A DNA stretch of 64,000 nucleotides, from positions 199,465 through 263,464 of the forward strand of contig CAYUQB010000001.1 in assembly GCA_964446735.1 (NCBI GenBank). Reading direction: 5' to 3'. This DNA is from an uncultured Candidatus Saccharibacteria bacterium (GTDB taxonomy: Bacteria; Patescibacteriota; Minisyncoccia; Phycocordibacterales; Phycocordibacteraceae). The position numbers were made by a program, and so were the translations under genes. This document shows positions 1 to 64,000 of this stretch, piece by piece; positions within the stretch are counted from its first letter, which is position 1; each line of letters starts with the position of its first letter. The notes under the pieces are model-generated. The model saw only the letters and a list, made by a program, of their open reading frames with translations. It was not told the DNA's origin and did no database searches.

Positions 1-837
1 CACAAACAGGATGACCTTGCCCTGCGCGCGCTCCACTTCTTTCATGACCCCCTTCATTCGTTCCTCAAATTCTCCTCGATACTTAGTACCGGCAATCATG
101 AGACCCAGGTCAAGCGAGAGGAGCTCCTTTCCCTTAAGCGATTCAGGCACTTCTCCCGTTGCCATGCGTGCCGCAAGCCCTTCCGCGATCGCGGTCTTTC
201 CTACTCCCGCTTCACCGATGAGGACAGGGTTGTTCTTTGTACGACGCGAGAGGATCTGGATGACGCGGTTGATTTCCTGATCACGTCCAATGACGGGATC
301 GAGCGCATTGTCCGCCGCAAGTTTCGTGAGATTTCGGGTGTACTTGGCGAGTGCACGGAAACGTTTCTCTCCGGTGACTTGTCCATCCTTCGTAGATTTC
401 AACTCCTTAAGCACCGAGAGTACCGTTTCTTCATCTATCTTGAAGCGATGCACGATATCAGCTGCAGGTCCTGGATTCTCGAGGACTGCCACAAACAGGT
501 GCTCAGTGCCAATGAAGGAATCGTTCATGCGAGCGGCGATCTTCGCAGCGCTCTCAAGCGCTTGGGCAAGGTCGGGAGTGAGGTAGAGCTGGTAGGAAGG
601 AGAAAGGGTTGCGTTTGATTCGGGCGCTTCAAGCGTCTCAAGTACGGTGTCGGCAAGCAAGAGCGCATCGATGTCCATGCGATCCAGTACGGAAAAGACG
701 AGACTTTCCTCTTGGTGGATGAGGGCAGCCATGAGATGCAGCGGACTCACATGGTTCTGTCCGCGCTCGATGGCGAGCTCGTGAGCCTTTCTAATGGCTT
801 CTTTTGCTTTAGTGGTGAAGTTCTTGAAGGGAGGCAT
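1..837 (-). CDS. Clp-family AAA+ chaperone (ClpB/ClpC-type), N-terminal part; the C-terminus runs off the window start
   Basis: Reverse-strand translation from ATG (835-837) reads [26 protein letters not shown]... Two Clp_N repeats are followed by the Walker A motif [17 protein letters not shown]. There is no stop before position 1. The ORF track omits this open-ended frame. Confidence 0.85.
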
Positions 838-849
838 AGACAAATACTA

Positions 850-1608
850 TTACGGTTTTGCGGGCGTGGAGGTTGCGGATAGCAAGGTCTTGATCTTATC
901 GGTTGGTGCGAAGGTTCCTACAGAGTCCAGTGCAATACCGACAATATGACCGGAGCTATTCACTGCTGCAGAGCCTACGGCCACATTGCTGAGGCTCGTG
1001 TGAATGAGGTCATCGACCTTGGCGATGATGCCGGTGAGCGCACCGCCTCCGACACTAGCAGCAAGAACGGTCTGTCCCTGCTTCAGTTCACTCTTCGCGA
1101 CCAGGTTTGGTACCGCGACCTTGGGCAGCACTGCGGCGTCACCAAACCCGTAGATGGTCACGGTGGCACCTGCCTTGGAGAGTGAGGCGGGAGCGGCGGA
1201 ACCATCAGCAAATTCGATGAGTACCTCACGTGGAAGTCCTGGTGTCGATGCAGTTGCGATTGCCTTCGCACTTGGGAGGTACGTCCCTACCGCAATTGCC
1301 GGAGACGAGGTTGAACGGACGTGTATCGAGACTGATCTTGATACGTTTGCGGCGAGTGCTGCGGTGAGTAGATCTTCGTCATGGATGACCACGGTACGTG
1401 GAGGCGTCTGGATAATCCGCTCGATGGGCGTAGTTGAGGCAACCGCGTCCACCGTCCGCTCAACGATTTGATTCACCGTTTGAGTAATGGTGGGTGGTGC
1501 CTGATCCAGAAGCGACACCGTGAGTACCCCTACGGCAATCGAGGTCACGAAGTTCACCAACACCGTGAGCAGGAGAAGCTGGGTTTTTGTAAGATCCTCC
1601 AGGTTCAT
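850..1608 (-). CDS. Trypsin-like (S1/HtrA-type) serine protease domain protein with an N-terminal TM anchor; the active-site motif is divergent
   Basis: ORF 850..1737 (-). The start was moved to the internal ATG of MNLEDL, which has a GGAGA SD and sits 8 nt after the iscS-like stop. A TM helix is followed by an S1-like fold, with GSAAVNSSGHIVGIA in place of the GNSGGPLVN..GxVIGI motif. Confidence 0.5.
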   Translation of the reverse strand: MNLEDLTKTQLLLLTVLVNFVTSIAVGVLTVSLLDQAPPTITQTVNQIVERTVDAVASTTPIERIIQTPPRTVVIHDEDLLTAALAANVSRSVSIHVRSTSSPAIAVGTYLPSAKAIATASTPGLPREVLIEFADGSAAPASLSKAGATVTIYGFGDAAVLPKVAVPNLVAKSELKQGQTVLAASVGGGALTGIIAKVDDLIHTSLSNVAVGSAAVNSSGHIVGIALDSVGTFAPTDKIKTLLSATSTPAKP

Positions 1609-1615
1609 ATCTCCA

Positions 1616-2752
1616 TTATATAGCGTTCTCATCCAGGAATCGAACGGTGCGGACAAGTGCCTCACCAAAGCGCATAAGGTCACGGTGGTGAGTCGTCGGA
1701 CCCCACGAGATTCGGAGTGTTGATCGGGCACGTGCATCGTCCCCCGTCATCGCGAGCACTGAGCGAGATCCGGTATCTGAATCGGATTCACACGCGCTTT
1801 TGGTCGAGACTGCAAACCCCTCCGTATCAAGGAGCGCAACAAGATAGTCGGTATCACGCCCGATGCAGGAGACGTTCAGAATATGTGGGACTTTCTCCTC
1901 ACTCTCGTTCACGATTAGATTCGGAATTTCACGGATGCGAGTAATCAGGCTCTCGCGCAGCACACTCGCTCGTGTAGCAAACTTCTCTCGTCCCTCTTCG
2001 CATTCGGTAAGTGCAGTAGCAAATGCAGTAGCAAGTGCAGGGTTTTCGGTACCTGGTCGCAGTCCGCGTTCTTGACCACCTCCGCGCATGAGTGGCGCAA
2101 GGGATACGTGCGGACGAAGGAGGAGTACGCCGATACCACGTACGCCACCCACCTTTTGTGCATCAAGCGATACTGCATCCGCCCCAAGATGCGCGAGGGT
2201 GAAGGATTCTACAAGCGGCAGCTGGCTTGCGTCTACATGGAGTATGATCGGGGTGTCCTTCTGCGCATCGAGTGCTCTACGGACCGCACGAGTATCGAAT
2301 CGTTCGCCGGTCTCGCTGTTCACTGCGTCCATCGTGACCAGTACGGTGTCGTTGCGGAGCTTAGAAGTAAGGTCTGATGGGACGAAAGGTTCCACCTCTG
2401 CTCCTTCCGCCGTGAGCATATCGATGGCACCGATCACGGAGGCGTGCTGACTGGCCTGGTAGAGAACATGTGCCGCTTGTACTCCACGAGCACGCACCGC
2501 ACCTAGGATCGCAAGCGCGTTTGCTTCGGTTGCGCCTGAGGTAAAGATCACGCGTTCCGCTTTCACCTCTGCCATCCGGGCGATGCGCGTCCGAGCGTCC
2601 TCAAGTACCGCCTTAGCAGCTCGTGCTTCGCTGTAGGATGCGCCGGGATTCCCGTATGCAGTAAGCGCAGCACTAAATACTCCGCGTGCTCGCGAAGATA
2701 CGGGAGCGGCAGCCGCCCAATCGAGATACGTTCGTGATTCGCCAAATCTCAT
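1616..2752 (-). CDS. Cysteine desulfurase (class V aminotransferase, IscS/NifS-like)
   Basis: 378 aa. The PLP-fold motifs FTSGATEANA, HVDASQ and SLDAQKVGGVRGIGVL are present, and the C-terminus carries the active Cys (STKSACES). Confidence 0.8.
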   Translation of the reverse strand: MRFGESRTYLDWAAAAPVSSRARGVFSAALTAYGNPGASYSEARAAKAVLEDARTRIARMAEVKAERVIFTSGATEANALAILGAVRARGVQAAHVLYQASQHASVIGAIDMLTAEGAEVEPFVPSDLTSKLRNDTVLVTMDAVNSETGERFDTRAVRRALDAQKDTPIILHVDASQLPLVESFTLAHLGADAVSLDAQKVGGVRGIGVLLLRPHVSLAPLMRGGGQERGLRPGTENPALATAFATALTECEEGREKFATRASVLRESLITRIREIPNLIVNESEEKVPHILNVSCIGRDTDYLVALLDTEGFAVSTKSACESDSDTGSRSVLAMTGDDARARSTLRISWGPTTHHRDLMRFGEALVRTVRFLDENAI

Positions 2753-2818
2753 ATATGCACACTAGGGTACTGGATTGTTGCGTGCAACTGTCTGTGGTAC
2801 TGTCGCGGCAAGTGCACA

Positions 2819-3139
2819 TTGTCACGGGAGGAACGGATGCAGACCCATCTGTATCACCACACGCTACGGGAATACGTGCGGAGTGTGATGCTCTTCTTCT
2901 ACTTCATGCTCAAAACGTACTTCTATGACGAAGAGGCGAGCGAGCTGATGCGAGGCAGTGCGTTTCTCTGCTTCTGGATCGCAGTCCTTGCCGCCATAGG
3001 CGCGGCCTTCGCCACACAGACGATCGGATACGGTATCGGGGTGATGATCGGGGCCGGTGTGGCGAGCTACCTCGTCGCTGGATCCATCCTCACCGTCATC
3101 TGGAGACTCGCCACCGGCTATCTCCCCTCTGACGAATAG
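2819..3139 (+). CDS. Hypothetical small membrane protein
   Basis: 106 aa with two hydrophobic helices (FLCFWIAVLAAIGAAF, GVMIGAGVASYLVAGSIL). No recognisable domain. Confidence 0.35.
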   Translation: MSREERMQTHLYHHTLREYVRSVMLFFYFMLKTYFYDEEASELMRGSAFLCFWIAVLAAIGAAFATQTIGYGIGVMIGAGVASYLVAGSILTVIWRLATGYLPSDE

Positions 3140-3140
3140 C

Positions 3141-3180
3141 CGCCCGACGGATCGCCCGCATCCGTCGGGCGATCTCGTTT
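3141..3180 (+). terminator. Rho-independent terminator-like hairpin
   Basis: cccgacggat-cgcccgc-atccgtcggg forms a perfect 10-bp stem. It is followed by a T-rich tract, directly after the stop at 3137-3139. Confidence 0.5.
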
Positions 3181-3219
3181 ATTGAAAAACCAGCGTTTTT
3201 GTGGCAAAATCGCCTTATT

Positions 3220-4701
3220 ATGGCGTCGTCTCCCCGACCACCTATCGTGGCCGTCATGGGCCACATCGATCACGGGAAGTCCTCCCTGCTTGATTACATA
3301 CGCAAAAGCAATGTGACCGCTGGTGAAGCGGGTGGCATCACCCAGCACGTTTCTGCCTATGAAGCAGAGCATGAGCATGAAGGGGCGGTGCGCCGCATTA
3401 CGTTCCTCGACACCCCGGGCCATGAGGCGTTTCGAGCACTTCGAGCACGTGGTGCTGCAGTCGCCGATATTGCCATTCTCGTCATTGCCGCAGAAGAAGG
3501 CATTAAGCCACAGACTCTCGAAGCATTCAATGCAGCAAGTGAAGCGGGTACGCCAATCGTTGTTGCGTTTACGAAGATTGATAAGGCGGGTGCAGATGTG
3601 GAGCGTGCCAAAGTTTCAGCGCTTGAGCATGGCATCTATCTAGAAGGTCTTGGCGGCTCCATCGCATACACGGGTGTTTCCTCAAAATCAGGAGAAGGTG
3701 TTCCTGAGCTTCTTGACCTGGTACTGCTCACCGCTGACCTTGCGGAACTTACGGGAGATCCTCTCGCATCAGCAGAAGGATTTGTTCTTGAGTCTTCACA
3801 AGATCCGAAACAGGGACTCACCGCAACCCTCATCCTGAAGAACGGGACACTCGCAACTGGATCGTTTGTAGTTGCAGGAAGTGCGTACGCCCCGGTCCGC
3901 TTCATTGAAAACTTTGCAGGCAGTCGCATTCCTTCAGCCGGACCTTCCCAACCAGTACGCATTGCGGGGTGGAGTGAGCTTCCTTCCGCAGGCACACCGT
4001 TTACGGTTGTCGCAACGAAGAAGGACGCTGAGAAATTGGCGACCGAGGCGAATAAGTCAGTGCAGAAGCCGAACAGTGCCAGCATGACTGAAGATGGCAA
4101 AACGATGCTTCCGCTCATCGTAAAAGCTGATGTCTCTGGAAGTATCGAAGCGATCAAGCATGAGCTCGCAAAGATCGAGCATGAACGAGTCGCTATCCGC
4201 ATCATTTCAGAGGGCATCGGTGCGGTCTCCGAAGGAGATGTGAAGACCGCAGTCGCCGGAAATGGATTCATCATCGCGTTTAATGTCGGGACTGATGCAA
4301 CCGCACGTGATTTGGCGGAGCGTTCCGGTATCACGATTGATTCCTATACCATCATCTACGAGCTCAAGGAGCGCGTTGAGGAGTTGGTTACGCTTCGTGC
4401 TCCCAAGATCACGGTTGAAGAGACGCTCGGCGAGGCGAAGGTCCTCAAGACGTTCAATGCGTCTGGTGGTAAGGCGGTGTTGGGGGGTAAGTGGGTGTCG
4501 GGTCAGCTATCGGTAGGCGATCTGGTGAAGCTCGACCGCCGCGGGATTGATCTGGGGCGTGGCAGGATCACGAACATCCAGATGGCTCGTGCCGATGTGA
4601 AGGAACTGCATGTGGAAGGGGAATTCGGTATGCAGATTGAGACGAAAGCGGATATCGCGGGAGGCGACACCATCACAGCATTCCGCGTTATTGAAAATTA
4701 A
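3220..4701 (+). CDS. infB: Translation initiation factor IF-2 (minimal form, G-domain onward)
   Basis: MASSPRPPIVAVMGHIDHGKSSLLDYIRKS (G1), DTPGHEAF (G3) and TKIDK (G4) are present, followed by IF-2 C-domains. The track ORF begins at TTG 3199, and the first ATG is 3220. Confidence 0.85.
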   Translation: MASSPRPPIVAVMGHIDHGKSSLLDYIRKSNVTAGEAGGITQHVSAYEAEHEHEGAVRRITFLDTPGHEAFRALRARGAAVADIAILVIAAEEGIKPQTLEAFNAASEAGTPIVVAFTKIDKAGADVERAKVSALEHGIYLEGLGGSIAYTGVSSKSGEGVPELLDLVLLTADLAELTGDPLASAEGFVLESSQDPKQGLTATLILKNGTLATGSFVVAGSAYAPVRFIENFAGSRIPSAGPSQPVRIAGWSELPSAGTPFTVVATKKDAEKLATEANKSVQKPNSASMTEDGKTMLPLIVKADVSGSIEAIKHELAKIEHERVAIRIISEGIGAVSEGDVKTAVAGNGFIIAFNVGTDATARDLAERSGITIDSYTIIYELKERVEELVTLRAPKITVEETLGEAKVLKTFNASGGKAVLGGKWVSGQLSVGDLVKLDRRGIDLGRGRITNIQMARADVKELHVEGEFGMQIETKADIAGGDTITAFRVIEN

Positions 4702-4702
4702 C

Positions 4703-5026
4703 ATGAGTCTTCGCGACGAGAAGGCAGCATCTGAACTCCGCGATCTAGCCGGTGACTTTATCGCGCGTGAAGCAGGTCGTTCAACGCTGATCACCCCTAC
4801 CCGAGTCATGTATGGAAATGACCGCAAGCATGCAACGATCTATGTGTCCGTGTTCCCGATTGAACAGACCGAGCATGCACTTGCCTTTCTCGCACGCAAT
4901 GAACGGGAGTTCCGCGACTACCTCAAGAAGCATGGACGCTTCTCTGTTCTCCCGTTCGTGAAGTTCGTACAGGACTATGGCGAGCAAAATCGCCAACGGC
5001 TCGACGAACTTTCGAAGGACGTGTAG
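4703..5026 (+). CDS. rbfA: Ribosome-binding factor A
   Basis: About 107 aa. It starts 1 nt after the infB stop, which matches the conserved infB-rbfA linkage. The KH-like RbfA pattern (TLITPTRVMYGNDRKHATIYVS) is present. Confidence 0.7.
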   Translation: MSLRDEKAASELRDLAGDFIAREAGRSTLITPTRVMYGNDRKHATIYVSVFPIEQTEHALAFLARNEREFRDYLKKHGRFSVLPFVKFVQDYGEQNRQRLDELSKDV

Positions 5027-5046
5027 GCGCGTTATATTCAGTACAC

Positions 5047-5118
5047 GGCCCAGTGGCGAAGTAGAAACGCTCGAGTCTGCAAAACTCGCATGCGCGGGTG
5101 CGATTCCCGCCTGGGCCT
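5047..5118 (+). tRNA. tRNA-Cys (GCA)
   Basis: Acceptor ggcccag/ctgggcc. The anticodon stem is cgagt/actcg with loop ctGCAaa. The T-arm is gcgggtgcgattcccgc. CCA is not encoded. Confidence 0.75.
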
Positions 5119-5130
5119 CACATTAATTAG

Positions 5131-5213
5131 TACCGGGGGTGGGAGTCGAACCCACACGGCATTTCTGCCAGGGGATTTTAAGTCCCCGCTGTCTACCATT
5201 CCATCACCCCGGC
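5131..5213 (-). tRNA. tRNA-Leu (TAA), type II
   Basis: The reverse complement reads gccggggtgatggaatggtagacagcggggacttaaaatcccc...tgggttcgactcccaccccggta. The anticodon loop is ctTAAaa and the variable arm is long. Confidence 0.75.
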
Positions 5214-5258
5214 CTAGGGGGACGATACCATAGAGTCGCTGTGATAGTTTATATACTC

Positions 5259-6416
5259 ATGAGCCTCCGCACCTCCCTTCGAAAACTCCGCAGAAAACTG
5301 ACCGGCTACACTCCGCTCGTTGAGGTTGGTATCTCGAAGGAGAATCTAATTTATAACCTTCGAGCGTACCAAGAACGGTATCCCGAGCTCCAATTTGCTC
5401 CGGTACTGAAATCAAATGCGTACGGTCATGATCTTGCGACCGTCGCCCGTATTCTCGAACGAGAACGAGTCGCATTCTTCATGGTCGATTCCTATTACGA
5501 AGCACGTCGCCTGCGTCGTGCCGGCATTCGTTCACGCATCTTAGTCATGGGGTATGTGCGTCCTGAGGACATCGCCAAGTCACGACTCCCCCATGTTGAT
5601 TTTGGTATCACCGACCTTGAGCAGCTGCGTCGACTCGCTGAATTGATTCGTCATCCCGTCCGCATTCACCTCAAGATCGATACGGGGATGCATCGGCAAG
5701 GAATTCCGATCCCACACCTTGGGTATGCAGAAGACATCATCAAGGGTGAGCCGCACCTTGAACTGGTCGGTATCTGCTCCCACTTTGCGGATGCTGACAG
5801 CGAAGCGGAGGGATTCACTCAGGGGCAGGTTGAGAACTGGAAGACGGTTGCAAAGGAGTTGCTACTCACCTTCCCCTCAATCGAGTACCGCCACATCGCC
5901 GCAACCAAGGGTGTGCGCTTCGCTGACGACACTGGCACCAACGTGGTGCGACTTGGTATTGGGCTATATGGCTTCGATACCTCACCGAGTCATGAGACCC
6001 CGCTCCGTCCCGTACTTGAGCTTCGTGCCCTCATTGCTTCAATCCGTGACATTAGTGTGGGGGAGTCCGTGGGCTACAACGCAACCTTCACGGCCGATCG
6101 TCCCATGAGGATAGCCACCGTTCCGGTCGGCTACTACGAAGGGATCGATCGTAGACTTTCAGACAAAGGAGCAATGCTGGTGAACGGCAGCACGTGCCCC
6201 ATCGTCGGTCGCATATCAATGAACATGTGTTCTATCGATGTCACCCATGTTCCCGATGTTGCAGTTGGGGATGAAGTGGTCGCAATCAGCCGCGATCCGG
6301 TTCAGCCAAATTCCATAAGTAACATCGCACGCACCGTGAGTAGTTCTGACTACCGAGAAAGCGAATATGTGATGTTGGTCCACGTCGCACCACATCTGGT
6401 GCGGGTTGTGGAGTAA
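5259..6416 (+). CDS. alr: Alanine racemase
   Basis: The PLP-lysine motif PVLKSNAYGHD is present and the fold extends through the C-terminal β-domain. The start was set to ATG 5259, because the track ORF 5139 overlaps tRNA-Leu. Confidence 0.85.
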   Translation: MSLRTSLRKLRRKLTGYTPLVEVGISKENLIYNLRAYQERYPELQFAPVLKSNAYGHDLATVARILERERVAFFMVDSYYEARRLRRAGIRSRILVMGYVRPEDIAKSRLPHVDFGITDLEQLRRLAELIRHPVRIHLKIDTGMHRQGIPIPHLGYAEDIIKGEPHLELVGICSHFADADSEAEGFTQGQVENWKTVAKELLLTFPSIEYRHIAATKGVRFADDTGTNVVRLGIGLYGFDTSPSHETPLRPVLELRALIASIRDISVGESVGYNATFTADRPMRIATVPVGYYEGIDRRLSDKGAMLVNGSTCPIVGRISMNMCSIDVTHVPDVAVGDEVVAISRDPVQPNSISNIARTVSSSDYRESEYVMLVHVAPHLVRVVE

Positions 6417-6419
6417 TAG

Positions 6420-6492
6420 TCCGCCCACTAGGACTCGAACCTAGGACCCTTCGCTTAAGAGGCGAGTGCTCTACCAACTGAGCTATGGGCGG
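6420..6492 (-). tRNA. tRNA-Lys (CTT)
   Basis: The reverse complement reads ccgcccatagctcagttggtagagcactcgcctCTTaagcgaagggtcctaggttcgagtcctagtgggcgga. The first pair is an unusual C1:G72, and the anticodon stem has one C·A mismatch. Confidence 0.7.
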
Positions 6493-6543
6493 ATGGTTCG
6501 AATTCTAGCGTTTACGGCTTCAATAGTCCATATTGGGAATAAC

Positions 6544-6625
6544 GCCGAGGTGGCGAAATTGGTAGACGCGCCTGCCTTAGGAGCAGGTTCCGCAAGGAAT
6601 GGAGGTTCGAGTCCTCTCCTCGGCA
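6544..6625 (+). tRNA. tRNA-Leu (TAG), type II
   Basis: Acceptor gccgagg/cctcggc. The anticodon stem is cctgc/gcagg with loop ctTAGga. The variable arm is long and the T-loop is ggttcgagtcc. Confidence 0.8.
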
Positions 6626-6628
6626 CAC

Positions 6629-6679
6629 TTGACAAAGTGTAAATAATTGTGTAATGTCAATGTCGGAAGGACATTGACA
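6629..6679 (+). promoter_or_regulatory. σ70-like promoter with an overlapping perfect 10-bp inverted repeat (operator-like)
   Basis: TTGACA (6629-6634), a 17-nt spacer, then TAATGT (6652-6657). Immediately after comes TGTCAATGTC-ggaag-GACATTGACA (6655-6679). It lies upstream of an AAGGAGG SD and the ATG at 6717. Confidence 0.45.
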
Positions 6680-6716
6680 TGTCCTAGCAACAACATCAGC
6701 TGGCTCAAGGAGGGCC

Positions 6717-7973
6717 ATGTTCATGAGCGACACCACAGACACCGACGGTACGGTCCCTCCGACCGGTCCGCCGGAGAATGGGGCCCCTCATGTGGTGGCC
6801 CCCGAAGATCCGACTTCCGGTCCGACGCAAGTGCAGAAGACCATGGAAGCCATCCTCGACAGCCCGCATCTCTACCGCAGGGTCGTGATGTGGACGCTGA
6901 TCGTCTATGGCGTCCTCACCGTCCTCTCGCTCGCCACGTGGTGGGTGATCCTCTTTCGCGTCGGAGAGCTCAAGGGCAACCTCGGGTTCTGGTTCCTGCT
7001 TCCAGTGCTGGTCCATCTGGGCCTGTCGCTGAAGGTGGTTTCCACCTCCGTCGTCGCCTGGTACTACACCTTCGAGATTCCGATCAAGAAGGCGAAGACC
7101 GGTCTTCGATTCGTCCCGGCCGGCGTCATGAACCTCGTGAAGCTCCCTCGGAACATGCAGGAGATCAACATTCCTGCTCACCAGGACAAGATCTTCTGGG
7201 AGGACGAGAAGACGCCCCTACCTAAGGGCCTCACTCGCCCGATCTTCATGTTCACGAGCTCTGCGGTTCGTGGGCGCGGGGGCAAGGTCAAGGGCCAGGC
7301 GCAACAGAGCGTCGGCGTTGGCTGGTTCGTCCTGTGGGGCATCACCCATGTCCCCAACTTCGAGGCGAACTCCAGATCGATCCGGGAAACGAACAGCCAG
7401 CTTCGGAAGATCTCCACGGCCGTTGTCAGCGAGAATATCGCCGCCAACGACCTGGATGCCCTTCTGACCAACCTGGCCCCGTTCAACAGCCACCTGGACG
7501 ATCGTCTGCGCGAGCGGACAGTCAACTGGGGGATCGAGATCTTCGAGGTTGGTCTGTTCAAGATCAACCCGTCGCATGAGTACGCGACGGCCCAGCGCGA
7601 CGCCGCCAAGGCGCCGTTCGAAGCCGAAGCGCTCGCGACTGCGGCGCGCCAAAAGGCCCAAGAACGGGTCTGGCTCGGGGAGGCCGATGGTAAGGCTGAA
7701 CAGGCCCGCGCCCGCGGACCCCTGGTCGGTCGAGCTGAAGGTCTCGAACGCATCGTGAGCAGTCTCAAACTGCGAGACGGTCTACCCGTCCTTGCTGCTG
7801 AGACGGCCCGCGACGCTATGCTAAATGCGGAATGGGGCGTACTCGGCGCCGAGGGCGGTATGCGTGATCTGATGGGCATGGCGAAGGGCGCTCACGCGGC
7901 TCTCCAGCCGCGTGATCGCCAACGCCGTACCAACAACCGCCAGCGGCGTCCACAGCCGCAGACGCAGACATAG
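6717..7973 (+). CDS. SPFH/band-7 (stomatin/HflK/C-like) domain membrane protein with a Pro-rich N-terminus and a basic C-terminal tail
   Basis: A TM helix (VMWTLIVYGVLTVLSLATWWVILF) is followed by a band-7 core (WGIEIFEVGLFKINPSHEYATAQRDAAKA, then a coiled coil). GC is about 65% by eye, against 50-55% in the flanks. Confidence 0.7.
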   Translation: MFMSDTTDTDGTVPPTGPPENGAPHVVAPEDPTSGPTQVQKTMEAILDSPHLYRRVVMWTLIVYGVLTVLSLATWWVILFRVGELKGNLGFWFLLPVLVHLGLSLKVVSTSVVAWYYTFEIPIKKAKTGLRFVPAGVMNLVKLPRNMQEINIPAHQDKIFWEDEKTPLPKGLTRPIFMFTSSAVRGRGGKVKGQAQQSVGVGWFVLWGITHVPNFEANSRSIRETNSQLRKISTAVVSENIAANDLDALLTNLAPFNSHLDDRLRERTVNWGIEIFEVGLFKINPSHEYATAQRDAAKAPFEAEALATAARQKAQERVWLGEADGKAEQARARGPLVGRAEGLERIVSSLKLRDGLPVLAAETARDAMLNAEWGVLGAEGGMRDLMGMAKGAHAALQPRDRQRRTNNRQRRPQPQTQT

Positions 7974-7982
7974 GAGAGCGGG

Positions 7983-8630
7983 ATGAATCCCTTTGAAAAC
8001 ATCATCCTCTACCTGCCCATCCTCGCGGTGCTCGTCATCATCGTGGGCATCGTGCTCTGGCGATCTTCGGATCGCGAGAAGCCGAAGCACTCCGATGAGA
8101 ACGGAGCAGACGAACAAGAGTCGAACCTTGACGCTCCCGCTACGGAGCATCATGCACCGACTCCGCACGTCGCTCCGGCGGCAGCAAGCCACGAACACCA
8201 CGAGGGCGGGGGACATCACTCCCGCATCCTCGAGGCGTTCCTCTGGTTCGCGCTGATCGCAGTGATCTGCGCGGCCGGGATCGGGGGCTGGCGGTGGCTC
8301 AACGCCCCCACCAAGCCCTACCGGGCCACACAGATCGAGGCTCTGGCACAACCAGAGCAGACGATCTGCCCTACGCTCGATGACACCAGTGGGGAAACCT
8401 CCTGCGTCTTCGACAAGGGGTACCGCATTCCCGTGAGCCTGCAAGGCACACAGATCTGCGGCAGCGGCCTCCTGGCCACGCTCCGCTCCTACTACTACGT
8501 GGAGCGCGAGAATGGCCCGGTCCTTGGACCGGTGGCCTGGACCGGCAGCGATGAAGACCGTGGGCGTGATAAGACGTTGCTCATCGGCGAAGGTAGCGGA
8601 AGCGTTACCTATCGCCCCTGCAGCAGCTAA
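7983..8630 (+). CDS. Hypothetical membrane protein with a His-rich acidic linker and a Cys-containing C-terminal domain
   Basis: 215 aa. An AGGAGAG SD lies 5 nt upstream. There are two TM helices and the stretch HHAPTPHVAPAAASHEHHEGGGHH. It is co-directional with the SPFH gene and 9 nt downstream of it. Confidence 0.5.
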   Translation: MNPFENIILYLPILAVLVIIVGIVLWRSSDREKPKHSDENGADEQESNLDAPATEHHAPTPHVAPAAASHEHHEGGGHHSRILEAFLWFALIAVICAAGIGGWRWLNAPTKPYRATQIEALAQPEQTICPTLDDTSGETSCVFDKGYRIPVSLQGTQICGSGLLATLRSYYYVERENGPVLGPVAWTGSDEDRGRDKTLLIGEGSGSVTYRPCSS

Positions 8631-8662
8631 CGACTCGCCTGCTAGGACATGTGAACTTGAAC

Positions 8663-8698
8663 GACCCGGACGCTTCGTGCGCCCGGGTCTTTTCTTTA
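8663..8698. terminator. Bidirectional rho-independent terminator
   Basis: gacccggacgc-ttcgt-gcgcccgggtc followed by ttttcttt. It sits between the convergent gene ends at 8630 (+) and 8696 (-). Confidence 0.55.
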
Positions 8699-8962
8699 CT
8701 TAACCGAATCAGGCACGTCTACACCAAACGTACTCGCAAGAATAGCGACAATGGCTTTTGCTCCAAAGATAATGACCAGACCGATGAGACCCCAGATCAT
8801 ATGCTGCTGACCGGTAGTACGCTTTTCTTCGTTTGCTGCTCCCCCAATGAAGTCGACAACGCCCCACACGAAGACGATGAACGCTGCAAGCGCGATAAGG
8901 GTAATGAGCGGATTGATGATGGCAGTTTCTACCTTGCCGAGAAATTCATTGAATGCATTCAT
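8696..8962 (-). CDS. T4SS-pilin-like (VirB2/TrbC-like) small membrane protein, paralog 1
   Basis: 88 aa. It has two hydrophobic helices separated by the short polar loop GGAANEEKRTTGQQ. The architecture is shared with the next four genes. Confidence 0.55.
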   Translation of the reverse strand: MNAFNEFLGKVETAIINPLITLIALAAFIVFVWGVVDFIGGAANEEKRTTGQQHMIWGLIGLVIIFGAKAIVAILASTFGVDVPDSVK

Positions 8963-9026
8963 TGGACTTCATAATAGCAGAACCCGCGTCCAGGGACGCG
9001 GGTTCTGCGTGGAGAGTGGATCGCGA

Positions 9027-9386
9027 TTACCGGCCGCGAGTCGTGTACGGAGCGGTTGGGTACGTTGGGACCGAAGGATTGAGGCTGAAGGTGCCAATGA
9101 GAATGTGGACCAGACCCCAGACAGAGACCATCACAAAGAAGCCAATAAGGCCCCAAAGCATGAGGGACTTGCCTGCTTCACGCTTCTCTTCATCATGTCC
9201 TCCCTGGATGAAGTACTGGAAGATACCCCAGATGAAGACGATGAAGGCGAGTGCGAAGACGATGGGCACTGCCACGTTATTAATAAGGTCGATCACGATA
9301 CGACCTGCATCATTGATGCTGTTGACCTGTGCGAACGCAAGCGCCGGAAGGGCGAGTGCGGCACCGATAAAGCCGAGTTTCTTCAT
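9027..9386 (-). CDS. T4SS-pilin-like (VirB2/TrbC-like) small membrane protein with signal peptide, paralog 2
   Basis: Signal peptide MKKLGFIGAALALPALAFAQ, then PIVFALAFIVFIWGIF..QGGHDEEKREAGKS..LMLWGLIGFFVMVSVWGLV. Confidence 0.6.
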   Translation of the reverse strand: MKKLGFIGAALALPALAFAQVNSINDAGRIVIDLINNVAVPIVFALAFIVFIWGIFQYFIQGGHDEEKREAGKSLMLWGLIGFFVMVSVWGLVHILIGTFSLNPSVPTYPTAPYTTRGR

Positions 9387-9481
9387 GTAATGGATAGATT
9401 ATGTAACCGCGAAGGTTCTTCTATAGGATAGCGCGACGAAAGGGTCAGTCAATCAAGCCTGTACTTTCGTGTGGACAAGGC

Positions 9482-10177
9482 TTATTCGCGACACACGCCC
9501 GTCCCGTCGGCAATGAGATCGCACTTTACTCCCACCGGGCACTGACGATCATCGTAGCAAGGGGTGTACGTCTGACTACCTCCTCCAGAACTGGACGCTG
9601 GTTGTCCCGTCTTCGGATCAATACATTCCGGTGTGCTATTGAAGCCGTAGCTGGCTACATAGACCGTTCCTGGCGGGCAGTTGGCGTCACTTGGTCCTGA
9701 ACCACTGCCTGACCCCGAACCGCTACCCGATCCACTCCCTGACGGCACAAACGTATTGTTGTTATTCGTATTACTTCCCCCCGTCGGTGCTCCGAATATT
9801 GGAAGCGGTGGTCGTGTATCTCGATTGAATCCAAGGGTGCCGACTAAGAGATTGATGATTCCCCAGACTGAGAACATGAGGAAAAATCCGATGAGACCGT
9901 AGAGCACCAACTTCTGACCTTCTTGGCGCTTCTCTTCATTCGTTGCCCCTGCAATGAAGGTGACGAAGACGCCCCAAATGAAGACGATGAAGGCGAGTGC
10001 GAAGACGATGGGCACGACATACCGATCGATGAAGTAGATGATCGTGAGCAAGAAGGTGCCCAACGTGTCTGCGCTTCTGGTATCGGGTTCGGCGGCATAC
10101 GCAAGAGGCGCAAACGTTAGGAAACCAAGAGTAAGGACAACGCTTGCGCGAGCGAAGAATGAAGTAAGTCGGTGCAT
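9482..10177 (-). CDS. T4SS-pilin-like domain fused to a (SG)n linker and a C-terminal 7-Cys module
   Basis: The start was moved to MHRLTSFF, which begins a signal peptide; the track ORF runs to 10213. The pilin hairpin PIVFALAFIVFIWGVF..TNEEKRQEGQK..LVLYGLIGFFLMFSVWGI is followed by SGSGSGSGSGSGSGSG and a Cys-rich tail. Confidence 0.55.
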   Translation of the reverse strand: MHRLTSFFARASVVLTLGFLTFAPLAYAAEPDTRSADTLGTFLLTIIYFIDRYVVPIVFALAFIVFIWGVFVTFIAGATNEEKRQEGQKLVLYGLIGFFLMFSVWGIINLLVGTLGFNRDTRPPLPIFGAPTGGSNTNNNNTFVPSGSGSGSGSGSGSGSGPSDANCPPGTVYVASYGFNSTPECIDPKTGQPASSSGGGSQTYTPCYDDRQCPVGVKCDLIADGTGVCRE

Positions 10178-10213
10178 ATGCCTAAAGCGTAGCAGGCAGT
10201 GGCTAGGCAGCAA

Positions 10214-10525
10214 CTAGCCTACTGGGATAAAGGAGAGGAGGAGCCGAACGATACCCCAGACCCCAAAGAGAACGATCATGCCAATCAAGCTCCAAAGCAC
10301 GAATGCCCTTCCTTTCTGTCGATTCTCCTCACCACCGGTAAAGAAATAGCGAAAGATGCCAAACAGAAAGAACAGGAAGGCGATGATATAGAGGAGAGGA
10401 ATAACTGCCCCATCCACAAACGCGACGATCCCATTGGGTCCATTTACGATCTGTTCGAAGGTCGGAGCAGCGTACGCCGGAAGGGCAATGAGTAACGTGA
10501 GAAATAGGAAAGCGAGACGTATCAT
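10214..10525 (-). CDS. T4SS-pilin-like (VirB2/TrbC-like) small membrane protein with signal peptide, paralog 4
   Basis: Signal peptide MIRLAFLFLTLLIALPAYA, then IPLLYIIAFLFFLFGIF..TGGEENRQKGRA..FVLWSLIGMIVLFGVWGIV. It overlaps the upstream gene by 4 nt (ATGA). Confidence 0.6.
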   Translation of the reverse strand: MIRLAFLFLTLLIALPAYAAPTFEQIVNGPNGIVAFVDGAVIPLLYIIAFLFFLFGIFRYFFTGGEENRQKGRAFVLWSLIGMIVLFGVWGIVRLLLSFIPVG

Positions 10526-11538
10526 AGGGTTTGGACCGTGGCGGCAATAACTTCACTGATCGCTTTAGCACCAAGAAGAATAAGTCCACCGATCACCGTC
10601 CACATAAGCGCGCTGCGCGCGGTCGACACTTTCTCGGGATTACCCTGCGCCGTCACAAAGAGGAATCCGACCCATACCAGCATAAACACGAGGAGAATTG
10701 CACCGAGCTGCACTACCGCATCAAGAATGGCGTTCAAGAGCTCAGGAAGCGAATCGAACTTGAGAGGATTCTGAAGCGTCCCACCTCCTCCACCCTGAGC
10801 ACCACCACTGGTAGCAGGGCCCTTACCTCCGTCCCCCAGGTTCTCATCACCACCCTTGCCACCGCCCCCAAGGCTTTCTGAAAGACCGAGCGCACTGAGT
10901 GTTGAGGAGCATACTGGTGTTGGCAGTGTGTAGGAATAGGTGGTCTTCGTAATCTTCGTACAGGAGGCAATGATCTTTGAGCTGCGGAGTGCCTTGATTT
11001 GCTCGGTGTATCCTGCCACCTTGGCCTTACATGCAGCTTCGGTGTCGTAAAGTTGTGCACCAACGAGGTAACATTCTTTCCCATCCGACTGCTTCTGCCA
11101 TCCTCCCCCCTCCAAGCTGTACTTATTGATCGCAGACGAGGAGAGCGTGCGGGTATAGGTGGCAGTGCCTGATGTGGTTTGAGTTGTCGCCGTACCTGAA
11201 GAAGAAAGCTTGAGTCCGTAGGTGCTGATCGATCCACTACATGCTGGGCCAGGCAATGTATATGTGTAGGAGGTCTTGGTGATTTGCCCACACTTATCTA
11301 TGAGCACGTTTTCCTTGTTGGCCTGTATTTTTGCAAGATACTCAGTACACGCAGTCTGCTCCTTAAATACATTTACGGAGAGGTTGTAGCACTTCGCCTG
11401 CTCGTTTAGGGTGCGGTACTCGACTGCGTACTGGTTCTGGTCCGCAATCTGGACGGTACGGGTGTAGATCTCCGCCTGTGCAGACGAAGGCACGAGCACG
11501 ACTGCTGCGAGAACGAGGAGTAGGGGAAGCGTACGCAT
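10522..11538 (-). CDS. Secreted tandem 4-Cys-module protein fused to a C-terminal T4SS-pilin-like hairpin, paralog 5
   Basis: Signal peptide MRTLPLLLVLAAVVLVPSSAQA. Two roughly 95-aa internal repeats follow (CYNLSV..CTEY..CGQITKTSYTYTLPGPACS and CYLVGA..CKAK..CTKITKTTYSYTLPTPVCS). Then comes a Gly-rich linker and LLVFMLVWVGFLFVTAQGNPEKVSTARSALMWTVIGGLILLGA. Confidence 0.6.
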   Translation of the reverse strand: MRTLPLLLVLAAVVLVPSSAQAEIYTRTVQIADQNQYAVEYRTLNEQAKCYNLSVNVFKEQTACTEYLAKIQANKENVLIDKCGQITKTSYTYTLPGPACSGSISTYGLKLSSSGTATTQTTSGTATYTRTLSSSAINKYSLEGGGWQKQSDGKECYLVGAQLYDTEAACKAKVAGYTEQIKALRSSKIIASCTKITKTTYSYTLPTPVCSSTLSALGLSESLGGGGKGGDENLGDGGKGPATSGGAQGGGGGTLQNPLKFDSLPELLNAILDAVVQLGAILLVFMLVWVGFLFVTAQGNPEKVSTARSALMWTVIGGLILLGAKAISEVIAATVQTL

Positions 11539-11541
11539 GGA

Positions 11542-12843
11542 TTACGGGAGTGCTGCCGAAAGTGATCCGTCAGCGTCGGTGATCGCGTCATGCACGGTCG
11601 CCCGCCCGCCGATGATGCTATGTATCATACCAGCGAAGATACGGTCGGTTACTGCCGGTGCTGGGGAGAGCCAGCCTTTGGCGATGAGTGCCTGAGAATT
11701 CACAATCGGCGCATAGGGATCGTCTGAACGGCTTGCAAGTGCGCTGCGAGCTGCGGGTGCGACACCAATCGCTCGCACGATGAATCCTGCGAGATTCTTC
11801 TCTGCAAGGGCCGCTGCGGTCTGGTATGCGCCCTCTGCGTTGTCACTTGCTTTAGGAATAGCGAACGCGTATACGACCCCGTACCCCACGCGCTCACTTG
11901 CCGTTTCCGGCTGAGGAACTGACGTCATGTCAAAGTCGAGATTTGGGTTTGCTGATGCAATGAGCGAACGCTCGGACGCGAACCCGATATACAGTGCCGA
12001 ATCCCCGGCAATGAAGCTCTGTCGTGCGTCGGTGATGGAACGGTTCCAGGTGTAGACAATTTTCGCGGGGTCAGCGAACTGGGTGTAGAAGCCGATTGCA
12101 GAATCTACCGTCGTGCCCCCAGAAGCGTTCTCGGCACCTTTTGAGAGCGTGGCGCGACTTCCTGACGGCGTATTCTCAACAATGGGATTCCCTGCTTGTA
12201 GGAGAAGCAGCGACACAATGGCACGTGCATTTGGAATATTGTCATAGGTACCAAGCGCAATCGCACTTTTCTCCACCACGCCAAAGGTGATCTTCTCGGT
12301 AAGTGACGGCGTCATACCGACCACTCCCTCCCACGTTTTAGGTGGCTGTGGAATGTTGGCACTGGCTAACCGTGATCGGTTGTAGAACAGTACCAATGGA
12401 TCAACGGCAATCGGTATGCCGTAGGTGCCGGAAGACGTCAGGAATAAGTAGGAGAGTGGGACGTAGGTATCGCGGAACGAACGCTCCGATAGTGTCGAGA
12501 ACGGAATGACCGACAACTTACTACGCTCGGTCACCAAGCGTTCTTGCGTGGTGATGATGAGATCAGGTCCTGCGCCTGATGCAATGGCTTCCGCGAGATC
12601 ACCATCGAAGTTCACCGGATCATGCTCCTGATAGATAAGTGCATTGAATTCCTGGCGCGTACGACGGAGCTCATCAAGTGCTGGCTGCACCGCACTATCC
12701 GGAAGCGTTCCCCAGATCACCACTTCGCCGATTGGTTTTGCTTGGCCGAATCCCTTGAAGAGCGCGAACGCGAGGATGCCCCCTAAGGCAGCGACGCCAA
12801 AGATCGAGATCACGATGATTTGGAACGGGCGCATGGTGGTCAT
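11542..12843 (-). CDS. Extracellular solute-binding protein (ABC transporter substrate-binding, family-1-like) with an N-terminal TM anchor
   Basis: 433 aa. An N-terminal TM helix is followed by a periplasmic-binding-protein-like fold (PDLIITTQERL..., YIGFASERSL). The family assignment is by overall pattern only. Confidence 0.5.
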   Translation of the reverse strand: MTTMRPFQIIVISIFGVAALGGILAFALFKGFGQAKPIGEVVIWGTLPDSAVQPALDELRRTRQEFNALIYQEHDPVNFDGDLAEAIASGAGPDLIITTQERLVTERSKLSVIPFSTLSERSFRDTYVPLSYLFLTSSGTYGIPIAVDPLVLFYNRSRLASANIPQPPKTWEGVVGMTPSLTEKITFGVVEKSAIALGTYDNIPNARAIVSLLLLQAGNPIVENTPSGSRATLSKGAENASGGTTVDSAIGFYTQFADPAKIVYTWNRSITDARQSFIAGDSALYIGFASERSLIASANPNLDFDMTSVPQPETASERVGYGVVYAFAIPKASDNAEGAYQTAAALAEKNLAGFIVRAIGVAPAARSALASRSDDPYAPIVNSQALIAKGWLSPAPAVTDRIFAGMIHSIIGGRATVHDAITDADGSLSAALP

Positions 12844-13370
12844 GGAAGGGTAAAGAGTATTGAGTAATGATGGGGGCCTCCGGCAAATGACTTCATCTTA
12901 TGAAACCCAGCTCCGATAAAAAGCTCCTCGGCCTCACGTTCAGGAACGACGAGTGATTCAGCCGGACCCATACCGCCATGGCTTCCGGTCCAATCGACGA
13001 TGAGCAGCTTACCGCCAGGACGCAGGATACGCTTCGCCTCTTCAACGGCTTCGACTTTGCTTTCAAGTTGAAACAGTACGTTTGCAAGTATAAGTGCATC
13101 GAGAATGTTTTCACGAAGCCGTGTACCACCAGGGCGCTCGAGATCACCCCAGACCGTCTCCACATTTCTAAGTCCCCGTGCATGCGCGGCATCACGAACA
13201 TGCTTCAAGACATCTTCCTGTACATCCATGGCATATACCTGACCGGTCGGTCCAACCACACTTGCGGCTGCGAGTGCGTAGTGGCCGGTACCGCTTCCCA
13301 GGTCTCCCACCTTCATACCGTCAAAGAGTCCCATCTGCAGCACGTTGGCCCACGGATCCGAGAAGTGCAT
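12840..13370 (-). CDS. Class I SAM-dependent methyltransferase
   Basis: Motif I is VGDLGSGTGHYALAAA, motif II is VYAMDV, and LLIVDW follows later. The first ATG at 13397 is also possible; no SD precedes either start. Confidence 0.7.
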   Translation of the reverse strand: MHFSDPWANVLQMGLFDGMKVGDLGSGTGHYALAAASVVGPTGQVYAMDVQEDVLKHVRDAAHARGLRNVETVWGDLERPGGTRLRENILDALILANVLFQLESKVEAVEEAKRILRPGGKLLIVDWTGSHGGMGPAESLVVPEREAEELFIGAGFHKMKSFAGGPHHYSILFTLP

Positions 13371-13480
13371 GTATAAAAAATAGCATGCGAGATGCATGCA
13401 TGAGATTGAATCAACAGAAATAGGAAAGGGCGCGCCTTGTGAGCGCGCCCCGACCGTCTTTGCTGTAGAAGACCCGAGGC

Positions 13481-13669
13481 TTACCAGGGCCTGGGCATGA
13501 TGGTGGTGTCGTTGTTGCCGGCGAGGTAGAACCGGCCGGCGGGCGACTTGCGCCAGTCGGCGGCGGCGGGCGAAACACCGAGCGGGCCTTGGTTGAAGAG
13601 GCCGGGACTGGCGTCCCGATCCCTCGGATCGGCCGGGCGGTTCTGATCGCGTTCGCGGTCGTGGATCAT
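13481..13669 (-). CDS. Hypothetical 62-aa Arg/Asp-rich protein in a GC-rich islet
   Basis: AGGAGAGAG SD 7 nt upstream of ATG (MIHDRERDQNRPADPRDRDASPGLF...). The hairpin gggcgcgcc-ttgtga-gcgcgcccc lies downstream. GC is about 65-68% by eye. Confidence 0.35.
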   Translation of the reverse strand: MIHDRERDQNRPADPRDRDASPGLFNQGPLGVSPAAADWRKSPAGRFYLAGNNDTTIMPRPW

Positions 13670-13691
13670 AGTCTCTCTCCTGGTTGCAGAT

Positions 13692-13934
13692 TCAGTCGTC
13701 GATCGAGTGCTGAGTCGCGGGTTCAACGAACCCCCAACTGTACACCCTGGTCACCGGATGGTAGCGCACCGGGACCTTCGGTGGGCGGTATCCCTTCTCG
13801 GGCGAGACGGGAACCGGGCGAGCCTTGTACCGCACGATGGTGTATCTCCAGCCATCGCTGCGGAGTTCGGCCTTCCACGCATCACTACTGGGGGCGCTCA
13901 TTTCGGACACCCCACGCGTTTTTGAGAGTGCCAC
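13692..13934 (-). CDS. Hypothetical 80-aa protein (GTG start) in a GC-rich islet
   Basis: AAGGAG lies 6 nt upstream of GTG. The sequence (V/M)ALSKTRGVSEMSAPSSDAWKAELRSDGWRYTIVRYKARPVPVSPEKGYRPPKVPVRYHPV has no recognisable domain. Confidence 0.4.
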   Translation of the reverse strand: MALSKTRGVSEMSAPSSDAWKAELRSDGWRYTIVRYKARPVPVSPEKGYRPPKVPVRYHPVTRVYSWGFVEPATQHSIDD

Positions 13935-14036
13935 GAGTGGCTCCTTTCTGTAATTGGGCCGGATGGGTCTTCAATTTCAAAGACGCTGCATCCGCAGTGG
14001 ATAGTAAACTCAAATACGCAAAATGTCAATAGCAGC

Positions 14037-16505
14037 CTAGAGAGCCACCATTGAGGCGATGGAATCACCTTCGCGCATCTTCATGATGCGAACACCCTGG
14101 GTTGCGCGCGAAAGGGAAGGAATCTCTGCAGCGGAGGTGCGAATCACCTGACCCTTCTTTGAAATGACTACGATCTCTTCTTCCTTATCCTCCTCGCCCA
14201 CCAAGACCTTGGCACCGATAATTTCCCCAGTCTTTGCGGTCACTTCGGCGGTCTTGATACCTGATCCTCCTCGGCCCTGAATCTTGTATTCAGTCAGTTC
14301 GGTCTTCTTGCCGTATCCCTTGTCCATGATGACGAGCAGCGTTGCGTGGGTTGCGACTGCCGGAACGACTTCCGCAGACACTACCTTATCGCCCTTCTTC
14401 ACGCTCATGCCCCGCACGCCTGCAGCAGTGCGTCCCATCGCGCGTACGTCCGCTTCGTCAAAACGAATGGATTGGCCTTTGGAGGTAACGATGGAAATGG
14501 AATCACCATCTCCCGCAAGATGCGCAGACACGAGACGGTCGCTTCCCTTGAGGTTGATAGCGATAATGCCGGAGCGACGCACGTCGGCAAAACTCTTCGC
14601 CTCCACCTTCTTCACCACACCTTCTTCGGTAACGAAGAACACACTCATCGCCTCCTGTGCGGCACCCTTGGGAACGGGAAGTACACTCGTTACCTTCTCA
14701 TCACCAGCGAGCGGCAAGAAGTTCATGATCGACTTACCTTTCGTGGCTCGACGTCCTTCGGGGATGTCGTACATTTTGGTCTGGTACGCCTTTCCCTTAT
14801 CCGTGAAAAAGAGGAGATCGGCATGGGCTGACGCAACGAGGAAGTGGGTGACCACATCTTCCTCCTTGGTGGACATGTCGATGACACCAACGCCACCACG
14901 CTTCTGCGCCTTATACTCATTTGGATTGGTTCGCTTCACATAGCCACCAGCAGTGAGCACCAGTACTGATTCTTCGTCGGGTACGAGGTCCTCTACGGAA
15001 ATATTCTTCACGCCACCCTTTACGATCTTGGTGCGACGCTCATCCCCGAACCGTTCTACGAGTGCGAGTAGCTCCTCTTTCACTACTTCGAAAATATTCT
15101 TCTGTGAGGAGAGGATCTTCTTGAGCTTCTTAATGAGTTCCTGCACCTCGGTAAGTTCGTCTTCGATCTTCTTGCGCTCAAGACCCGCGAGTGTCTGCAG
15201 GCGCATGGCAAGAATGGCTGCCGTCTGACGATCGGAGAAGCCGAACTTCTTCATGAGGTTCACGCTTGCGGTAGGTACGTCTTTAGACTTCTTAATGGTC
15301 TCGATGACTTCATCGATATGGTCGAGCGCCTTGGCAAGTCCAAGGAGAATATGCTCGCGCTCTTCTGCTTTGCGCAGATCGTATTCAGTACGGCGCTTCA
15401 CCACGACCTCGCGGTGCTTCACGAACTCATCGAGCATGCCCTTCAACGACAGCGTCTGTGGTACGCCATCGACGAGCGCCAGCATGTTGTAGTGGAAGGT
15501 GCTTTCAAGCTCGGTGTGCTTATAGAGCGCATTCAGGACATTCTGCGGATGCGCCGTTCCCTTAAGTTCCACCACCACACGAATATCGGCAGCAGACTCA
15601 TCGCGCAGGTCCTTGATGCCCTCGATCTTCTTGTCACGCACGAGTTCTGCGATGCGTGTGATGAGATCCGCCTTGTTGACACGAAACGGAATGGAGGTGA
15701 TGACGATCTGGGTTCCCTTCTTATCCTCAACAATGTCCGCTTCACCTCGCACCACCACACCACCCTTACCTTGCGTGTACGCATGCTTGATGTCGCTCTG
15801 ATTGAAGGCGATCGCACCGAGAGGGAAGTCGGGGCCTTTCACAAACTGGAGCAGGTCCTCGGTGGTTGCTTCGGGGTTCTCAATGAGATGCACACAGGCA
15901 TCCACCACCTCTTTCAGGTTATGCGGTGGAATATTGGTGGCCATACCGACCGCAATGCCGAGAGTACCGTTTAGGAGCAGATTAGGGAGCGCCGCAGGAA
16001 GAACTGACGGCTCCTGATGGGTTCCGTCATAGTTCGGGAGCCAGCGAACCGTATCTTTCTCAAGGTCATCGAGCAAGGATGCACCGATGCGCGAAAGCTT
16101 TGCCTCGGTGTAACGCATCGCGGCAGGAGGATCACCGTCGATTGAGCCGAAGTTTCCCTGTCCAAGTACGAGCGGATAGCGCGTGGCAAAATCCTGCGCG
16201 AGTTTAGTCATTGCATCATATACCGATGCATCACCATGCGGGTGGTATTTACCGAGCACATCACCCACCACAGCAGCTGATTTTTTGGTTTTCGCCGTAG
16301 GACCAAGACCAATCTCACCCATGGCATAGAGGATGCGGCGATGTACTGGCTTAAGGCCGTCACGCACATCAGGAAGTGCACGCGAGGTGATGACCGACAT
16401 CGCATAGTCGAGGTACGACGAGCGCATCTCGTTTACGATGGACTGATCAATGATTGAAATGCGCGGCTCCGGCGCAGATTCCGGTACTGCTGCCTTCTTT
16501 GCCAT
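14037..16505 (-). CDS. gyrA: DNA gyrase subunit A
   Basis: 822 aa. The active-site region [11 protein letters not shown] is present, as are the QRDR context [21 protein letters not shown] and the C-terminal β-pinwheel repeats. Confidence 0.95.
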
Positions 16506-16506
16506 A

Positions 16507-16860
16507 TTAGAAATGAATCACCGTTGCGTCGGCAGTATCCTGTCGCTCGTCGAACGTTGAGTGTACCTGTGTATCGACGATCGTGATGCTGGCGGGAGTG
16601 TTGGTTGCTCCTATAGCTGCACCTGCGGCTCCGAGAAGCTCGCTGAAGTTGTTCTTACCGGTTGCGACCGCCTGAGCGACTTCGGGGTCGGTAGGGGAAG
16701 CGGGCGAGAGCGCGAATGTGCCACTCTGAGCTGTGGCAACCAGCCATCCGAGCGCGACCACGAGGGTCACCCCACCGGATACGCCGATAGCAAGGTTTTC
16801 CCGCACGTGCTGGGGCTTTTGGCGGAGCGTATGGACGACTTCGTGGACGCGGGGTGCCAT
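16507..16860 (-). CDS. Hypothetical membrane-anchored protein
   Basis: 117 aa with one TM helix ([19 protein letters not shown]). The stop is 1 nt before the gyrA start, so it is operonic. Confidence 0.45.
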
Positions 16861-16863
16861 AGG

Positions 16864-17505
16864 TTATGGGGTTACCACTATTATAGCGCCGTCCTTGGCA
16901 GCTGCATCCTTTTTCTTCAGCGTCAGCTTATCAACCTTCTCCACCCCGTTACCCTCCTCCTTTAAATAGGTATCGAGTGCTTTGGGCTCGCCCATGCCGC
17001 TCCAGTGCATCGGGATGATGATGCGAGGCTCAAGTGTGACGGCGAGCTTCGCGGCCTTAGCTGGATCAAGTACCCCATCACCACCGACTGGCAGAAAAAG
17101 AATATCGATATCATCGATTGCTTCGCGCGCCTCCTGGGAAAGCATGGGGTCGTTCATGGCACCGAGGTGCACCAGGGTCATGCCTTCGAGCGTGACTGCG
17201 TACACCGTGTTCATCGCTTCTTCCTCTCCTTTGTTGAGTCCGTATTCGCTCTTGGTGAGGAATCCCTGAACCGTGACACCCGAATGTTCGTATTCGCCCG
17301 GCCCGGTAATGACAAAAGGCTCCGAGTTTCCAAAAGATACTTCCTCGATCCCGTTCATGTCAGGGTGGTTACGAGACACCAGGGCAATGTCGGCACCGAA
17401 ACGTACCGCAGGGAGTGTGCCTTTCTTTGAGATGGGATCGAAGACAAGTGTCAGGTCACCGAAGGTGACCTTAAAACACTGCCCGCCGTGGTGGGTAATC
17501 ACCAT
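16864..17505 (-). CDS. Metallo-β-lactamase-fold hydrolase (UPF0173-like)
   Basis: The start is at MVITHHGGQCFKV. The HxHxDH-type context THHGG...DPIS is present, with HLGAMN, ILFLPVGG and IPMHW further on. Confidence 0.65.
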   Translation of the reverse strand: MVITHHGGQCFKVTFGDLTLVFDPISKKGTLPAVRFGADIALVSRNHPDMNGIEEVSFGNSEPFVITGPGEYEHSGVTVQGFLTKSEYGLNKGEEEAMNTVYAVTLEGMTLVHLGAMNDPMLSQEAREAIDDIDILFLPVGGDGVLDPAKAAKLAVTLEPRIIIPMHWSGMGEPKALDTYLKEEGNGVEKVDKLTLKKKDAAAKDGAIIVVTP

Positions 17506-17635
17506 ATATAGGCAGATTATAGCATGAAAACAGTGCATCTAGAAGCCCTGGACGTTATGCACTCACTCCTCTAGCGCTCCTTCATGAAGATGGTATGGTG
17601 AGGCGGTCTGCGACTCCGCGAGGATGGTCAACGAC

Positions 17636-17845
17636 ATGAACCGCTGGGCTCCCGCCTGGCACAAACGAAGGAACGCTGTGATGCACAAGCATCGTCTCCA
17701 GGGCTTCTCGCCCCAGACCGTCGCTCTGACCACGGAAGCCATCGGCAAGTACGCGACCGGCGTCGCGGCGAAGAGCGCTTCCAACCTCAACAACCATTCC
17801 TACGGCTTCAACAGCGACCTGCTCGGCCACCTGGGCGCCGGCTGA
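17636..17845 (+). CDS. Hypothetical small protein in a GC-rich islet (low confidence)
   Basis: MNRWAPAWHKRRNAVMHKHRLQGFSPQTVALTTEAIGKYATGVAAKSASNLNNHSYGFNSDLLGHLGAG. GAGGA lies upstream. GC3 is high. Confidence 0.25.
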   Translation: MNRWAPAWHKRRNAVMHKHRLQGFSPQTVALTTEAIGKYATGVAAKSASNLNNHSYGFNSDLLGHLGAG

Positions 17846-18666
17846 TCCACAGCCCGGGACGGAGGCACGCAATCGTGTGAGTCTCGACTCACACCCTTGT
17901 GGACTTCCGTCCCGACGAGCCCTTCTTTCGTTTGACCACCACGCATTCCCCGCGTGGTGTTCTTGTTTTTAATGGAACGTATAGGGAAGTCGTGCTACAA
18001 TTCTCGCAATCGCCCACCCGGGCGATATTCACGTTCTAGTCGGAGGGCACATGCCGCCGTTTCAACATCAGCAGCCCATGACGGGCGTCATCCCCAGGTA
18101 CTTGGGGCCAACCGCCCCGAAGTCCTGCGAACGCGACCCGAATCGTCCGCCCGTGCATACGACGCCTCGCGCGTCCAAGCGCTAACGGAGCAGATTCGAT
18201 GGCCGAGCCGCAGGAACACGAAAGCACCTGGTCGCCGCCTCATTGGCAGGATCAGCTCGACACTGGCACCAGCCACCCGACGGACAACAGCGCCGAACGG
18301 TCCTGGCTGGAGCGTCGTGAGGACGATCCGACCACGCACTAGGAACAGGCGAGCGATAGCAGGGAAGTCGAGTGCCAACACGCGTCGACTATGGAGGAAA
18401 CGTCCCATCAACGAACCCCGTGCACGCTCGTCGGGGTGGAGGGCGCGTCGCCCTCCACCCAGTTCCTGGTTAGTTCTTTGTCCGCAGGTGCGGACGTCCA
18501 TCAGAAGATGAAGAAGGTCTGCCAAACGGCAGGCTTTATTTATTTTGCGCACTTCCCTCTCTATCTCGTCTTGACGTTATCCACAGGTGCTGGTATGGTA
18601 TTGCCGCTGACCGGAGTGCATTTCCACTTCGTCGACGTCAGCGAAGTTCCAACCGGAGAGACTCTC

Positions 18667-18837
18667 ATGGCCAAAGCGCCCAAAGAAGGCAAGAAGAAGT
18701 TCCCCCTCGGCAAGGTCCTGTTCGGCATCGCCGGCCTGGGCACGCTCGTCTTCCTGAACCGCAACCGCATCCTGGACGCCGTCGACGGCGCCTTGACCCT
18801 GGCCTTCGGCCCCCCGCCCGAGGATCGGGCGGTCTGA
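18667..18837 (+). CDS. Hypothetical 56-aa membrane peptide in a GC-rich islet
   Basis: GGAGAG SD 7 nt upstream. MAKAPKEGKKKFPLGKVLFGIAGLGTLVFLNRNRILDAVDGALTLAFGPPPEDRAV has one TM helix. Confidence 0.3.
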   Translation: MAKAPKEGKKKFPLGKVLFGIAGLGTLVFLNRNRILDAVDGALTLAFGPPPEDRAV

Positions 18838-19029
18838 TCCACCATCCGGAAGTACTTACTTCCCCGCCCCGGCTGCGCTTGCAGCTGGGGCTTCGGATTT
18901 TAATAGGACACACTAGTTATCCCTTGACAAGAAATGGCGTGCCACGATACGGTGCAGGAGCACCGGTACCCGTAGGGACGACCACCGGTCGTTCCTTGGG
19001 AACCATCCTCAAGCGAAGGGTTCAACGCG

Positions 19030-19347
<318 letters not shown>

Positions 19348-19564
19348 CGTCCGCCGGGCCGGTCTCCCGACGCTCTTCCTCCGAACGTGAGGCCGGTCTC
19401 CTCGAGGGGCCCCTGGGTGTTTGCGCAAGCAAATGCCTGGGGGCTCTTTCCATTTATATAGATTATTGCTATATTCCCTTTCGTAGAGCGGGTAGCAGTA
19501 CGGATGAGCTAACCCTGAAGTCGCGAGGCTTTAGTACTCTCCGGAACGTGCTCGCATCATATTC

Positions 19565-20698
19565 ATGGAAGAAAAAGAGAAGGACTCTCGCAGTCCTATC
19601 GCCAGCACGATTGTAGTTGCACCTGACCATCCGATGGCCGGGCTCATTGACCGTATCCCTGCCCCTCCCCGCCCCGGTGATCTTGTCGAGGGCACCATAA
19701 TCGAGCTCGTGCGTGGACGTCTCTACGTTGATCTGCCTCCGTACGGCACCGGTATCATTTACGGCCGCGAATACCTCAATGCCGCCGATGTGCTTCGAAA
19801 AGCGAACCCAGGAGACACCATCACTGCGAAAGTGGTTGATGCTGCAGGTATCGAGGGATACATCGAGCTCTCCTTGAAGGAGGCTCGTCAGGCTGCTATC
19901 TGGAGCGAGGCCGAGCAGGCTATTGCCGGTCAGAGCGTGTACAACCTCACGGTTGAAGAAGCGAACAAGGGTGGACTCATTCTTTCCTGGCAGGGTATCC
20001 AGGGCTTCCTCCCTGCTTCCCAGCTCGCCAAGGAACACTACCCGCGCGTGCCCGAGGGTGATAAGGAGAAGATCTTCGGTGAGCTCGCCAAGCTCGTGGG
20101 TCACACGCTTGCCGTACGCATCATCACCGCGGACGCTAAGGAGGGTAAGCTCATTTTCTCTGAGCGTGCTGGCGACGAAGAGGAAGTGAAGGCAAATCTC
20201 ATCGATAAGTACCAGGTGGGCGATGTCGTTGAAGGTGAGGTCACCGGCGCAGTCGACTTCGGTGTCTTCGTGAAGCTCGAGCAGGGTCTTGAGGGATTGG
20301 TGCATATCAGCGAACTCGACTGGGGACTCGTGGAAGATCCTCGCGCGCTCTTTGCAGTTGGCGACACTGTTCGCGTGAAGGTTATCGAGATCAAGGACGG
20401 CAAGGTGTCGCTCTCGGTGAAGGCGCTTAAGGAAAATCCGTGGAAGACCGCAAGCGAACGCTACAAGAAGGGTATGGAAGTGTCAGGCGTCATCATCAAG
20501 TACAACAAGCATGGTGCCCTCGCTTCTATCGAAGAGGGCGTTGCGGGACTCGTGCACATCAGCGAGTTCGCCTCCCCCGCGGAGCTGCGTGAGACGCTTG
20601 AGCTTGGTAAGTCATACCCCTTCAGCATCACGCTCTTTGAGCCAAAGGATCAGCGTATGACGCTCGCGTACACCGGACCCACAAAAACAAAGAAGTAA
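19565..20698 (+). CDS. rpsA: 30S ribosomal protein S1 (short form with four S1 domains)
   Basis: Repeated S1 OB-fold signatures are present (GDLVEGTIIEL, GDVVEGEVTGAVDFGVFVKL..GLVHISEL, GMEVSGVIIKYNKHGALASI..GLVHISEF). Confidence 0.85.
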   Translation: MEEKEKDSRSPIASTIVVAPDHPMAGLIDRIPAPPRPGDLVEGTIIELVRGRLYVDLPPYGTGIIYGREYLNAADVLRKANPGDTITAKVVDAAGIEGYIELSLKEARQAAIWSEAEQAIAGQSVYNLTVEEANKGGLILSWQGIQGFLPASQLAKEHYPRVPEGDKEKIFGELAKLVGHTLAVRIITADAKEGKLIFSERAGDEEEVKANLIDKYQVGDVVEGEVTGAVDFGVFVKLEQGLEGLVHISELDWGLVEDPRALFAVGDTVRVKVIEIKDGKVSLSVKALKENPWKTASERYKKGMEVSGVIIKYNKHGALASIEEGVAGLVHISEFASPAELRETLELGKSYPFSITLFEPKDQRMTLAYTGPTKTKK

Positions 20699-20750
20699 AT
20701 CTGTATCTCAATGAACGAACCCGGCGACCATGTGATCGCCGGGTTCATTC

Positions 20751-22820
20751 ATGCTTCATTTTCGTGCTTGGTATACTCGCACCACACACATGACTCCTCC
20801 TTCCATTGGACCGGTTCGCCTGTATAGCCAGAGAGAATGGCAGGTGGGGTCGCTACTTTTCACTGGATTCCTTGCGGTCAGTCTCCTGCGCGCATCGATC
20901 ATCCCGACAGATACGTTCCTATTCCCTGCTGCGGCGGTTGCGATGGCCGGTCTCTTCTTTGGCGGTCTTCGGTTGTGGCCGTTTGTGCTTCTTGCGGCAG
21001 GTGCCAGTGCTGCGTTTGAAGGTCTTTCCCTCCCCCTGCTTGCGCTCCTGCCGATTGCGCACACGGTGCAGGCAGTAGCGGGAGCGTATTTCTTGCGATC
21101 AGCTCACGTTGATCCTCTATTCCGCCGCTACCGCGACACGTTTTACTTCATGCTCGTTGCCATATGCGTCGCGACGATCCTCCCTACCCTCGTTGTCACC
21201 AGTGAGTTATTTCTCGGCAGACCATTCTTGCTTGGAACATGGGGCCAGGCATACCTGTCGATGCTCACTTCGCTCCTTATCGTCAGTCCATTTCTTTTAC
21301 GCTGGATCGCAAAACCACGGTTCAGCCGTACCGCCCTGGAATGGGTGGAGCTCGTCTGTGTCTTTGGAGTCCTTATCCTTATTGGTGCTGCCCTTTTTAT
21401 CGTCGACGTTCAAACCATCTTCGGAATTGAGCTCGTGTACTTCCTTGCCATTCCTCTCTTTTGGACGGCGCTCCGACACCGACCACGCTGGGTCAGTCTT
21501 GCCATCTTAGTCACTGCGGTGCTTGCGATAGGAGGTGAGCTGCTGGATCCGGCCGTCGCAACCCTCCCTCAGCGTCTCTATGAGGTTGAAGCATTGCTTA
21601 TTCTCATTGCTCTCTCGTTCTTTACCATTGTCTCGCTTGAGGAGGATCGTCGAGTGAATACAAACCTCATGCGCTCACAGTTGGCGACACTCGAGAATGC
21701 ACTCGCACGCATCACTTCTGAATCGAATGCCAAGAACGACTTCATTGCCATCCTTGCGCATGAACTACGTAATCCCCTTGCACCGATTATGTCCGGTATC
21801 GATCTCATGAAACTCAAGGAAGACCGGGACCCGGATGAGCAAGCAACGCTTGTCATGATGGAAGATCGTATGGACATGATCCGGAGACTTCTTGATGATC
21901 TCCTTGATATCTCGCGGATCTCTGAGGGTAAGATCGCGCTCAAGCGAGAGCTACTCAATCTTGAGGATGTGATACGTCACTCTGTGCTCTCTACGACCCA
22001 TTACTTCAAGGAGCGACACCAAACGTTGGTGTTGAAGTTCCCACCGCGAAAGAAAACCGTACTAGGCGACCCAGTTCGTCTTGAGCAGGTGTTCTCAAAT
22101 CTCCTAACGAACGCTTCGAAATATTCAGACTCCGGAGGCACCGTACACCTCACCATGCAGCGCAGTGGCGACTATGTTGAAGTCATTATTACCGACCAAG
22201 GTATTGGTATTGATCCAGCACACGTTGAAGAGATATTCACGCCCTTTCACCAAGCAGGAGAAGTGGGAAGGACTAAGAAAGGTTTGGGTATCGGCCTTGC
22301 GCTCGTACGCAGTTTTGTCGAGATGCACTACGGCAGCGTGCGCGCCCGGAGCCGCGGTAAGGGACTTGGGAGTGAGTTCATCGTTCGACTCCCGCTTCAT
22401 GAGAGTGTTGAGCACTCTGCTGATGAGGAGCCGCCAGGTGAGGTGGCGGGGCCCGTACGCCGGTCCAGTTTTTCCGTGCTCGTGGTGGATGATAACGATG
22501 CCGCAGCAGCAGGGATTGGACGACTCCTTGAGTTGCGCGGCTGCCACGTCAGGTATGCATACGATGGAGCTCAAGCGATACGCGAAACGATGAACCATAC
22601 TCCTGACGCGGTGCTTCTTGATGTCGGACTTCCCGATCAGGATGGATACGAAGTTGCGCAAACGCTGCGTGCTCGGGGATACTCCGGCCGCCTCATTGCG
22701 CTTACCGGGTTCTCCACTGACGAAGCACGTGAACGTGGAAAAGAAGTTGGGTTCGATCACTATCTCGTGAAGCCCGCAGGACTTGCTGATCTCAGACGGG
22801 TTATCCCGGAATTGGGATAG
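20751..22820 (+). CDS. Hybrid sensor histidine kinase (multi-TM sensor, HisKA, HATPase_c and C-terminal REC)
   Basis: The H-box is FIAILAHELRNPLAPI. The N, G1 and G2 boxes are NLLTNASKYS, DQGIGID and GLGIGLALV. The receiver domain is VLVVDDN...LLDVGLPDQDG...LTGFS...KP. The start may be ATG 20790 instead. Confidence 0.8.
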   Translation: MLHFRAWYTRTTHMTPPSIGPVRLYSQREWQVGSLLFTGFLAVSLLRASIIPTDTFLFPAAAVAMAGLFFGGLRLWPFVLLAAGASAAFEGLSLPLLALLPIAHTVQAVAGAYFLRSAHVDPLFRRYRDTFYFMLVAICVATILPTLVVTSELFLGRPFLLGTWGQAYLSMLTSLLIVSPFLLRWIAKPRFSRTALEWVELVCVFGVLILIGAALFIVDVQTIFGIELVYFLAIPLFWTALRHRPRWVSLAILVTAVLAIGGELLDPAVATLPQRLYEVEALLILIALSFFTIVSLEEDRRVNTNLMRSQLATLENALARITSESNAKNDFIAILAHELRNPLAPIMSGIDLMKLKEDRDPDEQATLVMMEDRMDMIRRLLDDLLDISRISEGKIALKRELLNLEDVIRHSVLSTTHYFKERHQTLVLKFPPRKKTVLGDPVRLEQVFSNLLTNASKYSDSGGTVHLTMQRSGDYVEVIITDQGIGIDPAHVEEIFTPFHQAGEVGRTKKGLGIGLALVRSFVEMHYGSVRARSRGKGLGSEFIVRLPLHESVEHSADEEPPGEVAGPVRRSSFSVLVVDDNDAAAAGIGRLLELRGCHVRYAYDGAQAIRETMNHTPDAVLLDVGLPDQDGYEVAQTLRARGYSGRLIALTGFSTDEARERGKEVGFDHYLVKPAGLADLRRVIPELG

Positions 22821-22895
22821 ATGAAGCATTCATAGGTTGTCTTGTAATCCTCGATACAGGTAGTAGTGTTTTTGTGGGGGAAAGGAGCACCAACA

Positions 22896-23534
22896 ATGCA
22901 GATGATCTTGCGTCCGCGGATGCAGATGGCTGACTTGTTGATGACCCTCTCCTATCACAACGTAGACCCTAGTAAGTTCCATGGGCGACTCACTAAATTG
23001 CTCGAGGAATTCAACACCGGCGACACGCTGTTCTTTCAGACGTCTGACAACAGGCTCGGCAAGGGACGCTACAGCGCCAAGATTCATCTCGTGTGGAGAG
23101 GGCGTCAACTCTACGAAGTAAAACGGATCCACCCGGACGGCGAAGTAGTCGACGGTGAGAAACCCTGGTTTGTAAGCGGTACGATCAAGCGGCCGCACGG
23201 CCGCCGGATCAAAACCAATCGGCACGGGGAAAAACCCCTTCCCGCTGCGATCAGGGAGGTGGCGCAGGAGACGGGCGTGCAGCTCAGCCCGCGAGATCTC
23301 ACGCTCCTCCACGGAGGGCAAGGGATCGAAATGCCGCTCCGCGAATCGAGTGTCTGGATCGGCCTCCTTGCCTGGGAAATGCAATATCATTTCCTGTACG
23401 ACTGTTCTCACTTGGATGAGCAACCGTGGCCACTCGGCCTCACCATCAACGAGAGCGATGGGACCACGGTGGTCGACGAGTGGGGCGAACAAACTACATT
23501 TCCTGACGGCGTCTACCCGGGCGCACACAGGTAA
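22896..23534 (+). CDS. Hypothetical protein with a degenerate Nudix-like box
   Basis: AAGGAG SD 9 nt upstream of ATG (MQMILRP...). The motif HGEKPLPAAIREVAQETGV partially matches the Nudix consensus GX5EX7REUXEEXGU. It was preferred over the antisense ORF 22830..23528 because of the SD. Confidence 0.4.
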   Translation: MQMILRPRMQMADLLMTLSYHNVDPSKFHGRLTKLLEEFNTGDTLFFQTSDNRLGKGRYSAKIHLVWRGRQLYEVKRIHPDGEVVDGEKPWFVSGTIKRPHGRRIKTNRHGEKPLPAAIREVAQETGVQLSPRDLTLLHGGQGIEMPLRESSVWIGLLAWEMQYHFLYDCSHLDEQPWPLGLTINESDGTTVVDEWGEQTTFPDGVYPGAHR

Positions 23535-23581
23535 GCAGGCGGCAGTGGGATCCTCACGGACCCACTGCTCTCTTGTATGTG

Positions 23582-24205
23582 CTACCGAGTGTTCGCAATG
23601 AGCATCGCCTGCTCAACTCCTGTCTCCACAAATGCCCGTATCGCTTCGTTCGCTCTCGTAAGAGTTGTATTCAATACCTTCTCCTCGTCCGGTTTGAATG
23701 TACCAAGCACGTGCTTCACGACCTTATCTTCACCTACCGGTTTACGAAGTTTTCCTTTTGGTGTTGCACCTGAAATACCGACTTTGATTTGTGCGAAGTC
23801 CTTCGTCTTAAGTGCGCGCATGATGCTCTCAACTCCCTTATGCCCGCCGCTTCCCCGTCCGAAGGTCATCTTGAGTGTGCCAAGCGGCATATCAAGTTCA
23901 TCACGAATGATGATGAGTTTTTTAGCAGCCGGTTTGCTTTTGACGAAGCTTGGAATGATCTTCCCAGAAAGATTCATCGCGACCTCGGGAAGCACGAGAA
24001 CTACTTTTTCTCCGTCGATGGAACCCTCTGATACGAGTGCCTTGGCGGCCTTGCGGAGGGTGAACTCGGGGAACCCTTCCTGCTGTGCAAACCGCATGAG
24101 GGCGATGCGCCCTGCGTTATGCCGGGTCTTTTCATATGCCCCTTCAGGGTTTCCCAATCCTACGACGGTGTAAGCCACGCTCGGATTGTACCAACGACTT
24201 CCCAT
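23582..24205 (-). CDS. pth: Peptidyl-tRNA hydrolase
   Basis: The N-terminus AYTVVGLGNPEGAYEKTRHNAG contains the catalytic His and is followed by a Pth fold. The start is ambiguous between ATG 24205 and GTG 24178. Either overlaps the upstream gene. Confidence 0.8.
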   Translation of the reverse strand: MGSRWYNPSVAYTVVGLGNPEGAYEKTRHNAGRIALMRFAQQEGFPEFTLRKAAKALVSEGSIDGEKVVLVLPEVAMNLSGKIIPSFVKSKPAAKKLIIIRDELDMPLGTLKMTFGRGSGGHKGVESIMRALKTKDFAQIKVGISGATPKGKLRKPVGEDKVVKHVLGTFKPDEEKVLNTTLTRANEAIRAFVETGVEQAMLIANTR

Positions 24206-24921
24206 TCGCGCCCATCGAAGTCATGATCTGCTTTTTGGATTGTGATGTGTGAGGCATTGGGGAATTTGCGAGCAAAGCGCGCGTGTTCGCTCGGACGCGC
24301 AACCGTCTCATCACGATCAGCAGAGACGATGAGTGTCGGAATGGTGATGTAGGGTGCATCGCGATGCGCATCATAGCGGATGAAGTCACGTACCCAGGCT
24401 CGTCCAAGTTTTTCGTGGTTCTCGTCGATGCTTAACACTTTTTGAGAGCCAGTGATGAACCAAAGGAGGAGGATTGGAACCGCTGCGCCCCAAAGCGTCT
24501 TCCAGGACATGGCAGGCGCAAGAAGGATGAGACGTTGCACATCGTACGGATGATGACGTGCATGATGCACGGCTGAAAATCCTCCCATGGAGTGCCCCAG
24601 GAGGACGAGTGGTGGCGTGAACCACGGTTGCTGCTTTACGTAGGCGATGGCGTCCTCGGTATCGCGGATCGATTTGGTGGGAGTGGATTCGAAGAACCGT
24701 GCATCGAGGCTCTTAACTCCGTGTGAGTCATCAAATGCAAAGGTGTTGTATCCCGCAGTTGCGAGACCCTGCGCGACTTGGGTGATGAGCTGTTGATCGC
24801 GAAGTCCACCAAGTCCATGGAGAAGAATGACGGTGCCACACGGCTTCTGCTCCGGAGTGCGGAGTGTCGAAGGCATGCGTCGTCCGTCGCGATTGGTGAG
24901 TACGAGCTCCTCGCTGGCCAT
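24160..24921 (-). CDS. α/β-fold hydrolase (esterase/lipase family)
   Basis: The nucleophile elbow is LLGHSMGGF. HGLGG lies near the N-terminus and Asp/His residues sit in the C-terminal region. Confidence 0.75.
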   Translation of the reverse strand: MASEELVLTNRDGRRMPSTLRTPEQKPCGTVILLHGLGGLRDQQLITQVAQGLATAGYNTFAFDDSHGVKSLDARFFESTPTKSIRDTEDAIAYVKQQPWFTPPLVLLGHSMGGFSAVHHARHHPYDVQRLILLAPAMSWKTLWGAAVPILLLWFITGSQKVLSIDENHEKLGRAWVRDFIRYDAHRDAPYITIPTLIVSADRDETVARPSEHARFARKFPNASHITIQKADHDFDGREWEVVGTIRAWLTPS

Positions 24922-25162
24922 GTGCTTCTATCATACCAGTGGATAACTTTACGCTCTTGTAAAAACAACAGTACGCTTATGAGTAGGAAGTGACTGAAGA
25001 CGATGGCCAAGTCGATGACCCCGCTTAACGGAAGGACCGGGACCGGAAAACCGATTCCTTTGCAGAAGCGGCACCACCATCACTGCTGCCCGCGTACGTC
25101 TTCGGAGAGGCCGCCGCAGTTGATGCGACGGCCCTTTCCTGTCTAGGGCACACGGGCAAATA

Positions 25163-25190
25163 TTGACGGCACAGGATGCAGGCATACAAT
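25163..25190 (+). promoter_or_regulatory. σ70-like promoter for lepB (near-leaderless)
   Basis: TTGACG (25163-25168), a 16-nt spacer, then TACAAT (25185-25190). The lepB ATG is at 25199, so the predicted TSS lies within a few nt of the start codon. Confidence 0.4.
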
Positions 25191-25198
25191 ACCCGCAC

Positions 25199-25750
25199 AT
25201 GAAGTTCCTCGAGAGCGCGTTCAAGGAAATTCTCACCTTCATCGTTCTCGCTATCATCATCGTCGTTCCGATTCGCCTCTTCGTCGCCCAGCCATTTGTT
25301 GTTGAAGGCGAGTCGATGCACCCCACGTTCGCAAGCGGCGACTATCTCATTGTTGATGAGCTAACGTATCGTTTCAGTACGCCCAAGCGCGGTGATGCCG
25401 TCGTCTTCCGTTACCCGAATGATCCGAATGTCTTCTATGTGAAGCGCATCATTGGTCTGCCGGGTGAGACCGTACACATCGATCATGGCCAGACCACTAT
25501 TACGAAGGCTGACGGGACAACCCTTACCCTTGATGAAGGATACGTAGTCGAGGAAGACGCGACCTACACTCAGGACACCACCCTTGGTGCCGATCAGTAC
25601 TTCGTCATGGGAGATAACCGGCCACGAAGTTCCGATTCGCGCATCTGGGGTCCGCTTCCAAAAAAGAACATTATGGGTCGTGCGTATATTCGCCTGCTGC
25701 CTCCGAGTGAGTTTGGAGTACTGCCCGGGGCCGTAGCACTACCACAATGA
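25199..25750 (+). CDS. lepB: Signal peptidase I
   Basis: The TM helix is followed by the Ser box GESMHPTF and the Lys box YVKRIIGLPGE, then GDNRPRSSDSRIWG. Confidence 0.8.
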   Translation: MKFLESAFKEILTFIVLAIIIVVPIRLFVAQPFVVEGESMHPTFASGDYLIVDELTYRFSTPKRGDAVVFRYPNDPNVFYVKRIIGLPGETVHIDHGQTTITKADGTTLTLDEGYVVEEDATYTQDTTLGADQYFVMGDNRPRSSDSRIWGPLPKKNIMGRAYIRLLPPSEFGVLPGAVALPQ

Positions 25751-26892
25751 GCGCCCAGTTGACTCCGTCGGATGTTCTGCGCCGCGCACACGCGGTGGGG
25801 ACCTATTACGGATTCTCTTCTCTCTCCTCCCTTACGATGCGTAAACGTGGCAGTGGATCACGTGCTCCGTACCCTGAGCAGTGCAATCTCGATGCGCTCG
25901 ACTCCTCAGCAAAAGAAGTTGCGGGACTCTTAAAGCAGGTGCGTGACGCCGGACTTACTCCATCGAGCCTGCAGCCTTTGTTTGTGTGGCACACGAACGC
26001 TGCACCGGGTCGTCCAGCACCCCGTTCTATTGTGGTGCAGTTCCATGCACTTGGTGTTGAACATGCGATTGCGGACGCAGTGCTCATTCGTGCCGTGCGT
26101 TCATTCATGCAGGACCTGGTGAAGCATGAGCCACGCCTTCGTCTTAACTCTATGGGCGACAAAGAGACGAGGAGCCGATTTGCGCGTGAGCTCACTGGAT
26201 TCTTCCGGAAGAATGGCACGACCCTTCCTCCCGACTGTGTTGCGTGTGCACGTACCGACGTCTTTGAGGCGGCAGAGAAACTCATTGCATGCGAAGGCAC
26301 TGAGTGCGAGATCCCCTCGCCTACCGATCATCTTTCAGAAGCAAGCCGCAAGCACTTCGAAGCGGTGCTCGAATACCTGGAAGCGACTGATACTCCCTAT
26401 GAACTCGCTCCCGATATTCTCTCCCGTGGAAACTCCTGGGGTGAGACCTGCTTTGAGATACTTGCCGACGATCGCATCCACGCATGGGGATCACGGTATC
26501 AGGAGCTATCTAAACCGTTCTTCAAGGGAAACTTCTCTTCCATAGGAGCGGTGGTGCGCATTACGCTTCCGGACCGTTCGGAGATAGCGCCTCTCAAGGA
26601 GCGAAGCAACCCCCGATTCGTATTCGTCCACATCGGCGACGAAGCAAAGCGAGAGAGTATGAAGATGGCTGATACGCTCCGGCATGCTCGCATTCCACTT
26701 ACTCAAGCAATCGGTATCGCGTCTCTGACGGAACAGATGCGCTTTGCAGATACGATCAACGCGCCATACCTTCTCATCATGGGGCGCAAAGAGGCGCTTG
26801 AGCGCTCGGTGATCCTCCGAGAACGGGCGACCCACGCAGAAACATTCATTCCGCTTGATTCCCTGGTGGATCGGTTGCGGGCGGTTGCCTAG
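25747..26892 (+). CDS. Histidyl-tRNA synthetase-like class II aaRS paralog (HisRS/HisZ-like, possibly degenerate)
   Basis: IVVQFHALGVE, LRLNSMGD, LSRGNSWGETCFEI and WGSRYQEL...GAVVRITL align to the HisRS core. The C-terminus is an anticodon-binding-like α/β domain (FVFVHIGDEA...APYLLIMG). It overlaps the lepB stop by 4 nt. Confidence 0.5.
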   Translation: MSAQLTPSDVLRRAHAVGTYYGFSSLSSLTMRKRGSGSRAPYPEQCNLDALDSSAKEVAGLLKQVRDAGLTPSSLQPLFVWHTNAAPGRPAPRSIVVQFHALGVEHAIADAVLIRAVRSFMQDLVKHEPRLRLNSMGDKETRSRFARELTGFFRKNGTTLPPDCVACARTDVFEAAEKLIACEGTECEIPSPTDHLSEASRKHFEAVLEYLEATDTPYELAPDILSRGNSWGETCFEILADDRIHAWGSRYQELSKPFFKGNFSSIGAVVRITLPDRSEIAPLKERSNPRFVFVHIGDEAKRESMKMADTLRHARIPLTQAIGIASLTEQMRFADTINAPYLLIMGRKEALERSVILRERATHAETFIPLDSLVDRLRAVA

Positions 26893-26911
26893 AGTCCCGC
26901 TCGTGCGGGAC

Positions 26912-26941
26912 TTGACTTTTTATAGAAAAGGTGTATATAAT
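26912..26941 (+). promoter_or_regulatory. σ70-like promoter overlapping the upstream terminator hairpin
   Basis: TTGACT (26912-26917), an 18-nt spacer, then TATAAT (26936-26941). The hairpin agtcccgc-tcgt-gcgggact (26893-26912) immediately follows the hisS-like stop. Confidence 0.45.
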
Positions 26942-26974
26942 ACGACTTGCATCAACTTGTTCTGCGAGGACAAC

Positions 26975-27337
26975 ATGTCAGCGATCGTCTTTGAGCGCAC
27001 CTTCAAATCCCTGGGTCTGCTGTGTCTCCTGGGCGGCCTCACGTTCTGGCTGCTCGGGTGGTGGATCGACGACTGGATCGTCGCCGAACGCTACCAGCTC
27101 CTGGCCCTGGGCGCGGGCTACACCACCGTCGGCCTCTCGACCCTGCTCTTCGCCTTCACGTGCGAGCACGACAACCGGTTCCTGTTCTACCTGACCTGCG
27201 CGATCGTCGCGTTCGCCATCGGCGCGGTCCTCTTCCTGAGGCCGTACAGCTTCGTCGAGCTGTTCGAGAGCTGGACAGCCCTCGTGCTCGGTGGGGTGCT
27301 GGCCATCGGCGGGATCGTCGTGATCACCGTAAAATAG
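26975..27337 (+). CDS. Hypothetical 4-TM membrane protein in a GC-rich cassette
   Basis: GAGGA SD 5 nt upstream of ATG. The sequence MSAIVFERTFKSLGLLCLLGGLTFWLLGWW... is about 60-65% GC with high GC3. Confidence 0.55.
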   Translation: MSAIVFERTFKSLGLLCLLGGLTFWLLGWWIDDWIVAERYQLLALGAGYTTVGLSTLLFAFTCEHDNRFLFYLTCAIVAFAIGAVLFLRPYSFVELFESWTALVLGGVLAIGGIVVITVK

Positions 27338-27357
27338 GCCACGCACCCGACCCGTTC

Positions 27358-27393
27358 AACGCCGCCCAGCCGAAAGGAGGGGCGGCGTTTTGA
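27358..27393 (+). terminator. Rho-independent terminator
   Basis: gccgccc-agccgaaaggag-gggcggc followed by gtttt. Confidence 0.55.
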
Positions 27394-27492
27394 ATTCCTT
27401 GAGAAATACGTCTCTACGCGAAACTTGACTTTATGCATAGTTATATAGCATAGTGATGGCCGTTTGAACCTGGGTTAAGGGAGACCCGAACG

Positions 27493-27834
27493 ATGCAAAA
27501 GATGACCGCCCTCCTGCTTCTTGCGGGAGTCGGCCTTGGTGGGGCCGCCTTCTACACCGGGAGGCTGACCGCCCCCGACCCCTCGTACGCGCTGTGGATC
27601 TATTCCCAGGCCGCGTACGCTTCCCCCTTGGGCCTCCCTCACTTCCAGCCGGAGGTGGGGACGAAGGAGGAAACCACCCGGGCTGCGCGTGCGTATGCCG
27701 CGGCGGACCAGAAGGATCTGAACGTCGTCCTGGTCTGCAAGATGCAGCCGGGACCTCACCAGGAGCTTCTGGACGCCTCTCCGTACATGGCCACCGACGG
27801 AGACGAGCGGTCCAGGAACTGCCAGAAGTTCTGA
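27493..27834 (+). CDS. Hypothetical secreted protein in a GC-rich cassette
   Basis: The promoter TTGACT (27425-27430) has a TA-rich -10 region. AAGGGAG SD is present. The signal peptide is MQKMTALLLLAGVGLGGAAFYTG. Confidence 0.5.
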   Translation: MQKMTALLLLAGVGLGGAAFYTGRLTAPDPSYALWIYSQAAYASPLGLPHFQPEVGTKEETTRAARAYAAADQKDLNVVLVCKMQPGPHQELLDASPYMATDGDERSRNCQKF

Positions 27835-27856
27835 GTTCTTCACCAAACCGTACCGA

Positions 27857-27890
27857 GGCGCAGCGATCCGGCTGCGCCTTCGCCATTTCT
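27857..27890 (+). terminator. Terminator-like hairpin
   Basis: ggcgcagc-gatccg-gctgcgcc followed by ttcgccatttc. Confidence 0.45.
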
Positions 27891-27928
27891 AGACAAGAAA
27901 GAAGGTTTTATGCTATCCTCCCCCTACT

Positions 27929-28189
27929 ATGCAGAACGCAACACGCGTTGAGGTCCGACGCGGCAAGAATGAAAGTGCCGCTTCGCTGATCCGCCGTTTC
28001 TCCCGCCGCGCGCAGGGACTTAACCTCGTGCGCATGATGAGGAAGCGCCGGTACTATACGCGTCAGAAATCCAAGAATGTGGAGCACGCCCGCGCGCTCG
28101 TCTCGCTCGCACGCCGCACCGAGTACAACCAGCTCGTGAAGCTCGGAAAGATCGACCCGGCTGCCCGCCGCACCAAGGGGCGCAAGTAG
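27929..28189 (+). CDS. rpsU: 30S ribosomal protein S21
   Basis: 86 aa and basic. The S21-like motif is LIRRFSRRAQ...RKRRYYTRQKSKNVE. The hairpin aagcccc-gtag-ggggctctttt follows. Confidence 0.65.
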   Translation: MQNATRVEVRRGKNESAASLIRRFSRRAQGLNLVRMMRKRRYYTRQKSKNVEHARALVSLARRTEYNQLVKLGKIDPAARRTKGRK

Positions 28190-28250
28190 AAGAAAGCCCC
28201 GTAGGGGCTCTTTTACTATCTACAAAGATACTCCTGCTACAATTTCCAGA

Positions 28251-28673
28251 ATGAGCGAAATACCCAATTGCTTCTATCGCATCAGCGTAAAGGCGCTGGT
28301 GCTTAATGAAGCACGCGATAAGTTCCTTATCGTAAAAGAGGAGAATGGTAAATGGGAGCTTCCTGGTGGCGGACTTGATTGGTATGCAACGCCACAGGAA
28401 GATCTCGCGCGTGAAATACAAGAAGAGATGGGTCTTGAAATGACATGGGTGGCCTCACACCCGTCCTACTTCCTCACGGATATGAGTTACGCTCCTGCAA
28501 AGTCGAAAGCAAATGTTCTGTACGAAGCTACACTCGCGTCTCTCGACTTCACTCCTTCTGATGAATGCGTTGAGGTACGGTTTGTAAGCGCGGAGGAAGC
28601 GAAAGCACTCGACCTCTTCGGAAATCTTCGAATATTTTGTGACCTCTTTGATCCGGCACAGCACACGCCCTGA
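28251..28673 (+). CDS. NUDIX hydrolase
   Basis: Canonical Nudix box GGGLDWYATPQEDLAREIQEEMGL (GX5EX7REUXEEXGU). Confidence 0.8.
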   Translation: MSEIPNCFYRISVKALVLNEARDKFLIVKEENGKWELPGGGLDWYATPQEDLAREIQEEMGLEMTWVASHPSYFLTDMSYAPAKSKANVLYEATLASLDFTPSDECVEVRFVSAEEAKALDLFGNLRIFCDLFDPAQHTP

Positions 28674-28675
28674 CC

Positions 28676-29137
28676 ATGAGTACCCTAGACATTCGTAACT
28701 TCACTAGATCGAGAGCACCTGCCTTCCCCTTTGCTAAAGCTCTTGAAACTACCCTTCCTGGCTGGGAGATCTCACTCGTGTTTGCCGGAGAGCAACGTGC
28801 ACAGACACTCAACATCACGCTTCGGAATAAGGAGTATGTCCCGAATGTCTTGTCGTATGAGACCGGAAAGAAATCAGGTGAGATCATCATCTGCCCGTCA
28901 GTAGCGCGCAAACAAGCAGCATCGTATGACCTTTCGTATCGAAACATGGTCGGATTTCTTTTTATCCACGGACTACTGCATTTGAAGGGCATGCCGCACG
29001 GGGCTACAATGGAGCGACGTGAACGCGAGCTCCTCTCGCACTTTATGAGCATAACTTCATCTCGTGGCACGACGCATCGCGACCGGCATCGATATCGGAA
29101 CGCATCACACGAAAGTCGTCGTGGTAGAGGAGATTAG
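28676..29137 (+). CDS. ybeY: rRNA maturation endoribonuclease YbeY
   Basis: The zinc-binding motif HGLLHLKGMPHG (H3xH5xH) is present. The reading frame continues for 74 nt into ftsA. Confidence 0.75.
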   Translation: MSTLDIRNFTRSRAPAFPFAKALETTLPGWEISLVFAGEQRAQTLNITLRNKEYVPNVLSYETGKKSGEIIICPSVARKQAASYDLSYRNMVGFLFIHGLLHLKGMPHGATMERRERELLSHFMSITSSRGTTHRDRHRYRNASHESRRGRGD

Positions 29138-30230
29138 CGAACCCTCGGGTACCGGCATTCACATCATCGGCACAGGACTCGCCCAATCAGCGGGTATGCG
29201 GCATGGCTATGTCGTTGATGTCGAGGATGTTGCGGCAAGCGTGCGTGCAGCCAAACATCAGGCCGAGCAGATTGCACGTGTTCCCATCAAGAAAGGATTC
29301 CTCGCGATTGGAGGAGTATCGCTTGATGAAGCACGTGCATCAGGGACGACCATCATCTCGCGCGCCGATCAGGAGATCACTGGACTCGATGTTGACAAGA
29401 CGCTCGAGGCAGCACGGGAGGCAGCATCTCCGAATTTCCTCAATCGCAAAGTACTCCACGAGATACCACTCGAGTATCGAGTAGATGGTGCGAAATCTCT
29501 CGGTGAACCCTATGGACTCAAGGGAACGCGACTGGAAGCTGATTACCTTTTTGTCACCTGTCTTGAAAGTCACGAGTCGCTCCTTACTCAGGCAGCAGAG
29601 ATGGCCGACATCGAAGTAATCGATCGTATGGCTTCCCCGCTTGCTGGTTCCTACGTCACTCTCACCAAGGACCAAAAGATGAAAGGCTGTGTGCTCGCCA
29701 ACATTGGCGCTGAAACGGTCTCCATCGTCGTCTATGACGAGGGAGTCCCTATTTCCGTAAAAGTCTTCCCGGTTGGCTCAACAAACATTACCGACGATCT
29801 TGCACTCGGATTCAAGGTTTCTTTGGAGGATGCTGAGCGTCTGAAGATGGGACGACTGGGTGGTTCTATGTATCCGCGTAAACGAGTGGAGGAAGTTATC
29901 ACGACGCGCTTCCGTCACATGTTTGATTTGATTGATAAGCATTTGAAAGTTATCGGAAGAAAGGGAGCGCTTCCGGCTGGCATCATTATTTCTGGAGGAG
30001 GGAGCGGCCAGGGTTCCATTGTCGATATTGCTAAGGGCACCCTGGCACTTCCCTCTCGCATTGCGGATATGAAAGTGACTCCCGAGAGCAAAGTGCGTGA
30101 CGCGACCTGGGCGGTGGCGTATGGACTTGCACTGTGGGGACTCACGGGAGACACCGAAACACCGAAGAAGCCGCGGTTCACGAGTATGGGCGGATCTTTT
30201 ACTAACTTTTTGAAGCAATTTTTGCCATAA
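29064..30230 (+). CDS. ftsA: Cell division protein FtsA (actin-like ATPase)
   Basis: GTG start. The phosphate-1 motif IATGIDIGTHHTKVVVVE is present, and the actin-fold motifs run through to GGGSGQGSI. Confidence 0.85.
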   Translation: MARRIATGIDIGTHHTKVVVVEEISEPSGTGIHIIGTGLAQSAGMRHGYVVDVEDVAASVRAAKHQAEQIARVPIKKGFLAIGGVSLDEARASGTTIISRADQEITGLDVDKTLEAAREAASPNFLNRKVLHEIPLEYRVDGAKSLGEPYGLKGTRLEADYLFVTCLESHESLLTQAAEMADIEVIDRMASPLAGSYVTLTKDQKMKGCVLANIGAETVSIVVYDEGVPISVKVFPVGSTNITDDLALGFKVSLEDAERLKMGRLGGSMYPRKRVEEVITTRFRHMFDLIDKHLKVIGRKGALPAGIIISGGGSGQGSIVDIAKGTLALPSRIADMKVTPESKVRDATWAVAYGLALWGLTGDTETPKKPRFTSMGGSFTNFLKQFLP

Positions 30231-30321
30231 AGCGCGAAACGAATTGACAAGGTGTCAATATTTGCGTAATTGCTGACCCTGGTATCATGAAGCCACCATA
30301 TTTGGCGGCTAATATCAACGT

Positions 30322-31602
30322 ATGTCCAAGCGCGTAGAACCTGAAATCGAGACTTTTGCACGCATACGCGTGGTGGGCGTAGGCGGTTCCGGATGCAATG
30401 CAGTGAACCACATGGTGAATTCTAAGGTGAAGGGCGTTGAGTTTGTGGCCGTTAACTCTGACGCGCAGGACCTGCACCGCAGTCTCGCCAAGCGCAAAAT
30501 CCATATCGGCAAGAATCTCACTCGGGGACTCGGCACGGGTATGAACCCAGAACTCGGCAAGCGCGCTGCTGAAGAGACGCGTCAGGAAGTCCAGGAGGCA
30601 CTCCAGGGTTCCGACATGGTGTTCATCACCTGCGGCATGGGGGGAGGCACGGGTACCGGTGCGGCCCCCGTGGTCGCCCGCATCGCTAAAGAAATCGGTG
30701 CACTTACCATCGCAGTAGTCACGCGTCCGTTCTCGTTTGAAGGCGCACAGCGTCGCGAGATTGCCGAGCGCGGTCTTGCAGAACTCAAAAAGGAAGTCGA
30801 TGCGTTCATCGTCATTCCTAACGACAAGCTGCTCGCAATCGTTGAAGCACAGACAAGCGCCAAGTCTGCATTTGCGATGGCCGATGAAATCCTCCGCCAG
30901 GCAGTTGAAGGCGTGTCCGACATTATCACCACGCCCGGAGAGATCAACACCGACTTCAACGACATCAAAACCATCATGGAGGCAGCGGGTCCTGCACTCA
31001 TGGGTATCGGTATCGCTGAGGGTGATCGTCGCGCACAGGATGCAGCAGCGCAGGCAGTTAATTCTCCACTTCTTGATGTCTCCATTTCAGGTGCTAAGGG
31101 TGTCCTCTTTGTGGTCGCCGGTTCAGATGATCTAGGAATCCTCGAGGTGCAAGAGGCTGCCAAAGTCATTGGCGACTCTGTCGACAAGAGCGCGAAGGTT
31201 ATCTTCGGTATCATGCGCGACGAGAAGCTTAAGAAGGGCCAGATTCGCATCATTGTGATTGCGACTGGCTTCCCTGAATCTGAAGCTGCTGATACCGGCA
31301 GCCACACCGGTCTTGAGCGCTCCCTCTTTGCCATGCCGGCAAAGGAGCAGGAGGATACCCGGGGGAAGATTTTCAGTGATGTCATGCGCAGAGCGCCAGC
31401 TCCGGTAGAGGAACCGGCTCCGGTTATCGAAGAAGCTCCCCGCGAAGAGCGTCGCCCGGAACCTATCGTCACTGCAAAGCCGCAGCCGCGTGAGGATGCC
31501 CCTAAGACGGTTGTACCGCCTTCAGCACAGCGAGAGAGCGATACGGACGAAGATGAGGCCTGGGGCGCAATTCCAAGCTTCCTACGAAGGCATAAGAAAT
31601 AA
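30322..31602 (+). CDS. ftsZ: Cell division GTPase FtsZ
   Basis: GVGGSGCNAVNHM, the tubulin signature GGGTGTGAAPVVA and the T7 loop NTDFND are present. A Pro/Glu-rich C-terminal linker precedes the conserved tail. Confidence 0.95.
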   Translation: MSKRVEPEIETFARIRVVGVGGSGCNAVNHMVNSKVKGVEFVAVNSDAQDLHRSLAKRKIHIGKNLTRGLGTGMNPELGKRAAEETRQEVQEALQGSDMVFITCGMGGGTGTGAAPVVARIAKEIGALTIAVVTRPFSFEGAQRREIAERGLAELKKEVDAFIVIPNDKLLAIVEAQTSAKSAFAMADEILRQAVEGVSDIITTPGEINTDFNDIKTIMEAAGPALMGIGIAEGDRRAQDAAAQAVNSPLLDVSISGAKGVLFVVAGSDDLGILEVQEAAKVIGDSVDKSAKVIFGIMRDEKLKKGQIRIIVIATGFPESEAADTGSHTGLERSLFAMPAKEQEDTRGKIFSDVMRRAPAPVEEPAPVIEEAPREERRPEPIVTAKPQPREDAPKTVVPPSAQRESDTDEDEAWGAIPSFLRRHKK

Positions 31603-31613
31603 GAATGGATCTG

Positions 31614-31647
31614 AAAACGCCCGCCGATTTCCGGCGGGCGTTTCGGT
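31614..31647. terminator. Bidirectional rho-independent terminator
   Basis: aaacgcccgccg-atttc-cggcgggcgttt. It sits between the convergent genes ftsZ (+) and the GNAT gene (-). Confidence 0.6.
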
Positions 31648-31664
31648 GTTCCTCGATCACTTCC

Positions 31665-32114
31665 CTACCGCTCCACAGGACGTGACATGAGCAGGTAGTT
31701 GTCCGCGAGCTTCTGAAGCATCGCGAAGCCGAAATGGTGGCGGTAGTAGTCGGGCGAGTCCGTAGTAAGTAGGATGAGTCGTGCTTCCGCTTCGCGCGTA
31801 ATTGCCTCGATGACCGCCTGAACCAGATTCTTGCCGATTCCTTGCCGTTGGCGCGTAGCGGTGACGTTCACCCAGAAAATCTCAAAGATCCCGTAGTCCA
31901 TCGGAGCCTGGAGGTACCCGGCGAACCCTAGAAGATCTCCTCCGTCCCGTGCCGCGTAGTACGTTGGTCGAAACGGGACAGACCTGTTGAACATCAACAT
32001 CAGTTCTGAGATAGCACGCACGCCGTACGCTTGTCCGTAGTTGGCCGCAATGATCGCTGCTGCGGCTGGCACATCGTTCCGTTGTAGCAGCTCGATTTCC
32101 ATCTCATACCTCAC
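31665..32114 (-). CDS. GNAT family N-acetyltransferase
   Basis: The acetyl-CoA binding motif is RQRQGIGKNLVQAVIE (R/Q-x-x-G-x-G/A). Confidence 0.7.
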   Translation of the reverse strand: MRYEMEIELLQRNDVPAAAAIIAANYGQAYGVRAISELMLMFNRSVPFRPTYYAARDGGDLLGFAGYLQAPMDYGIFEIFWVNVTATRQRQGIGKNLVQAVIEAITREAEARLILLTTDSPDYYRHHFGFAMLQKLADNYLLMSRPVER

Positions 32115-32175
32115 TTCCAGCCGGAGCCTACGCGCACCCTAGCATCATTTACGAATTTGTTATACTGCCTCCACC

Positions 32176-33099
32176 ATGCACGATCTCATCATCATCGGCG
32201 GGGGGCCGGCAGGTGTTTCTGCTGGTGTCTACGCAGCCCGCAAGCGTTTGAAGTCAGTCCTTATTGCCGAAGAAATAGGGGGTCAGTCTACCGTATCTGA
32301 AGGCGTCGAAAACTGGATTGGAACCATAAAGATACCGGGAGCAGAGATGGCAAAGGCATTTCGAGCGCATTTAGATGCATATAAAGGTGATGTCGTAGAG
32401 GTTGTTGAAGGAGATCGTGTTCAGAAGCTCGAGAAAGTTCCTGGAGGGTTTTCGGTTGCAACACGAGACGGTAAATCATTCTCTGCTCGTGCGGTCCTTA
32501 TCGCCTCCGGTGCTGCCCGCAAGAAACTCCAGGTGCCCGGTGCTGATACATATGAAAATAAGGGAGTAACATACTGCGCATCGTGCGATGGTCCCCTATT
32601 TGCTGATCAGGACGTTGCCGTTGTGGGGGGTGGTAATGCTGGCCTTGAAACCACTGCCCAGCTGCTTGCGTACTGTAAGTCGGTAACGCTCATCCACCGA
32701 CACGACAAGCTCAAGGGTGATGAGATAACCGTTGAGAAGCTCCTCGCCAATCCGAAACTTACCGTCCTCTATAAAACTGAACCGACCGAGGTACTGGGCG
32801 AAAAGTTTGTGACCGGATTGAAAACTAAGCATCGTGATACCGGTGAAGAAAAGACCCTTCCCGTCACGGGCGTATTTGTAGAAATAGGTGTGATGCCTAA
32901 TACCGACTTTGCCGCAGGGGTAGTTGAAATGGATGAGGTGAAGCGCATCAAAGCGGACGCTCGCAATCAACATACGAACGTGGAGGGCATTTGGGCTGCA
33001 GGCGACTGTACCGACGAGCTCTACCACCAGAACAACATTGCCGCAGGTGACGCAGTGAAGGCGCTTGAAGATATCTACCAGTGGCTCATGGCCCATTAA
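32176..33099 (+). CDS. trxB: Thioredoxin-disulfide reductase
   Basis: The FAD motif is IIIGGGPAGVSAGVYAA, the redox-active site is CASCDG, and the NADPH motif is VAVVGGGNAGLE. Confidence 0.9.
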   Translation: MHDLIIIGGGPAGVSAGVYAARKRLKSVLIAEEIGGQSTVSEGVENWIGTIKIPGAEMAKAFRAHLDAYKGDVVEVVEGDRVQKLEKVPGGFSVATRDGKSFSARAVLIASGAARKKLQVPGADTYENKGVTYCASCDGPLFADQDVAVVGGGNAGLETTAQLLAYCKSVTLIHRHDKLKGDEITVEKLLANPKLTVLYKTEPTEVLGEKFVTGLKTKHRDTGEEKTLPVTGVFVEIGVMPNTDFAAGVVEMDEVKRIKADARNQHTNVEGIWAAGDCTDELYHQNNIAAGDAVKALEDIYQWLMAH

Positions 33100-33136
33100 G
33101 TGCTACAGCCGCCGAGTTGACTCGGCGGCCGTTGCG

Positions 33137-33604
33137 TCATCCCACATGGGGAAAGGGCATGAAGGTGCCCGGACAGAGCGCTTCGATCCGTTTCTGGTAG
33201 GGACCGAACGGGTGGGTCACGAGAACCCGAAGCGCCTGACCGTGGAGCCGTTCTAGCTCCTCGTCGGTGAAGAGGAACCGGTGCGTGATGACGATCACCA
33301 CCAACGCTCCGTACTGACGAGCCAACTCGATCCCGTCGATGAGGTAGGAGTTGGCCGAAACCATCCGGTCGACGAAGACCGTGTGCATGCCCGCGACGTC
33401 AGTCAGACGAACGGGCACGAGATGGTTTCCCTCACGCCGCCACCCCGGCGTCCGAAACCACTTGCGCCAGAAGACTGCAGGCACATCGAACGGTTGGACG
33501 ATGCGTTCGATGTCTGAATAGTGGTCCTCTGCATTTGTGTCCGAGGAACAGATCGCCCGCGCGAGCCGGTAGCTCGCAGCCATACTGTCGAGTGCTTGGT
33601 ACAT
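33137..33604 (-). CDS. Hypothetical protein (about 155 aa) in a moderately GC-rich patch
   Basis: GGGGGA SD 7 nt upstream of ATG (MYQALDSMAASYRLARAICSS...). I recognise no domain. Confidence 0.4.
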   Translation of the reverse strand: MYQALDSMAASYRLARAICSSDTNAEDHYSDIERIVQPFDVPAVFWRKWFRTPGWRREGNHLVPVRLTDVAGMHTVFVDRMVSANSYLIDGIELARQYGALVVIVITHRFLFTDEELERLHGQALRVLVTHPFGPYQKRIEALCPGTFMPFPHVG

Positions 33605-33979
33605 GGTATTCCCCCACAATGGTGAACCAACCTGAGGGAACCATACCGCGCAGATACGGTAATAGCAAAACCGCCCGAACGGGCGGTCGTGCATACTCGG
33701 AAATGTCGAGTGAGGTTATGCAACCTCTTCCTCGCCAGTCTCCTCTGCGGGCATTTCGGGAGCGACCTCGGTCGTCTCCTCTTCAGGCATGGGACCAACA
33801 GTCTCCTGCTCGTCACCCATGACTGGATCATTCTGCATATCGTCCATAAACATTGTTTGGAGAACGGCATATTCTTCGCCTGAGCAAAAAATAAAGCCGT
33901 CCAATTACATTATTGGCTGGCAATCGACCTACCCCAAAAGTGTATCGTTCCGGTTATGGAAAAGCAATGAAGTCTTCAC

Positions 33980-35197
33980 CTACCCCTTCTCCACCATATC
34001 CCATATGAGGGCTGCAACGTTCCGTGGCTTCCCCTCGAACGGCAAATGATGATTATCAAAGAACGGCATGGAATTACACTCGATGATGCCGCACCGCTCC
34101 TGATCCTTCCAGGAGCGGGTAATGTCACCGATGATGAAATCAATACCGACGATAGGTGCCTGGAGGACCCGAGCCACCTCCTCGAAGAGTTCCCTAGTAT
34201 CTGGGTGTACATCGTCGGAGACATCCGCGGTCGTACCCCCTACGCTCCAATTGATTTTCTGATGGAGGGTCACGCGCTGGCCGTTTTCAGGAATACTTGT
34301 TGGAGTTAGTTTCTGCCAAGCGAGTTCCTTTTCTGCTGCGCGGTCGATGTGCATCGTATGGAAGTAGGGGCCCTGGCGTGCAGGATGACGGTTCGCGTCT
34401 TCGACGAGTTCCGTAATGGTATGGACCCCATCGCCGATCACGTGGGGCTGATCGCGACGGAGCGTCGCAGCAAGCTTTCCATCCACTACGGTCGCGCGGT
34501 ACACGGGACCGGTAAGTTCTTCTTCGATGACTGCTGCGGGGCAGATTTGCGTGGCGACCATAAACGCTCGCTTGAGTTCATCGAGGGTATCGATGTGAAG
34601 AAGGGTATGGCGTGAACCGGAACCTGAGTACGGCTTCACAATGACTGGAGGAGTGAGTTTTTGGTACAGACGTTTTGCTTCCCACCAGTTCTTGGCCGAC
34701 CCGCCTTGGGCGATAGGAAGATTGAGCTTTCGGAAGCGTTTCTTTAACTCTGCTTTGTCGTCAAGCCACGGTGCACGTTCAAGGGTCCGTGGCGGAAGCG
34801 GGATACCTTCGTATGCAACCTTTCGCCCGCTCGGATACGTTGCGACGAAAAGATTGCGGGGCAGATTAAAGAGACGGAACTCGTAGACCCTGATATTGCG
34901 CACATCAGCTTCCTGCCAAAGCATGAGCGCCAGAAGTTGTGTTCCCTCGTCAGGACGCTCGATACGTTTCGCCCACCCGAGTCGCATAAGGAACTCAAAA
35001 ATGTGTGGAGTGATCCTGCGCTCTACGGAATCGAACGCTCTCCCGAACCAACGACCGACGAAGCCAGGATCGAAGAGCTTCCGCATCGAGTCATCGAGGA
35101 GGATGGTGTAGTACGTCATCCGGTGAAATACCGGATCGCTTCCGCATTCTTCGCAGACCCGAGCCTTTGGAATCGGCATGCTACCCCTGCCAGCCAC
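33980..35197 (-). CDS. Cyanophycin-synthetase-like ATP-grasp protein (CphA N-terminal half; no Mur-ligase domain)
   Basis: VIVKPYSGSGSRHT, VIGDGVHTITELVEDANRHPARQ, INWSVGGTTADVSDDVHPD and IVGIDFIIGDI align to the CphA ATP-grasp region. Confidence 0.6.
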   Translation of the reverse strand: MAGRGSMPIPKARVCEECGSDPVFHRMTYYTILLDDSMRKLFDPGFVGRWFGRAFDSVERRITPHIFEFLMRLGWAKRIERPDEGTQLLALMLWQEADVRNIRVYEFRLFNLPRNLFVATYPSGRKVAYEGIPLPPRTLERAPWLDDKAELKKRFRKLNLPIAQGGSAKNWWEAKRLYQKLTPPVIVKPYSGSGSRHTLLHIDTLDELKRAFMVATQICPAAVIEEELTGPVYRATVVDGKLAATLRRDQPHVIGDGVHTITELVEDANRHPARQGPYFHTMHIDRAAEKELAWQKLTPTSIPENGQRVTLHQKINWSVGGTTADVSDDVHPDTRELFEEVARVLQAPIVGIDFIIGDITRSWKDQERCGIIECNSMPFFDNHHLPFEGKPRNVAALIWDMVEKG

Positions 35198-35492
35198 TTG
35201 TGGCGAGATCTACCCTATCGCCCCTGAATGCGACACCTTCCTGTATAAGGAGGCGCTTTTTTGTTGCTATGCCCTTACCGAAAGCATAGCCGGTGAGTGC
35301 ACCGTTTGAAGCAACGACACGATGACAGGGCACCTTACTCCGACTGGGATTACGCCGCATGGCGTTACCGACTGCGCGTGCTGCTCCGGGTCGTCCGGCA
35401 AGTGCTGCAAGTTTTCCGTATGTGGTTACCTTCCCTTTGGGAATCTTGCCGGCGAGCAGATAGATACGTGAAGTGAAATCAGACCCATTCAT
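35181..35492 (-). CDS. Methylated-DNA-protein-cysteine methyltransferase family protein (MGMT C-terminal domain only)
   Basis: The active-site motif is VPCHRVV, and the helix-turn-helix is TTYGKLAALAG. The start was set to MNGSDF. The stop is 17 nt downstream of the ATP-grasp gene's start codon (overlapping gene ends). Confidence 0.7.
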   Translation of the reverse strand: MNGSDFTSRIYLLAGKIPKGKVTTYGKLAALAGRPGAARAVGNAMRRNPSRSKVPCHRVVASNGALTGYAFGKGIATKKRLLIQEGVAFRGDRVDLATSGWQG

Positions 35493-35799
35493 GATGATAT
35501 TGTATCGGGGATTCGATATACGTTCAAAGTGACGCAATCGTTCACATAGAATCGAGCAGGGTCGATTATCGCTACTGCGTTACTACGCAGTAGCGAGACG
35601 GAAGTTGTGAGGGTTAGCCGACGAGCGGAGTGAAGTACGCGCCGAGGTAGTAGGGCCAGATAATAATCGCCAAGACCCCTTCCCAGAACGTGAGTTTAAG
35701 AAACCCAATGGTGAATAGCCATGCTGCAATCCATGCGCCACCAGAAAGCGTATGGTGCTCGATCTTTATTTTTTCCATGCTGAAAGTATAGCAAGGCAA

Positions 35800-35890
<91 letters not shown>

Positions 35891-35904
35891 TGATAGAACG
35901 TTCG

Positions 35905-36261
35905 CTATCCTAGCATTTTTAGACCCTTGAGACCACGATACCAAAGCACTGCACCTGACAGCGACATGCCGACAAAAAAGAAGAGCGTACCGATAATCCA
36001 GTGAACTGATTGGTCTGCGTAGGCGAGCACTGACAACCCTACAAGAAACGGGACTGCTGAAACAACGTGAGTCCAGAATATCCAATCATGAGGGACTCTG
36101 CCCCCAGACTGCACACGTCCTTCCATTGAGCCGACAGTGACGAGTGCAAAAACCCACGCGGCGAAATAGTGGGCAAGAACGAGCGTTACAGCTAGGCACA
36201 GCCAGGATATAAGGCCAAGTATGCTCAGAAAGACGTACCGAGAGCGGGTGTACCTCATCAC
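35905..36261 (-). CDS. Hypothetical 4-TM membrane protein
   Basis: 118 aa, hydrophobic, no motif. Confidence 0.45.
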   Translation of the reverse strand: MMRYTRSRYVFLSILGLISWLCLAVTLVLAHYFAAWVFALVTVGSMEGRVQSGGRVPHDWIFWTHVVSAVPFLVGLSVLAYADQSVHWIIGTLFFFVGMSLSGAVLWYRGLKGLKMLG

Positions 36262-36302
36262 GTGGGCTTAGTATACTCTCGCCAGGACCCCCAGCTGAAG
36301 GA

Positions 36303-36716
36303 TTGGTCGGTATGATCTTCATTAAATTCGTCACCGCCGTGGCCGCACTTCTGCTGGTCTGGCGCCTCTTCGCACTCTGGCATGCAGGCCGGGAGCTCAA
36401 GCGGTGTCCCCGCTACTCCTTTTTCCTTGCCTATCACCGCCGGGTGCTCTGGCAAGTCGTGGGACTGACCCTGGGTGCAGTCGCCCTGATCGAGATCGCC
36501 ATCCAGGTGAGCGCGGACCCGTCCGTCGTGAATGGGTGGCTCCTCGCCTTCCATCTCTCGTTCGTCGGCCTACTGGTCATGGTCTTCTTCGCCGTGCTGC
36601 TGCGCTTCAACGGGCTCCGGAGCCCGGCGTGGCACGGGCGCTTCGCCTACTCGTTCCTGGCGCTCTACGGTGTCGTGATCGCGTCGGGACTGCCGCTCCT
36701 CTATCAGCTCCACTGA
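36303..36716 (+). CDS. Hypothetical membrane protein in a GC-rich islet
   Basis: 137 aa with four TM helices. GC is about 62% by eye. Confidence 0.4.
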   Translation: MVGMIFIKFVTAVAALLLVWRLFALWHAGRELKRCPRYSFFLAYHRRVLWQVVGLTLGAVALIEIAIQVSADPSVVNGWLLAFHLSFVGLLVMVFFAVLLRFNGLRSPAWHGRFAYSFLALYGVVIASGLPLLYQLH

Positions 36717-36827
36717 GCGGGAGACTGCCCGGTGACGGATACGGACCACCAGCCCTGCTGGTGGTCTTCCGTTTCTCCTCCCCATCCTCTATTGTGGCAG
36801 AGGGCCGAATATGGCTGGGAGGTTGAA

Positions 36828-37394
36828 ATGCAGGACGACCTGGTACTTCGAGTAACGTTCGCGGTGTCGGTGGCGACTGTGTGGGTGGCTCAGAGCCTAA
36901 TTCGGAGCGCCTACACCACCACGCACCGAGTCGAGCGCAGTGTAAAAGATCGCACGACGTTCGTGCTCCTGGTGTGGGTCGCGAGCATTAGTGCGTACGC
37001 GATCGGATTCAACGGATACGGCGTTCCACTCCCCCTCTGGGTGCGGTGGATCGGCATCGGCGCGATGCTTGCGTGCATCCCGCTATCCCTGTGGATCCAC
37101 CACGCACTCGGCGTGTTCTTTTCGCCGAAACTGCAGGTCGTCGCCGGACATGAGCTGGTGCAAACCGGTCCGTACCGACTGGTTCGTCATCCCATGTACG
37201 CGACGCTCTTCATCTGCATGCTCGGCACAAGCCTGGCATCTGCAGACCTCGTCATCGGGGGTGCTTCCCTCGCTGGCATCATCGCGATGCTCGTCAGGCT
37301 TCAGAAGGAGGAGCGGATGCTCGAGAATACGTTCGGTGAAGCATACCGGACGTATCAGAGGACGACGGGTGCAATCATCCCGCGCTTGGGGTAA
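36828..37394 (+). CDS. Isoprenylcysteine carboxyl methyltransferase / PEMT-family membrane methyltransferase
   Basis: GGGAGG SD 6 nt upstream of ATG. The ICMT signature GPYRLVRHPMY...EERMLENTFGEAYRTY is present. Confidence 0.65.
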   Translation: MQDDLVLRVTFAVSVATVWVAQSLIRSAYTTTHRVERSVKDRTTFVLLVWVASISAYAIGFNGYGVPLPLWVRWIGIGAMLACIPLSLWIHHALGVFFSPKLQVVAGHELVQTGPYRLVRHPMYATLFICMLGTSLASADLVIGGASLAGIIAMLVRLQKEERMLENTFGEAYRTYQRTTGAIIPRLG

Positions 37395-37450
37395 GGACTA
37401 TTGGGGTCCTGCCACGCGCGGGATTCCCTTTTGTCCAAGTACAATGAGAC

Positions 37451-38129
37451 TATGGAACCCTGGCTGCACATCACCTTTTTGATGCTGGTCTGCACTGCGA
37501 CGTTCGGGTTTTTCTTCATGGGGATGCACCGCAGAGGAGTGACCTATGGACGGCACTTTCTGTGGACCACTGCGTATTTCTTTTCGGTGGCCCTTTTCGT
37601 GGCGATACTCTACCGGGAACGACTCGGTACTCTGCTACAGGGAGATTTTCTTATACCCCTTAGTGTATTTATAGGAGGAATGACGGTACTGGGCGCACTA
37701 CACGTACTTACGCCACGGATTCTTGCACGACCTACTTCGTATCTGGCGCAGTACCCTGATCGGTACTATCTCGATATCGACTGGAAACGTTTTGTCTCTA
37801 AATCGATGGATATCCTTGCGCAGCAAGTGATTATTATTTTGCTCGTTCTGTTGCTTAGCGAATCTGGGCGATCCATGGGAGAGGTGATCCCCGTATTTAT
37901 GCTCCTCTTCTTCCTTTTGCACATTCCACTAATCGTGAGTGAGCGCGGGACGTGGCCTTCAGTACTTTTTGCTGCCATCGTATTCGTCTTTTCCATTACC
38001 TTCCCGGTATTGATACTCATGGTGCCGTATGGATTTGTATACACCTATCTCCTCCATTGGACGTTCTATATCGTTACCGCACTATCATTCTGGATATGGT
38101 ATGCGAGTCATACGCGCTCATACAGATAA
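37451..38129 (+). CDS. Hypothetical polytopic membrane protein
   Basis: About 226 aa with at least six TM helices and no catalytic motif recognised. Confidence 0.45.
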
Positions 38130-38200
38130 AGAAAAGTCGTCCAGTGTGCCGCAATGGCTCCTGGACGACTTCTCACTCGTCATTGGTCGGCTTATACGTG

Positions 38201-38725
38201 CTAGGCGATGCCGAGTTCCGGATGCCTCAGGTGTGCGGCCTCCTCATGCATGACCTCGAACTCCTCGACCTTGACGTCGTAGAGCGAGCCCAGGAGTGAG
38301 AAGACGGCGCGCATGCGGCGATTGCCATCGCCTCCGCCTCCACTGAAGTCGGTACAGTCACCACACAAGTAGACGCTGGAGGCGGCCCAGGCTTCGAAGT
38401 AGCAGTAGTGCTCCCGACGGCGATCGGGGTTGTGTTGGACGTTGAAGATGCGCAGACGCTTGAGGCATTCCTTGCTCGGGTCGGCTGTGAGTGCCCACCG
38501 CAGATGTGCGATCATCGCATCAACTGATTGAGCGGTGCTGTGCGTCAGAAACGCACAGTTGTCCCCGAAACGACTGTCGGATAGATCGAGACCGAAGGGG
38601 TGGGCCCTCATCGGCCTACGTTCTCCAATGAATCCGACAACATCGTTGTGCGTGCCGTTCTTCGAGTTCATGAGTTCGAAGAGGCCCGAAACCTGGTCGG
38701 TTTCAACAAACGTAAGGCTTCGCAT
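38201..38725 (-). CDS. Hypothetical protein
   Basis: 174 aa and soluble. It contains HYCYFEAWAASSVYLCGDCTDF. No family recognised. Confidence 0.4.
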   Translation of the reverse strand: MRSLTFVETDQVSGLFELMNSKNGTHNDVVGFIGERRPMRAHPFGLDLSDSRFGDNCAFLTHSTAQSVDAMIAHLRWALTADPSKECLKRLRIFNVQHNPDRRREHYCYFEAWAASSVYLCGDCTDFSGGGGDGNRRMRAVFSLLGSLYDVKVEEFEVMHEEAAHLRHPELGIA

Positions 38726-38804
38726 GTGATGCTCCCGTGCGAGTGAGATGGATGGTTCGAAAACCTGAGATTACAATAACACTATAGTATACAAAAGTCA
38801 ATTG

Positions 38805-38876
38805 TGACCCCACGGGGAATCGAACCCCGATTTCCTGCGTGAAAGGCGGGCGTCCTAACCGTTAGACGATGGGGCC
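38805..38876 (-). tRNA. tRNA-Glu (TTC)
   Basis: The reverse complement reads ggccccatcgtctaacggttaggacgcccgcctTTCacgcaggaaatcggggttcgattccccgtggggtca. It resembles bacterial tRNA-Glu. The anticodon stem has one C·A mismatch. Confidence 0.7.
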
Positions 38877-38925
38877 TTTCCATAGCCCATAGGGGCTATG
38901 ACGGTACACGATATCATTTGACGCC

Positions 38926-39546
38926 CTAGAATCCCAGTGCTTCGCGCGAGATCGCTCCTTCGCGTAAGACATACGGGATACCCTCTTTGAACATGACGAC
39001 GGTGGAGCCTATTTCACCTGCGCGTTCACCTGCGTCAATAACAAGATCAATATGTTCTACTTGCGGACCGAACTGTTCGATGATGAGCTCTGGAGTTGCG
39101 GGAGTAAGGAGTCCTGCCCGATTCGCAGATGTTGCGGTAATCGGGCGACCAAAGGTTTTGGCAAGACCACGCGCAAATGAATCATTGGGTACTCGAATCC
39201 CGATCTGACCGTTCAGCATCAACTCTTCTGGGATATGTGACTTACCGGTAAGCACCAGAGTAAGCGCACCTGGTAGGTGTGATTCAACCAGCGTACGCGC
39301 TTCCGGATGGAGTTCGGCATGCGTTTCGATATCCGATACGTCGGGTACCACAATAGAGATTGGTTTCTTACGTTCTCTTCCCTTCAACCCACGTAGGCGT
39401 TCAAGCGCAAGACGGTTTTGTGCGTCTACTGCCAGTCCATAGAGTGTGTCGGTGGGATACAGCACGATGCCGCCACGCGAAAGAATCTCGACGGAGCGTT
39501 TGAGTGCTCCGTCCTGATTTTTGTCGGTGAGGCGGATGATTTCCAT
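38926..39546 (-). CDS. tsaC: L-threonylcarbamoyladenylate synthase (YrdC/Sua5 family)
   Basis: The YrdC-domain motif is GGIVLYPTDTLYGLAVDA, followed by SAN(R)AG. Confidence 0.8.
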   Translation of the reverse strand: MEIIRLTDKNQDGALKRSVEILSRGGIVLYPTDTLYGLAVDAQNRLALERLRGLKGRERKKPISIVVPDVSDIETHAELHPEARTLVESHLPGALTLVLTGKSHIPEELMLNGQIGIRVPNDSFARGLAKTFGRPITATSANRAGLLTPATPELIIEQFGPQVEHIDLVIDAGERAGEIGSTVVMFKEGIPYVLREGAISREALGF

Positions 39547-39587
39547 ATATTGAATACTAGAGCAAGTCGAGGTATTGTGCGACGTAC

Positions 39588-39660
39588 GGACGATTAGCTC
39601 AGTTGGTAGAGCATTCCCTTGACGTGGGAAGGGTCAGAGGTTCGAGTCCTCTATCGTCCA
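39588..39660 (+). tRNA. tRNA-Val (GAC)
   Basis: ggacgattagctcagttggtagagcattcccttGACgtgggaagggtcagaggttcgagtcctctatcgtcca. Confidence 0.8.
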
Positions 39661-39895
39661 CTCGGTGCATAACTCCATTCAGGGAGTACAGAGGTGATAG
39701 CCTAAATCATCAGGAAGGAGTATGCGAGATGTCTTGGCACATCCCGGCTATTGGCGGATGTTTGGTTGTGGTTGCCCTTCTGCTTGGCTACCACAAGCTC
39801 TTCCCGCCAACGCGGCGATAACCCGTGCTTGCGCCGTCCTCTGGACGGCGTTCGCATTACTCGCACTCCGCTACTGGATGCGCTATAACGAACAC

Positions 39896-40762
39896 ATGGA
39901 TCGCACCATTATTCTGTATCACGCCAATTGCGCCGACGGCTTCAGCGGTGCATACGCTGCGTGGAAGAAGTTTGGAGACACCGCTGAATATATTGGGCTC
40001 TCTCATGGTAAGACGGCTCCAGAGAATCTTGCTGGTGCAACACTCTACTTCGTCGATTTCTGCTACCCGCAGCCCATCATGGATGAACTTGTTGCGGCTG
40101 CAAAACACGTAGTCGTCCTCGATCATCACCTTGGCATGAAGGAAGTGGTCGAGCGTATGCCCGAGTATGTATTCGATGAGAACCGTTCAGGCGCTACGAT
40201 CGCATGGACCTACTTCCACCCGAAGACTCCGATACCAACGTTCCTCACATATGTGGAGGATGACGATCTCTTCCGCTTCGCATTGCCTGAGACAAAAGCG
40301 GTGCTCGCATACATCTCAGTCCTCCCCTTTTCGTTTGAGACATGGGACACCTATGTAGCAACACTCGAGAACGAGACGGAACGTGAAGTATTTCTTTCAT
40401 CAGCTCGCTCGTATCGAGAATACTTCGATCTGTTGGCGGAACATGCGGTACGCCGCGCCAAGCTCGTTATGTTTGAGGGACATGAATGTCTTTTCGCGAA
40501 CGCGCATCCCTTCATGCCGATGCAATCGACGGTCGGCAACCTACTCGTCCAGCAGCTTCCACCTATAGGTATCGTCGCCAGTGCACATCCAGAGGGCATG
40601 GGCGTTTCTCTGCGAAGCGATGGGAGCATAGACGTTGCAGAGATTGCCCGAAAATATGGAGGAAACGGTCACCCACGCGCGGCAGGATTCCAACTTACCT
40701 GGGGAGCGTCACTTCCGTGGAGTATCGTTGAAAAAGATGAAACTGCTGGCAATAGAAACTAG
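39896..40762 (+). CDS. DHH/DHHA1 phosphoesterase (nanoRNase NrnA-like)
   Basis: The DHH motif is VVVLDHH and the DHHA1 motif is GGNGHPRAAG. The start was chosen at MDRTIILYHANCADG. Upstream in-frame codons are also possible. Confidence 0.7.
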   Translation: MDRTIILYHANCADGFSGAYAAWKKFGDTAEYIGLSHGKTAPENLAGATLYFVDFCYPQPIMDELVAAAKHVVVLDHHLGMKEVVERMPEYVFDENRSGATIAWTYFHPKTPIPTFLTYVEDDDLFRFALPETKAVLAYISVLPFSFETWDTYVATLENETEREVFLSSARSYREYFDLLAEHAVRRAKLVMFEGHECLFANAHPFMPMQSTVGNLLVQQLPPIGIVASAHPEGMGVSLRSDGSIDVAEIARKYGGNGHPRAAGFQLTWGASLPWSIVEKDETAGNRN

Positions 40763-41906
40763 CTGCGACGAAACAGCAATCGCCATCATTGAGGGTAGTG
40801 GTGATGAAAGAAATGCACACTTTAAAATACTGGGGAACGCCCTTCTCTCACAGATAGATATTCATCGAGAATACGGCGGGGTGTTTCCGGCACTCGCTAA
40901 ACGGGAACACGCTAGGAATCTGGTTCCGCTACTTGAGGCCGCACTGGCAGAAGCAGAACTCCTCCATGAGAGTACCCAGTCATTTCCAGAAGAACTTCGT
41001 ACGCGCATACGTACACTGCTTGAACGCGAGCCAGAGCTTGATGCAGCATTCTTTGCTGCGCTTTCTGAGATGGAACGGCCAGAACTGGATGCAATTGCAG
41101 TCACCGCAGGCCCCGGACTTGAACCGGCACTCTGGGTAGGTATCAATTTCGCCAAAGCGCTTTCATTGGTTTGGAATATTCCGGTTGTGTCGGTTAATCA
41201 CATGGAAGGTCATACCCTTTCTGCTCTCGCACGCAGCGAGGGAGACGAGCTGGTTATAGAAGGATACGAGCTTCCCATACTCGCGCTCCTTATATCAGGC
41301 GGGCACACGGAGCTGGTTCTTATGAAAGAGTGGCTCTCCTATGAGCTCATCGGACAAACGCGTGATGACGCCGTAGGTGAAGCGTTTGATAAAGTTGCGC
41401 GCATGCTGGATCTCCCCTATCCGGGTGGTCCTGAAATATCGAAGCTCGCTGAACGTGATCGGGAGGATTCCGCAACCAATCCCTTTTCACTTCCACGGCC
41501 GATGATTGCTGACGCAACCTGCGACTTTTCGTTCAGTGGCCTCAAGACCGCGGTCCTCTACCTACTAAAGGAACGAAAGAACCTCTCCGAAGCTGAGAAA
41601 GAACAGTTGGCGCGAGAATTTGAGGATGCCGTTACGGACGTACTTTGGGCGAAGACGTCACGTGCCCTCGAGCGCACCGGAGCCCGCACCCTCGTGCTTG
41701 GCGGTGGAGTTTCCGCAAACACTCACATCAAGCGGGTGTTCAATGAGAAGATCCAGGATCATCCGGTAGCACTTCGTATTCCGGAGGGAGAACTCACGAC
41801 TGATAACGCAGTGATGATTGGAATTGCCGGTTATTACCGCGCACTTCGAAAGGAATTCGCTGACCTGGAATCGCTTCGGGCAGACGGAAACCGTACACTC
41901 GCATAA
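40737..41906 (+). CDS. tsaD: tRNA N6-adenosine threonylcarbamoyltransferase
   Basis: MKLLAIETSCDETAIAI and the metal-binding HMEGH are present, followed by the Kae1/TsaD fold. It overlaps the DHH gene's end by 26 nt. Confidence 0.9.
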   Translation: MKLLAIETSCDETAIAIIEGSGDERNAHFKILGNALLSQIDIHREYGGVFPALAKREHARNLVPLLEAALAEAELLHESTQSFPEELRTRIRTLLEREPELDAAFFAALSEMERPELDAIAVTAGPGLEPALWVGINFAKALSLVWNIPVVSVNHMEGHTLSALARSEGDELVIEGYELPILALLISGGHTELVLMKEWLSYELIGQTRDDAVGEAFDKVARMLDLPYPGGPEISKLAERDREDSATNPFSLPRPMIADATCDFSFSGLKTAVLYLLKERKNLSEAEKEQLAREFEDAVTDVLWAKTSRALERTGARTLVLGGGVSANTHIKRVFNEKIQDHPVALRIPEGELTTDNAVMIGIAGYYRALRKEFADLESLRADGNRTLA

Positions 41907-41945
41907 CAAGGATCCGCGCCGGAGCGCGGATCAGGTCGAATGAAC

Positions 41946-42458
41946 TTATTCAGACTGTACGAGGAACACACGGTCCCTTTTCTTGAGTACGTTCTCGCGT
42001 CCTGCCAGATCGGCCGCGTGCCATTCTTTCTCCGGTGGATCGATGCTGTGCTGCAGGACGATGCTGTATCCATGAAATGGAAACAGGTTCCTTCGCTTGG
42101 CTGCGAGCAGCGGTCGTCTGTCGTAGAACCGCTTACGCCGTTCAATGAGTTCTAGAATGCGCGGCAAATGAATGTCTTCCATGCATTCGATGCGCTTCGG
42201 GTATCGATCGTGACGTACTCGATCGATAAGCTCTTCGGGTGTCATCATGTTTACCATGTCCACCGCGAGGAGCGACACTGGCGGAATCGCGAGGTACGCA
42301 AGTCGCCGTGTGAATAGCATTAGCTGCAGACTGTCCTCGATCGCAAGATCCTCGCGCGTGACGAATAGCTCATAGGGCGTCGTAGCCGGGAGTCGCGGGA
42401 GGGTGACTTCCGGCCCCGCGAGGTAGAGAGCGGCACTGCCAGAGGTCTGAGTACCCAT
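41946..42458 (-). CDS. Hypothetical protein
   Basis: 170 aa with no recognisable motif. Confidence 0.35.
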   Translation of the reverse strand: MGTQTSGSAALYLAGPEVTLPRLPATTPYELFVTREDLAIEDSLQLMLFTRRLAYLAIPPVSLLAVDMVNMMTPEELIDRVRHDRYPKRIECMEDIHLPRILELIERRKRFYDRRPLLAAKRRNLFPFHGYSIVLQHSIDPPEKEWHAADLAGRENVLKKRDRVFLVQSE

Positions 42459-42572
42459 TGCATTTCCCTTCGCACTAAAAACTTGAACGGTGGCCTATTA
42501 TGCCACACTCGCATGAAGAATCTGGAAACCGGGCAAGCAACTACAACACATTTCTGCTATAGTGCCTGAATA

Positions 42573-44744
42573 ATGAACGATAAGTTCAAGCAGCCCTATG
42601 ACTTCGCGGCTACCGAGCCGCGTATTTATGAAGCCTGGGAACAGAGCGGGTATTTCAACCCGGATAACCTCCCTGGGGACCGACCTGAATCATTCACAGT
42701 TACCCTTCCTCCGCCGAATGTAACGGGTGTGCTCCACCTCGGGCACGCATACGAAGACTCGCTCCAGGACACGGTGGTCCGCTACCAACGTATGCGCGGA
42801 AAGAAAACCCTTTGGGTTCCTGGGACGGACTCTGCAGCAATTGCGACCCAGTCACGAGTCGAGAAGAACATTCAGAGAGATGAGGGAAAGAGCCGTCACG
42901 ACTTGGGACGCGATGAACTCGTGGCTCGGGTGAAGGAATTCGCTCGGGCAAGCGAGAGCACGATTCTCTCGCAAGTACGACGTATGGGAGCCTCACTTGA
43001 CTGGTCACGCTACGCATACACGCTCGATGAGGAGCGCACGAATGCCGTGAAGACCGCATTCATTCGTATGTATGAAGCTGGTCTTATTTATCGAGGCAAT
43101 CGTATCGTGAACTGGGATCCAAAGGGACAAACAACCATTTCGGATGATGAAATTGTGCACGAGGAGCGGCAGGCGAAACTCTATACCTTCCGCTACAGCA
43201 AAGACTTCCCCATCTCCGTTGCCACCACGCGTCTTGAGACAAAAGTTGGTGACGTTGCCGTTGCCGTGCATCCTGACGATCCTCGCTACAAGGAATTCAT
43301 CGGCAAAGAATACGATGCGGTGTTCGTAGATGTACCCATCCACATACAAGTGGTCGCTGATAAAGAAGTGGATCCCGAGTTCGGTACAGGAGCACTCGGG
43401 GTAACACCCGCGCATAGCATGATCGACTGGGAGATTGCCGAGCGACACAACCTCCCGAAAGATAAAATCGTAATCAACACCTACGCAAAGATGAGCGTCG
43501 AGGGCTCGCTCGCAGGTCTGAAAGCAACAGATGCCCGCGAAGCCGTAGCCGCGTGGCTCCGTTCCGAGGGTCTTATGGAGAAGGAGGAAGATATCTCACA
43601 AAATGTTGCGACTGCAGAGCGTACGGGAGGCATTATTGAGCCGTTGCCTCTGCTCCAGTGGTTCGTTGCGGTAGAAAAACCATTTGTTCTTCCTCACTCT
43701 GAAATAACGGGTATTGAGTCTGGCGCAACAGTCACTCTGAAACACATCATGCGTGCTGCAGTTGAACGTGGCGATGTCTCTATGCCCCAGGAGAATTTCC
43801 GTAAGACCTATATGCACTGGATTGAGAACCTCCATGATTGGTGTATCAGCCGCCAGATCTGGTTTGGTCATCGCATTCCAGTTTGGTACCGAGGGAACGA
43901 GATCCACTGCGGCGAGAGCGCTCCGGAAGGTGACGGATGGGAGCAGGACCCAGACGTACTTGATACATGGTTCTCTTCTGCACTCTGGACGTTCTCCACG
44001 CTTGGCTGGCCAAGAAAGTCAGAAGACCTCGCATCGTTCCATCCCACATCCTTCATGTCACCTGCGTATGAGATTCTCTCGCTCTGGGTCTCGCGCATGA
44101 TTCTTATGAGCGGCTTCCATCTTGGTCAGGTTCCCTTCCGCACCGTCATGATTCACGGTCTCGTGCGTGACAAGAAGGGACAGAAGTTTAGTAAGTCGCT
44201 TGGCAATGGAGCTGACCCACTCGAGATGATAGATAAGTACGGTACCGATGCGCTTCGTATGGGTCTGTTAGTCGGTACCGCTATTGGAAACGATATCCGC
44301 TTCGACGAGGACAAAGTGAAGGGCTATAAGCACTTTGCGAACAAGCTCTGGAACATTACGCGCTTCGTGCTCGAAAACACGGAAGGTGCAGATCCCCATG
44401 CAACGCTCACCGACGCAGACCAAGCGCTCAGAGCTGAGCTTGATGCATTGGCGAAAGACGTGACGACGGATCTCGATGCATACCGCATTTACCTTGCTGC
44501 GGAAAAGCTCTACCACTACGCATGGGATCGACTTGCGGCAGAAATTCTCGAGGAGTCAAAGTCGATCTTCCAAGGAGCGGATGCAGCTGCTATTGCTTCG
44601 CGCCACGCACTCCTCTTGTCTCTTCTTTCAGATACCGTAAAGCTCCTCCACCCATTCATGCCGTTTGTCACCGAAGAGATTTATCAGTCTCTTCCCACGA
44701 AATCGACTGACCTTCTTATGGTAGAGGCCTGGCCTGTTGCATAG
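42573..44744 (+). CDS. valS: Valine-tRNA ligase (short form without the C-terminal coiled-coil)
   Basis: PPPNVTGVLHLGHA carries the HIGH motif and KFSKSLGN is the KMSKS motif. An editing domain is also present. Confidence 0.9.
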   Translation: MNDKFKQPYDFAATEPRIYEAWEQSGYFNPDNLPGDRPESFTVTLPPPNVTGVLHLGHAYEDSLQDTVVRYQRMRGKKTLWVPGTDSAAIATQSRVEKNIQRDEGKSRHDLGRDELVARVKEFARASESTILSQVRRMGASLDWSRYAYTLDEERTNAVKTAFIRMYEAGLIYRGNRIVNWDPKGQTTISDDEIVHEERQAKLYTFRYSKDFPISVATTRLETKVGDVAVAVHPDDPRYKEFIGKEYDAVFVDVPIHIQVVADKEVDPEFGTGALGVTPAHSMIDWEIAERHNLPKDKIVINTYAKMSVEGSLAGLKATDAREAVAAWLRSEGLMEKEEDISQNVATAERTGGIIEPLPLLQWFVAVEKPFVLPHSEITGIESGATVTLKHIMRAAVERGDVSMPQENFRKTYMHWIENLHDWCISRQIWFGHRIPVWYRGNEIHCGESAPEGDGWEQDPDVLDTWFSSALWTFSTLGWPRKSEDLASFHPTSFMSPAYEILSLWVSRMILMSGFHLGQVPFRTVMIHGLVRDKKGQKFSKSLGNGADPLEMIDKYGTDALRMGLLVGTAIGNDIRFDEDKVKGYKHFANKLWNITRFVLENTEGADPHATLTDADQALRAELDALAKDVTTDLDAYRIYLAAEKLYHYAWDRLAAEILEESKSIFQGADAAAIASRHALLLSLLSDTVKLLHPFMPFVTEEIYQSLPTKSTDLLMVEAWPVA

Positions 44745-44752
44745 GCTAGAAT

Positions 44753-45484
44753 ATGCTTATGGATGTCTCCTTGAGCACGCTTGGGTATGCCTTCTTAGGC
44801 GGTATCCTTCCGGCACTCATCTGGCTCTATTTCCTCCTCAAGGAAGACACGCGGTGTCCTGAACCCCGGCACATGATCATCATTGCGCTGGTGGCAGGTA
44901 TGATCGGCGTTCCGTTGGTGCTTCCGCTTGAACACCTCGCGGTAACAACACTTCCTCATGTCGATCCTCCTCCAGGGGGGTACGTGATTCTTGCCTGGGC
45001 AGCTATCGAAGAGGCGACGAAGTATGTACTTGCCGTGATGCTGGTGCTCTGGCGACGGTGGGTGAACGAGTCAGTTGACCTGGTGATCTACATGATCACG
45101 GTCGCGCTCGGCTTTGCTGCCATTGAAAATATGCTTTTCCTTATCCAGCCACTTGCACAAGGTGAACTTGCCGCTGGTATCGCAACGCAGAATCTGCGCT
45201 TTGTAGGATCAACGCTCGTGCATGTGGTCTCTTCGGCAGCAATCGGATTTGCGATGGCGTTTTCACTCAAGTTTAATCGAAAGGTGCGTACCGTCGCTGC
45301 AGCGGTCGGACTTATCCTTGCCATCGCATTGCACGCCATTTTCAACTTCCTTATAATTTCACAAGACGGATCCAGCACGCTCTCCGCATTCTTTATCGTG
45401 TGGACCGGTGCCGTCGTATTCCTCGCCTTGTTTGAACTCCTGAAATACATCCGCTATCGCCGATTACCAAAAAATACTTGCTAG
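44753..45484 (+). CDS. PrsW-family intramembrane metalloprotease
   Basis: The EExxK-type motif is EEATKY. FAAIEN and HAIFN follow, across multiple TM helices. Confidence 0.65.
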   Translation: MLMDVSLSTLGYAFLGGILPALIWLYFLLKEDTRCPEPRHMIIIALVAGMIGVPLVLPLEHLAVTTLPHVDPPPGGYVILAWAAIEEATKYVLAVMLVLWRRWVNESVDLVIYMITVALGFAAIENMLFLIQPLAQGELAAGIATQNLRFVGSTLVHVVSSAAIGFAMAFSLKFNRKVRTVAAAVGLILAIALHAIFNFLIISQDGSSTLSAFFIVWTGAVVFLALFELLKYIRYRRLPKNTC

Positions 45485-45487
45485 CCT

Positions 45488-46003
45488 ATGCCCCCTAAGA
45501 AACGCTCATTCTTCGATCGACTCGCCGGCGCACTTCCTGCTGACGACTACGATGCATTTGAAGACGATGTGCCCATGACGCAGTCACCGGTTCGTCGCCC
45601 ATCGCCCGGTGCGACCCCGTCCTCTGTTCCCGCTCCGGCGACACCTGCGTACGAACATCATGAAGAAGAGCCTGCTGGCCAGCTTCCGGTGGATGTGTAC
45701 CAAACTCCTAACGAGATTGTCATCCGTGCCTTTATTGCCGGAGTACGTCCGGATGAAATGAATGTTTCCATCAGTCGCGATATGGTGGAAATCGAAGGAT
45801 CACGCGAGGAACGCGAACACATTGCAAGTCCCGACTACTTCAGTCAGGAACTCTTCTGGGGCTCATTTTCTCGCACCATTCTCCTTCCCCAGGAAATAGA
45901 CGTCGACACGGCAACCGCAGGAGCTAAAGACGGTCTTCTTACCATCGTGCTACCGAAACTTGATAAGACACGTCAGACGAAGCTTCGAGTGAAGGCTGGT
46001 TAA
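45488..46003 (+). CDS. Hsp20/α-crystallin family small heat-shock protein
   Basis: The ACD region is VDVYQTPNEIVIRAFIAGV...VSISRDMVEIEGSREE...GAKDGLLTIVLPK. Confidence 0.8.
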   Translation: MPPKKRSFFDRLAGALPADDYDAFEDDVPMTQSPVRRPSPGATPSSVPAPATPAYEHHEEEPAGQLPVDVYQTPNEIVIRAFIAGVRPDEMNVSISRDMVEIEGSREEREHIASPDYFSQELFWGSFSRTILLPQEIDVDTATAGAKDGLLTIVLPKLDKTRQTKLRVKAG

Positions 46004-46006
46004 AGA

Positions 46007-47092
46007 TTAACGAATCTCCTCAACGCGTGGGGGTGGGACCGCCACCGTCTCAACCGTGAAATAAATACGACCGATGACTTGCCGGTTCGCTGCTTGGATG
46101 GTGACCCGCCACTTCCCCGCTTCTGGATTACTTGCGAGCGAATATCCACGATACCCAGCATCACGTCCACCGGATATCGGAAATGCAATCCGGTTGTAGG
46201 TAACCCATCTCGTATTTCGCTCGTCATATCGCTCCCATATATGGGTGACTGAGGTCCCAAACTGAATCGGTGCGGATACGGAGCTGAATGCGTAGAGCGG
46301 TGCACCGGGGGTGTGGTGAATCACCTGCGGCCGGATATCCCACCACGGGCGCACGGGCTCTGATGTGAGGTGATACTGACCGTTTCGATGCTCAACTGAG
46401 TGATAGATACCGGCATGCGGAAGGGTGAGCGGAATGGGTGGAATGAGGCCGGTAAAGTAACAAATATTCATGGCAAGCACGATACCCGCCGTGCCCATTA
46501 CCACATACCGCAGACTGCGAGTGAATCCAGGGCGATGAATGCGCGCAAGGAGCAGCAAGAACAGTGCGAATGCGAATAGACTCACTACCGTCGAGGTGAG
46601 AAATACTACGGGCCCCAGTTCACCAAACACGAGCGGTACGGCAAAGATGGCATAGGCATAGAGGGCAAAAAAGAAGAGTGTTGCCTGAAATGCCAGATGC
46701 TTGTGATAGGTACGGAAGTATTCATTACCGATAAACACGAGGGCCAGGATGAGGAGGAACGGCCAGGACACGAGCACGGTCGAGCTTTTGGTATAGAAGA
46801 TGAGGCACCCGGAGAGAAGACTACCAATCGCATACTGCGCCCCAAGGGGAAACACGACCGCGAGCGTGCGGCGCCACATGACCACATGAGTGCGCGCACC
46901 CGAGAAATAATGACTTCCGAGTGTGAAGGCACCCGCAAGGAAGAGGTAGCCGAGGAATGCAATATTTACCACCGCTACCGGCAGGAGCGTGAATGCGAAC
47001 AGATCCGTAACGAATCCGAATACGAAGACGACTGCACCCAGGTGCCGCTCGTTACGCTCTGCCCACTTGAGGAGGCGTGTAAGGGAGTTCAT
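46007..47092 (-). CDS. Hypothetical membrane protein (N-terminal poly-TM region and a C-terminal soluble domain)
   Basis: The start was set to MNSLTRLLKW because the track ORF 47155 overlaps tRNA-Phe. The ATG lies 5 nt from the tRNA 3' end. Confidence 0.5.
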   Translation of the reverse strand: MNSLTRLLKWAERNERHLGAVVFVFGFVTDLFAFTLLPVAVVNIAFLGYLFLAGAFTLGSHYFSGARTHVVMWRRTLAVVFPLGAQYAIGSLLSGCLIFYTKSSTVLVSWPFLLILALVFIGNEYFRTYHKHLAFQATLFFFALYAYAIFAVPLVFGELGPVVFLTSTVVSLFAFALFLLLLARIHRPGFTRSLRYVVMGTAGIVLAMNICYFTGLIPPIPLTLPHAGIYHSVEHRNGQYHLTSEPVRPWWDIRPQVIHHTPGAPLYAFSSVSAPIQFGTSVTHIWERYDERNTRWVTYNRIAFPISGGRDAGYRGYSLASNPEAGKWRVTIQAANRQVIGRIYFTVETVAVPPPRVEEIR

Positions 47093-47097
47093 GCGGG

Positions 47098-47170
47098 TGC
47101 TTGGGCCCGGGCTCGAACCGGGGACATCTTCCTCTTCAGGGAAGCGCTCTACCAACTGAGCTACCCAAGC
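47098..47170 (-). tRNA. tRNA-Phe (GAA)
   Basis: The reverse complement reads gcttgggtagctcagttggtagagcgcttccctGAAgaggaagatgtccccggttcgagcccgggcccaagca. Confidence 0.8.
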
Positions 47171-47185
47171 GTTTCGGCATAATAG

Positions 47186-47224
47186 CGCAAAATCCCGCCT
47201 CTTTCAAAGCGGGATTTTGCCTTT
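47186..47224. terminator. Bidirectional rho-independent terminator
   Basis: caaaatcccgc-ctctttcaaa-gcgggattttg. Confidence 0.55.
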
Positions 47225-47236
47225 TAAACCTAAGCA

Positions 47237-47545
47237 CTACTGTCCGTACAACTCTTTGAGCTCCCTGAGCTGTTCAGCCGATGGAAGCCCGAAGATTCCC
47301 GTGGGCGCAGCCTCAGCTCCGCCGGTAAGCGCTTCGATGACTGGTCCGATGTATGCACTGAGGAAGATGAGCGGGAGGCCAAGCAAGATCAACCAAATGA
47401 TGATCTTGGCGATAAAGGCAATGAGCGCATTACGCTCCATGCGCTTCAGGATCTTATTCGTTTCTGTTGCGACCTCAAGATTCTGCTTGAGCAGATCCTC
47501 GAGGTGTCCGTACGACATGCCACCCGGTCCGGTTGGTTCACTCAT
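47237..47545 (-). CDS. Hypothetical small membrane protein
   Basis: 102 aa with one TM helix (ALIAFIAKIIIWLILLGLPLIFL). Confidence 0.35.
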   Translation of the reverse strand: MSEPTGPGGMSYGHLEDLLKQNLEVATETNKILKRMERNALIAFIAKIIIWLILLGLPLIFLSAYIGPVIEALTGGAEAAPTGIFGLPSAEQLRELKELYGQ

Positions 47546-47556
47546 AGGTATGTTCT

Positions 47557-47736
47557 TCAGTTTTCTCGTTCTGCACGCTCGAGATCGCGTTGATATTGTT
47601 CGAGCTTACGCTTCTTTTCTGCTACATCGCGCGTCAATTCTTCAACCTTGCGCTTGCTTGTCTCAAGTTCGCGCTCGCGTGCTCGAACTTCATCCGTGTA
47701 CCAGCTTATCTCGCGCTTGAGTTGGCCCGTATCCAT
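47557..47736 (-). CDS. Hypothetical small coiled-coil protein
   Basis: MDTGQLKREISWYTDEVRARERELETSKRKVEELTRDVAEKKRKLEQYQRDLERAEREN. The start lies directly after the doxX stop. Confidence 0.3.
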   Translation of the reverse strand: MDTGQLKREISWYTDEVRARERELETSKRKVEELTRDVAEKKRKLEQYQRDLERAEREN

Positions 47737-47738
47737 GC

Positions 47739-48191
47739 TTACTTTGAGAGCACCGTGCACGTACCCGCTTCCCCATTACAGAGCATGCCACCACAGTGTT
47801 TGCATTCCATCTGCATGATTGAGTACTTACCGCTGCCGGCAAGTGCGATGCCAAACGATACGAGCGCAAGCACGAAGTCGAGTCCAAGCCCACGGCCGAA
47901 TCCTACGAGAAGAGTCGCGACGAGCATCTCGATACCGAAGATAAAGCCGAACAAACGAGTGGCGATACCCAGAATGAGCGCAAGACCACCGATTACCTCA
48001 AGCCACGCAATGAAGTAGACGACTGCCGGTGCGATACCGAAGTGTCCGAGCATGGCGATAGCGCCCTGCATGTTGGCTACCTTCATCCAGCCATGCGTAA
48101 GGAAGATGGTCCCGGCAGCAACTCGGATCAAGAGAAGACCGAATGCTGGTGTATAGAAATACCGACTGGTCTGGTTCACGATTTTCTTCAT
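47739..48191 (-). CDS. DoxX-family membrane protein with a C-terminal Cys-rich tail
   Basis: The DoxX-type helices are AAGTIFLTHGWMK and EVIGGLALILG. The tail is CKHCGGMLCNGEAGTC. Confidence 0.6.
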   Translation of the reverse strand: MKKIVNQTSRYFYTPAFGLLLIRVAAGTIFLTHGWMKVANMQGAIAMLGHFGIAPAVVYFIAWLEVIGGLALILGIATRLFGFIFGIEMLVATLLVGFGRGLGLDFVLALVSFGIALAGSGKYSIMQMECKHCGGMLCNGEAGTCTVLSK

Positions 48192-48276
48192 AGGTTCAGC
48201 TAGTTGATTATGAGTTCAGTATATCAGCACGAAACCGCGCAGTGGGCGCGGTTTCGTGCTAGTCTTCCCATGTTTA

Positions 48277-48348
48277 GCCCCTGTAGTTCAATGGATAGAA
48301 CACCTCACTCCTAACGAGGTAATGTAGGTTCGACTCCTACCGGGGGCA
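48277..48348 (+). tRNA. tRNA-Arg (CCT)
   Basis: gcccctgtagttcaatggatagaacacctcactCCTaacgaggtaatgtaggttcgactcctaccgggggca. There is one A·C mismatch in the anticodon stem. Confidence 0.7.
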
Positions 48349-48353
48349 CTACG

Positions 48354-48611
48354 CTACGCTTCTGGAGCGCCTCCAAGCCCGAGGGCCTCGTCGATGCGCC
48401 TCTTATCAAAGCCGACGATCAGGTCGTCTCCAATGAGAATGACGGGCACTCCCATCTGGCCGCTCTTCTCAATCATTTCCTGGCGCTTTTCCTGATCCGC
48501 CGCCACGTTGTATTCCGTGTACTGGATATTGTTTGCCTTGAAAAGCTCTTTGCTCATCTGGCAAAAATGACAGGTCGGGGTCGTATAAATAGTGACAGGC
48601 TTCTGGTCCAT
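48354..48611 (-). CDS. Glutaredoxin-like protein (NrdH/YruB-like)
   Basis: 85 aa. CxxC lies in TIYTTPTCHFCQMSKELF, followed by a thioredoxin fold. Confidence 0.7.
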   Translation of the reverse strand: MDQKPVTIYTTPTCHFCQMSKELFKANNIQYTEYNVAADQEKRQEMIEKSGQMGVPVILIGDDLIVGFDKRRIDEALGLGGAPEA

Positions 48612-48662
48612 AGATCTTGATTACTGGTAGGAGGATTGTATCACAAGGGCTCTGTGGATAAC

Positions 48663-49193
48663 CTAGTAGAGCTCCGGGTTCTTAAAGGGAATCAGCGCTA
48701 GAAGCGCTGCCTCAACGTAATAACTGGTTCGGGTTATGAGATCCCCGGTCAAAATACCTACCGAACCGTTCGATTGTTTAGAATTGGTGCGCCCAAACAC
48801 AATATCGTCTGCTTCTCCCAGCTCTTTTCCTTGTCGGACCAATTCCACAATTGCGTGCGGTAGGAAGAAGGTGGATGTACGTGCCTTACCGAATCTTCCC
48901 TCTCTCCCTTCAATAACCGCCCAGGCAAACACCTCCATTTCCCCTTCCTTTTCTTCAAGGCCACCTTCAAACGCGACCCAGAAATCTGCGTCGGGCTCTG
49001 CTTCTCGTGCTGCTCGAACCCGATTCATAGCTCCAGTAAACGTTTCCGCATCAGTACTCGGTTGGTCAGCAACCCCTGAAGGAACTGATACTCCTATGCA
49101 CTCGAATGTCTCATCGGGAAATACGCGTTCAAATGCCGTGCGAGCGGCATCGATCTTTACGATATTCTTTGATGCGATAACGATGTGCTTCAT
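48663..49193 (-). CDS. Inosine/xanthosine triphosphatase-like (YjjX/Maf-Ham1 superfamily) protein
   Basis: MKHIVIASKNIVKIDAARTAFERVFP resembles the YjjX N-terminus. The ATG abuts the tRNA-Gly 3' end. Confidence 0.55.
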   Translation of the reverse strand: MKHIVIASKNIVKIDAARTAFERVFPDETFECIGVSVPSGVADQPSTDAETFTGAMNRVRAAREAEPDADFWVAFEGGLEEKEGEMEVFAWAVIEGREGRFGKARTSTFFLPHAIVELVRQGKELGEADDIVFGRTNSKQSNGSVGILTGDLITRTSYYVEAALLALIPFKNPELY

Positions 49194-49194
49194 G

Positions 49195-49265
49195 TGCGGA
49201 ATACGGGAATCGAACCCGTGCCCCAACCTTGGGAAGGTCGTATTCTGCCACTAAACTAATTCCGC
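49195..49265 (-). tRNA. tRNA-Gly (CCC)
   Basis: The reverse complement reads gcggaattagtttagtggcagaatacgaccttCCCaaggttggggcacgggttcgattcccgtattccgca. Confidence 0.75.
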
Positions 49266-49621
49266 TAGAGCCCGAATCTACCGAGAAAGGCGCGCCACCA
49301 CGGGAGCTTCGGAGTGGTCGTCGCCTCTTTCGGAGGTACGACGATGATAACCCCTTCCCCGGGCTTGGCAACGCCATACGTCTGGCGGAGACTCGCTTCC
49401 TGGCCACGTTCCGTCGAGAGCTCGGCGATACTCTGCTTCAGCACCTCTTTACGCTCGTTGAGGCTGGCAAGTTCGGCCTTCGTATCTCTCACGGCATGAC
49501 GGGCAATCTCTTCCTTGCGTACGATTCCGAAGAAAAGCCACAGGAGCCACAGGACGAGCAGGGCCAGGAGACCCGCTACGACATATTCTCCGATATTCCG
49601 CTGACGCCTGCGACGGGGCAT
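49265..49621 (-). CDS. Septum formation initiator family protein (FtsB/DivIC-like)
   Basis: A basic N-terminus and a TM helix (VVAGLLALLVLWLLWLFF) are followed by a coiled coil and GEGVIIV. The stop codon overlaps the tRNA-Gly 5' end by 1 nt. Confidence 0.5.
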   Translation of the reverse strand: MPRRRRQRNIGEYVVAGLLALLVLWLLWLFFGIVRKEEIARHAVRDTKAELASLNERKEVLKQSIAELSTERGQEASLRQTYGVAKPGEGVIIVVPPKEATTTPKLPWWRAFLGRFGL

Positions 49622-49638
49622 GGCGAGAGTATAGCAAG

Positions 49639-51429
49639 CTAGCGCTCGCTATCCTGCACCATCTTCATAAAGACCTCCTGTGGAATCTCCATCGACGCAT
49701 GTTCACCACGACGTTTCTTTCCCTTCTTCTGCTTTTCTAGAAGTTTCTTTTTGCGGGTGATATCCCCGCCATACAGATACCCGGTGACATCCTTACGCAA
49801 CGCAGAAATGGAACGCGACGCAAGAATGCGTCCGAGCGCATGCGCCTGAATCTTCACTACGAACATCTGACGAGGAAGGATCCCGTGGAGTTTCTCAACC
49901 ATCCGTTCGCCCTCCTCCTGCACCCGACGACGAGAGACCACGCGCGCAAACGCCGGAACCGGTTCTTCTGCAACGAAAATCTCGAGCTTCACCACATCGG
50001 CGACGCGGTTTTCGAGAAACTCATACGAGAGTGAAGCGTATCCAGAAGAAATGTTCTTCACCTTATCAAAGAAGCCTCGCATAAGTTCCCGGAGCGGCAT
50101 CTCAACGGTAAGTTCAATGCGCCCATCGAGATGCGTCTCAGTTGCACGCACCGCACCTTCATGATCATGAAATGCTTGGAGAAGTCCCGAGAGCGATTCA
50201 GGAGGGGTCATGAGTATGACCGTTACCCAGGGCTCTTCGATCGTGGCGATATCGCCGAACGCAGGAAACTTCGATGCGGTGTAAATGGTTTCTCGCTTCC
50301 CTTTCGTATCAGTGACGATATACGCAATGGTGGGAATGGTAACGATAAGCGTAAGATCGAATTCACGTTTCAGACGCTCGGTAATGATCTCAAGATGAAG
50401 CATGCCGAGGAATCCGCAGCGGAATCCACGCCCGAGTACTCCCGATGATTCTTCTTCGAATGAGAGAGAAGAGTCTGAGAGACGAAGACGCTCAAGCGCC
50501 TGCCGGAGCTCCGTGAGATCATCCTGACTTTCGGGGTACACCGACGCCCATACGACTGGTCGCGGCCGCTCAAAGTCAGAGAGCGGTGGTAGCTTCGGAC
50601 GATCTGCCCCGACGGTATCGCCCACCGCAACCACACCCGCTTCTTTAATACCCGTGACAACATACCCGATCTCTCCTGCTGAAAGCGCTGCGGTAGGGGT
50701 TTCGTCCGGCATGAATACTCCCGTCTCAAGTGCAACGAATTTCTTCCCCGCTGAAGCAAACGCGAGTGTATCGCCCTTTTTGATGTGTCCATCAAACACT
50801 CGTACATACACCGCGATGCCTCGATGAGTGGAATACGAGAAATCGAAAATAAGTGCACGCGGTTCCGGAGCCTCACTTTCCCGAGCCTTTGGAACGCGGG
50901 TGACGATCGCCTCAAGCAGCTCCTCTACCCCGTCTCCAGTGCGTCCTGATACCGCGAGCACCGCGTCTTCTTCAACTGACAGAAGCATTGCCAGCTCGGT
51001 CTTCACTTCCTCAACACGTGCATACGGAGAGTCGATCTTAGAGAGCACCGGAATAATGACGCAGCCCGCAGCCTTAGCCATACCGAGGGTCGTCAGTGTT
51101 TGTGCCTGCACCCCTTGGGTAGAGTCCACCAGGAGAATGACGCCCTCAACTGCCGAAAGTGCGCGAGATACTTCATAGGCAAAGTCGATATGGCCGGGCG
51201 TGTCGATGAGATTGAGCACGTATGCTTGCCCATCCTTGGCCTTGTACTCCATCCGAGCAGGCTGCATCTTGATCGTGATGCCGCGCTCGCGTTCGAGATC
51301 CATCTTGTCGAGCACCTGGTCACGCATCTTTCGCGCCTCAATAGTACCGGTACGTTCAAGAAGCCGATCGGCAAGCGTGGACTTGCCGTGGTCGATGTGC
51401 GCGATTATGGAAAAGTTTCTGATATTCAT
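49639..51429 (-). CDS. lepA: Elongation factor 4
   Basis: The N-terminus is MNIRNFSIIAHIDHGKSTLADRLL. DTPGHIDF is followed by the LepA-specific C-terminal domain. Confidence 0.95.
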   Translation of the reverse strand: MNIRNFSIIAHIDHGKSTLADRLLERTGTIEARKMRDQVLDKMDLERERGITIKMQPARMEYKAKDGQAYVLNLIDTPGHIDFAYEVSRALSAVEGVILLVDSTQGVQAQTLTTLGMAKAAGCVIIPVLSKIDSPYARVEEVKTELAMLLSVEEDAVLAVSGRTGDGVEELLEAIVTRVPKARESEAPEPRALIFDFSYSTHRGIAVYVRVFDGHIKKGDTLAFASAGKKFVALETGVFMPDETPTAALSAGEIGYVVTGIKEAGVVAVGDTVGADRPKLPPLSDFERPRPVVWASVYPESQDDLTELRQALERLRLSDSSLSFEEESSGVLGRGFRCGFLGMLHLEIITERLKREFDLTLIVTIPTIAYIVTDTKGKRETIYTASKFPAFGDIATIEEPWVTVILMTPPESLSGLLQAFHDHEGAVRATETHLDGRIELTVEMPLRELMRGFFDKVKNISSGYASLSYEFLENRVADVVKLEIFVAEEPVPAFARVVSRRRVQEEGERMVEKLHGILPRQMFVVKIQAHALGRILASRSISALRKDVTGYLYGGDITRKKKLLEKQKKGKKRRGEHASMEIPQEVFMKMVQDSER

Positions 51430-51431
51430 TG

Positions 51432-53114
51432 CTAGGTGTCGGCACGATCTTCAAGCAGAGCTCCGTGCGGCTTGAGCGCCTTGGTTGAGGTGAGGCGTTT
51501 AAGCGCATCAACCAGGTCCTTGAACTCCTGGTTCTCAAGGAGTGCCAAGACTGCTGCGGCGACCGCCAGGCCCACCATACCAGCTAGTGCTCCTTCTATG
51601 AATACCGTCGGAAGGCTCGAGAGTGGTGCGAGTGTACCCATGATGGTGAGTACTGCGTAGCTGGCAGCGCCTCCAAGAATGGCTGCACCCAGTCCCTCAA
51701 ACAAGGGGCGCACGAGCGCACCGGCAACCCCGGGCGCCACCGTCCGCAGCGTAAGGAGGGCGACCATTCCCATGATGAGCTGGCCGATGGTCGCACCAAG
51801 CGCAATGAAGAGCACATTGGTACCCGGCACATCTACGACGCGAAACATCGCCTCAAAGAAGTACCGGAGCATTGGGTACGCATCTGCGAGACGGACCAGG
51901 GTCCAGGCCAATAGCACCGAAATACCACAGTCGGCAAGCTGCACGAGGAGCGGGTTCCATGATTTCTGAGCAGCGTAAAAGGCGCGAGCGGACAAAAGAA
52001 TAATTCCTTGAGCCATGAGGCCAGCAACCAGTATGGCGAGTACCGCGGCGGTGAGTCGTGTGTCGTTCCAGTCGAATGCACCCGTGCCAAGCACAATGCG
52101 CACGATGTACGCACGGAGCACAATGGCGAGTACTGCAGCGGTTGCTGACCAGAAGATAATGTGACGTGCGGCTGCGGTAAGCGTTGCCTTGAATTCATCA
52201 AAGCGTTTCGCATTCACATGTTCCGCAAGCACCGGAAAGGCCGCGGTCGCATAGGAAGCACCTATTAGGGAGAGCGGAACGGCTTCGAGATTCCCTGCAA
52301 GCGTATACACGGCCACTCCCCCGCTTGATGTTCGTGAAGCGAGCGAGATGAGAACCAGAGTAATGATTGAACTCATGCCAAGCGCAAGCGAGCGTGGCAC
52401 TGAATTTTTCATTATCGACCAGATGAGGGCGGGAGAAGGAATTGTGGGCCGTGGTAGCAATTTCGCCTCGAGCACAACAGGAATATGGACTGAGAGGTGG
52501 AAGAACGCACCCAACAGTACGCCAAGTCCGATACCTGGCAGGCCAAAGTGCGGATACAGCACCACCGTGCCAAAGATGATGCCCAGGTTATACAGCACCG
52601 GTGAAAGTGCGAAGAGCGCAAATCGTCGATGTACTTGGGTAACGCTGGTGAGAATTCCTGAAAGCCCGAGCAGAATTGGTTGAATGAGGAGCAAGCGGGC
52701 GAGCATCACGAATTCAGCTGCGTGTTCCGATCGAGCGAATGTCGGAAAGAGCACAAACAAAAAGTTCGGAGCGAAGATCGCAAGGAGGGTACAGATAACA
52801 CCTCCAGCGATCACGAGAAACGAAGCGGAATGTGAGAGCACTCGTCTGGTCTCCGCTTGATCCGTTTTCGCAATCAAGGGAATGAGTACGTACGCTGACA
52901 CCAAGGAGGCTACGAGCGCGAACACAACATCCGGCACCTTAAAGGCGGCGTAGTAGAGATCAAGAATCTCCCCTGCCCCAAATTGATGTGCGAACAAGCG
53001 ATCACGCAAAAGCGCAAGCGCCTGGCTGGCGAGTGTCAGGAACGCAAGCAAGTACGCGGCCTGGTGGAGGCCGCGTACCGGGGATACCAATGTCTTCAGT
53101 ATCCTGCTTACCAT
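51432..53114 (-). CDS. murJ: Lipid II flippase MurJ (MviN family)
   Basis: 560 aa with about 14 TM helices and MurJ-like N-terminal motifs (LSRxxGxxRD-like LLRDRLFAHQFGAG). Confidence 0.8.
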   Translation of the reverse strand: MVSRILKTLVSPVRGLHQAAYLLAFLTLASQALALLRDRLFAHQFGAGEILDLYYAAFKVPDVVFALVASLVSAYVLIPLIAKTDQAETRRVLSHSASFLVIAGGVICTLLAIFAPNFLFVLFPTFARSEHAAEFVMLARLLLIQPILLGLSGILTSVTQVHRRFALFALSPVLYNLGIIFGTVVLYPHFGLPGIGLGVLLGAFFHLSVHIPVVLEAKLLPRPTIPSPALIWSIMKNSVPRSLALGMSSIITLVLISLASRTSSGGVAVYTLAGNLEAVPLSLIGASYATAAFPVLAEHVNAKRFDEFKATLTAAARHIIFWSATAAVLAIVLRAYIVRIVLGTGAFDWNDTRLTAAVLAILVAGLMAQGIILLSARAFYAAQKSWNPLLVQLADCGISVLLAWTLVRLADAYPMLRYFFEAMFRVVDVPGTNVLFIALGATIGQLIMGMVALLTLRTVAPGVAGALVRPLFEGLGAAILGGAASYAVLTIMGTLAPLSSLPTVFIEGALAGMVGLAVAAAVLALLENQEFKDLVDALKRLTSTKALKPHGALLEDRADT

Positions 53115-53130
53115 TCCCTCTAGCTTACCA

Positions 53131-55557
53131 CTATTTCTGGGCCGCTGGGGTTGGTTCGTTTACGCCCGACTGAGGAATACCGAGTGCCCCAAGGCGCGAA
53201 GCGGGGAACGGATTACGCCCTGCCTGAAGCGCTGCGATATCATCTGCAACCGCCTTCGCATTGTCTTCGGAAAATGCAGCCACGGTGCTTAGTTCCGTCA
53301 GCGCCTTATCCAACTGCCCCTTCGTTGCGTACATGACGCCGAGGAAGAAGTGTGCGTTTGCGTACTGGGGATTCACCTGAACCGCTCGCGCAAGCGCATC
53401 GATGGCTCCATCGGTGTTGCCATTCGCCGAACGAAGGATACCGACTTGGAAGAGGACGGTCGGATCGCTTGGTGCGAAGTACGCTGCGGCTTCAGCTTCC
53501 TGAAGTGCTTCGCGTGCCCTCCCCTGCTGTGCTTGAAGCTGCGAGAGAAGGAAGATGGCTTGAGTGTAGTCACGCTTCAGACTCTTCGCTTTCACGAGCT
53601 GCTCTTCCGCTTGCTTGGCGTTGCCCTTCGCGATTTCAAGCTGCGCGATGATGAACGGGAGTGCTGGGTTGGTAGGAGCAAGCGATTCTGCCTTCTCAAA
53701 GGCGGTCTTGGCGTTCTCGTACGCACCTTCGATATTCAGCGGTACCACCGTCTGGTACACGTTGCCGAGCATCGCCCAGTTTTGGTAGTTCTTCGGCCAC
53801 AGACGGGTTGCCGTCGTACCTGCCTGAATGCCGCCCGTGAGTGCGGCCTGGAACTGCTGCTGTGCGTCTGCCGGCGTGAGCGTGGTGTCAGCTGCAATCT
53901 CGCGCATACGCGCAATACCAATGGCTGCGGCAAGCTGATACGCACGTTCGCTCGGAGCGAACAGGATCGAACGATTCACTGCGGTCGTGGCACCTCCAAG
54001 ATTTCCCTTGCCATAGTCGGCAGTTGCCTGCGCATACGAGACATTGGCGAGATATCGCTCAACGACGACGTACGCAGCAAAGACTGATGCCAACAGAAGG
54101 AGCGTGAGGCCGAACACAATCACAAATCCGACTCGTGGGCTCCTGGCAAAGATAACGCCGTACTCGCGACGTTCGCGCCCGTAGCGCAAGGACGAGACGA
54201 AGATACCGAGCATGAGTGCTCCAACCATGAGCACCATAGGACCAGGAACCGTTACGACCGACAGTACGAGCACGTAGAGCGCGCCAGTGAATGATGCGAG
54301 CGATACGTACCGCATGAACGAGTCAGACGGCGTGCGGAAGAGGAGCGCACGCAAGCCCACGAACAGGAAGATACCAATGAACGCGAGCCAGGCGAGTACT
54401 CCGATAACTCCCGTCGTCACGAAGGAAGTGGGAATGTAGCCGATGCCGCTCGTGAAGTCGACGTTCCAGAAGATCGTATCGTTGAGTGCACGATCACGGT
54501 ACTGAAGCCACTGGGCACCAAACGTACCCGGGCCAGACCCGAAGAGCGGCGATGTCGCGTACGTGTGGCTGCCCACATCAAAGGTGGACTGCCAACTTGG
54601 GCGCACATCAATAACACTCGCATTGAATGCGGTTACCAAGGCATTCCCAATGGTCGATCCTCCGATAAGGAAGAAGAGCGAGATGAGAAGCGTAATGAGA
54701 GGCGCAGCAAGCGATGAATGCTCACCGTCGCCAAAATCCATATCTCGTTCGCCCGAAATTACGGCGACGCCATCGAATTCCCCGTCATCACCCATAGGGC
54801 GTCGACGCATGATGGACTCGATAAAGAGCCCAAGCGCGACCAGCGCGACCATGCCCCAGACGAGCTGCGAGTTCACGAGCGCCAAGATGAGTAGCCCCAC
54901 CGCTCCTCCGATATAGAGGAGCGTACGAGCGCGGCCAACAATTGAGAGGAACCGCAGCGCAAGAAGCGAGAGGGTGAGTCCAAGACCAACCAGAATGCCC
55001 ACATCCCCGAAGGTCCCTATAAGATTCACCGTTGGTGTCACCAGCTTGGGCGCGATCTTACCCACAAGAACGAACACGACCTGCGCCGCAATAACCACGC
55101 CGAGCACAATCGCACCCCACTTGAAGAACGCCTTGTACTGCGGGCTTCTACGGAATGCGAGCGCAGTCAATGTCGAGAGTGCTGCAAGCAACACCACGAA
55201 CCCGAGCGTGTCGGACTCAAGATCGGTGCCAAAGAACGCACTCGCAAAGCTGGCGCCCGAGAAGAGCGCTGAGAGCAGGTACGCAATCGGCACAATCCAA
55301 AGCGCACCCAGAAGCGGGAGTGGCGGAACAATGACGTTGCCACGACGCAGGCGTGCGAGGATGAAGAATACGAGCGCGACCAGTGCACCTATCGCGAGGA
55401 TCGAGATCTTCGTGTAGATGAACGGTATGGTCTGCGAAGGAATAAAGGCGACCAGCGAGAGGCCGCTTGCAACGATGAGCGCCCATATCGCTGCAGTATC
55501 GAACGAGAAGCGTCGCGGGTAAGACGCTGTCGCCGATGTAGGTACATCAGGATGCAT
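53131..55557 (-). CDS. O-antigen-ligase-like polytopic membrane protein with C-terminal TPR repeats
   Basis: 808 aa. At least ten TM helices span the N-terminal 500 aa (Wzy_C-like). The C-terminal 250 aa hold tandem TPR-like repeats (AxxxLxxAxxLxP...). Confidence 0.5.
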   Translation of the reverse strand: MHPDVPTSATASYPRRFSFDTAAIWALIVASGLSLVAFIPSQTIPFIYTKISILAIGALVALVFFILARLRRGNVIVPPLPLLGALWIVPIAYLLSALFSGASFASAFFGTDLESDTLGFVVLLAALSTLTALAFRRSPQYKAFFKWGAIVLGVVIAAQVVFVLVGKIAPKLVTPTVNLIGTFGDVGILVGLGLTLSLLALRFLSIVGRARTLLYIGGAVGLLILALVNSQLVWGMVALVALGLFIESIMRRRPMGDDGEFDGVAVISGERDMDFGDGEHSSLAAPLITLLISLFFLIGGSTIGNALVTAFNASVIDVRPSWQSTFDVGSHTYATSPLFGSGPGTFGAQWLQYRDRALNDTIFWNVDFTSGIGYIPTSFVTTGVIGVLAWLAFIGIFLFVGLRALLFRTPSDSFMRYVSLASFTGALYVLVLSVVTVPGPMVLMVGALMLGIFVSSLRYGRERREYGVIFARSPRVGFVIVFGLTLLLLASVFAAYVVVERYLANVSYAQATADYGKGNLGGATTAVNRSILFAPSERAYQLAAAIGIARMREIAADTTLTPADAQQQFQAALTGGIQAGTTATRLWPKNYQNWAMLGNVYQTVVPLNIEGAYENAKTAFEKAESLAPTNPALPFIIAQLEIAKGNAKQAEEQLVKAKSLKRDYTQAIFLLSQLQAQQGRAREALQEAEAAAYFAPSDPTVLFQVGILRSANGNTDGAIDALARAVQVNPQYANAHFFLGVMYATKGQLDKALTELSTVAAFSEDNAKAVADDIAALQAGRNPFPASRLGALGIPQSGVNEPTPAAQK

Positions 55558-55669
55558 ATGTTTTTTGTTACTCCGTAATCACGGGATTAACCCTAGCCCA
55601 ATTAATAATGCCCTTTTAGTATAGCGCCCTTGCCAGGGCTCATAATGGCCGCTGGGGACGAGCAAAACA

Positions 55670-55700
55670 GCAAAAACCCGCCGTGAAGGCGGGTTTTTGC
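55670..55700. terminator. Rho-independent terminator (it serves rnpB on the minus strand)
   Basis: aaaaacccgcc-gtgaa-ggcgggttttt. Confidence 0.5.
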
Positions 55701-55705
55701 ATGTG

Positions 55706-56026
55706 TTGGATACCGGTTCGGTAAGCCGAATTCTGTGCCGCATACGCGGCGGCGACCATCTATCTAAGGCCCGTGGTTGCCCAGGGGCTCAAGCGGCGCT
55801 TCCACTCAAAGGTGGACACGGCCTTGCACCGAGGTAAGGATTTAGCCGTTTCAGTCCGAGATCGCTCTCGGCCCACTCTCAAGGAGAGTATCTATCCTTT
55901 CGGAATCGATCGTTTCTGTTCGCACCTCGCGCCTTTCGGCGGACGGGCGTTACCCGCTACCCTGCTGCAGTCAAAGACTGCCGGTGTTCGGACTTTCCTC
56001 TCGAGAGATCTCGAGCGGTCGCCTGA
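55706..56026 (-). ncRNA. rnpB: RNase P RNA (bacterial type A-like)
   Basis: The minus strand contains GAGAGGAAAGTCCGAACACCGGCAG (P4 5' strand), GGGTAACGCC, AACAGAAAC, GGTGCAAGGCC and GCTTGAGCC...CCTTAGATAGATGG...ACAGAATTCGGCTTACCG (P4 3' strand). The ends pair as P1 (ggaccggttc / gaaccggtatcc). Confidence 0.75.
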
Positions 56027-56060
56027 ACCGGTCCGTGAGCATTATACCACGGATGAATAG

Positions 56061-56520
56061 CTACCGATAGGGTGCCGGGAGCGCCACCTTCGTTCCCACC
56101 TCCCAGCCATGATCGAGTGCATATCCGGCGCGGGTCTCAAGTACGTAGGTAACCGGCACGGGAGGATAAAAGATCTCTGGATACGTTGATGGAGATACTG
56201 AGTGATTGATGAGGATAATGGAACCGTCGTCGTTGAGCCAGATGATATCGATCGGTTCCACCATATCCTTCATCCAGATGCCGTAGCGACCCTTCTCTGG
56301 AAAGACAAAGAGCATACCGTAGTCGTCGGGAATAGGAGTCCGTCCGCCAAGGCCCTTCCGCTGCGTTTGAGGAGTGTCGGCAATCTCAAAACGCATGGAG
56401 CCTTCGGTTAGTTCAGTGGGAGGAGTGAGAACCTCAGTACGAGGCTGCCCCACGAAGAGCCAGGTACTTACCCCCATCAGGGCGAGTCCGATAAGGACGA
56501 GAACGATGCGAACTAGCTTC
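56061..56520 (-). CDS. DUF192 family protein (COG1430-like)
   Basis: MLFVFP, GIWMKDM and PIDIIWL are present. The start is at MKLVRIVLVLIG, a signal-anchor. Confidence 0.55.
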
Positions 56521-56585
56521 ATGTCGCCATGATACCGCACACGCCCCGCATAGAGGGCGTGTACCGAGCTGAGCGTGTCTTCGAG

Positions 56586-58568
56586 CTATGGAAGTACGGG
56601 AGCAGTAAGTTCCATATCAGGGCACGCAATGCGGTTGATCTTGTAGCTGGTCGTCTTATAGACGTAGCCAGTTGGGGTCTGTGCGGTCGGAAGACCGAAC
56701 GGTACCCACGGGAGAAGTACATCTTCCCAGTACTTGAGCTGGAAGGCGTTCACCGCGAGCGTCGTGACGGTGTCGAAGAGTCCAGAGGTCGAGAGGTTCG
56801 TATCCATCTCATCATTGAGGAATTCTTGGAGTACGGTTACCTGACCCGAATCGTTTACTTGGCTCTCACGCATCCAGCTAGTAATGAGAGGACAGGAGGC
56901 GCCGAGCACTTCTCCGCCGCTACTGCTGCGGGAGCCGCCTCCACCACCACCTCCACCTCCTCCGCCCCCACCTCCGCCAGAGCTGGCAATAGTGGGTTCG
57001 AAGTCGAAGATAGTGGTCATGGTGCTGGTAGCAGTACTCGTTCCGGTAGTGGTTCCAGTGATGTCATTCATGCGCGTAATGCGCAGGTCATCGATCGCTG
57101 CGGATACCGTCGTTGAGCCGTTAGGACTTTGGAGACCCACACCCAAGAGCGGGCTGGTAGTTCCCACCGTCAGATTTGGGAATGCCGTGAGGAGGTTCGT
57201 CCAGCTCCGGAACTGGTTGGTGTTCCCATCAGGCCATTGATTGCCCGAGGTCGCATAGTTCGACCAGGTCCACATGCTGCTTGAGGTTGCGAGCTGCCAG
57301 GTTTGCCAGGTGCCGGTGGCAACGGTTCCTGAATGTTGTGGCATGAAGACCAGCTGACCATTCACCGATCCATTGCCACTAAAGAGCGGAGCGAAGGCGA
57401 TGAACGGAGCGACTACGGAAGTAGTTGCAGTGGTCGTACCGGATACGGTTCCGAAGTCGGAGAGATACGTAGCGAAGGAGAGTTCACTCACGTCAGAGAG
57501 CTCGGTACCGCCGAACTGATAGGTAGCGATAGCGGAGGTGCCGGTCGTGGTTGCTGTAAGTGAGACACTTCCAGAGCCAAGCGGTGCGGTACCCGGACCG
57601 GTCACGAAGGTACCGACTGACGGATCGATGTTCTGCGTTACGCCGTTCCAGAAGAACCACTTATTGGTCGAGCTTGCCTCTGCAAGGGTTGTGGCAAGGT
57701 CTGCTTCACGCACGACAATGGTCTCGGTCACCGGTGTCGTGGTCCCGTTTCCGCCACCACCACCGCCTCCCCCACCTCCTCCATTGGTAGGTGGCATGTT
57801 GTCGGTGAGGCAGTACTCATTTACTACCAGCACATACTTATTCGTCGTGAGGTTAGTGAAGGAAGGAGCACTCACGGTGAGCGTTGCTGTCTCAGCTCCC
57901 GCGAGGGTATCACCCGCTCGATATCCTACGGTGCGATAGTGGCCGGCAACGCAGGCACTACCGTTTGCAATCACTGCATCGGTTGACGACGCTGCGGGCG
58001 CATTCACTTCATGTGCGGTGTAGGAAGCGCCCGAGGCCATAAGCGATGTGCTCACCTGTGCGGTACCGAGAGTGAAGGTGCCGGTTGTGGTCGTACCGCC
58101 ATTAAGATTGGCTGCGGTCCATGTTGCTTCCATGGGGAAGAAGCGGAACGTGGTGGTTGCATCCGCGAATGACTGAGTCGTCGATGCATCCTGAATGTAT
58201 TTGACGAGATGCACCTGCACGAATGCAGGTGTGGTGGTCCCCCCACCTCCCCCACCACCATTTGTCGGACAGGTTGTGGTTGCAGTTGGATTCGTGGTTG
58301 TGCCCGTGGGGAGGGTCGGACAGGTTGGCTCCGTCGGAGCAGTTGGTTCTGCTGGAGACGTGGGTGAGGTCGGTTCGGTGGGTGCAGTCGGAGCAGTTGG
58401 TTCCGTCGGAGGAGTCGGGCTAACAACGATTGGGGGCGTAGTCGTGCTCGTCTGTGCGATGACGGCCTGCGGCATGCCTGACGTTATGAACGTCAGTGCA
58501 AGCAGCGCCACAAAAACACTGCCCGCCCCCTGCAGCGTCTTCGGGCGCAATCTGATTTTCTTCAACAT
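56586..58568 (-). CDS. Large secreted low-complexity surface protein (Pro/Thr repeats, poly-Gly tracts)
   Basis: The signal peptide is followed by PTEPTAPTAPTEPTSPTSPAEPTAPTEPT repeats. There are several G7-G15 runs and T/S/G-rich β-rich regions. Confidence 0.55.
   Translation of the reverse strand: MLKKIRLRPKTLQGAGSVFVALLALTFITSGMPQAVIAQTSTTTPPIVVSPTPPTEPTAPTAPTEPTSPTSPAEPTAPTEPTCPTLPTGTTTNPTATTTCPTNGGGGGGGTTTPAFVQVHLVKYIQDASTTQSFADATTTFRFFPMEATWTAANLNGGTTTTGTFTLGTAQVSTSLMASGASYTAHEVNAPAASSTDAVIANGSACVAGHYRTVGYRAGDTLAGAETATLTVSAPSFTNLTTNKYVLVVNEYCLTDNMPPTNGGGGGGGGGGGNGTTTPVTETIVVREADLATTLAEASSTNKWFFWNGVTQNIDPSVGTFVTGPGTAPLGSGSVSLTATTTGTSAIATYQFGGTELSDVSELSFATYLSDFGTVSGTTTATTSVVAPFIAFAPLFSGNGSVNGQLVFMPQHSGTVATGTWQTWQLATSSSMWTWSNYATSGNQWPDGNTNQFRSWTNLLTAFPNLTVGTTSPLLGVGLQSPNGSTTVSAAIDDLRITRMNDITGTTTGTSTATSTMTTIFDFEPTIASSGGGGGGGGGGGGGGGSRSSSGGEVLGASCPLITSWMRESQVNDSGQVTVLQEFLNDEMDTNLSTSGLFDTVTTLAVNAFQLKYWEDVLLPWVPFGLPTAQTPTGYVYKTTSYKINRIACPDMELTAPVLP
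58313..58436 (-). repeat. Tandem imperfect PT(E/A/S)P-coding repeats inside the surface-protein gene
   Basis: gtcggagcagttggttc recurs at about 58333 and 58393. It encodes a PTxPT periodicity. Confidence 0.5.
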
Positions 58569-58728
58569 ACGTGTACTCGTTAAGAATGATCTGGTAATGC
58601 GCCGTCCGAGGACGAGCTACCCAGACCTTTCTGAATAGCACCGATGCGGTGATAAAAAGATGAAGCGTTCATACGAACTACGCGCCCGGTTGGACGCGTA
58701 GTTCGTGAGAGTGCTTTGTCGAGAAGTG

Positions 58729-58813
58729 CGGAGACGGCGAGATTCGAACTCGCGAGACCTTTCGGCCTACTCGCTTTCCAAGCGAGCGCACTAGACCACT
58801 ATGCGACGTCTCC
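58729..58813 (-). tRNA. tRNA-Ser (GGA), type II
   Basis: The reverse complement reads ggagacgtcgcatagtggtctagtgcgctcgcttGGAaagcgagtaggccgaaaggtctcgcgagttcgaatctcgccgtctccg. Confidence 0.75.
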
Positions 58814-58838
58814 GTGCCGACTTGTTATAGCACAAACC

Positions 58839-59729
58839 CTACTTCCCGTCCGGCGTAAGAAGTTGCTTGATGCGATCGGCAGTAGGTGGGTGGGTAGCAA
58901 ACATACGATTAAGCCAATTCCCCTTCTGCTCGCCAAACGGGTTTTCTATAAACAAGTGGGCGGTTGCGTGATTCGCGCGCGCAAGTGGCCGACGGTCAGC
59001 ATCGATCTTGGCGAGCGCGGAGGCAAGGCCCTCTGGATATCGAGTAAGCAGCGCGCCTGAGGCATCAGCAAGATATTCACGCCTCCGAGAGATCGCAAGC
59101 TGGATGAGCTGTGCCGCAATCGGCGCAAGGATGATGCCGATGATCGCAAGGATCATAAAGAGTGCGGATCCCTTGCTGTCACGATCCCCTCCTCCGAACA
59201 TCGACATGCGCAGGAAGATATCGGCGATGATCGCGATGAATCCAGCGAGCACCACCGCGACGGTCATAAGAAGGATGTCCTTGTTCTTGATATGCGAGAG
59301 TTCATGCGCAATCACGCCTTCAAGTTCCGCACGATTGAGCATCGAAAGAAGCCCGGTAGTGGCTGCGACCACCGAGTGCTTCTCGTTACGCCCAGTCGCG
59401 AATGCGTTCGGTGCGGGATCCTCGATGACGTAGAGCTTTGGCATGGGCATGCCTGCGGTGATGGTGAGATTTTCGGTGACGGTATAGAAGTCAAAGAATT
59501 CCTCACGCGTTGCAAGGCGTGCACCGGTCATCGAAAGTACCTGCTTGTCGGAGAACCAGTAGCTGTACACATTCATCAAGAGCGCGAAGATAATCGCACC
59601 ATAGAGAATGGTGGGGCTCTGGTAGTACCAGGCTACGGCATAACCAATGCCGATCACTATGGCCAGGAAGGCCGCCATAAGAAAAGCGGTCTTCCACATA
59701 TTTGCACTGCGTTCTTGGTAGAGCGTCAT
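58839..59729 (-). CDS. htpX: Zinc metalloprotease HtpX (M48)
   Basis: HELSHIKNKD carries the HExxH motif. N-terminal TM helices and a downstream EYxAD-like motif are present. Confidence 0.85.
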   Translation of the reverse strand: MTLYQERSANMWKTAFLMAAFLAIVIGIGYAVAWYYQSPTILYGAIIFALLMNVYSYWFSDKQVLSMTGARLATREEFFDFYTVTENLTITAGMPMPKLYVIEDPAPNAFATGRNEKHSVVAATTGLLSMLNRAELEGVIAHELSHIKNKDILLMTVAVVLAGFIAIIADIFLRMSMFGGGDRDSKGSALFMILAIIGIILAPIAAQLIQLAISRRREYLADASGALLTRYPEGLASALAKIDADRRPLARANHATAHLFIENPFGEQKGNWLNRMFATHPPTADRIKQLLTPDGK

Positions 59730-59770
59730 AGATTGAGAGAGTCGGTATACCTACCGACGAATGAAAGGTC

Positions 59771-60331
59771 CTAGAATGACACCTTCACAGGTTCGCGAGC
59801 GGCTTCTTCACCAGCACCGAGCTGGAAGAGTTCCATCTCCTTGAAGTTGAACATGCCAGCAACGATGTTGCCCGGGAACGACTGGACCGAGGTGTTGAGG
59901 TCCTGGACGTTTGAGTTATAGAAGCGGCGAGCAGCCTGGATCTTGTCTTCTGTATCACCAAGCTCTTGCTGAAGCTGAAGGAAGTTCTGATTCGCTTTTA
60001 GATCCGGATAGGCTTCAGAAACGGCGAAGATGGACTTGAGCGCATCGGTGAGCATGTTCTCAGCTTTTGCGTGCTCCCCTACCGTCTGTGCACCCATGGC
60101 AGCAGCACGCGCCTTGGTGACGTTCTCAAATGCGGCAGCTTCATGTGCAGCATATCCTTTCACCGTATCAACCAGGTTGGGAATGAGATCGTAGCGACGC
60201 TTCAACTGTACGTCGATATCGGCCCACGCTTCTTTAGTGCGATTCACTTTGGAGACGAATCCGTTGAACGCGAAGATTGCCCAAAGGACAACGACCGCAA
60301 CAACAGCAAGAATGATATAGAGGATAGTCAT
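59771..60331 (-). CDS. lemA: LemA family protein
   Basis: The N-terminal TM helix is followed by the LemA core (FNGFVSKVNRTKEAWADIDVQLKRRYDLIPNLV). It pairs with htpX downstream. Confidence 0.8.
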   Translation of the reverse strand: MTILYIILAVVAVVVLWAIFAFNGFVSKVNRTKEAWADIDVQLKRRYDLIPNLVDTVKGYAAHEAAAFENVTKARAAAMGAQTVGEHAKAENMLTDALKSIFAVSEAYPDLKANQNFLQLQQELGDTEDKIQAARRFYNSNVQDLNTSVQSFPGNIVAGMFNFKEMELFQLGAGEEAAREPVKVSF

Positions 60332-60442
60332 GATTGAGATTAGCTTATGTTTCCATTATAGCGGGTTGCCAGAGACGCACAAGCGTTGTAGAACGAATGC
60401 AGGACGAAGAACTGACTCTTCGTTGCATACCGGGGGTACACC

Positions 60443-60559
60443 ATGCCCGTCTTGAGATTGCCGCGCCTGATGCGCATCTTCCTGGCAAGCCCTCTCGCGC
60501 TTGCCGGCGCCTACTTCTACGGGGCGTTCGATACCGTGCGAGAGTTCGTGACCGGATAG
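60443..60559 (+). CDS. Small peptide 1 (38 aa) of the GC-rich four-ORF cluster
   Basis: GGGGG lies 6 nt upstream of ATG. The sequence is MPVLRLPRLMRIFLASPLALAGAYFYGAFDTVREFVTG. Confidence 0.35.
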   Translation: MPVLRLPRLMRIFLASPLALAGAYFYGAFDTVREFVTG

Positions 60560-60567
60560 GAGGTGCC

Positions 60568-60687
60568 ATGGAGATCCTAAAATACCTCGCGCCAGCCGTT
60601 GGTCTGGTCGCCGTCATCGCCGTGTACGTGTGGTCGCAGGGCGGTCCTCGGACGTACTGGAGGAACATTACCTCCGGCACGCTTCGG
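60568..60687 (+). CDS. Small membrane peptide 2 (39 aa)
   Basis: AGGAGG lies 5 nt upstream of ATG. The sequence is MEILKYLAPAVGLVAVIAVYVWSQGGPRTYWRNITSGTLRDDT. Confidence 0.45.
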
Positions 60688-60710
60688 GACGACACCTAAA
60701 GGAGTGCGCG

Positions 60711-60860
60711 ATGGAAGAGTGGCTTGATTCCGTCCGTCCTGTGCTCCCTATCCTGCTTCCCTACGGAATAGCGCTGGGCGTCATGTTCTTCTGTGCGCTT
60801 GCTTCATCAAGCGGCGACACCGAACAACCGTTCTTCACTCCCGTCGACGACGATGAGTGA
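60711..60860 (+). CDS. Small membrane peptide 3 (49 aa)
   Basis: AAAGGAG lies 7 nt upstream of ATG. The sequence is MEEWLDSVRPVLPILLPYGIALGVMFFCALASSSGDTEQPFFTPVDDDE. Confidence 0.45.
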   Translation: MEEWLDSVRPVLPILLPYGIALGVMFFCALASSSGDTEQPFFTPVDDDE

Positions 60861-60973
60861 CAACGAAGGGCCGTGCGTCCCCTGTGGGACTCACGGCCTC
60901 GTCGTTTTACTATCCACTTCGACTTTAGGAGCATTGAGTTGAGCACGTATAGTGATCAGTAGGAGGACTCCAC

Positions 60974-61096
60974 ATGGGTATCCTAATCATCTACACCCCG
61001 GACTTTTGCGTCCGGATGGGTTTCGGCTTCTGGGAAGCCTGCTACCGCGACTGGCTGCGTCTGTGCGGCGCCACGCTGCCCCCAACGCAGTCCTAG
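60974..61096 (+). CDS. Small Cys-containing peptide 4 (40 aa)
   Basis: AGGAGG lies 6 nt upstream of ATG. The sequence is MGILIIYTPDFCVRMGFGFWEACYRDWLRLCGATLPPTQS. Confidence 0.4.
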   Translation: MGILIIYTPDFCVRMGFGFWEACYRDWLRLCGATLPPTQS

Positions 61097-61119
61097 CAGG
61101 AACGTCCCACTACCGACAC

Positions 61120-61160
61120 GAAAACGCGCCGCCGGCCTCACAGCCAGCGGCGCATTTCGT
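61120..61160. terminator. Bidirectional terminator hairpin downstream of groEL
   Basis: gcgccgc-cggcctcacagcca-gcggcgc, flanked by A/T runs (gaaaa on the plus strand and ttttc on the minus strand). Confidence 0.5.
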
Positions 61161-61169
61161 GATGAGAGG

Positions 61170-63124
<1,955 letters not shown>

Positions 63125-63277
63125 AGGAAACTAAACAGCGTTAGAAGCTGATAATTGGCTGCTTGATAAGCCATCGGTGACTCCACCGAGTTGCCTTCAG
63201 TATATGAATCGCTCATTCGCGGTCAAGGTTTGTCGCCTTGCTCGCCTACCGGGGCCATGCTACCCTACGGGCTACAG

Positions 63278-63508
63278 ATGGAGCTACTTCAGGCGATACT
63301 TCCATACGCGGAAATCGTACTCTCCCTTCTCCTCATCCTGGGTATCGTGCTTCAGCAGCGCGGTGCCAATCTCGGAGGAGCATTCGGGGGCGACAATTTC
63401 GCATCCACGTTCTATAAGCGCCGAGGCGCCGAGAAATTCCTTTTCCAAGCGACGATCGTGGTCGCGATCCTGTTCGTGGCGGTCTCAGTCCTCGGGTTCC
63501 TCATCTGA
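63278..63508 (+). CDS. secG: Preprotein translocase subunit SecG
   Basis: MELLQAILPYAEIVLSLLLILGIVLQQRGANLGGAFGG is the SecG signature (LQxxKGxGLGxAFGG), and a second TM helix follows. Confidence 0.7.
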   Translation: MELLQAILPYAEIVLSLLLILGIVLQQRGANLGGAFGGDNFASTFYKRRGAEKFLFQATIVVAILFVAVSVLGFLI

Positions 63509-63515
63509 TTAGCCC

Positions 63516-64000
63516 ATGAAGGGTCGCATCGACCACATGTGGCGTTCGCTCACTCGTCCTCGACGTGTGGGAGTGTTCGAAAAAATCAACGGGCTCGTAC
63601 GTACGCTTCCACCGGGGGACCGCCTCATAGCGTCGGTGCTCGCACTTGCCGTAGTGCTCTCGTCCCTTGCGGGACTGGTAGCGCTTGAGCGCACGATACT
63701 GGTGGAGGCGCCGGCGCGCGGCGGAACCCTCACCGAAGGTATTGTTGGTTCGCCTCGTTTCGTGAATCCTTTGCTTGCACTCTCGGACGCGGACCACGAC
63801 ATGGTGGCGCTCACGTACGCTGGGCTCATGGGTCAAGGTCCGGATGGTCTGCGACCGGTGCTTGCGGAAAGCTACACCGTGAGCGAGGACGGGAAGACAT
63901 ACACCTTCACGCTTCGAAACGGTATCGTCTTCACGGATGGTTCTCCCATCACCGCGGAAGATGTAGTGTTCACGGTCGAGAAGGCCCAAGACCCCACGCT
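63516..64000 (+). CDS. ABC transporter substrate-binding protein, family 5 (Opp/Dpp-like), N-terminal part; it continues beyond the window
   Basis: ATG is at 63516. The sequence is MKGRIDHMWRS...GGTLTEGIVGSPRFVNPLLALSDADHDMVALTYAGLM..YTFTLRNGIVFTDGSPITAEDVVFT. There is no stop before 64000. Confidence 0.6.
   Translation, partial: MKGRIDHMWRSLTRPRRVGVFEKINGLVRTLPPGDRLIASVLALAVVLSSLAGLVALERTILVEAPARGGTLTEGIVGSPRFVNPLLALSDADHDMVALTYAGLMGQGPDGLRPVLAESYTVSEDGKTYTFTLRNGIVFTDGSPITAEDVVFTVEKAQDPT

Follow-up and report, generated by a model that had tools for sequence, protein, structure and literature searches.

What occupies the GC-rich segment between a hisS-like gene and rpsU in this chromosome, and where do its genes come from? 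The window, by which we mean the whole 64,000-nt stretch of DNA analysed here, contains the gene order pth / hydrolase / lepB / hisS-like / [slot] / rpsU / NUDIX / ybeY / ftsA / ftsZ, which is syntenic with that of related genomes. An earlier note on this DNA had described two self-contained gene cassettes in the slot and likened their layout to that of mobile gene cassettes. Our analysis suggests that segment 26893-27928 is probably a lineage-wide hypervariable slot of a Paceibacteria (Patescibacteria/CPR) chromosome, which carries two accessory units and whose content has been turned over by recombination.

Anatomy of the segment between the hisS-like gene and rpsU

The slot would extend from the terminator of the hisS-like gene to the promoter of a near-leaderless rpsU. 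It appears to hold two monocistronic accessory units, each with a predicted lineage-typical sigma-70 promoter, its own Shine-Dalgarno box and its own hairpin terminator. The features are as follows.

25747-26892, + strand: hisS-like gene (381 aa), conserved, to the left of the slot; its first 4 nt overlap lepB
26890-26892, + strand: stop codon of the hisS-like gene, read from the sequence
26892-26913, + strand: GC hairpin, predicted terminator of the hisS-like gene (-16.9 kcal/mol, z = -5.1)
26912-26941, + strand: predicted unit 1 promoter; TTGACT (26912-26917), 18-nt spacer, TATAAT (26936-26941), 11/12 match
26966-26970, + strand: putative Shine-Dalgarno box of orfA, GAGGA, 4 nt before the ATG, from sequence only
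26975-27337, + strand: orfA, orphan 120-aa four-TM membrane protein (GC profile, hydrophobic helices)
27354-27395, + strand: predicted intrinsic terminator of orfA (-27.5 kcal/mol, z = -4.1)
27423-27454, + strand: predicted unit 2 promoter; ACTTGACTTT (27423-27432) with TTGACT (27425-27430), 18-nt spacer, CATAGT (27449-27454), 9/12 match
27477-27483, + strand: putative Shine-Dalgarno box of orfB, AAGGGAG, on the same footing as that of orfA
27493-27834, + strand: orfB, orphan protein of 113 aa; signal peptide or signal anchor at the N-terminus, two Cys
27854-27882, + strand: terminator-like hairpin after orfB (-20.9 kcal/mol, z = -3.9), with a poor U-tract (TTCGCCATTTC)
27890-27919, + strand: promoter-like sequence of rpsU, the right boundary of the slot; TAGACA, 18-nt spacer, TG-n-TATCCT
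27929-28189, + strand: rpsU (S21), the conserved right flank, with weak Pfam and TIGR S21 matches

The segment is indeed GC-rich (0.64-0.65 vs a background of ~0.55), and the parts that had been listed for unit 1 (hairpin, TTGACT-18-TATAAT, GAGGA, four-TM ORF and terminator) are all present at the coordinates given above. The orfA terminator consists of perfect 10-bp arms (27358-27367/27380-27389) followed by TTTT. All parts of unit 2 are present as well, but its promoter reaches only 9/12, a score that also arises by chance, and the U-tract of its hairpin is poor. The weak match of the second promoter and the lack of a good U-tract in the second terminator count against our reading of the segment. 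In the unit 2 promoter, the spacer and the -10 box coincide in part with a direct repeat (GCATAGT x2). Folding detected no significant structure in the 5' leaders, and no Rfam family was found across the region.

Both flanking genes belong to the cellular core. The hisS-like protein contains the Pfam domain HGTP_anticodon and scores 89 bits against TIGR00442 (hisS), which is under the cutoff; more than 1000 homologues with Parcubacteria, Paceibacteria or Patescibacteria annotations were retrieved at identities of up to 85%. The predicted rpsU promoter ends 9 nt before the ATG at 27929, and a c-T(A/G)GACA…TGCTAT(T/C)CT block is located 8-11 nt before the ATG in most relatives.

The two ORFs show strong 3-periodicity, with GC1/2/3 of 0.58/0.41/0.92 in orfA and 0.65/0.48/0.83 in orfB. 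GC3 of the core genes in the window is 0.48-0.66, and that of orfA is the window maximum. Antisense and alternative overlapping frames have their GC peak at position 1 or 2, unlike the called frames. Because the periodicity is confined to the called frames, and because promoter, Shine-Dalgarno box and terminator stand in the right order and orientation, orfA and orfB are true coding frames. It is extremely unlikely that they are spurious open frames in a GC-rich spacer. GC-rich DNA in this region does carry long ORFs in several frames, such as 26978-27346 and 27431-27886 on the - strand, and neither orfA nor orfB has homologues in the databases searched. However, the pattern GC3 >> GC1 > GC2 appears in the called frames only, the antisense frames peaking at position 1 or 2; the Shine-Dalgarno boxes, promoters and terminators all suit the + strand; and 31 relatives have small TM ORFs in the same arrangement.

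The AF2 model of orfA contains four helices (pLDDT 67), and four hydrophobic helices are also predicted from its sequence. In orfB a single hydrophobic segment at the N-terminus leads into a polar domain that contains two Cys, and the predicted model of the protein gave no informative fold match. The earlier note had called orfB secreted; the hydrophobic segment is there, and secretion is deduced from that segment alone. The products would thus belong to the envelope, orfA as a four-helix membrane protein and orfB as a small protein that is exported or anchored. The database search proposed as a check on both proteins returned only self-matches, and both are orphans. In word-indexed searches of 5.8 billion proteins (5.8e9), orfA and orfB each matched only themselves, as did orfB in an exhaustive phmmer search against 1.84 billion representatives. 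Neither belongs to a Pfam, NCBIfam, PHROGs or PADLOC family or has relatives among the viral contigs of IMG/VR, and orfA, orfB and the NUDIX gene gave no tblastn match in any of 84 related loci.

A variable junction in a conserved gene block

Relatives were sampled as 84 loci (GTDB representatives and look-ups), which reduce to 79 non-redundant Paceibacteria loci; rpsU was found by tblastn in 78 of the 84. Among the 79 non-redundant loci, the hisS-like gene and rpsU are 32-1560 nt apart, and in 63% of the loci the gap is longer than 300 nt. The share with a gap of that length is 0% for lepB to the hisS-like gene, 4% for rpsU to ybeY, 0% for ybeY to ftsA and 31% for ftsA to ftsZ. Within the lepB–hisS-like–rpsU–ybeY–ftsA block, which is otherwise rigid, variation falls at the junction between the hisS-like gene and rpsU.

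The slot is empty in 29 of the 79 loci, contains a small + strand ORF with 2-5 TM segments in 31, and holds other genes in the remaining 19. When slot TM genes are defined as + strand ORFs with at least two TM segments, there are 37 slot TM proteins, which group into at least 28 sequence families unrelated to one another, and orfA matched none of these families by phmmer or family HMMs. Slot TM proteins that have homologues in other loci find them at the same place: all 18 matches fall within the slot and the rest of the ±5 kb flanks has none, which also fits vertical descent. Slot content differs between close relatives: among eight genomes with a hisS-like protein 80-85% identical to that of the window, six different slot states were seen. 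The contents of individual slots are listed below.

L001, L085: slot empty; hisS-like gene and rpsU 31-69 nt apart
L086: 128-aa four-TM gene
L087, L088, L002: 126-159-aa soluble family; L002 also has a 172-aa lipoprotein-like gene
L007: 287-aa minus-strand gene and a 3-TM gene
L008: 2-TM gene
Window: orfA and orfB

The hisS-like gene and rpsU are directly adjacent in L001 and L085, which bears out the description of separate promoter-to-terminator units inserted between these two genes. No description of this slot was found in the literature. The segment is best described as a small hotspot of gene turnover in the chromosome, with moron-like envelope-protein genes behind a conserved expression module.

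Promoter module and shared -35 motif

Both -35 boxes lie in a shared 10-mer, as the earlier note had pointed out. ACTTGACTTT is found exactly twice in the window, both times in this segment, and the stretch common to the two promoters comprises 13/15 bases. Other exact 10-mers also repeat within the same stretch; the repetition of an exact 10-mer within ~1 kb is not improbable in itself, and what matters is the position of both copies at the -35. CTTGACW is depleted in the window (5 sites vs 14.8 expected), which fits a motif that is functional and avoided elsewhere. The unit 1 promoter, with 11/12, is the best sigma-70 match on both strands of the whole 64 kb.

The motif class is widespread. 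An alignment of 31 promoter-like TTGAC sites in slots yields the consensus a-c-TTGAC-(A/T)-t-t-t, and the same promoter type is located ahead of ftsZ (30244), lepB (25163), tRNA-Phe (47207) and two other islands in the window, as well as ahead of slot genes in ~25 relatives. TTGAC(A/T) with a T/A-rich spacer and a TATAAT-like box is the ordinary promoter type of the lineage. In 29 such promoters from relatives, AC occurs upstream in 31% and TTT downstream in 17%, so the full 10-mer is expected in ~5% of them; it was observed in 1/29. The 10-mer is therefore weak evidence (p about 0.05) of a special link between the two units, and ACTTGACTTT is mostly the extended -35 consensus of the lineage. 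The idea that it marks a special cassette family does not hold, since the same generic promoter class precedes ftsZ, lepB, tRNA-Phe and the slot genes of relatives. The opposite possibility, also raised earlier, that the 10-mer is simply the generic consensus, is correct for the motif class, but the exact 10-mer does not precede other genes of the window. A metagenome scan with the pattern TTGACWTTTT-N6-12-GGTGTATA-N0-1-WAT was uninformative about the module because the pattern describes a generic strong bacterial promoter. It matched at least 120 contigs with a median GC of 0.42, gut metagenomes included, and none of these contigs encodes relatives of the hisS-like protein, rpsU, orfA or orfB.

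The unit 1 promoter is embedded in a conserved block, TTGACTTTTTATAGAAAAGGTGTATATAAT, and is homologous to sequences in L017 (6382-6420), L086 (from 4503) and L040/L043 (from 6148). The exact 10-mer occurs once in the 84 related loci, within the slot of L017, where its flanks are clearly homologous to those of the window (window, GGGACTTGACTTTTTATAGAAAAGGTGTATATAATAC; L017, GGCACTTGACTTTTATATAGAATGGGTGTATAGTATATAC). In L017 a GC hairpin precedes the promoter, and after the promoter come a GC-rich ORF with four TM segments, a terminator and rpsU. In L086, L040, L043 and L008, the stop codon is followed by a GC hairpin of 7-8 bp with a 4-nt loop and then by TTGAC(A/T)TTT…G(G/A)GTATA. The hairpin stems of these four loci differ, and the changes keep the pairing. 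The hairpin together with the TTGAC(A/T)TTT…GGTGTATA promoter can be aligned between the window, L086, L017, L040/43 and L008, and the gene behind this conserved module is not conserved between relatives. In the window, the -35 box of unit 1 shares bases with the 3' arm of the hisS-like terminator hairpin and the T-run after it. The orthologous hairpin and promoter in relatives indicate that promoter 1 is a resident module, in which the 3' arm and U-run of the predicted terminator double as the -35 region. Judged from these alignments, the predicted unit 1 promoter is conserved in position, is fused with the terminator of the hisS-like gene and did not arrive with a mobile cassette.

Origin and significance of the slot genes

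Codon usage separates the slot genes from the core. Leucine is encoded by 13 CTG and 9 CTC codons in orfA and by 6 CTG and 2 CTC codons in orfB, which corresponds to a CTG/(CTG+CTC) share of 0.59 and 0.75, respectively, vs 0.27 in the core genes of the window (pooled binomial p = 3e-5). The core genes of the window and rpsU favour CTC, opposite to orfA and orfB. In the core genes of all 80 loci the median CTG share is 0.17; it never exceeds 0.37, including in loci with a GC3 as high as 0.88. Native multi-TM genes exhibit core-like codon usage, and this observation, together with the CTG preference, argues for import rather than an exaggerated native bias. The case for import comes from composition alone, since no donor or homologue of either protein was found in the databases searched. 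The slot TM genes of all relatives show the same bias: their GC3 excess averages +0.13 and is positive in 91% of cases, and their pooled CTG share is 0.45. The combination of high GC3 and CTG-rich leucine usage was seen in no host core genome of the family, and the non-TM slot genes are without this signature, which may reflect a common foreign pool or class-specific selection. GC3 of rpsU is 0.79 in the window and above the core value in 92% of loci; as rpsU is also GC3-rich, part of the GC3 signal could reflect expression level.

Hydrophobicity was rejected as a source of the high GC3, as native genes with 6-15 TM segments have a GC3 of 0.55-0.65. GC-rich relatives as donors became less plausible, as even hosts with a GC3 of at least 0.85 favour CTC over CTG. 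Co-transfer with rpsU was also considered: the rpsU of the window is nearest to that of the GC-rich L007 (91.9% vs 86-88% for others), and its 86 aa are too short to conclude.

The alternative that we take most seriously is fast evolution in place, in which one ancestral small membrane-protein gene diverged, orfB arose or diverged alongside it, and the high GC3 results from expression-linked codon selection; we regard it as doubtful. It accounts for the conservation of the terminator/promoter module, for the small + strand TM ORF in 31/50 occupied slots, and for the confinement of cross-locus homologues to the slot. The GC3-richness of rpsU and the rank of promoter 1 as the strongest match in the window agree with it as well. 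One 2-TM family spans L008, L013, L030, L034 and L048, whose host core GC3 runs from 0.40 to 0.81, and its GC3 partly tracks the host (0.49 in L048, host 0.40; 0.77 in L013, host 0.81). The same family departs from its host in L008 (0.81, host 0.59) and L030 (0.59, host 0.71). Divergence from a single ancestor is difficult to reconcile with TM numbers of 2-5, lengths of 78-175 aa and HMMs that leave at least 28 families unlinked. Moreover, the slot is vacant in 37% of loci, including those of L085 and L001, the nearest relatives, and other slot occupants are soluble proteins or minus-strand genes. The CTG preference of orfA and orfB is opposite to the CTC preference of rpsU and the core and is no mere exaggeration of it.

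Two further readings concern the nature of the units. The compact single-gene modules, their atypical GC and their position between genes that are adjacent in relatives would suit integron-type or other recombinase-mobilised cassettes, as the earlier note suggested, but we consider this hardly credible. Integron cassettes are typically promoterless and expressed from Pc, whereas each unit here has its own predicted promoter (TTGACT -35 and -10 box), and that of unit 1 is a resident orthologous element. A scan of 26851-27960 detected one RYYYAAC and no GTTRRRY on the + strand, and no R''/R' pair (RYYYAAC…GTTRRRY) 40-150 nt apart on either strand; the inverted repeats that are present are short terminator stems with T-runs. 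No integrase, transposase or phage gene was found within ~10 kb, where the neighbours are gyrA, an MBL-fold protein, S1, a histidine kinase, pth, a hydrolase, lepB, NUDIX, ybeY, ftsA, ftsZ, GNAT and a trxB-like gene, and no integrase or transposase was found in the syntenic loci. ORFs from ~14 kb to 38 kb of the window likewise carry housekeeping or unrelated Pfam domains or none, and no integrase. The R''/R' scan and the neighbourhood domains thus confirm the reported absence of an attC-like site and an integrase. What stands of the mobile-cassette layout is that the units are modular, inserted and atypical in composition; they are not integron-like, their motif is mainly the lineage consensus and promoter 1 is resident. 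It is also improbable that orfB is a secreted toxin or bacteriocin and orfA its membrane immunity protein. A small exported two-Cys protein does adjoin a small four-TM protein, in a variable, strain-specific locus that is typical of such pairs. Against this, the genes form two separate predicted transcription units with a strong terminator between them, neither protein was matched in Pfam, NCBIfam or PADLOC, and fold comparison of the orfB model was uninformative. The TM gene of relatives mostly stands alone, and the lipoprotein of L002 has no TM partner.

We therefore favour a hypervariable slot whose content turns over. The exchange would proceed via recombination in the conserved flanks and would need no site-specific recombinase. 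In unit 1 the resident terminator/promoter module would be kept and the coding sequence behind it exchanged, and the foreign-looking codon usage would reflect import rather than divergence in place. A role in cell-envelope variation, in dealings with hosts or phages, is speculative and rests on analogy with phage morons and surface-protein islands. A bolder extension, which we consider unlikely, is that the slot is a selected 'expression socket', in which Paceibacteria keep a terminator and a strong promoter by rpsU to swap small envelope-protein genes from a shared GC3-rich, CTG-using pool. Such a pool might be phage-borne or come from host-cell DNA; if true, this arrangement would permit rapid surface variation without any recombinase.

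The units resemble several known systems. Phage morons, of which HK97 gp15 is the founding case, are extra genes with an independent promoter and terminator that sit between conserved genes of a phage, and they often encode small membrane proteins (PMC3594210). The likeness lies in a promoter and terminator around a single gene, predicted here from sequence, in the deviant composition (GC3 0.92/0.83 vs 0.48-0.66) and in the absence of the genes at the same position in relatives (L001 and L085; 29/79 loci empty). Unlike morons, the slot is flanked by cellular core genes (lepB, hisS-like, rpsU, ybeY, ftsA/Z) rather than phage genes, its genes have no match in PHROGs or in IMG/VR viral contigs, and the unit 1 promoter appears to be a resident element that does not belong to the insert. 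Chromosomal hotspots of horizontal gene transfer were reportedly described by Oliveira, Touchon, Cury & Rocha in 2017, and replacement 'flexible genomic islands' are said to have been described by Rodriguez-Valera and colleagues. The slot shares with these hotspots and islets a fixed position between syntenic core genes, differing and mostly orphan content in related genomes, atypical composition, no dedicated recombinase and a bias towards envelope proteins. It differs from them in that it is very small (0-1.6 kb, one to three genes), in that a terminator-promoter module is kept while the ORF changes, and in that the accessory genes have a higher GC than the core, whereas the usual bias is towards AT. 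Integron cassettes are similar as compact single-gene modules in tandem with atypical composition, but here there is no attC, IntI or common Pc promoter, and each unit has its own predicted promoter. As it stands, the slot neatly illustrates a known phenomenon and involves no new mechanism.

CPR/Patescibacteria are thought to live attached to host cells, and their surface proteins and routes of gene flow are barely known. The slot is a fixed and easily located site that can be compared across hundreds of metagenome-assembled genomes, and it shows small membrane and exported proteins turning over between close relatives. It also provides a family-level view of the expression signals of an uncultured lineage, namely TTGAC(A/T), a 17-18-nt spacer and a TATAAT-like box, with a near-leaderless rpsU. 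Should the distinct codon usage of the slot genes be the mark of a shared mobile pool, it would suggest one way in which these organisms exchange genes.

The flanks of the slot: the hisS-like gene and the rpsU promoter

The variable slot is bounded upstream by a hisS-like gene (window 25747-26892, + strand), the start of which overlaps lepB by 4 nt. Its 381-aa product is recognised by Pfam through the anticodon-binding domain alone and scores 89 bits against TIGR00442, compared with a cutoff of 287 bits. The protein is very well conserved across Paceibacteria, with a mean column identity of 75% and many invariant residues.

The downstream boundary is formed by rpsU and the promoter block that precedes it:

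Window 27890-27931: rpsU promoter block, composed of c-T(A/G)GACA, a 17-18-nt spacer and TGCTAT(T/C)CT; highly conserved

Within the 60 nt preceding rpsU, this block was observed in about 45 loci (e.g. L085, L002, L087 and L017 among the related Paceibacteria). Where the gap is 30 nt, the final codons of the hisS-like gene (GTTGCC-stop) supply the rpsU -35 box instead. The ATG of rpsU lies only 8-11 nt past the end of the block and no SD is present, so that the S21 transcript is likely to have little or no leader.

Slot genes in the window and in relatives

A direct repeat, GCATAGT(T/G)AT, occurs twice with 13-nt spacing at window 27435-27457, where it lies across the spacer and -10 box in the promoter of orfB, the second orphan gene of the slot; it could be the binding site of a regulator or a chance occurrence. 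In relatives, the slot holds other small genes. L017 carries an additional 39-aa hydrophobic mini-ORF (6220-6339) with its own promoter (TTGAAA, a 17-nt spacer and TATATA), located upstream of the conserved module in which the hisS-like terminator hairpin is fused to a TTGAC promoter. In L002, the second slot gene (7849-8367, GC3 0.84) is preceded by acTTGACtctttatataaataggtgtactat and encodes a 172-aa lipoprotein-like protein with an LSAC lipobox, which is the closest analogue of orfB.

TTGAC promoters and GC3-rich genes elsewhere in the window

In the window as a whole, CTTGAC(A/T) occurs three-fold less often than expected, with 5 sites observed versus 14.8 ± 3.9. Three of these (6628, 26911 and 27424) are intergenic and lie just upstream of GC3-rich accessory genes; the fourth (18923) is in the GC-rich 18-19 kb stretch that has no clear gene call, and the fifth (42996) is inside a gene. 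Two further GC3-rich accessory islands start directly after tRNA genes, and in both a TTGAC promoter abuts the tRNA 3´ end:

Window 6544-8630: island 1, tRNA-Leu(tag) ending at 6626, TTGACA from 6629, then an SPFH/Band-7 gene and a 215-aa unknown gene
Window 38201-38876: island 2, tRNA-Glu(-) starting at 38804, AATTGACTTTT at 38801, then a 174-aa unknown gene

The promoter at 38801 is the sole one-mismatch copy of aCTTGACTTT, the 10-mer shared by the two slot promoters, that is located before a gene. Small GC3-rich membrane genes are also found at two other positions:

Window 2819-3139: 2-TM ORF of 100-106 aa, GC3 0.76
Within window 36303-37394: 137-aa four-TM orphan, GC3 0.83, followed by an ICMT/PEMT-type methyltransferase gene (GC3 0.73)

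No likeness of either product to orfA, the four-TM orphan of the slot, was detected by phmmer.

Possible other variable sites in and near the block

A NUDIX hydrolase gene (window 28251-28673) with a GC3 of 0.48, below that of the core, is located between rpsU and ybeY. Among 77 loci, only this genome carries the gene, and the rpsU-ybeY interval exceeds 300 nt in just 4% of loci. In PADLOC, its product weakly matches PDC-S07 (E = 2e-9), a candidate defence family, and this probably reflects generic NUDIX similarity. The GC-rich stretch at window 17500-19500 (GC 0.61), flanked by an MBL-fold gene and an S1 gene, contains overlapping ORFs in several frames with no clear gene call; different small genes occupy this position in relatives, and it is possibly another variable region. 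One more junction lies within the block itself:

Window 30231-30321: ftsA-ftsZ junction

Among related loci, 31% have more than 300 nt here, with a maximum of 1319 nt, which suggests that the ftsA-ftsZ junction is a second, weaker variable site within the same gene block; variable protein termini may inflate this estimate.

Follow-up and report, generated by a model that had tools for sequence, protein, structure and literature searches.

The locus analysed here raises two questions: is a gene whose product resembles one part of cyanophycin synthetase (CphA) a complete enzyme, and which of its neighbours, if any, shares its function? The window, by which we mean the whole stretch of 64 kb that was analysed, comes from a member of Patescibacteria, ultra-small and for the most part uncultured organisms with tiny genomes that account for a large part of bacterial diversity.

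Architecture and family of the ligase

Two ORFs reported in the initial annotation are present on the minus strand, at 33980..35197 (405 aa) and 35181..35537 (118 aa), the former encoding an ATP-grasp protein and the latter a short protein of the MGMT family. The 17-nt overlap attributed to them, however, arises only if the first GTG is chosen as the start of the ligase gene. The lengths of the homologues and a 100%-identical NCBI protein of 399 aa place the start at ATG 35179, and the junction reads ...GGG TAG c ATG CCG, with a gap of 1 nt between the MGMT stop codon and the ligase ATG. The ligase and its parts are:

33980..35179, minus strand: ATP-grasp carboxylate-amine ligase, 399 aa (405 aa if read from GTG 35197, the start of the longest ORF)
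Residues 1–67: family-specific N-terminus with C9-x2-C12-G13...H19 and two long helices
Residues ~68–399: complete ATP-grasp domain of the CphA-G/GshF type, with the lid and the omega insertion

The CphA-like motifs recognized by eye are indeed found in the translation (IGDGVHTITELV, NWSVGGTTADVSDDVHPD and GIDFIIGDI), and the similarity to CphA is far above chance (NCBIfam PRK14016, E 7.7e-63; TIGR02068, E 8.8e-61). CphA1 chains in the PDB match the ligase at E 2.5e-34 and weaker, while the profile of the ligase family scores 158–163 bits against them (7LG5, 7LGM, 7LGN, 7WAC). Yet the matching region is not the N-terminal part of CphA, as had been proposed, but the central G domain (query residues 146–402 correspond to CphA residues 212–471); no HMM alignment in any search starts before query residue ~132, and the CphA N domain (residues 1–161) is absent. 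That the Arg-adding Mur-ligase half is missing holds true: the protein ends at residue 399, no Mur-ligase domain follows, and none of the ORFs of at least 330 aa within the 64-kb window matches a Mur-ligase Pfam family. The description of the protein as a CphA that simply stops after its ATP-grasp part is nevertheless misleading, because the N domain is missing too, the protein has a conserved N-terminus of its own, and its whole-length scores fall below the family cut-offs (PRK14016, 213 bits vs 877; TIGR02068, 206 vs 850).

Judged by profile bit scores, other ATP-grasp families do not accommodate the protein either. None of the RimK, GshB and Ddl assignments fits (RimK family, 20 bits vs 143; D-Ala-D-Ala ligase PRK01372, 27 vs 243; Pfam Dala_Dala_lig, 16 vs 24), and the GshF profile is matched only in its C-terminal ATP-grasp half (positions 487–750; 125 bits vs a cut-off of 425). 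The closest relatives of the catalytic domain are the CphA G domain and the ATP-grasp half of GshF. The signature of the superfamily consists of a Lys in the pre-ATP-grasp linker, a Lys in the RAGNYA domain, an Asp in the kinase-like domain and an ExN motif (PMC4431377); its counterparts K142, K182, D347 and E367-x-N369 are invariant in the ligase family, as are R228, R242 and N310 (R309, R323 and N394 in CphA1).

Database searches detected 559 homologues of the ligase, of which the best 120 are 379–432 aa long (most of them 394–413 aa) and 60–100% identical to it. Hundreds of homologues of 395–410 aa, with identities of 45–80%, all share the N-terminus with its CxxCG..H motif and two helices. 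A profile search extended the set to 9066 relatives, many of ~400 aa and aligned over the full length including the N-terminus. The mean column identity in the alignment of homologues is 67%, with long invariant motifs such as SMPFFDNHHLPF, and the members of the window's subfamily with a named source are all metagenome-assembled genomes of Patescibacteria, bar a few odd bin labels. Such conservation suggests that the gene matters to its hosts. Between the ligase stop codon and the convergent thioredoxin reductase (TrxR) gene there are only about 880 nt, which leaves no room for an M domain; together with homologues of equal length this led us to reject a truncated or frameshifted cphA, and no frameshifted Mur-ligase pseudogene follows the gene. 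The gene product is an intact ATP-grasp carboxylate-amine ligase that stands alone, in line with the stand-alone CphA-type ATP-grasp protein of the initial annotation, and it is part of a family of its own, very large and uncurated, of roughly 400-aa proteins. We suggest that such proteins be relabelled as a distinct family, whose members are probably not cyanophycin makers. Their current database labels vary from "cyanophycin synthetase" through "D-Ala-D-Ala ligase-like" (JGI) to "hypothetical", and our literature search found no paper on the family or on the acidic peptide described below.

Genes and signals around the ligase

The ligase gene lies among the following features, all on its own strand:

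35499..35527, minus strand: promoter-like site TTGAAC-17-TACAAT, with 6 nt between its end and the MGMT ATG
35181..35492, minus strand: short MGMT-family gene, 103 aa from ATG 35492 (118 aa in the longest ORF, from TTG 35537)
33716..33853, minus strand: unannotated small acidic ORF, 45 aa (MFMDDMQNDPVMGDEQETVGPMPEEETTEVAPEMPAEETGEEEVA*), starting 126 nt past the ligase stop; a candidate substrate or carrier
33669..33688, minus strand: terminator-like hairpin, GACCGCCCG-TTCG-GGCGGTT then TTTGC, 27 nt past the stop of the small ORF

The upstream gene was correctly assigned to the MGMT family with an intact PCHRV cysteine (PF01035, 105.5 bits vs a cut-off of 27). It also exceeds the threshold of TIGR00589 (85 bits vs 46) and remains under that of the Ogt equivalog (72 vs 192); the Ogt/Ada-type N-terminal domain is absent, and only the C-terminal DNA-binding/active-site domain is present. 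The length of the homologues (102–105 aa) and the position of the promoter-like site indicate that translation probably starts at ATG 35492, later than the longest ORF would imply. Initiation at this site would yield an MGMT-ligase transcript that is leaderless or has a very short leader; most genes in the window lack a Shine-Dalgarno sequence and have TAnnnT boxes 7–13 nt before the ATG. At the other end, the hairpin, recognized by a consensus scan and direct reading only, probably terminates the transcription unit.

An MGMT gene precedes the ligase gene in only seven of the 81 loci compared, namely in the window and in its six closest relatives (L003–L008), which together form a single close clade in which the ligase identity is 68% or more. 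The pairing is therefore lineage-specific, in agreement with the initial remark that it has no obvious functional logic, and we rejected MGMT as a functional partner: it is a lineage-specific operon neighbour, a translationally coupled passenger. A short MGMT gene also occurs beside a BshC-like gene in two loci (L085 and L138), which is within chance expectation. Across the 81 loci there is no conserved operon partner among the called genes. The neighbours are a convergent TrxR-FtsZ-FtsA-YbeY array (57 loci) and, in a divergent clade, RpoD-DnaG; the upstream genes are various and divergent. PADLOC reported no matches to defence systems.

The recurrent neighbour of the ligase gene is an ORF for an acidic mini-protein, not MGMT. 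It is found beside the ligase gene and on the same strand in about 46 of the 81 loci, usually ~120 nt downstream, and its equivalents encode 31–57 aa ending in ...EEAA. In four loci (L014, L035, L038 and L044) it lies directly upstream of the ligase gene, with gaps of 14 nt in the first two. A generic acidic-ORF detector returned exactly one match per positive locus and a single one across control loci totalling 674 kb; its sole match in the whole 64-kb window is 33716..33853. Counted by species, about half of those sampled have the peptide gene alongside the ligase gene. Part of this adjacency is plain synteny, since in most loci the ORF also adjoins the convergent TrxR gene within a conserved FtsA-FtsZ-TrxR-ligase block; in L003, L008 and L047 it has remained beside TrxR, at a distance of 1–1.7 kb from the ligase gene. 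Loci in which ligase identity is ~58% or less have no such ORF within 6 kb on either side, although all active-site motifs of the ligase are kept.

Among 35 unique sequences of the small ORF no stops interrupt its own frame, whereas the two alternative frames contain 45 and 98. This frame-specific lack of stops is a stronger test of coding than the substitution counts at the three codon positions in close peptide pairs (41/54/63), which are weakly coding-like. A profile search with the peptide family recovered three called peptides, at E-values that are too strict for a low-complexity query of 40 aa. The only match to Rfam between 33000 and 36000 is a tRNA, so the region of the small ORF is not a known RNA. 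The initial annotation did not mention this conserved ORF beside the ligase gene.

Possible substrates of the ligase

The reading we prefer, to which we would assign slightly less than an even chance, combines an intact stand-alone ligase of RimK/LysX-like action, a passenger MGMT gene and the C-terminus of the acidic peptide as the putative substrate. By homology, ATP would be clamped between K142/K182 and the Mg ligands D347, E367 and N369, the terminal carboxylate held by R228 would be phosphorylated to an acyl-phosphate, and an amine would attack the latter to form an amide bond. The likeliest carboxylate is the C-terminus ...E-E-[E/A]-A-A-COO- of the 45-aa peptide, and the reaction would extend or conjugate the tail of a small acidic protein in the style of RimK acting on S6 or of LysX/ArgX acting on LysW. 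If the peptide is the substrate, the system would be a new example of protein/peptide tailing or carrier chemistry, in which gene callers systematically miss the partner. More tentatively, and with the odds against it, some Patescibacteria may possess an undescribed conjugation system of a ribosomal peptide and an ATP-grasp enzyme, in which a disordered acidic protein of 31–57 aa would be activated at its C-terminus by the CphA-G-like ligase. The amine could then be a lysine of a target protein (a Pup-like tag), an amino-acid tail (as with RimK or tubulin ligases) or a metabolite built on a LysW-like carrier.

Against the peptide as substrate stand the partly syntenic position of its gene, the lack of such an ORF near ligases of ~58% identity or less and the Ala-Ala end of the peptide. 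Paralogous subfamilies of the ligase, moreover, occur in fusions or clusters with small-molecule ligases, which points to synthesis of a metabolite rather than modification of a protein. A small-molecule peptide synthetase is accordingly a possible, if somewhat unlikely, alternative: a di- or tripeptide-like metabolite would be extended by an amino acid or amine, much as gamma-Glu-Cys receives Gly from the ATP-grasp half of GshF; the ligases working with the enzyme would be encoded elsewhere, and the acidic ORF would be an unrelated syntenic neighbour. It draws on two paralogue operons, of which that at L089 also encodes a DapF/CntK-like racemase together with an ATP-grasp paralogue, and that at L086 GCS2 together with an L-amino-acid-ligase-type ATP-grasp protein; it further draws on a BshC-like gene that abuts a window-type ligase gene (L001/L008). 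The BshC-like gene, however, adjoins this ligase family in only three of its own 80 loci; only a single genome has it beside a ligase gene of the window's subfamily, and the 64-kb window itself lacks it. Nor does this alternative account for an acidic ORF that has kept its position and strand through several rearrangements. The links of the paralogues to a BshC-like ligase and a racemase do hint at an unexplored small-peptide or thiol-cofactor metabolism in the phylum.

A role in the cell wall, with the ligase adding or joining residues of the peptidoglycan stem or cross-bridge like Ddl or the ATP-grasp enzymes of the D-Asp ligase type, appears improbable. It would agree with the JGI label of some relatives, with weak Ddl matches (27 bits; PDB 8evy, E 1.5e-4), with MurJ being encoded in the window and ftsA and ftsZ lying beside the ligase gene, and with the arginyltransferase/Fem-like GNAT gene next to a paralogue at L042; the acidic residue in the nucleophile pocket would moreover be well matched to a positively charged amine, for instance that of a Lys side chain. 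The Ddl score is nonetheless far under its cut-off, mur or ddl genes are adjacent in none of the 81 loci, and the ligase gene is convergent to TrxR-FtsZ-FtsA and hence forms no operon with them.

Poly-Asp synthesis, suggested in the initial annotation, or the formation of another homopolymer by a minimal cyanophycin-type polymerase consisting of the G domain alone, is very improbable. CphA is the top HMM match of the ligase, the equivalents of R309, R323 and N394 are kept, and RimK-type relatives are able to polymerise (PMC10375531). In CphA1, however, the incoming aspartate is recognized by R323, N394 and R458, the last of which (in TeCphA1) holds its alpha-carboxylate (PMC9427784). The first two residues are retained as R242 and N310, whereas R458 corresponds to the invariant D375 and G456 to the invariant F373, as follows from an ungapped alignment between the identical anchors E..N..P and H..P..G; position 375 is D or N in nearly all ~400-aa subfamilies, and H267 of the P-loop is replaced by Gly or Ala. 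The loss of R458 to an invariant Asp suggests that the incoming amine is probably not aspartate. The absent N domain, the score far under the CphA cut-off and the lack of a Mur-ligase gene in the window speak against a polymerase as well.

Finally, a decaying cphA remnant, or an MGMT-ligase pair working as a two-gene module, would fit the first impression of a CphA-like core without an M domain and the tight packing of the two genes (TAG-c-ATG), but is hardly credible given hundreds of equally long homologues with their high column identity and invariant motifs, the small space downstream, an MGMT distribution that is about what chance placement plus inheritance predict, and the lack of PADLOC matches.

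Comparison with known systems

Pup and PafA offer a precedent for a small acidic protein that can be linked to an amine by way of an acyl-phosphate at its C-terminus (PMC3511204). The acidic peptide of the ligase locus is likewise small and presumably disordered, and the Asp in the pocket of the ligase would suit a lysine side chain. The comparison is an analogy only: PafA has the glutamine-synthetase fold rather than ATP-grasp, the peptide has no GGQ/GGE end, and no depupylase, proteasome or target is evident here. Among ATP-grasp enzymes acting on peptides, the graspetide (RiPP) macrocyclases comprise MdnB/C-type ligases with an adjacent precursor peptide, whose core contains Thr/Ser/Lys and Asp/Glu.

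RimK and LysX, whose chemistry our preferred reading invokes, are not close in sequence (LysX, 16 bits vs 276, in addition to the low RimK score), and the CphA/GshF-like omega insertion of the ligase is absent from both. The acidic peptide has no zinc-ribbon body, unlike LysW, and ends in Ala-Ala, whereas LysW and S6 end in Glu; the ligase locus also differs from the LysX/ArgX-LysW systems in the absence of downstream pathway genes.

GshF (PDB 3LN6, 3LN7) carries a GshA-like N-terminal half, the gamma-glutamylcysteine ligase, that the protein described here does not have. CphA2 (PDB 7TA5, 8FXH) retains the N domain and a vestigial M domain in ~630 aa, both missing from our ligase, and its nucleophile loop reads PGVYMH as against PFFDNH. 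CphA1, in which an N domain (residues 1–161) accompanies the G domain (PMC9427784), is a protein of ~875 aa with a MurE-like M domain (residues 488–876), while the ligase dispenses with both and begins with its own 67 residues. The G domain of CphA1 is still the best sequence match, sharing the ATP-grasp core, the lid and the omega insertion of roughly 75 residues, and the equivalents of CphA1 K220, K261, R309, R323, N394, D431, E450 and N452 are all invariant in the ligase family.

Gene boundaries and family of the ligase

The initial annotation described two overlapping genes, and both reading frames were confirmed: 33980..35197 (-), encoding 405 aa, and 35181..35537 (-), encoding 118 aa of an MGMT (O6-alkylguanine-DNA alkyltransferase) family protein. 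The 17-nt overlap, which arose because the first GTG had been taken as the start of the ATP-grasp ligase, did not hold. Among the 559 ligase homologues found in a search of 5.8 billion proteins, the best 120 are 379–432 aa long (60–100% identity), and the 100%-identical NCBI protein has 399 aa; we therefore place the start at ATG 35179. The junction (...TGG CAG GGG TAG c ATG CCG) leaves 1 base between the MGMT stop and this ATG. To judge from MGMT homologues of 102–105 aa, the MGMT gene probably starts at ATG 35492 (103 aa).

Starts and signals of the two genes
ATG 35179 (-): ligase start, protein beginning MPIPKARVCEECG, based on homologue lengths
ends 6 nt 5' of ATG 35492 (-): promoter-like site TTGAAC-17-TACAAT before the MGMT gene, from a sequence scan

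The window (G+C ~55%) encodes FtsA, FtsZ, thioredoxin reductase (TrxR), MurJ, GyrA, GroEL, several translation factors and 11 tRNAs. Most of its genes lack a Shine-Dalgarno sequence and have instead -10-like TAnnnT boxes 7–13 nt 5' of the ATG (e.g. the starts of FtsZ at 30322 and TrxR at 32176, and those at 42573, 39546 and 35492), which suggests that leaderless or very short-leader mRNAs are widespread here. Upstream of the MGMT gene lies tRNA-Ser(CGA) (35800-35889, (-)); an 89-aa ORF overlapping it (35614-35883, (-)) was rejected as a spurious reading of the tRNA (...VRIPPSPP...). Elsewhere in the window, a 338-aa protein (10522-11538, (-)) has at its C-terminus a type IV secretion system pilin domain (PF18895, E 2e-12), and its gene adjoins that of a solute-binding protein (11542-12843).

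Pfam returned only sub-threshold ATP-grasp matches for the ligase. The NCBIfam cyanophycin synthetase model matched residues 146–402 of the 405-aa query to profile positions 212–471 (E 7.7e-63; 213 bits vs a cut-off of 877), followed by the C-terminal half of GshF (125 bits) and N-acetylglutaminylglutamine synthetase (101 bits); placement in Ddl or RimK, an alternative named in the initial annotation, received 27 and 20 bits, respectively. PDB sequences matched in the order CphA1, CphA2, GshF. In an AlphaFold2 model built with 22 family members as input (pLDDT 80.6, pTM 0.79), structural alignment extends ~55 residues beyond the HMM alignment, so that residues ~68–399 would constitute an entire ATP-grasp domain of the G type, with core, lid and omega insertion. 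The N-terminal stretch 1–67 is specific to the family: it has an invariant C9-x2-C12-G13...H19 motif, for which model confidence is low, and a pair of long helices. The N domain (1–161) and M domain (488–876) of CphA (PMC9427784) are both missing; the Mur-ligase half is thus indeed lacking, as had been proposed, and the resemblance is not to the N-terminal part of CphA.

Searching 1.84 billion representatives with the family profile yielded 9066 matches, 1711 of them below 1e-30. The best 150 all score at least 210 bits, above true CphA1/CphA2 scored with this profile (153–163 bits), and most are ~400 aa long and align from CxxCG through to the C-terminus; a cphA fragment is ruled out by this large family. 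The ~400-aa relatives fall into several subfamilies differing in substrate-loop motifs, that of the window being marked by KINWSVGGT and NSMPFFDNHHLPFEG. The nearest relatives of the window's protein come from Patescibacteria (Paceibacterota/Parcubacteria) metagenome-assembled genomes. Where named, family members are labelled as hypothetical proteins, "cyanophycin synthetase" or "D-alanine-D-alanine ligase-like ATP-grasp enzyme", and we found nothing on them in the literature. The family lies outside every curated model, and the enzyme belongs among the ATP-grasp peptide ligases. We are highly confident that the family consists of stand-alone ligases of the CphA-G/GshF type rather than cyanophycin synthetases, and that the adjacent MGMT gene is incidental.

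The active site

Residue roles were taken from TeCphA1 (PMC9427784) and transferred by ungapped HMM alignments.

Active-site positions of the ligase and their TeCphA1 counterparts
K142: K220, kept
K182: K261, kept
R228: R309, kept; holds the C-terminal carboxylate/acyl-phosphate (PMC9427784)
R242: R323, kept
N310: N394, kept
D347: D431, kept
E367/N369: E450/N452, kept
G188 (or Ala): H267, changed
F373: G456, changed
D375: R458, changed; R458 binds the alpha-carboxylate of the incoming aspartate (PMC9427784)

All kept residues are invariant across the family, and position 375 is D or N in nearly all ~400-aa subfamilies. The phosphoryl-transfer machinery, read from these residues, is therefore intact and the nucleophile pocket rebuilt. 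The three changes disfavour the poly-Asp product suggested earlier: aspartate is unlikely as the incoming substrate, and a cationic amine is plausible by inference.

Gene neighbourhood and a conserved small acidic ORF

All ORFs of 80 ligase loci, taken from species representatives in GTDB, were clustered. An MGMT gene immediately precedes the ligase on the same strand in the window and its six closest relatives alone (L003-L008, ligase identity ≥68%). This amounts to a single independent event among ~80 loci, as expected by chance for a single-copy gene within ±5 kb in a ~1-Mb genome. The pairing is ordinary, in agreement with the initial view that it has no obvious functional logic. The commonest arrangement (57 loci) is ligase -> <- TrxR <- FtsZ <- FtsA <- YbeY, replaced in a divergent clade by convergent RpoD-DnaG; ORF clustering of the 80 loci revealed no consistent operon partner among called genes.

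A second ligase paralogue, ~30% identical, sits right beside the first in L042 and L052; in L042 it adjoins a GNAT gene resembling arginyltransferases (ATE/Bpt; 48 bits, under the cut-off). Full-length PRPP synthetase follows the ligase in L022, L056, L057 and L052, with PurF beside this region in L031 and L052. In the window, a 185-aa ORF (33137-33694, (-)), whose start overlaps a terminator-like hairpin, weakly resembles PRPP synthetase over the latter's C-terminal half (E ~1e-4) and may be a degenerate Prs-like remnant.

Features near the ligase in the window and comparison loci
33716..33853 (-): small acidic ORF, 45 aa, MFMDDMQNDPVMGDEQETVGPMPEEETTEVAPEMPAEETGEEEVA, read directly from the DNA 3' of the ligase stop
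33688..33669 (-): putative terminator, a strong hairpin downstream of the small ORF
L042 7303-7416, L035 1005-1130, L014 1695-1814 (ligase strand): examples of small-ORF equivalents
L042 3742-4662 (+): adjoins the ligase paralogue at 4659-5936 (-)
L052 7167-8438 (-): paralogue neighbourhood

The small acidic ORF occurs on the ligase strand in ~46/81 loci, usually starting ~60–220 nt past the ligase stop, and directly upstream of the ligase in L014, L035, L038 and L044 (gap 14 nt in the first two). Its equivalents (31–57 aa) start M[DIMT]D[DE].., usually contain a P.EGEE stretch and end [DE]E[EA]AA*. A generic detector (ORFs of 25–90 aa, at least 28% D+E, at most 6% K+R+H) found exactly 1 match per positive locus and 0 elsewhere in ~0.8 Mb. 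It gave a single match in control loci totalling 674 kb and a single one in the entire 64-kb window. When 35 unique sequences are compared over their final 36 codons, the small ORF's own frame holds 0 stops vs 45 and 98 in the other frames; nucleotide diversity rises over codon positions 1/2/3 (2.4, 4.2, 4.8), with synonymous GAA/GAG and GCA/GCG/GCT variation. It has almost never been called as a gene (three 36–38-aa entries among 5.8 billion proteins), and Rfam gave no match to the region. Within ±6 kb it was not found where ligase identity is ~58% or less, in loci that still keep all enzyme motifs.

Just 5' of the ATG (~33854-33980, (-), and equivalent loci) stands a conserved hairpin whose loop is rich in U, with GCCRTTCTCCAACACACT coming next, and the 3' end GCT GCA TAA hardly varies, synonymous sites included (GCT 33/35, TAA 33/35), which together suggest an extra RNA-level constraint.

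Candidate substrates of the ligase

The window's enzyme might alternatively make a small-peptide or thiol-like metabolite. Sister-subfamily ligases in six representative clusters carry a fused ~460-aa N-terminal, BshC-like domain (no match in Pfam, NCBIfam or PDB sequences), whose stand-alone form (~500 aa, always from a Patescibacteria bin where sources name it) abuts a window-type ligase in L001/L008. It shares an operon with a DapF/CntK-like racemase and an ATP-grasp paralogue in L089, and is fused to such a racemase after GCS2 and an L-amino-acid-ligase-type ATP-grasp gene in L086. This context supports such a small-peptide or thiol-like role for the linked paralogues and feeds the main rival reading of the window's enzyme, but the domain adjoins a family ligase in only 3/80 of its own loci and is absent from the window. 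A short MGMT-domain gene also comes after the BshC-like gene in L085 (6718-7044, (+); a Kerfeldbacteria genome) and L138 (at +1700 from that gene), two related metagenome loci, echoing the MGMT-ligase pairing at a frequency compatible with chance.

We prefer the acidic peptide as the substrate. The ligase is intact with a changed nucleophile pocket, and the small ORF is conserved, coding and positionally linked to it. The ORF remains next to the ligase, with TrxR >500 nt off, in L007, L019, L042, L043 and the window; in L003, L008 and L047 an insertion has put 1–1.7 kb between it and the ligase, and it has remained beside TrxR. As simple synteny accounts for some of the adjacency, the model is tentative, somewhat short of an even chance, and we infer both the peptide's role as substrate and the nature of the attached group. 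The pairing of peptide and ligase, rather than that with MGMT, is the feature deserving experiment.

The ligase would thus take as its carboxylate substrate a conserved acidic mini-protein, disordered and encoded next to the ligase gene, the most economical candidate by analogy, since its characterised close relatives all activate terminal carboxylates of peptides or proteins. LysX and ArgX do so on LysW, adding an amine to the activated terminal carboxylate. The same chemistry is performed by the G domains of CphA1/2, GshF and RimK, in which the carboxylate of the last peptide or protein residue is activated and an amine added (PMC9427784; PMC10375531).

Follow-up and report, generated by a model that had tools for sequence, protein, structure and literature searches.

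The groEL-lemA spacer and its four small ORFs

In the 64-kb window (the whole stretch of DNA analysed), which comes from an uncultured member of the Patescibacteria (CPR), groEL and lemA are separated by a spacer of 838 nt, which is filled by four small plus-strand ATG ORFs (Table 1). The first-pass annotation had reported four small co-directional ORFs between lemA and groEL, and our recheck confirmed both the ORFs and their flanks: the two neighboring genes lie on the minus strand, the product of lemA matches PF04011, and groEL is 75-84% identical to the genes annotated as Cpn60 in relatives. The coordinates first given for ORF1, ORF3, and ORF4 were correct, but ORF2 ends at 60699 (43 aa) and not at 60687. 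The spacer had also been called GC-rich, which is right in direction but overstated in size, as the difference is modest (~60% versus ~55% in the flanks). Two independent gene callers predict small ORFs here: all four appear in the Logan assembly annotation, and ORF2-4, but not ORF1, in the NCBI record.

The genes found within ~14 kb are those for LepA, MurJ, a TPR protein, DUF192, tRNA-Ser, HtpX, LemA, GroEL/ES, and SecG. No modification enzyme, ABC/C39 exporter, or known immunity gene lies within ~14 kb of the small ORFs, which extends the earlier remark that no modification enzyme is adjacent. No flanking direct or inverted repeats were found at the spacer, and neither an integrase nor a tRNA at its borders. 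An Rfam E-value scan gave nothing in the spacer, its sole match being a tRNA elsewhere.

Table 1. Genes, small ORFs, and candidate expression signals at the groEL-lemA locus (window coordinates)
Feature	Position	Strand	Description
htpX	58839-59729		Downstream of lemA; PF01435 Peptidase_M48
lemA	59771-60331	minus	PF04011 LemA; divergent from the small ORFs
lemA promoter block	60355-60388	minus	CAACGCTTGTGC-N6-TGGCAAC-N4-TATAAT; clade-conserved; conserved boundary of the variable slot
Modest hairpin	60397-60428	plus	Putative ORF1 5' leader; dG -13.8, z -1.7 (plus), z -2.6 (minus); weak
G-run upstream of ORF1	60432-60436	plus	GGGGG; not a canonical SD
ORF1	60443-60559	plus	38 aa, MPVLRLPRLMRIFLASPLALAGAYFYGAFDTVREFVTG; Arg-rich N-terminus, then hydrophobic helix
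ORF2 SD	60558-60564	plus	AGGAGGT; 3-4 nt before ATG; overlaps ORF1 stop codon
ORF2	60568-60699	plus	43 aa, MEILKYLAPAVGLVAVIAVYVWSQGGPRTYWRNITSGTLRDDT; predicted single TM segment and polar C-terminal tail
ORF3 SD	60698-60704	plus	AAAGGAG; 6 nt before ATG; overlaps ORF2 stop codon
ORF3	60711-60860	plus	49 aa, MEEWLDSVRPVLPILLPYGIALGVMFFCALASSSGDTEQPFFTPVDDDE; predicted single TM segment and strongly acidic tail
Intrinsic-terminator-like hairpin	60862-60906	plus	Followed by UCGUCGUUUUA; dG -29.5 kcal/mol, z -4.7; proposed end of ORF1-3
-10-like box	60948-60953	plus	TATAGT; 20 nt upstream of ORF4 ATG; candidate ORF4 promoter
ORF4 SD	60961-60966	plus	AGGAGG; 7 nt before ATG
ORF4	60974-61096	plus	40 aa, MGILIIYTPDFCVRMGFGFWEACYRDWLRLCGATLPPTQS; Cys/Trp/Phe-rich, without clear TM segment
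Bidirectional terminator hairpin	61117-61161	both	Common to ORF4 (plus) and groEL (minus)
groEL	61170-62813	minus	Convergent with the small ORFs; 75-84% identical to Cpn60-annotated genes of relatives
groES	62819-63124		Beside groEL

Start signals and proposed transcription units

Each ORF had been described as led by an SD at 5-7 nt. This holds for ORF3 (6 nt) and ORF4 (7 nt); the SD of ORF2 sits closer, at 3-4 nt, and ORF1 has the G-run only. The SDs of ORF2-4, 6-7 nt long and spaced 3-7 nt from the start, are unusual in this genome, where an SD of at least 5 nt was found in just 4 of 33 long genes. When all gaps in the 64-kb window are considered, an SD and a positive codon score occur together only in ORF2, ORF3, and one doubtful ORF.

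Strong hairpins are placed exactly after ORF3 and after ORF4. The proposal of an operon-like cluster of four could be kept in part: ORF1-3 form a tight unit that ends at the 60862-60906 hairpin, but ORF4 is separate, having its own TATAGT box and ending at the bidirectional groEL terminator (dG -29.1 for the plus and -37.4 for the minus strand, z about -6). The first unit would thus be a tricistronic ORF1-ORF2-ORF3 operon whose transcription stops at the hairpin behind ORF3. Because the gaps between its cistrons are 8 nt (ORF1-ORF2) and 11 nt (ORF2-ORF3), with the SDs overlapping the stop codons, ribosomes ending one cistron may re-initiate at the next. The second unit would be monocistronic ORF4, running from the TATAGT box to the groEL terminator. 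No good -35 element was found for this box; hexamers of the TATAGT type also occur upstream of apparently leaderless genes in the 64-kb window.

The stretch upstream of 60440, where a promoter had been thought worth looking for, yielded none that was convincing. An automated scan found no promoter upstream of ORF1, and in the best candidate found by hand, TTGCCA-17-TAGAAC (60366-60394), the -10 box does not have its invariant final T. On the minus strand, consensus scans, which a weak promoter could escape, found no promoter-like site within 60443-61100. The lemA promoter block carries a perfect TATAAT at 60360-60355; in a lemA-upstream alignment and motif scan, the window and the relatives L087, L091, L094, and L097-L101 showed the block here and nowhere else.

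Chance expectation and coding signal

The arrangement was compared with dinucleotide-preserving shuffles of the spacer (n = 3000). A chain of four co-directional, non-overlapping ATG ORFs of at least 38 aa arose in 0.7% of the shuffles (P = 0.007). Two ORFs with an SD of at least 6 nt were seen in 0.1%, and three such ORFs in 0/3000.

Codon log-likelihood was 0.19 per codon for ORF1, 0.23 for ORF2, and 0.21 for ORF3, in each case the best of the six frames. Real 40-codon chunks scored 0.31 ± 0.17 and null small ORFs -0.26 ± 0.24, and only 1-2% of the null small ORFs reached the values of ORF1-3 (0.19-0.23). These frame-specific biases, together with SDs that are rare elsewhere in the genome, bear out the earlier view of the ORFs as gene-like. 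ORF4 is the least certain of the four: its score of 0.016 per codon, matched or bettered by 13% of null ORFs, is indistinguishable from noise. GC3 of ORF1 (0.82), ORF2, and ORF4 lies at 0.79-0.82, well above the genome mean of 0.60, which is consistent with a foreign origin, yet also makes their composition atypical.

Look-ups of strain variants by exact GroEL, HtpX, ORF2, and ORF4 yielded contigs L001-L003 and no others (L004 and L085 duplicate contigs of this set in the opposite orientation). One variant, L002, shows 23 differences over 1148 nt, two of which fall in the covered part of the spacer. Both (60490 C>T in ORF1 and 60767 A>G in ORF3) are third-position changes that are synonymous in the predicted frames. 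The signal of purifying selection consists of these two substitutions in one strain-level variant (P about 0.05).

Predicted properties of the peptides

The best 19-residue Kyte-Doolittle means are 1.27 for ORF1, 2.11 for ORF2, 2.15 for ORF3, and 1.23 for ORF4. The prediction is accordingly a clear single TM segment for ORF2 and for ORF3, a borderline case for ORF1, and no TM segment for ORF4. Three single-TM peptides had been counted at first, with small membrane regulators among their suggested roles; the count stands for ORF2 and ORF3, to which the term "small membrane proteins" is well suited, but not for borderline ORF1, nor does ORF4 qualify. The AlphaFold model of ORF1 is one helix spanning residues 5-37 (pLDDT 89), and the predicted structure of ORF4 has two helices (pLDDT 74). 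Net charges are +2, +1, -8, and 0 for ORF1 to ORF4, respectively. There are no paralogues among the four peptides, nor elsewhere in the 64-kb window.

Homology searches

When 1.84 billion cluster representatives were searched exhaustively with HMMER, the only matches were the four peptides themselves and one spurious repeat protein. The latter (P0005, E = 3e-4) is repetitive and spans the artificial ORF3/ORF4 junction of the query, and was rejected. None of the four peptides matched a family in Pfam, NCBIfam, PHROGs, or PADLOC, and viral contigs and phage and plasmid collections held no similarity to the cluster. A cassette derived from a phage or another mobile element was rejected on these grounds, given also that no repeats flank the spacer.

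The loci of relatives contained no homologues of the peptides: tblastx against 90 related loci gave no significant match, and at the DNA level the spacer resembled none of the related loci. ORF2 and a 39-aa ORF in the slot of L023 share a W-RNI-S/T-S tail (Smith-Waterman z = 4.7), but the resemblance was dismissed as noise (E = 28) in a phmmer check that covered all 19,878 six-frame ORFs of the related loci. At the level of sequence, all four ORFs are orphans, with no relatives in the databases searched. As no search gave a homologue, the cluster lacks conservation, by which small genes are usually proven. The conservation test proposed at the outset gave a divided answer: the peptides are conserved in no relative, because the whole spacer content is replaced, and both spacer changes in L002 are synonymous.

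A variable slot in relatives

A LemA-based DNA pattern, together with exact look-ups of LemA's closest homologues, gave access to closer relatives. The relatives keep the groES-groEL-lemA-htpX order, and their groEL-lemA spacers range from 13 to 1559 nt, the 13-nt form being probably ancestral. Where the spacer is long, it often contains different small membrane ORFs, which are non-homologous and lie on the opposite strand. The first SD with a start codon on that strand (ATG, or GTG in one relative) lies 101-128 nt from the lemA ATG in ten relatives, compared with 111 nt in the window, and the products are unrelated. A 43-aa TM ORF in the slot of L102/L103 has the codon bias of a real gene (0.42 per codon) and shows 0 differences between the two samples, versus 5 in its 112-nt leader. 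Slot content is replaced even between relatives that have diverged only 13-17% in LemA. This hypervariability among relatives suggests that the cluster arose recently, whether inserted, substituted for earlier content, or born de novo, and was not inherited.

Interpretation and rival explanations

Gene-like anatomy, codon bias, TM-like segments, and absence of homologues, all observed or computed directly, are in our judgment probably best explained by a spacer that holds lineage-specific orphan genes for small membrane proteins, arranged in two transcription units within a hypervariable slot; their function we infer. At least three of the four ORFs have the look of genuine genes, with products that are short, helical, and probably inserted in the membrane. 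ORF2 and ORF3, and probably also ORF1, would sit in the cytoplasmic membrane as single helices and, by analogy with characterized small membrane proteins, may exert their effect by attaching to larger membrane proteins. LemA and HtpX stand out as candidate partners by adjacency only: their genes are transcribed in the divergent direction, with a start just 111 nt away. HtpX is thought to be poor at handling small membrane proteins with short cytoplasmic parts (PMC10470546).

Membrane proteins are predicted to make up about a third of the small proteins known (PMC10470546), and those of at most about 50 aa include AcrZ, MgtS, MgrB, KdpF, and CydX (references in PMC10470546; PMC10730256). The cluster resembles such proteins in the length of its products (38-49 aa), in their own ribosome-binding sites (for ORF1, the G-run only), in the predicted single hydrophobic helix of ORF2 and ORF3, and in being often missed by annotation. 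It differs in that its peptides have no sequence relationship to any of them, and in that three of the ORFs form a predicted translationally coupled trio.

A different and rather unlikely account is that the ORFs are young proto-genes or incidental: inserted DNA would be transcribed and perhaps translated, giving peptides without a selected function, as transient products of a fast-turnover intergenic slot in which short hydrophobic ORFs arise easily. Irrespective of this account, the slot recalls two concepts of comparative genomics, variable islets that lie between conserved core genes and small transmembrane ORFs that arise de novo. As in such islets, the flanks are conserved (the groEL terminator and the lemA promoter block) and the content is replaced between close relatives; as with de novo ORFs, much of the slot content consists of short hydrophobic ORFs without homologues. 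The slot differs from other variable islets in being only 0.1-1.5 kb long, in lying in a streamlined CPR genome, and in having no integrase, repeats, or tRNA at its borders. The complete lack of homologues, the turnover of slot content at 13-17% LemA divergence, the missing codon signal of ORF4, and a relative that has in the same place a mere 4-codon ORF (MFLV) behind a strong SD are all in line with proto-genes. However, three strong SDs in an SD-poor genome, the stop-SD overlaps, and the precise terminators argue for selection on expression, the codon usage of ORF1-3 is already gene-like, and both strain-level changes are synonymous.

Less likely still is a more ambitious reading of the same slot, in which a Paceibacteria-like clade would maintain a dedicated groEL-lemA slot, fixed in position and hypervariable in sequence, that makes fast-turning-over small membrane peptides. 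The peptides would be expressed divergently from the lemA-htpX membrane-quality-control operon. Selection might reward novelty, for instance in host-cell interaction or phage exclusion at the membrane; alternatively, the peptides might be modulators or baits of LemA/HtpX. The four-ORF cluster of the window would then be the most expanded example seen so far.

That the ORFs occur by chance, the region being a terminator, promoter, regulatory DNA, or an unknown RNA, we regard as improbable. The failure to find a promoter for ORF1-3, the lack of conservation in relatives, and the ambiguity of ORF4 would fit non-coding DNA, but the shuffles (P = 0.007 for four ORFs, 0/3000 for three SDs) and the frame-specific codon bias of ORF1-3 speak against it. 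The Rfam scan had no match in the region, and 838 nt is long for a compact genome when spacers of just 13-130 nt suffice in some relatives.

Toxin-like peptides had been among the roles first suggested. In a type I toxin-antitoxin-like system, one or more hydrophobic peptides would depolarize the membrane and be held in check by an antisense RNA. Known type I toxins (Hok/Gef, Ldr, TisB, Fst, TxpA, BsrG) are likewise short, with a single hydrophobic helix, a polar or charged tail, and a variable location; ORF2 and ORF3 have the right size and shape, with a predicted single TM segment and a charged tail, and type I modules tend to accumulate in islets such as the one in which the cluster sits. 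Unlike these toxins, the cluster is polycistronic, with three predicted translationally coupled cistrons, which is atypical. Its minus strand contained no promoter-like site for an antisense RNA in the scans, and no match of the Hok/Ldr/Fst/TxpA type was found in Pfam or NCBIfam, nor any match in PADLOC. We therefore give this role little credence.

The suggestion of bacteriocin-like or RiPP precursors fared worse, and a cluster of secreted peptides now seems highly improbable. On this view, for example, ORF1 would function as a signal peptide of the Sec type (Arg-rich N-terminus, hydrophobic core, ALA-G) from which a peptide of ~17 aa is released, and ORF2 and ORF3 would be small membrane helpers in immunity or export. 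By eye, the N-terminus of ORF1 does resemble a signal peptide, and several co-directional peptides of 30-50 aa without a leader recall leaderless bacteriocin operons such as aureocin A70, which encodes four peptides. In contrast to those operons, no transporter or immunity genes are nearby, and within ~14 kb there is no modification enzyme or ABC/C39 exporter either; the peptides have no family match (Pfam, NCBIfam, PHROGs, PADLOC), are not cationic (ORF3 has a net charge of -8), and are not mutual paralogues.

A frameshifted remnant of a larger decayed gene has next to no probability: some relatives do have 190-350-aa genes in the same spacer, but the concatenated query found no longer homologue among the 1.84 billion representatives, tblastx against all relatives' loci gave nothing significant, and each fragment has its own SD and an ATG right after the preceding stop.

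Biological significance

Under-annotation of small membrane proteins is general, and in CPR/Patescibacteria, where genomes are tiny and have little room for useless DNA, these proteins have hardly been studied at all. The cluster supplies three to four well-formed orphan small genes that are open to testing, and its practical value is at present modest, lying in an improved annotation and a defined candidate set. The slot adjoins conserved proteostasis genes, and close relatives hold different small hydrophobic genes there. Should this pattern be functional, these epibiotic bacteria would seem to have a fast-evolving layer of membrane peptides; if it is not, the slot would offer a clean natural case of gene turnover or de novo gene birth in a streamlined genome.

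Four small ORFs between groEL and lemA

The spacer between groEL and lemA carries four small plus-strand ORFs that begin with ATG (ORF1–ORF4; table), as the first-pass annotation had reported, and the observation is real with minor corrections: ORF2 ends at 60699 rather than 60687, and a Shine-Dalgarno motif (SD) precedes ORF2, ORF3 and ORF4, with only GGGGG ahead of ORF1. The stop codons of ORF1 and ORF2 each overlap the SD of the next ORF (AGGAGGT for ORF2, AAAGGAG for ORF3), and the gaps from stop to next start are 8 nt (ORF1 to ORF2) and 11 nt (ORF2 to ORF3). Such close packing points to translational coupling within the trio. The SD of ORF4 is AGGAGG, 7 nt upstream. All four ORFs are predicted in the Logan annotation and ORF2–4 by NCBI; the identical peptides are encoded on three short Logan assembly contigs and in one NCBI record (a 516,752-bp contig).

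Features of the groEL–lemA region, and ORFs in the same spacer (slot) of related loci (L numbers)
Feature	Coordinates	Strand	Remarks
tRNA-Ser	58728-58813	minus	anticodon GGA; directly downstream of htpX; sole match of the Rfam scan
htpX	58839-59729	minus	co-directional with lemA, downstream of it
lemA	59771-60331	minus	one flank of spacer
Spacer	60332-61169		838 nt
lemA promoter block	60355-60388	minus	CAACGCTTGTRC-N6-TGGCAAC-N3-4-TATAMT, upstream of lemA
Additional hairpin	60397-60428		ACGAAGA...UCUUCGU; between lemA promoter block and ORF1; stability just above that of shuffles (z -1.7 plus strand, -2.6 minus strand)
ORF1	60443-60559	plus	ATG, 38 aa
ORF2	60568-60699	plus	ATG, 43 aa
ORF3	60711-60860	plus	ATG, 49 aa
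Hairpin 1	60862-60906	plus	directly after ORF3; dG -29.5 kcal/mol, z -4.7; then short U run
TATAGT box	60948-60953		between the two hairpins, 20 nt before ORF4 ATG
ORF4	60974-61096	plus	ATG, 40 aa
Hairpin 2	61117-61161	both	after ORF4; dG -29.1 plus, -37.4 minus; z ~-6; doubles as groEL terminator
groEL	61170-62813	minus	other flank of spacer
groES	62819-63124		precedes groEL
660-aa ORF	56586-58568	minus	very Thr-, Gly-, Pro-rich; long poly-Gly runs, PT repeats; signal-like N-terminal segment; no Pfam match; probably a lineage-specific surface protein
L102/L103 slot ORF	L102 3757-3888	minus	43-aa TM peptide
L023 slot ORFs	4517-4804	minus, opposite to lemA	43+39 aa
L095 slot ORF	1686-2087 (oriented)	opposite to lemA	133 aa, multi-TM
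L091 slot ORF		opposite to lemA	~64 aa
L090 slot ORF		opposite to lemA	29 aa
L092 slot ORF		opposite to lemA	25 aa
L012 slot ORF		opposite to lemA	33 aa
L022 slot ORF		opposite to lemA	84 aa
L072 slot ORF		opposite to lemA	142 aa

Coding signal and strain variation

That these are chance ORFs in a purely non-coding spacer is unlikely, because both shuffle and codon tests speak against it. In dinucleotide shuffles of the spacer, sets of four ATG ORFs, co-directional, non-overlapping and each ≥38 aa long, arose in 0.7% of trials, and three ORFs that each had an SD of ≥6 nt in 0 of 3000. SDs are rare in this genome (of 33 confident long genes of the window, just 4 have a match of ≥5 nt), so those of the cluster are more telling. 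Across all gaps of the 64-kb window, a scan in which ORF4 was masked by a spurious antisense ORF, an SD coincided with a positive codon score only in ORF2, ORF3 and one doubtful ORF.

A codon log-likelihood model trained on 33 long ORFs of the window gave 0.19, 0.23 and 0.21 per codon for ORF1, ORF2 and ORF3, each the best of six frames, against 0.31 ± 0.17 for 40-codon pieces of real genes and -0.26 ± 0.24 for wrong-frame small ORFs within them; only 1–2% of the wrong-frame null attain such scores. By the same score (0.016, equalled or bettered by 13% of null ORFs) the coding status of ORF4 is ambiguous. GC3 is 0.82, 0.79, 0.63 and 0.82 for ORF1 to ORF4 (genome mean 0.60) and spacer GC 60% versus ~55% in the flanks, values compatible with a foreign origin; a search at the spacer borders found no flanking repeats.

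A strain variant of the locus (L002), covering ~475 nt of the spacer, differs at 23 of 1148 positions: 17 in lemA (all synonymous) and two each in htpX, the htpX–lemA gap and the spacer. The spacer changes, 60490 C>T (ORF1, Ser) and 60767 A>G (ORF3, Gly), fall at third codon positions, a pattern that points weakly toward coding (~P = 0.05, two changes only).

Transcription signals

Since hairpins follow ORF3 and ORF4 with a TATAGT box between them, the cluster is best read as two units, ORF1–3 and ORF4, and the single four-gene operon proposed initially is not borne out. Neither a consensus scan nor manual search found a convincing promoter upstream of ORF1, the best manual candidate (TTGCCA-17-TAGAAC, 60366-60394) having a poor -10 box; here the gene model has its chief gap. 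Within the cluster, the minus strand shows no promoter-like site.

The lemA promoter block recurs in L087, L091, L094 and L097–L101, i.e. in the close clade only, and contains a near-direct repeat (GTTGCCAAAAC...GTTGCAAAAC, opposite strand). Because its conservation exceeds the needs of a plain -35/-10 promoter, it may serve to bind a regulator of lemA–htpX.

Many long genes of the window have a TAnnnT box (TATAGT, TAGTAT, TATACT, TATGAT or similar) 5–9 nt before the ATG, as at 2752(-), 39546(-), 42573(+), 44753(+), 32176(+) and 24921(-), which suggests that leaderless mRNAs are widespread in this CPR genome and that SDs stand mainly at operon-internal genes.

The spacer in relatives

Many Patescibacteria share the co-directional order groES–groEL–lemA–htpX, with groEL–lemA spacers that start at 13, 37 or 38 nt and reach 1559 nt. 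About a dozen relatives have gene-free short spacers (≤130 nt), among them L089 and L097 (80–88% LemA identity over the aligned region); the short spacer is probably ancestral and the 838 nt of the window a lineage-specific gain. The best LemA relatives come from MAGs labelled Kaiserbacteria, Paceibacterota, Saccharibacteria or Patescibacteria, which places the organism among the uncultured CPR bacteria. The closest LemA proteins among 5.8 billion clusters are only 83–87% identical. Conservation of the peptides in relatives, the check proposed at first pass, failed to appear: the loci of the closest LemA relatives hold nothing similar to any of the four.

In many long spacers, the strand that does not encode lemA carries different small hydrophobic ORFs (table), and other relatives have unrelated larger genes there (190–380 aa, either orientation), so that slot contents in the L005–L103 range comprise none, unrelated tiny TM ORFs or larger genes. 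The first opposite-strand SD with a start codon (ATG, GTG in one) lies 101–128 nt from the lemA ATG in ten relatives and 111 nt in the window, just past the clade-conserved promoter block. The L102 peptide scores 0.42 per codon, full gene-level bias, and two samples show 0 changes in its 132-nt ORF versus five in the 112-nt leader. From these unrelated contents and the codon bias and constancy of the L102 ORF, it follows that the slot turns over by replacement, not divergence, and that its small ORFs resemble genes in more than one lineage; across Patescibacteria (13 nt to 1559 nt) it is a gene-turnover hot spot.

In the slot of L100/L101, a strong SD (AAGGGAGG) precedes a 4-codon ORF (MFLV-stop) on the opposite strand, 75 nt from the lemA ATG; this ORF may be what decay has left of the divergent small gene, or a minimal form of it. 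Relatives also carry other genes where the window has the 660-aa ORF, between htpX and the DUF192 gene.

Predicted peptides and possible roles

An exhaustive HMMER search with the four peptides concatenated, against one representative per 50% cluster of ~15 billion proteins, returned only the peptides themselves and one repeat protein, rejected as spurious since its alignment spans the artificial junction of the query. A longer homologue would align piecewise in such a search; none appeared, which speaks against a remnant of a decayed larger gene. No credible match came from Pfam, NCBIfam, PHROGs or PADLOC, searches of viral contigs and of phage and plasmid records were empty, and the window contains no paralogues.

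Three single-TM peptides had been predicted. ORF2 and ORF3 have strongly hydrophobic stretches (best 19-residue Kyte-Doolittle mean 2.11 and 2.15); the tail behind the stretch is polar in ORF2 and very acidic in ORF3 (net charge -8). Both ORFs would encode single-pass membrane peptides; ORF1, with an Arg-rich N-terminus, is borderline (1.27), and ORF4 is not TM-like (1.23). AlphaFold gave a single helix for ORF1 (residues 5-37, pLDDT 89), and the ORF4 model has two short helices (pLDDT 74); as single-sequence models, both show helical propensity only.

On the best-supported reading, ORF1–3 are real orphan genes for small proteins, acquired recently, as is ORF4 with less certainty; that they are young, possibly functionless proto-genes is a serious alternative. 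Of the readings first suggested, that of small membrane proteins stands. A bacteriocin/RiPP precursor cluster finds no support: within ~14 kb the ORFs have only housekeeping genes around them (LepA, MurJ, TPR protein, DUF192, SecG), and the peptides are mutually dissimilar and not cationic. Nor do anatomy and family membership support a type I toxin, although the peptides may still be toxic.

The peptides would bind and modulate larger membrane proteins, as small membrane proteins that have been characterised do (PMC10470546, PMC10730256), LemA and HtpX being candidate partners from adjacency alone; HtpX is probably poor at handling small membrane proteins with short cytoplasmic parts (PMC10470546). 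With the cluster, a known kind, small membrane proteins, gains new orphan families, and the hypervariable slot beside lemA–htpX is the more interesting by-product.
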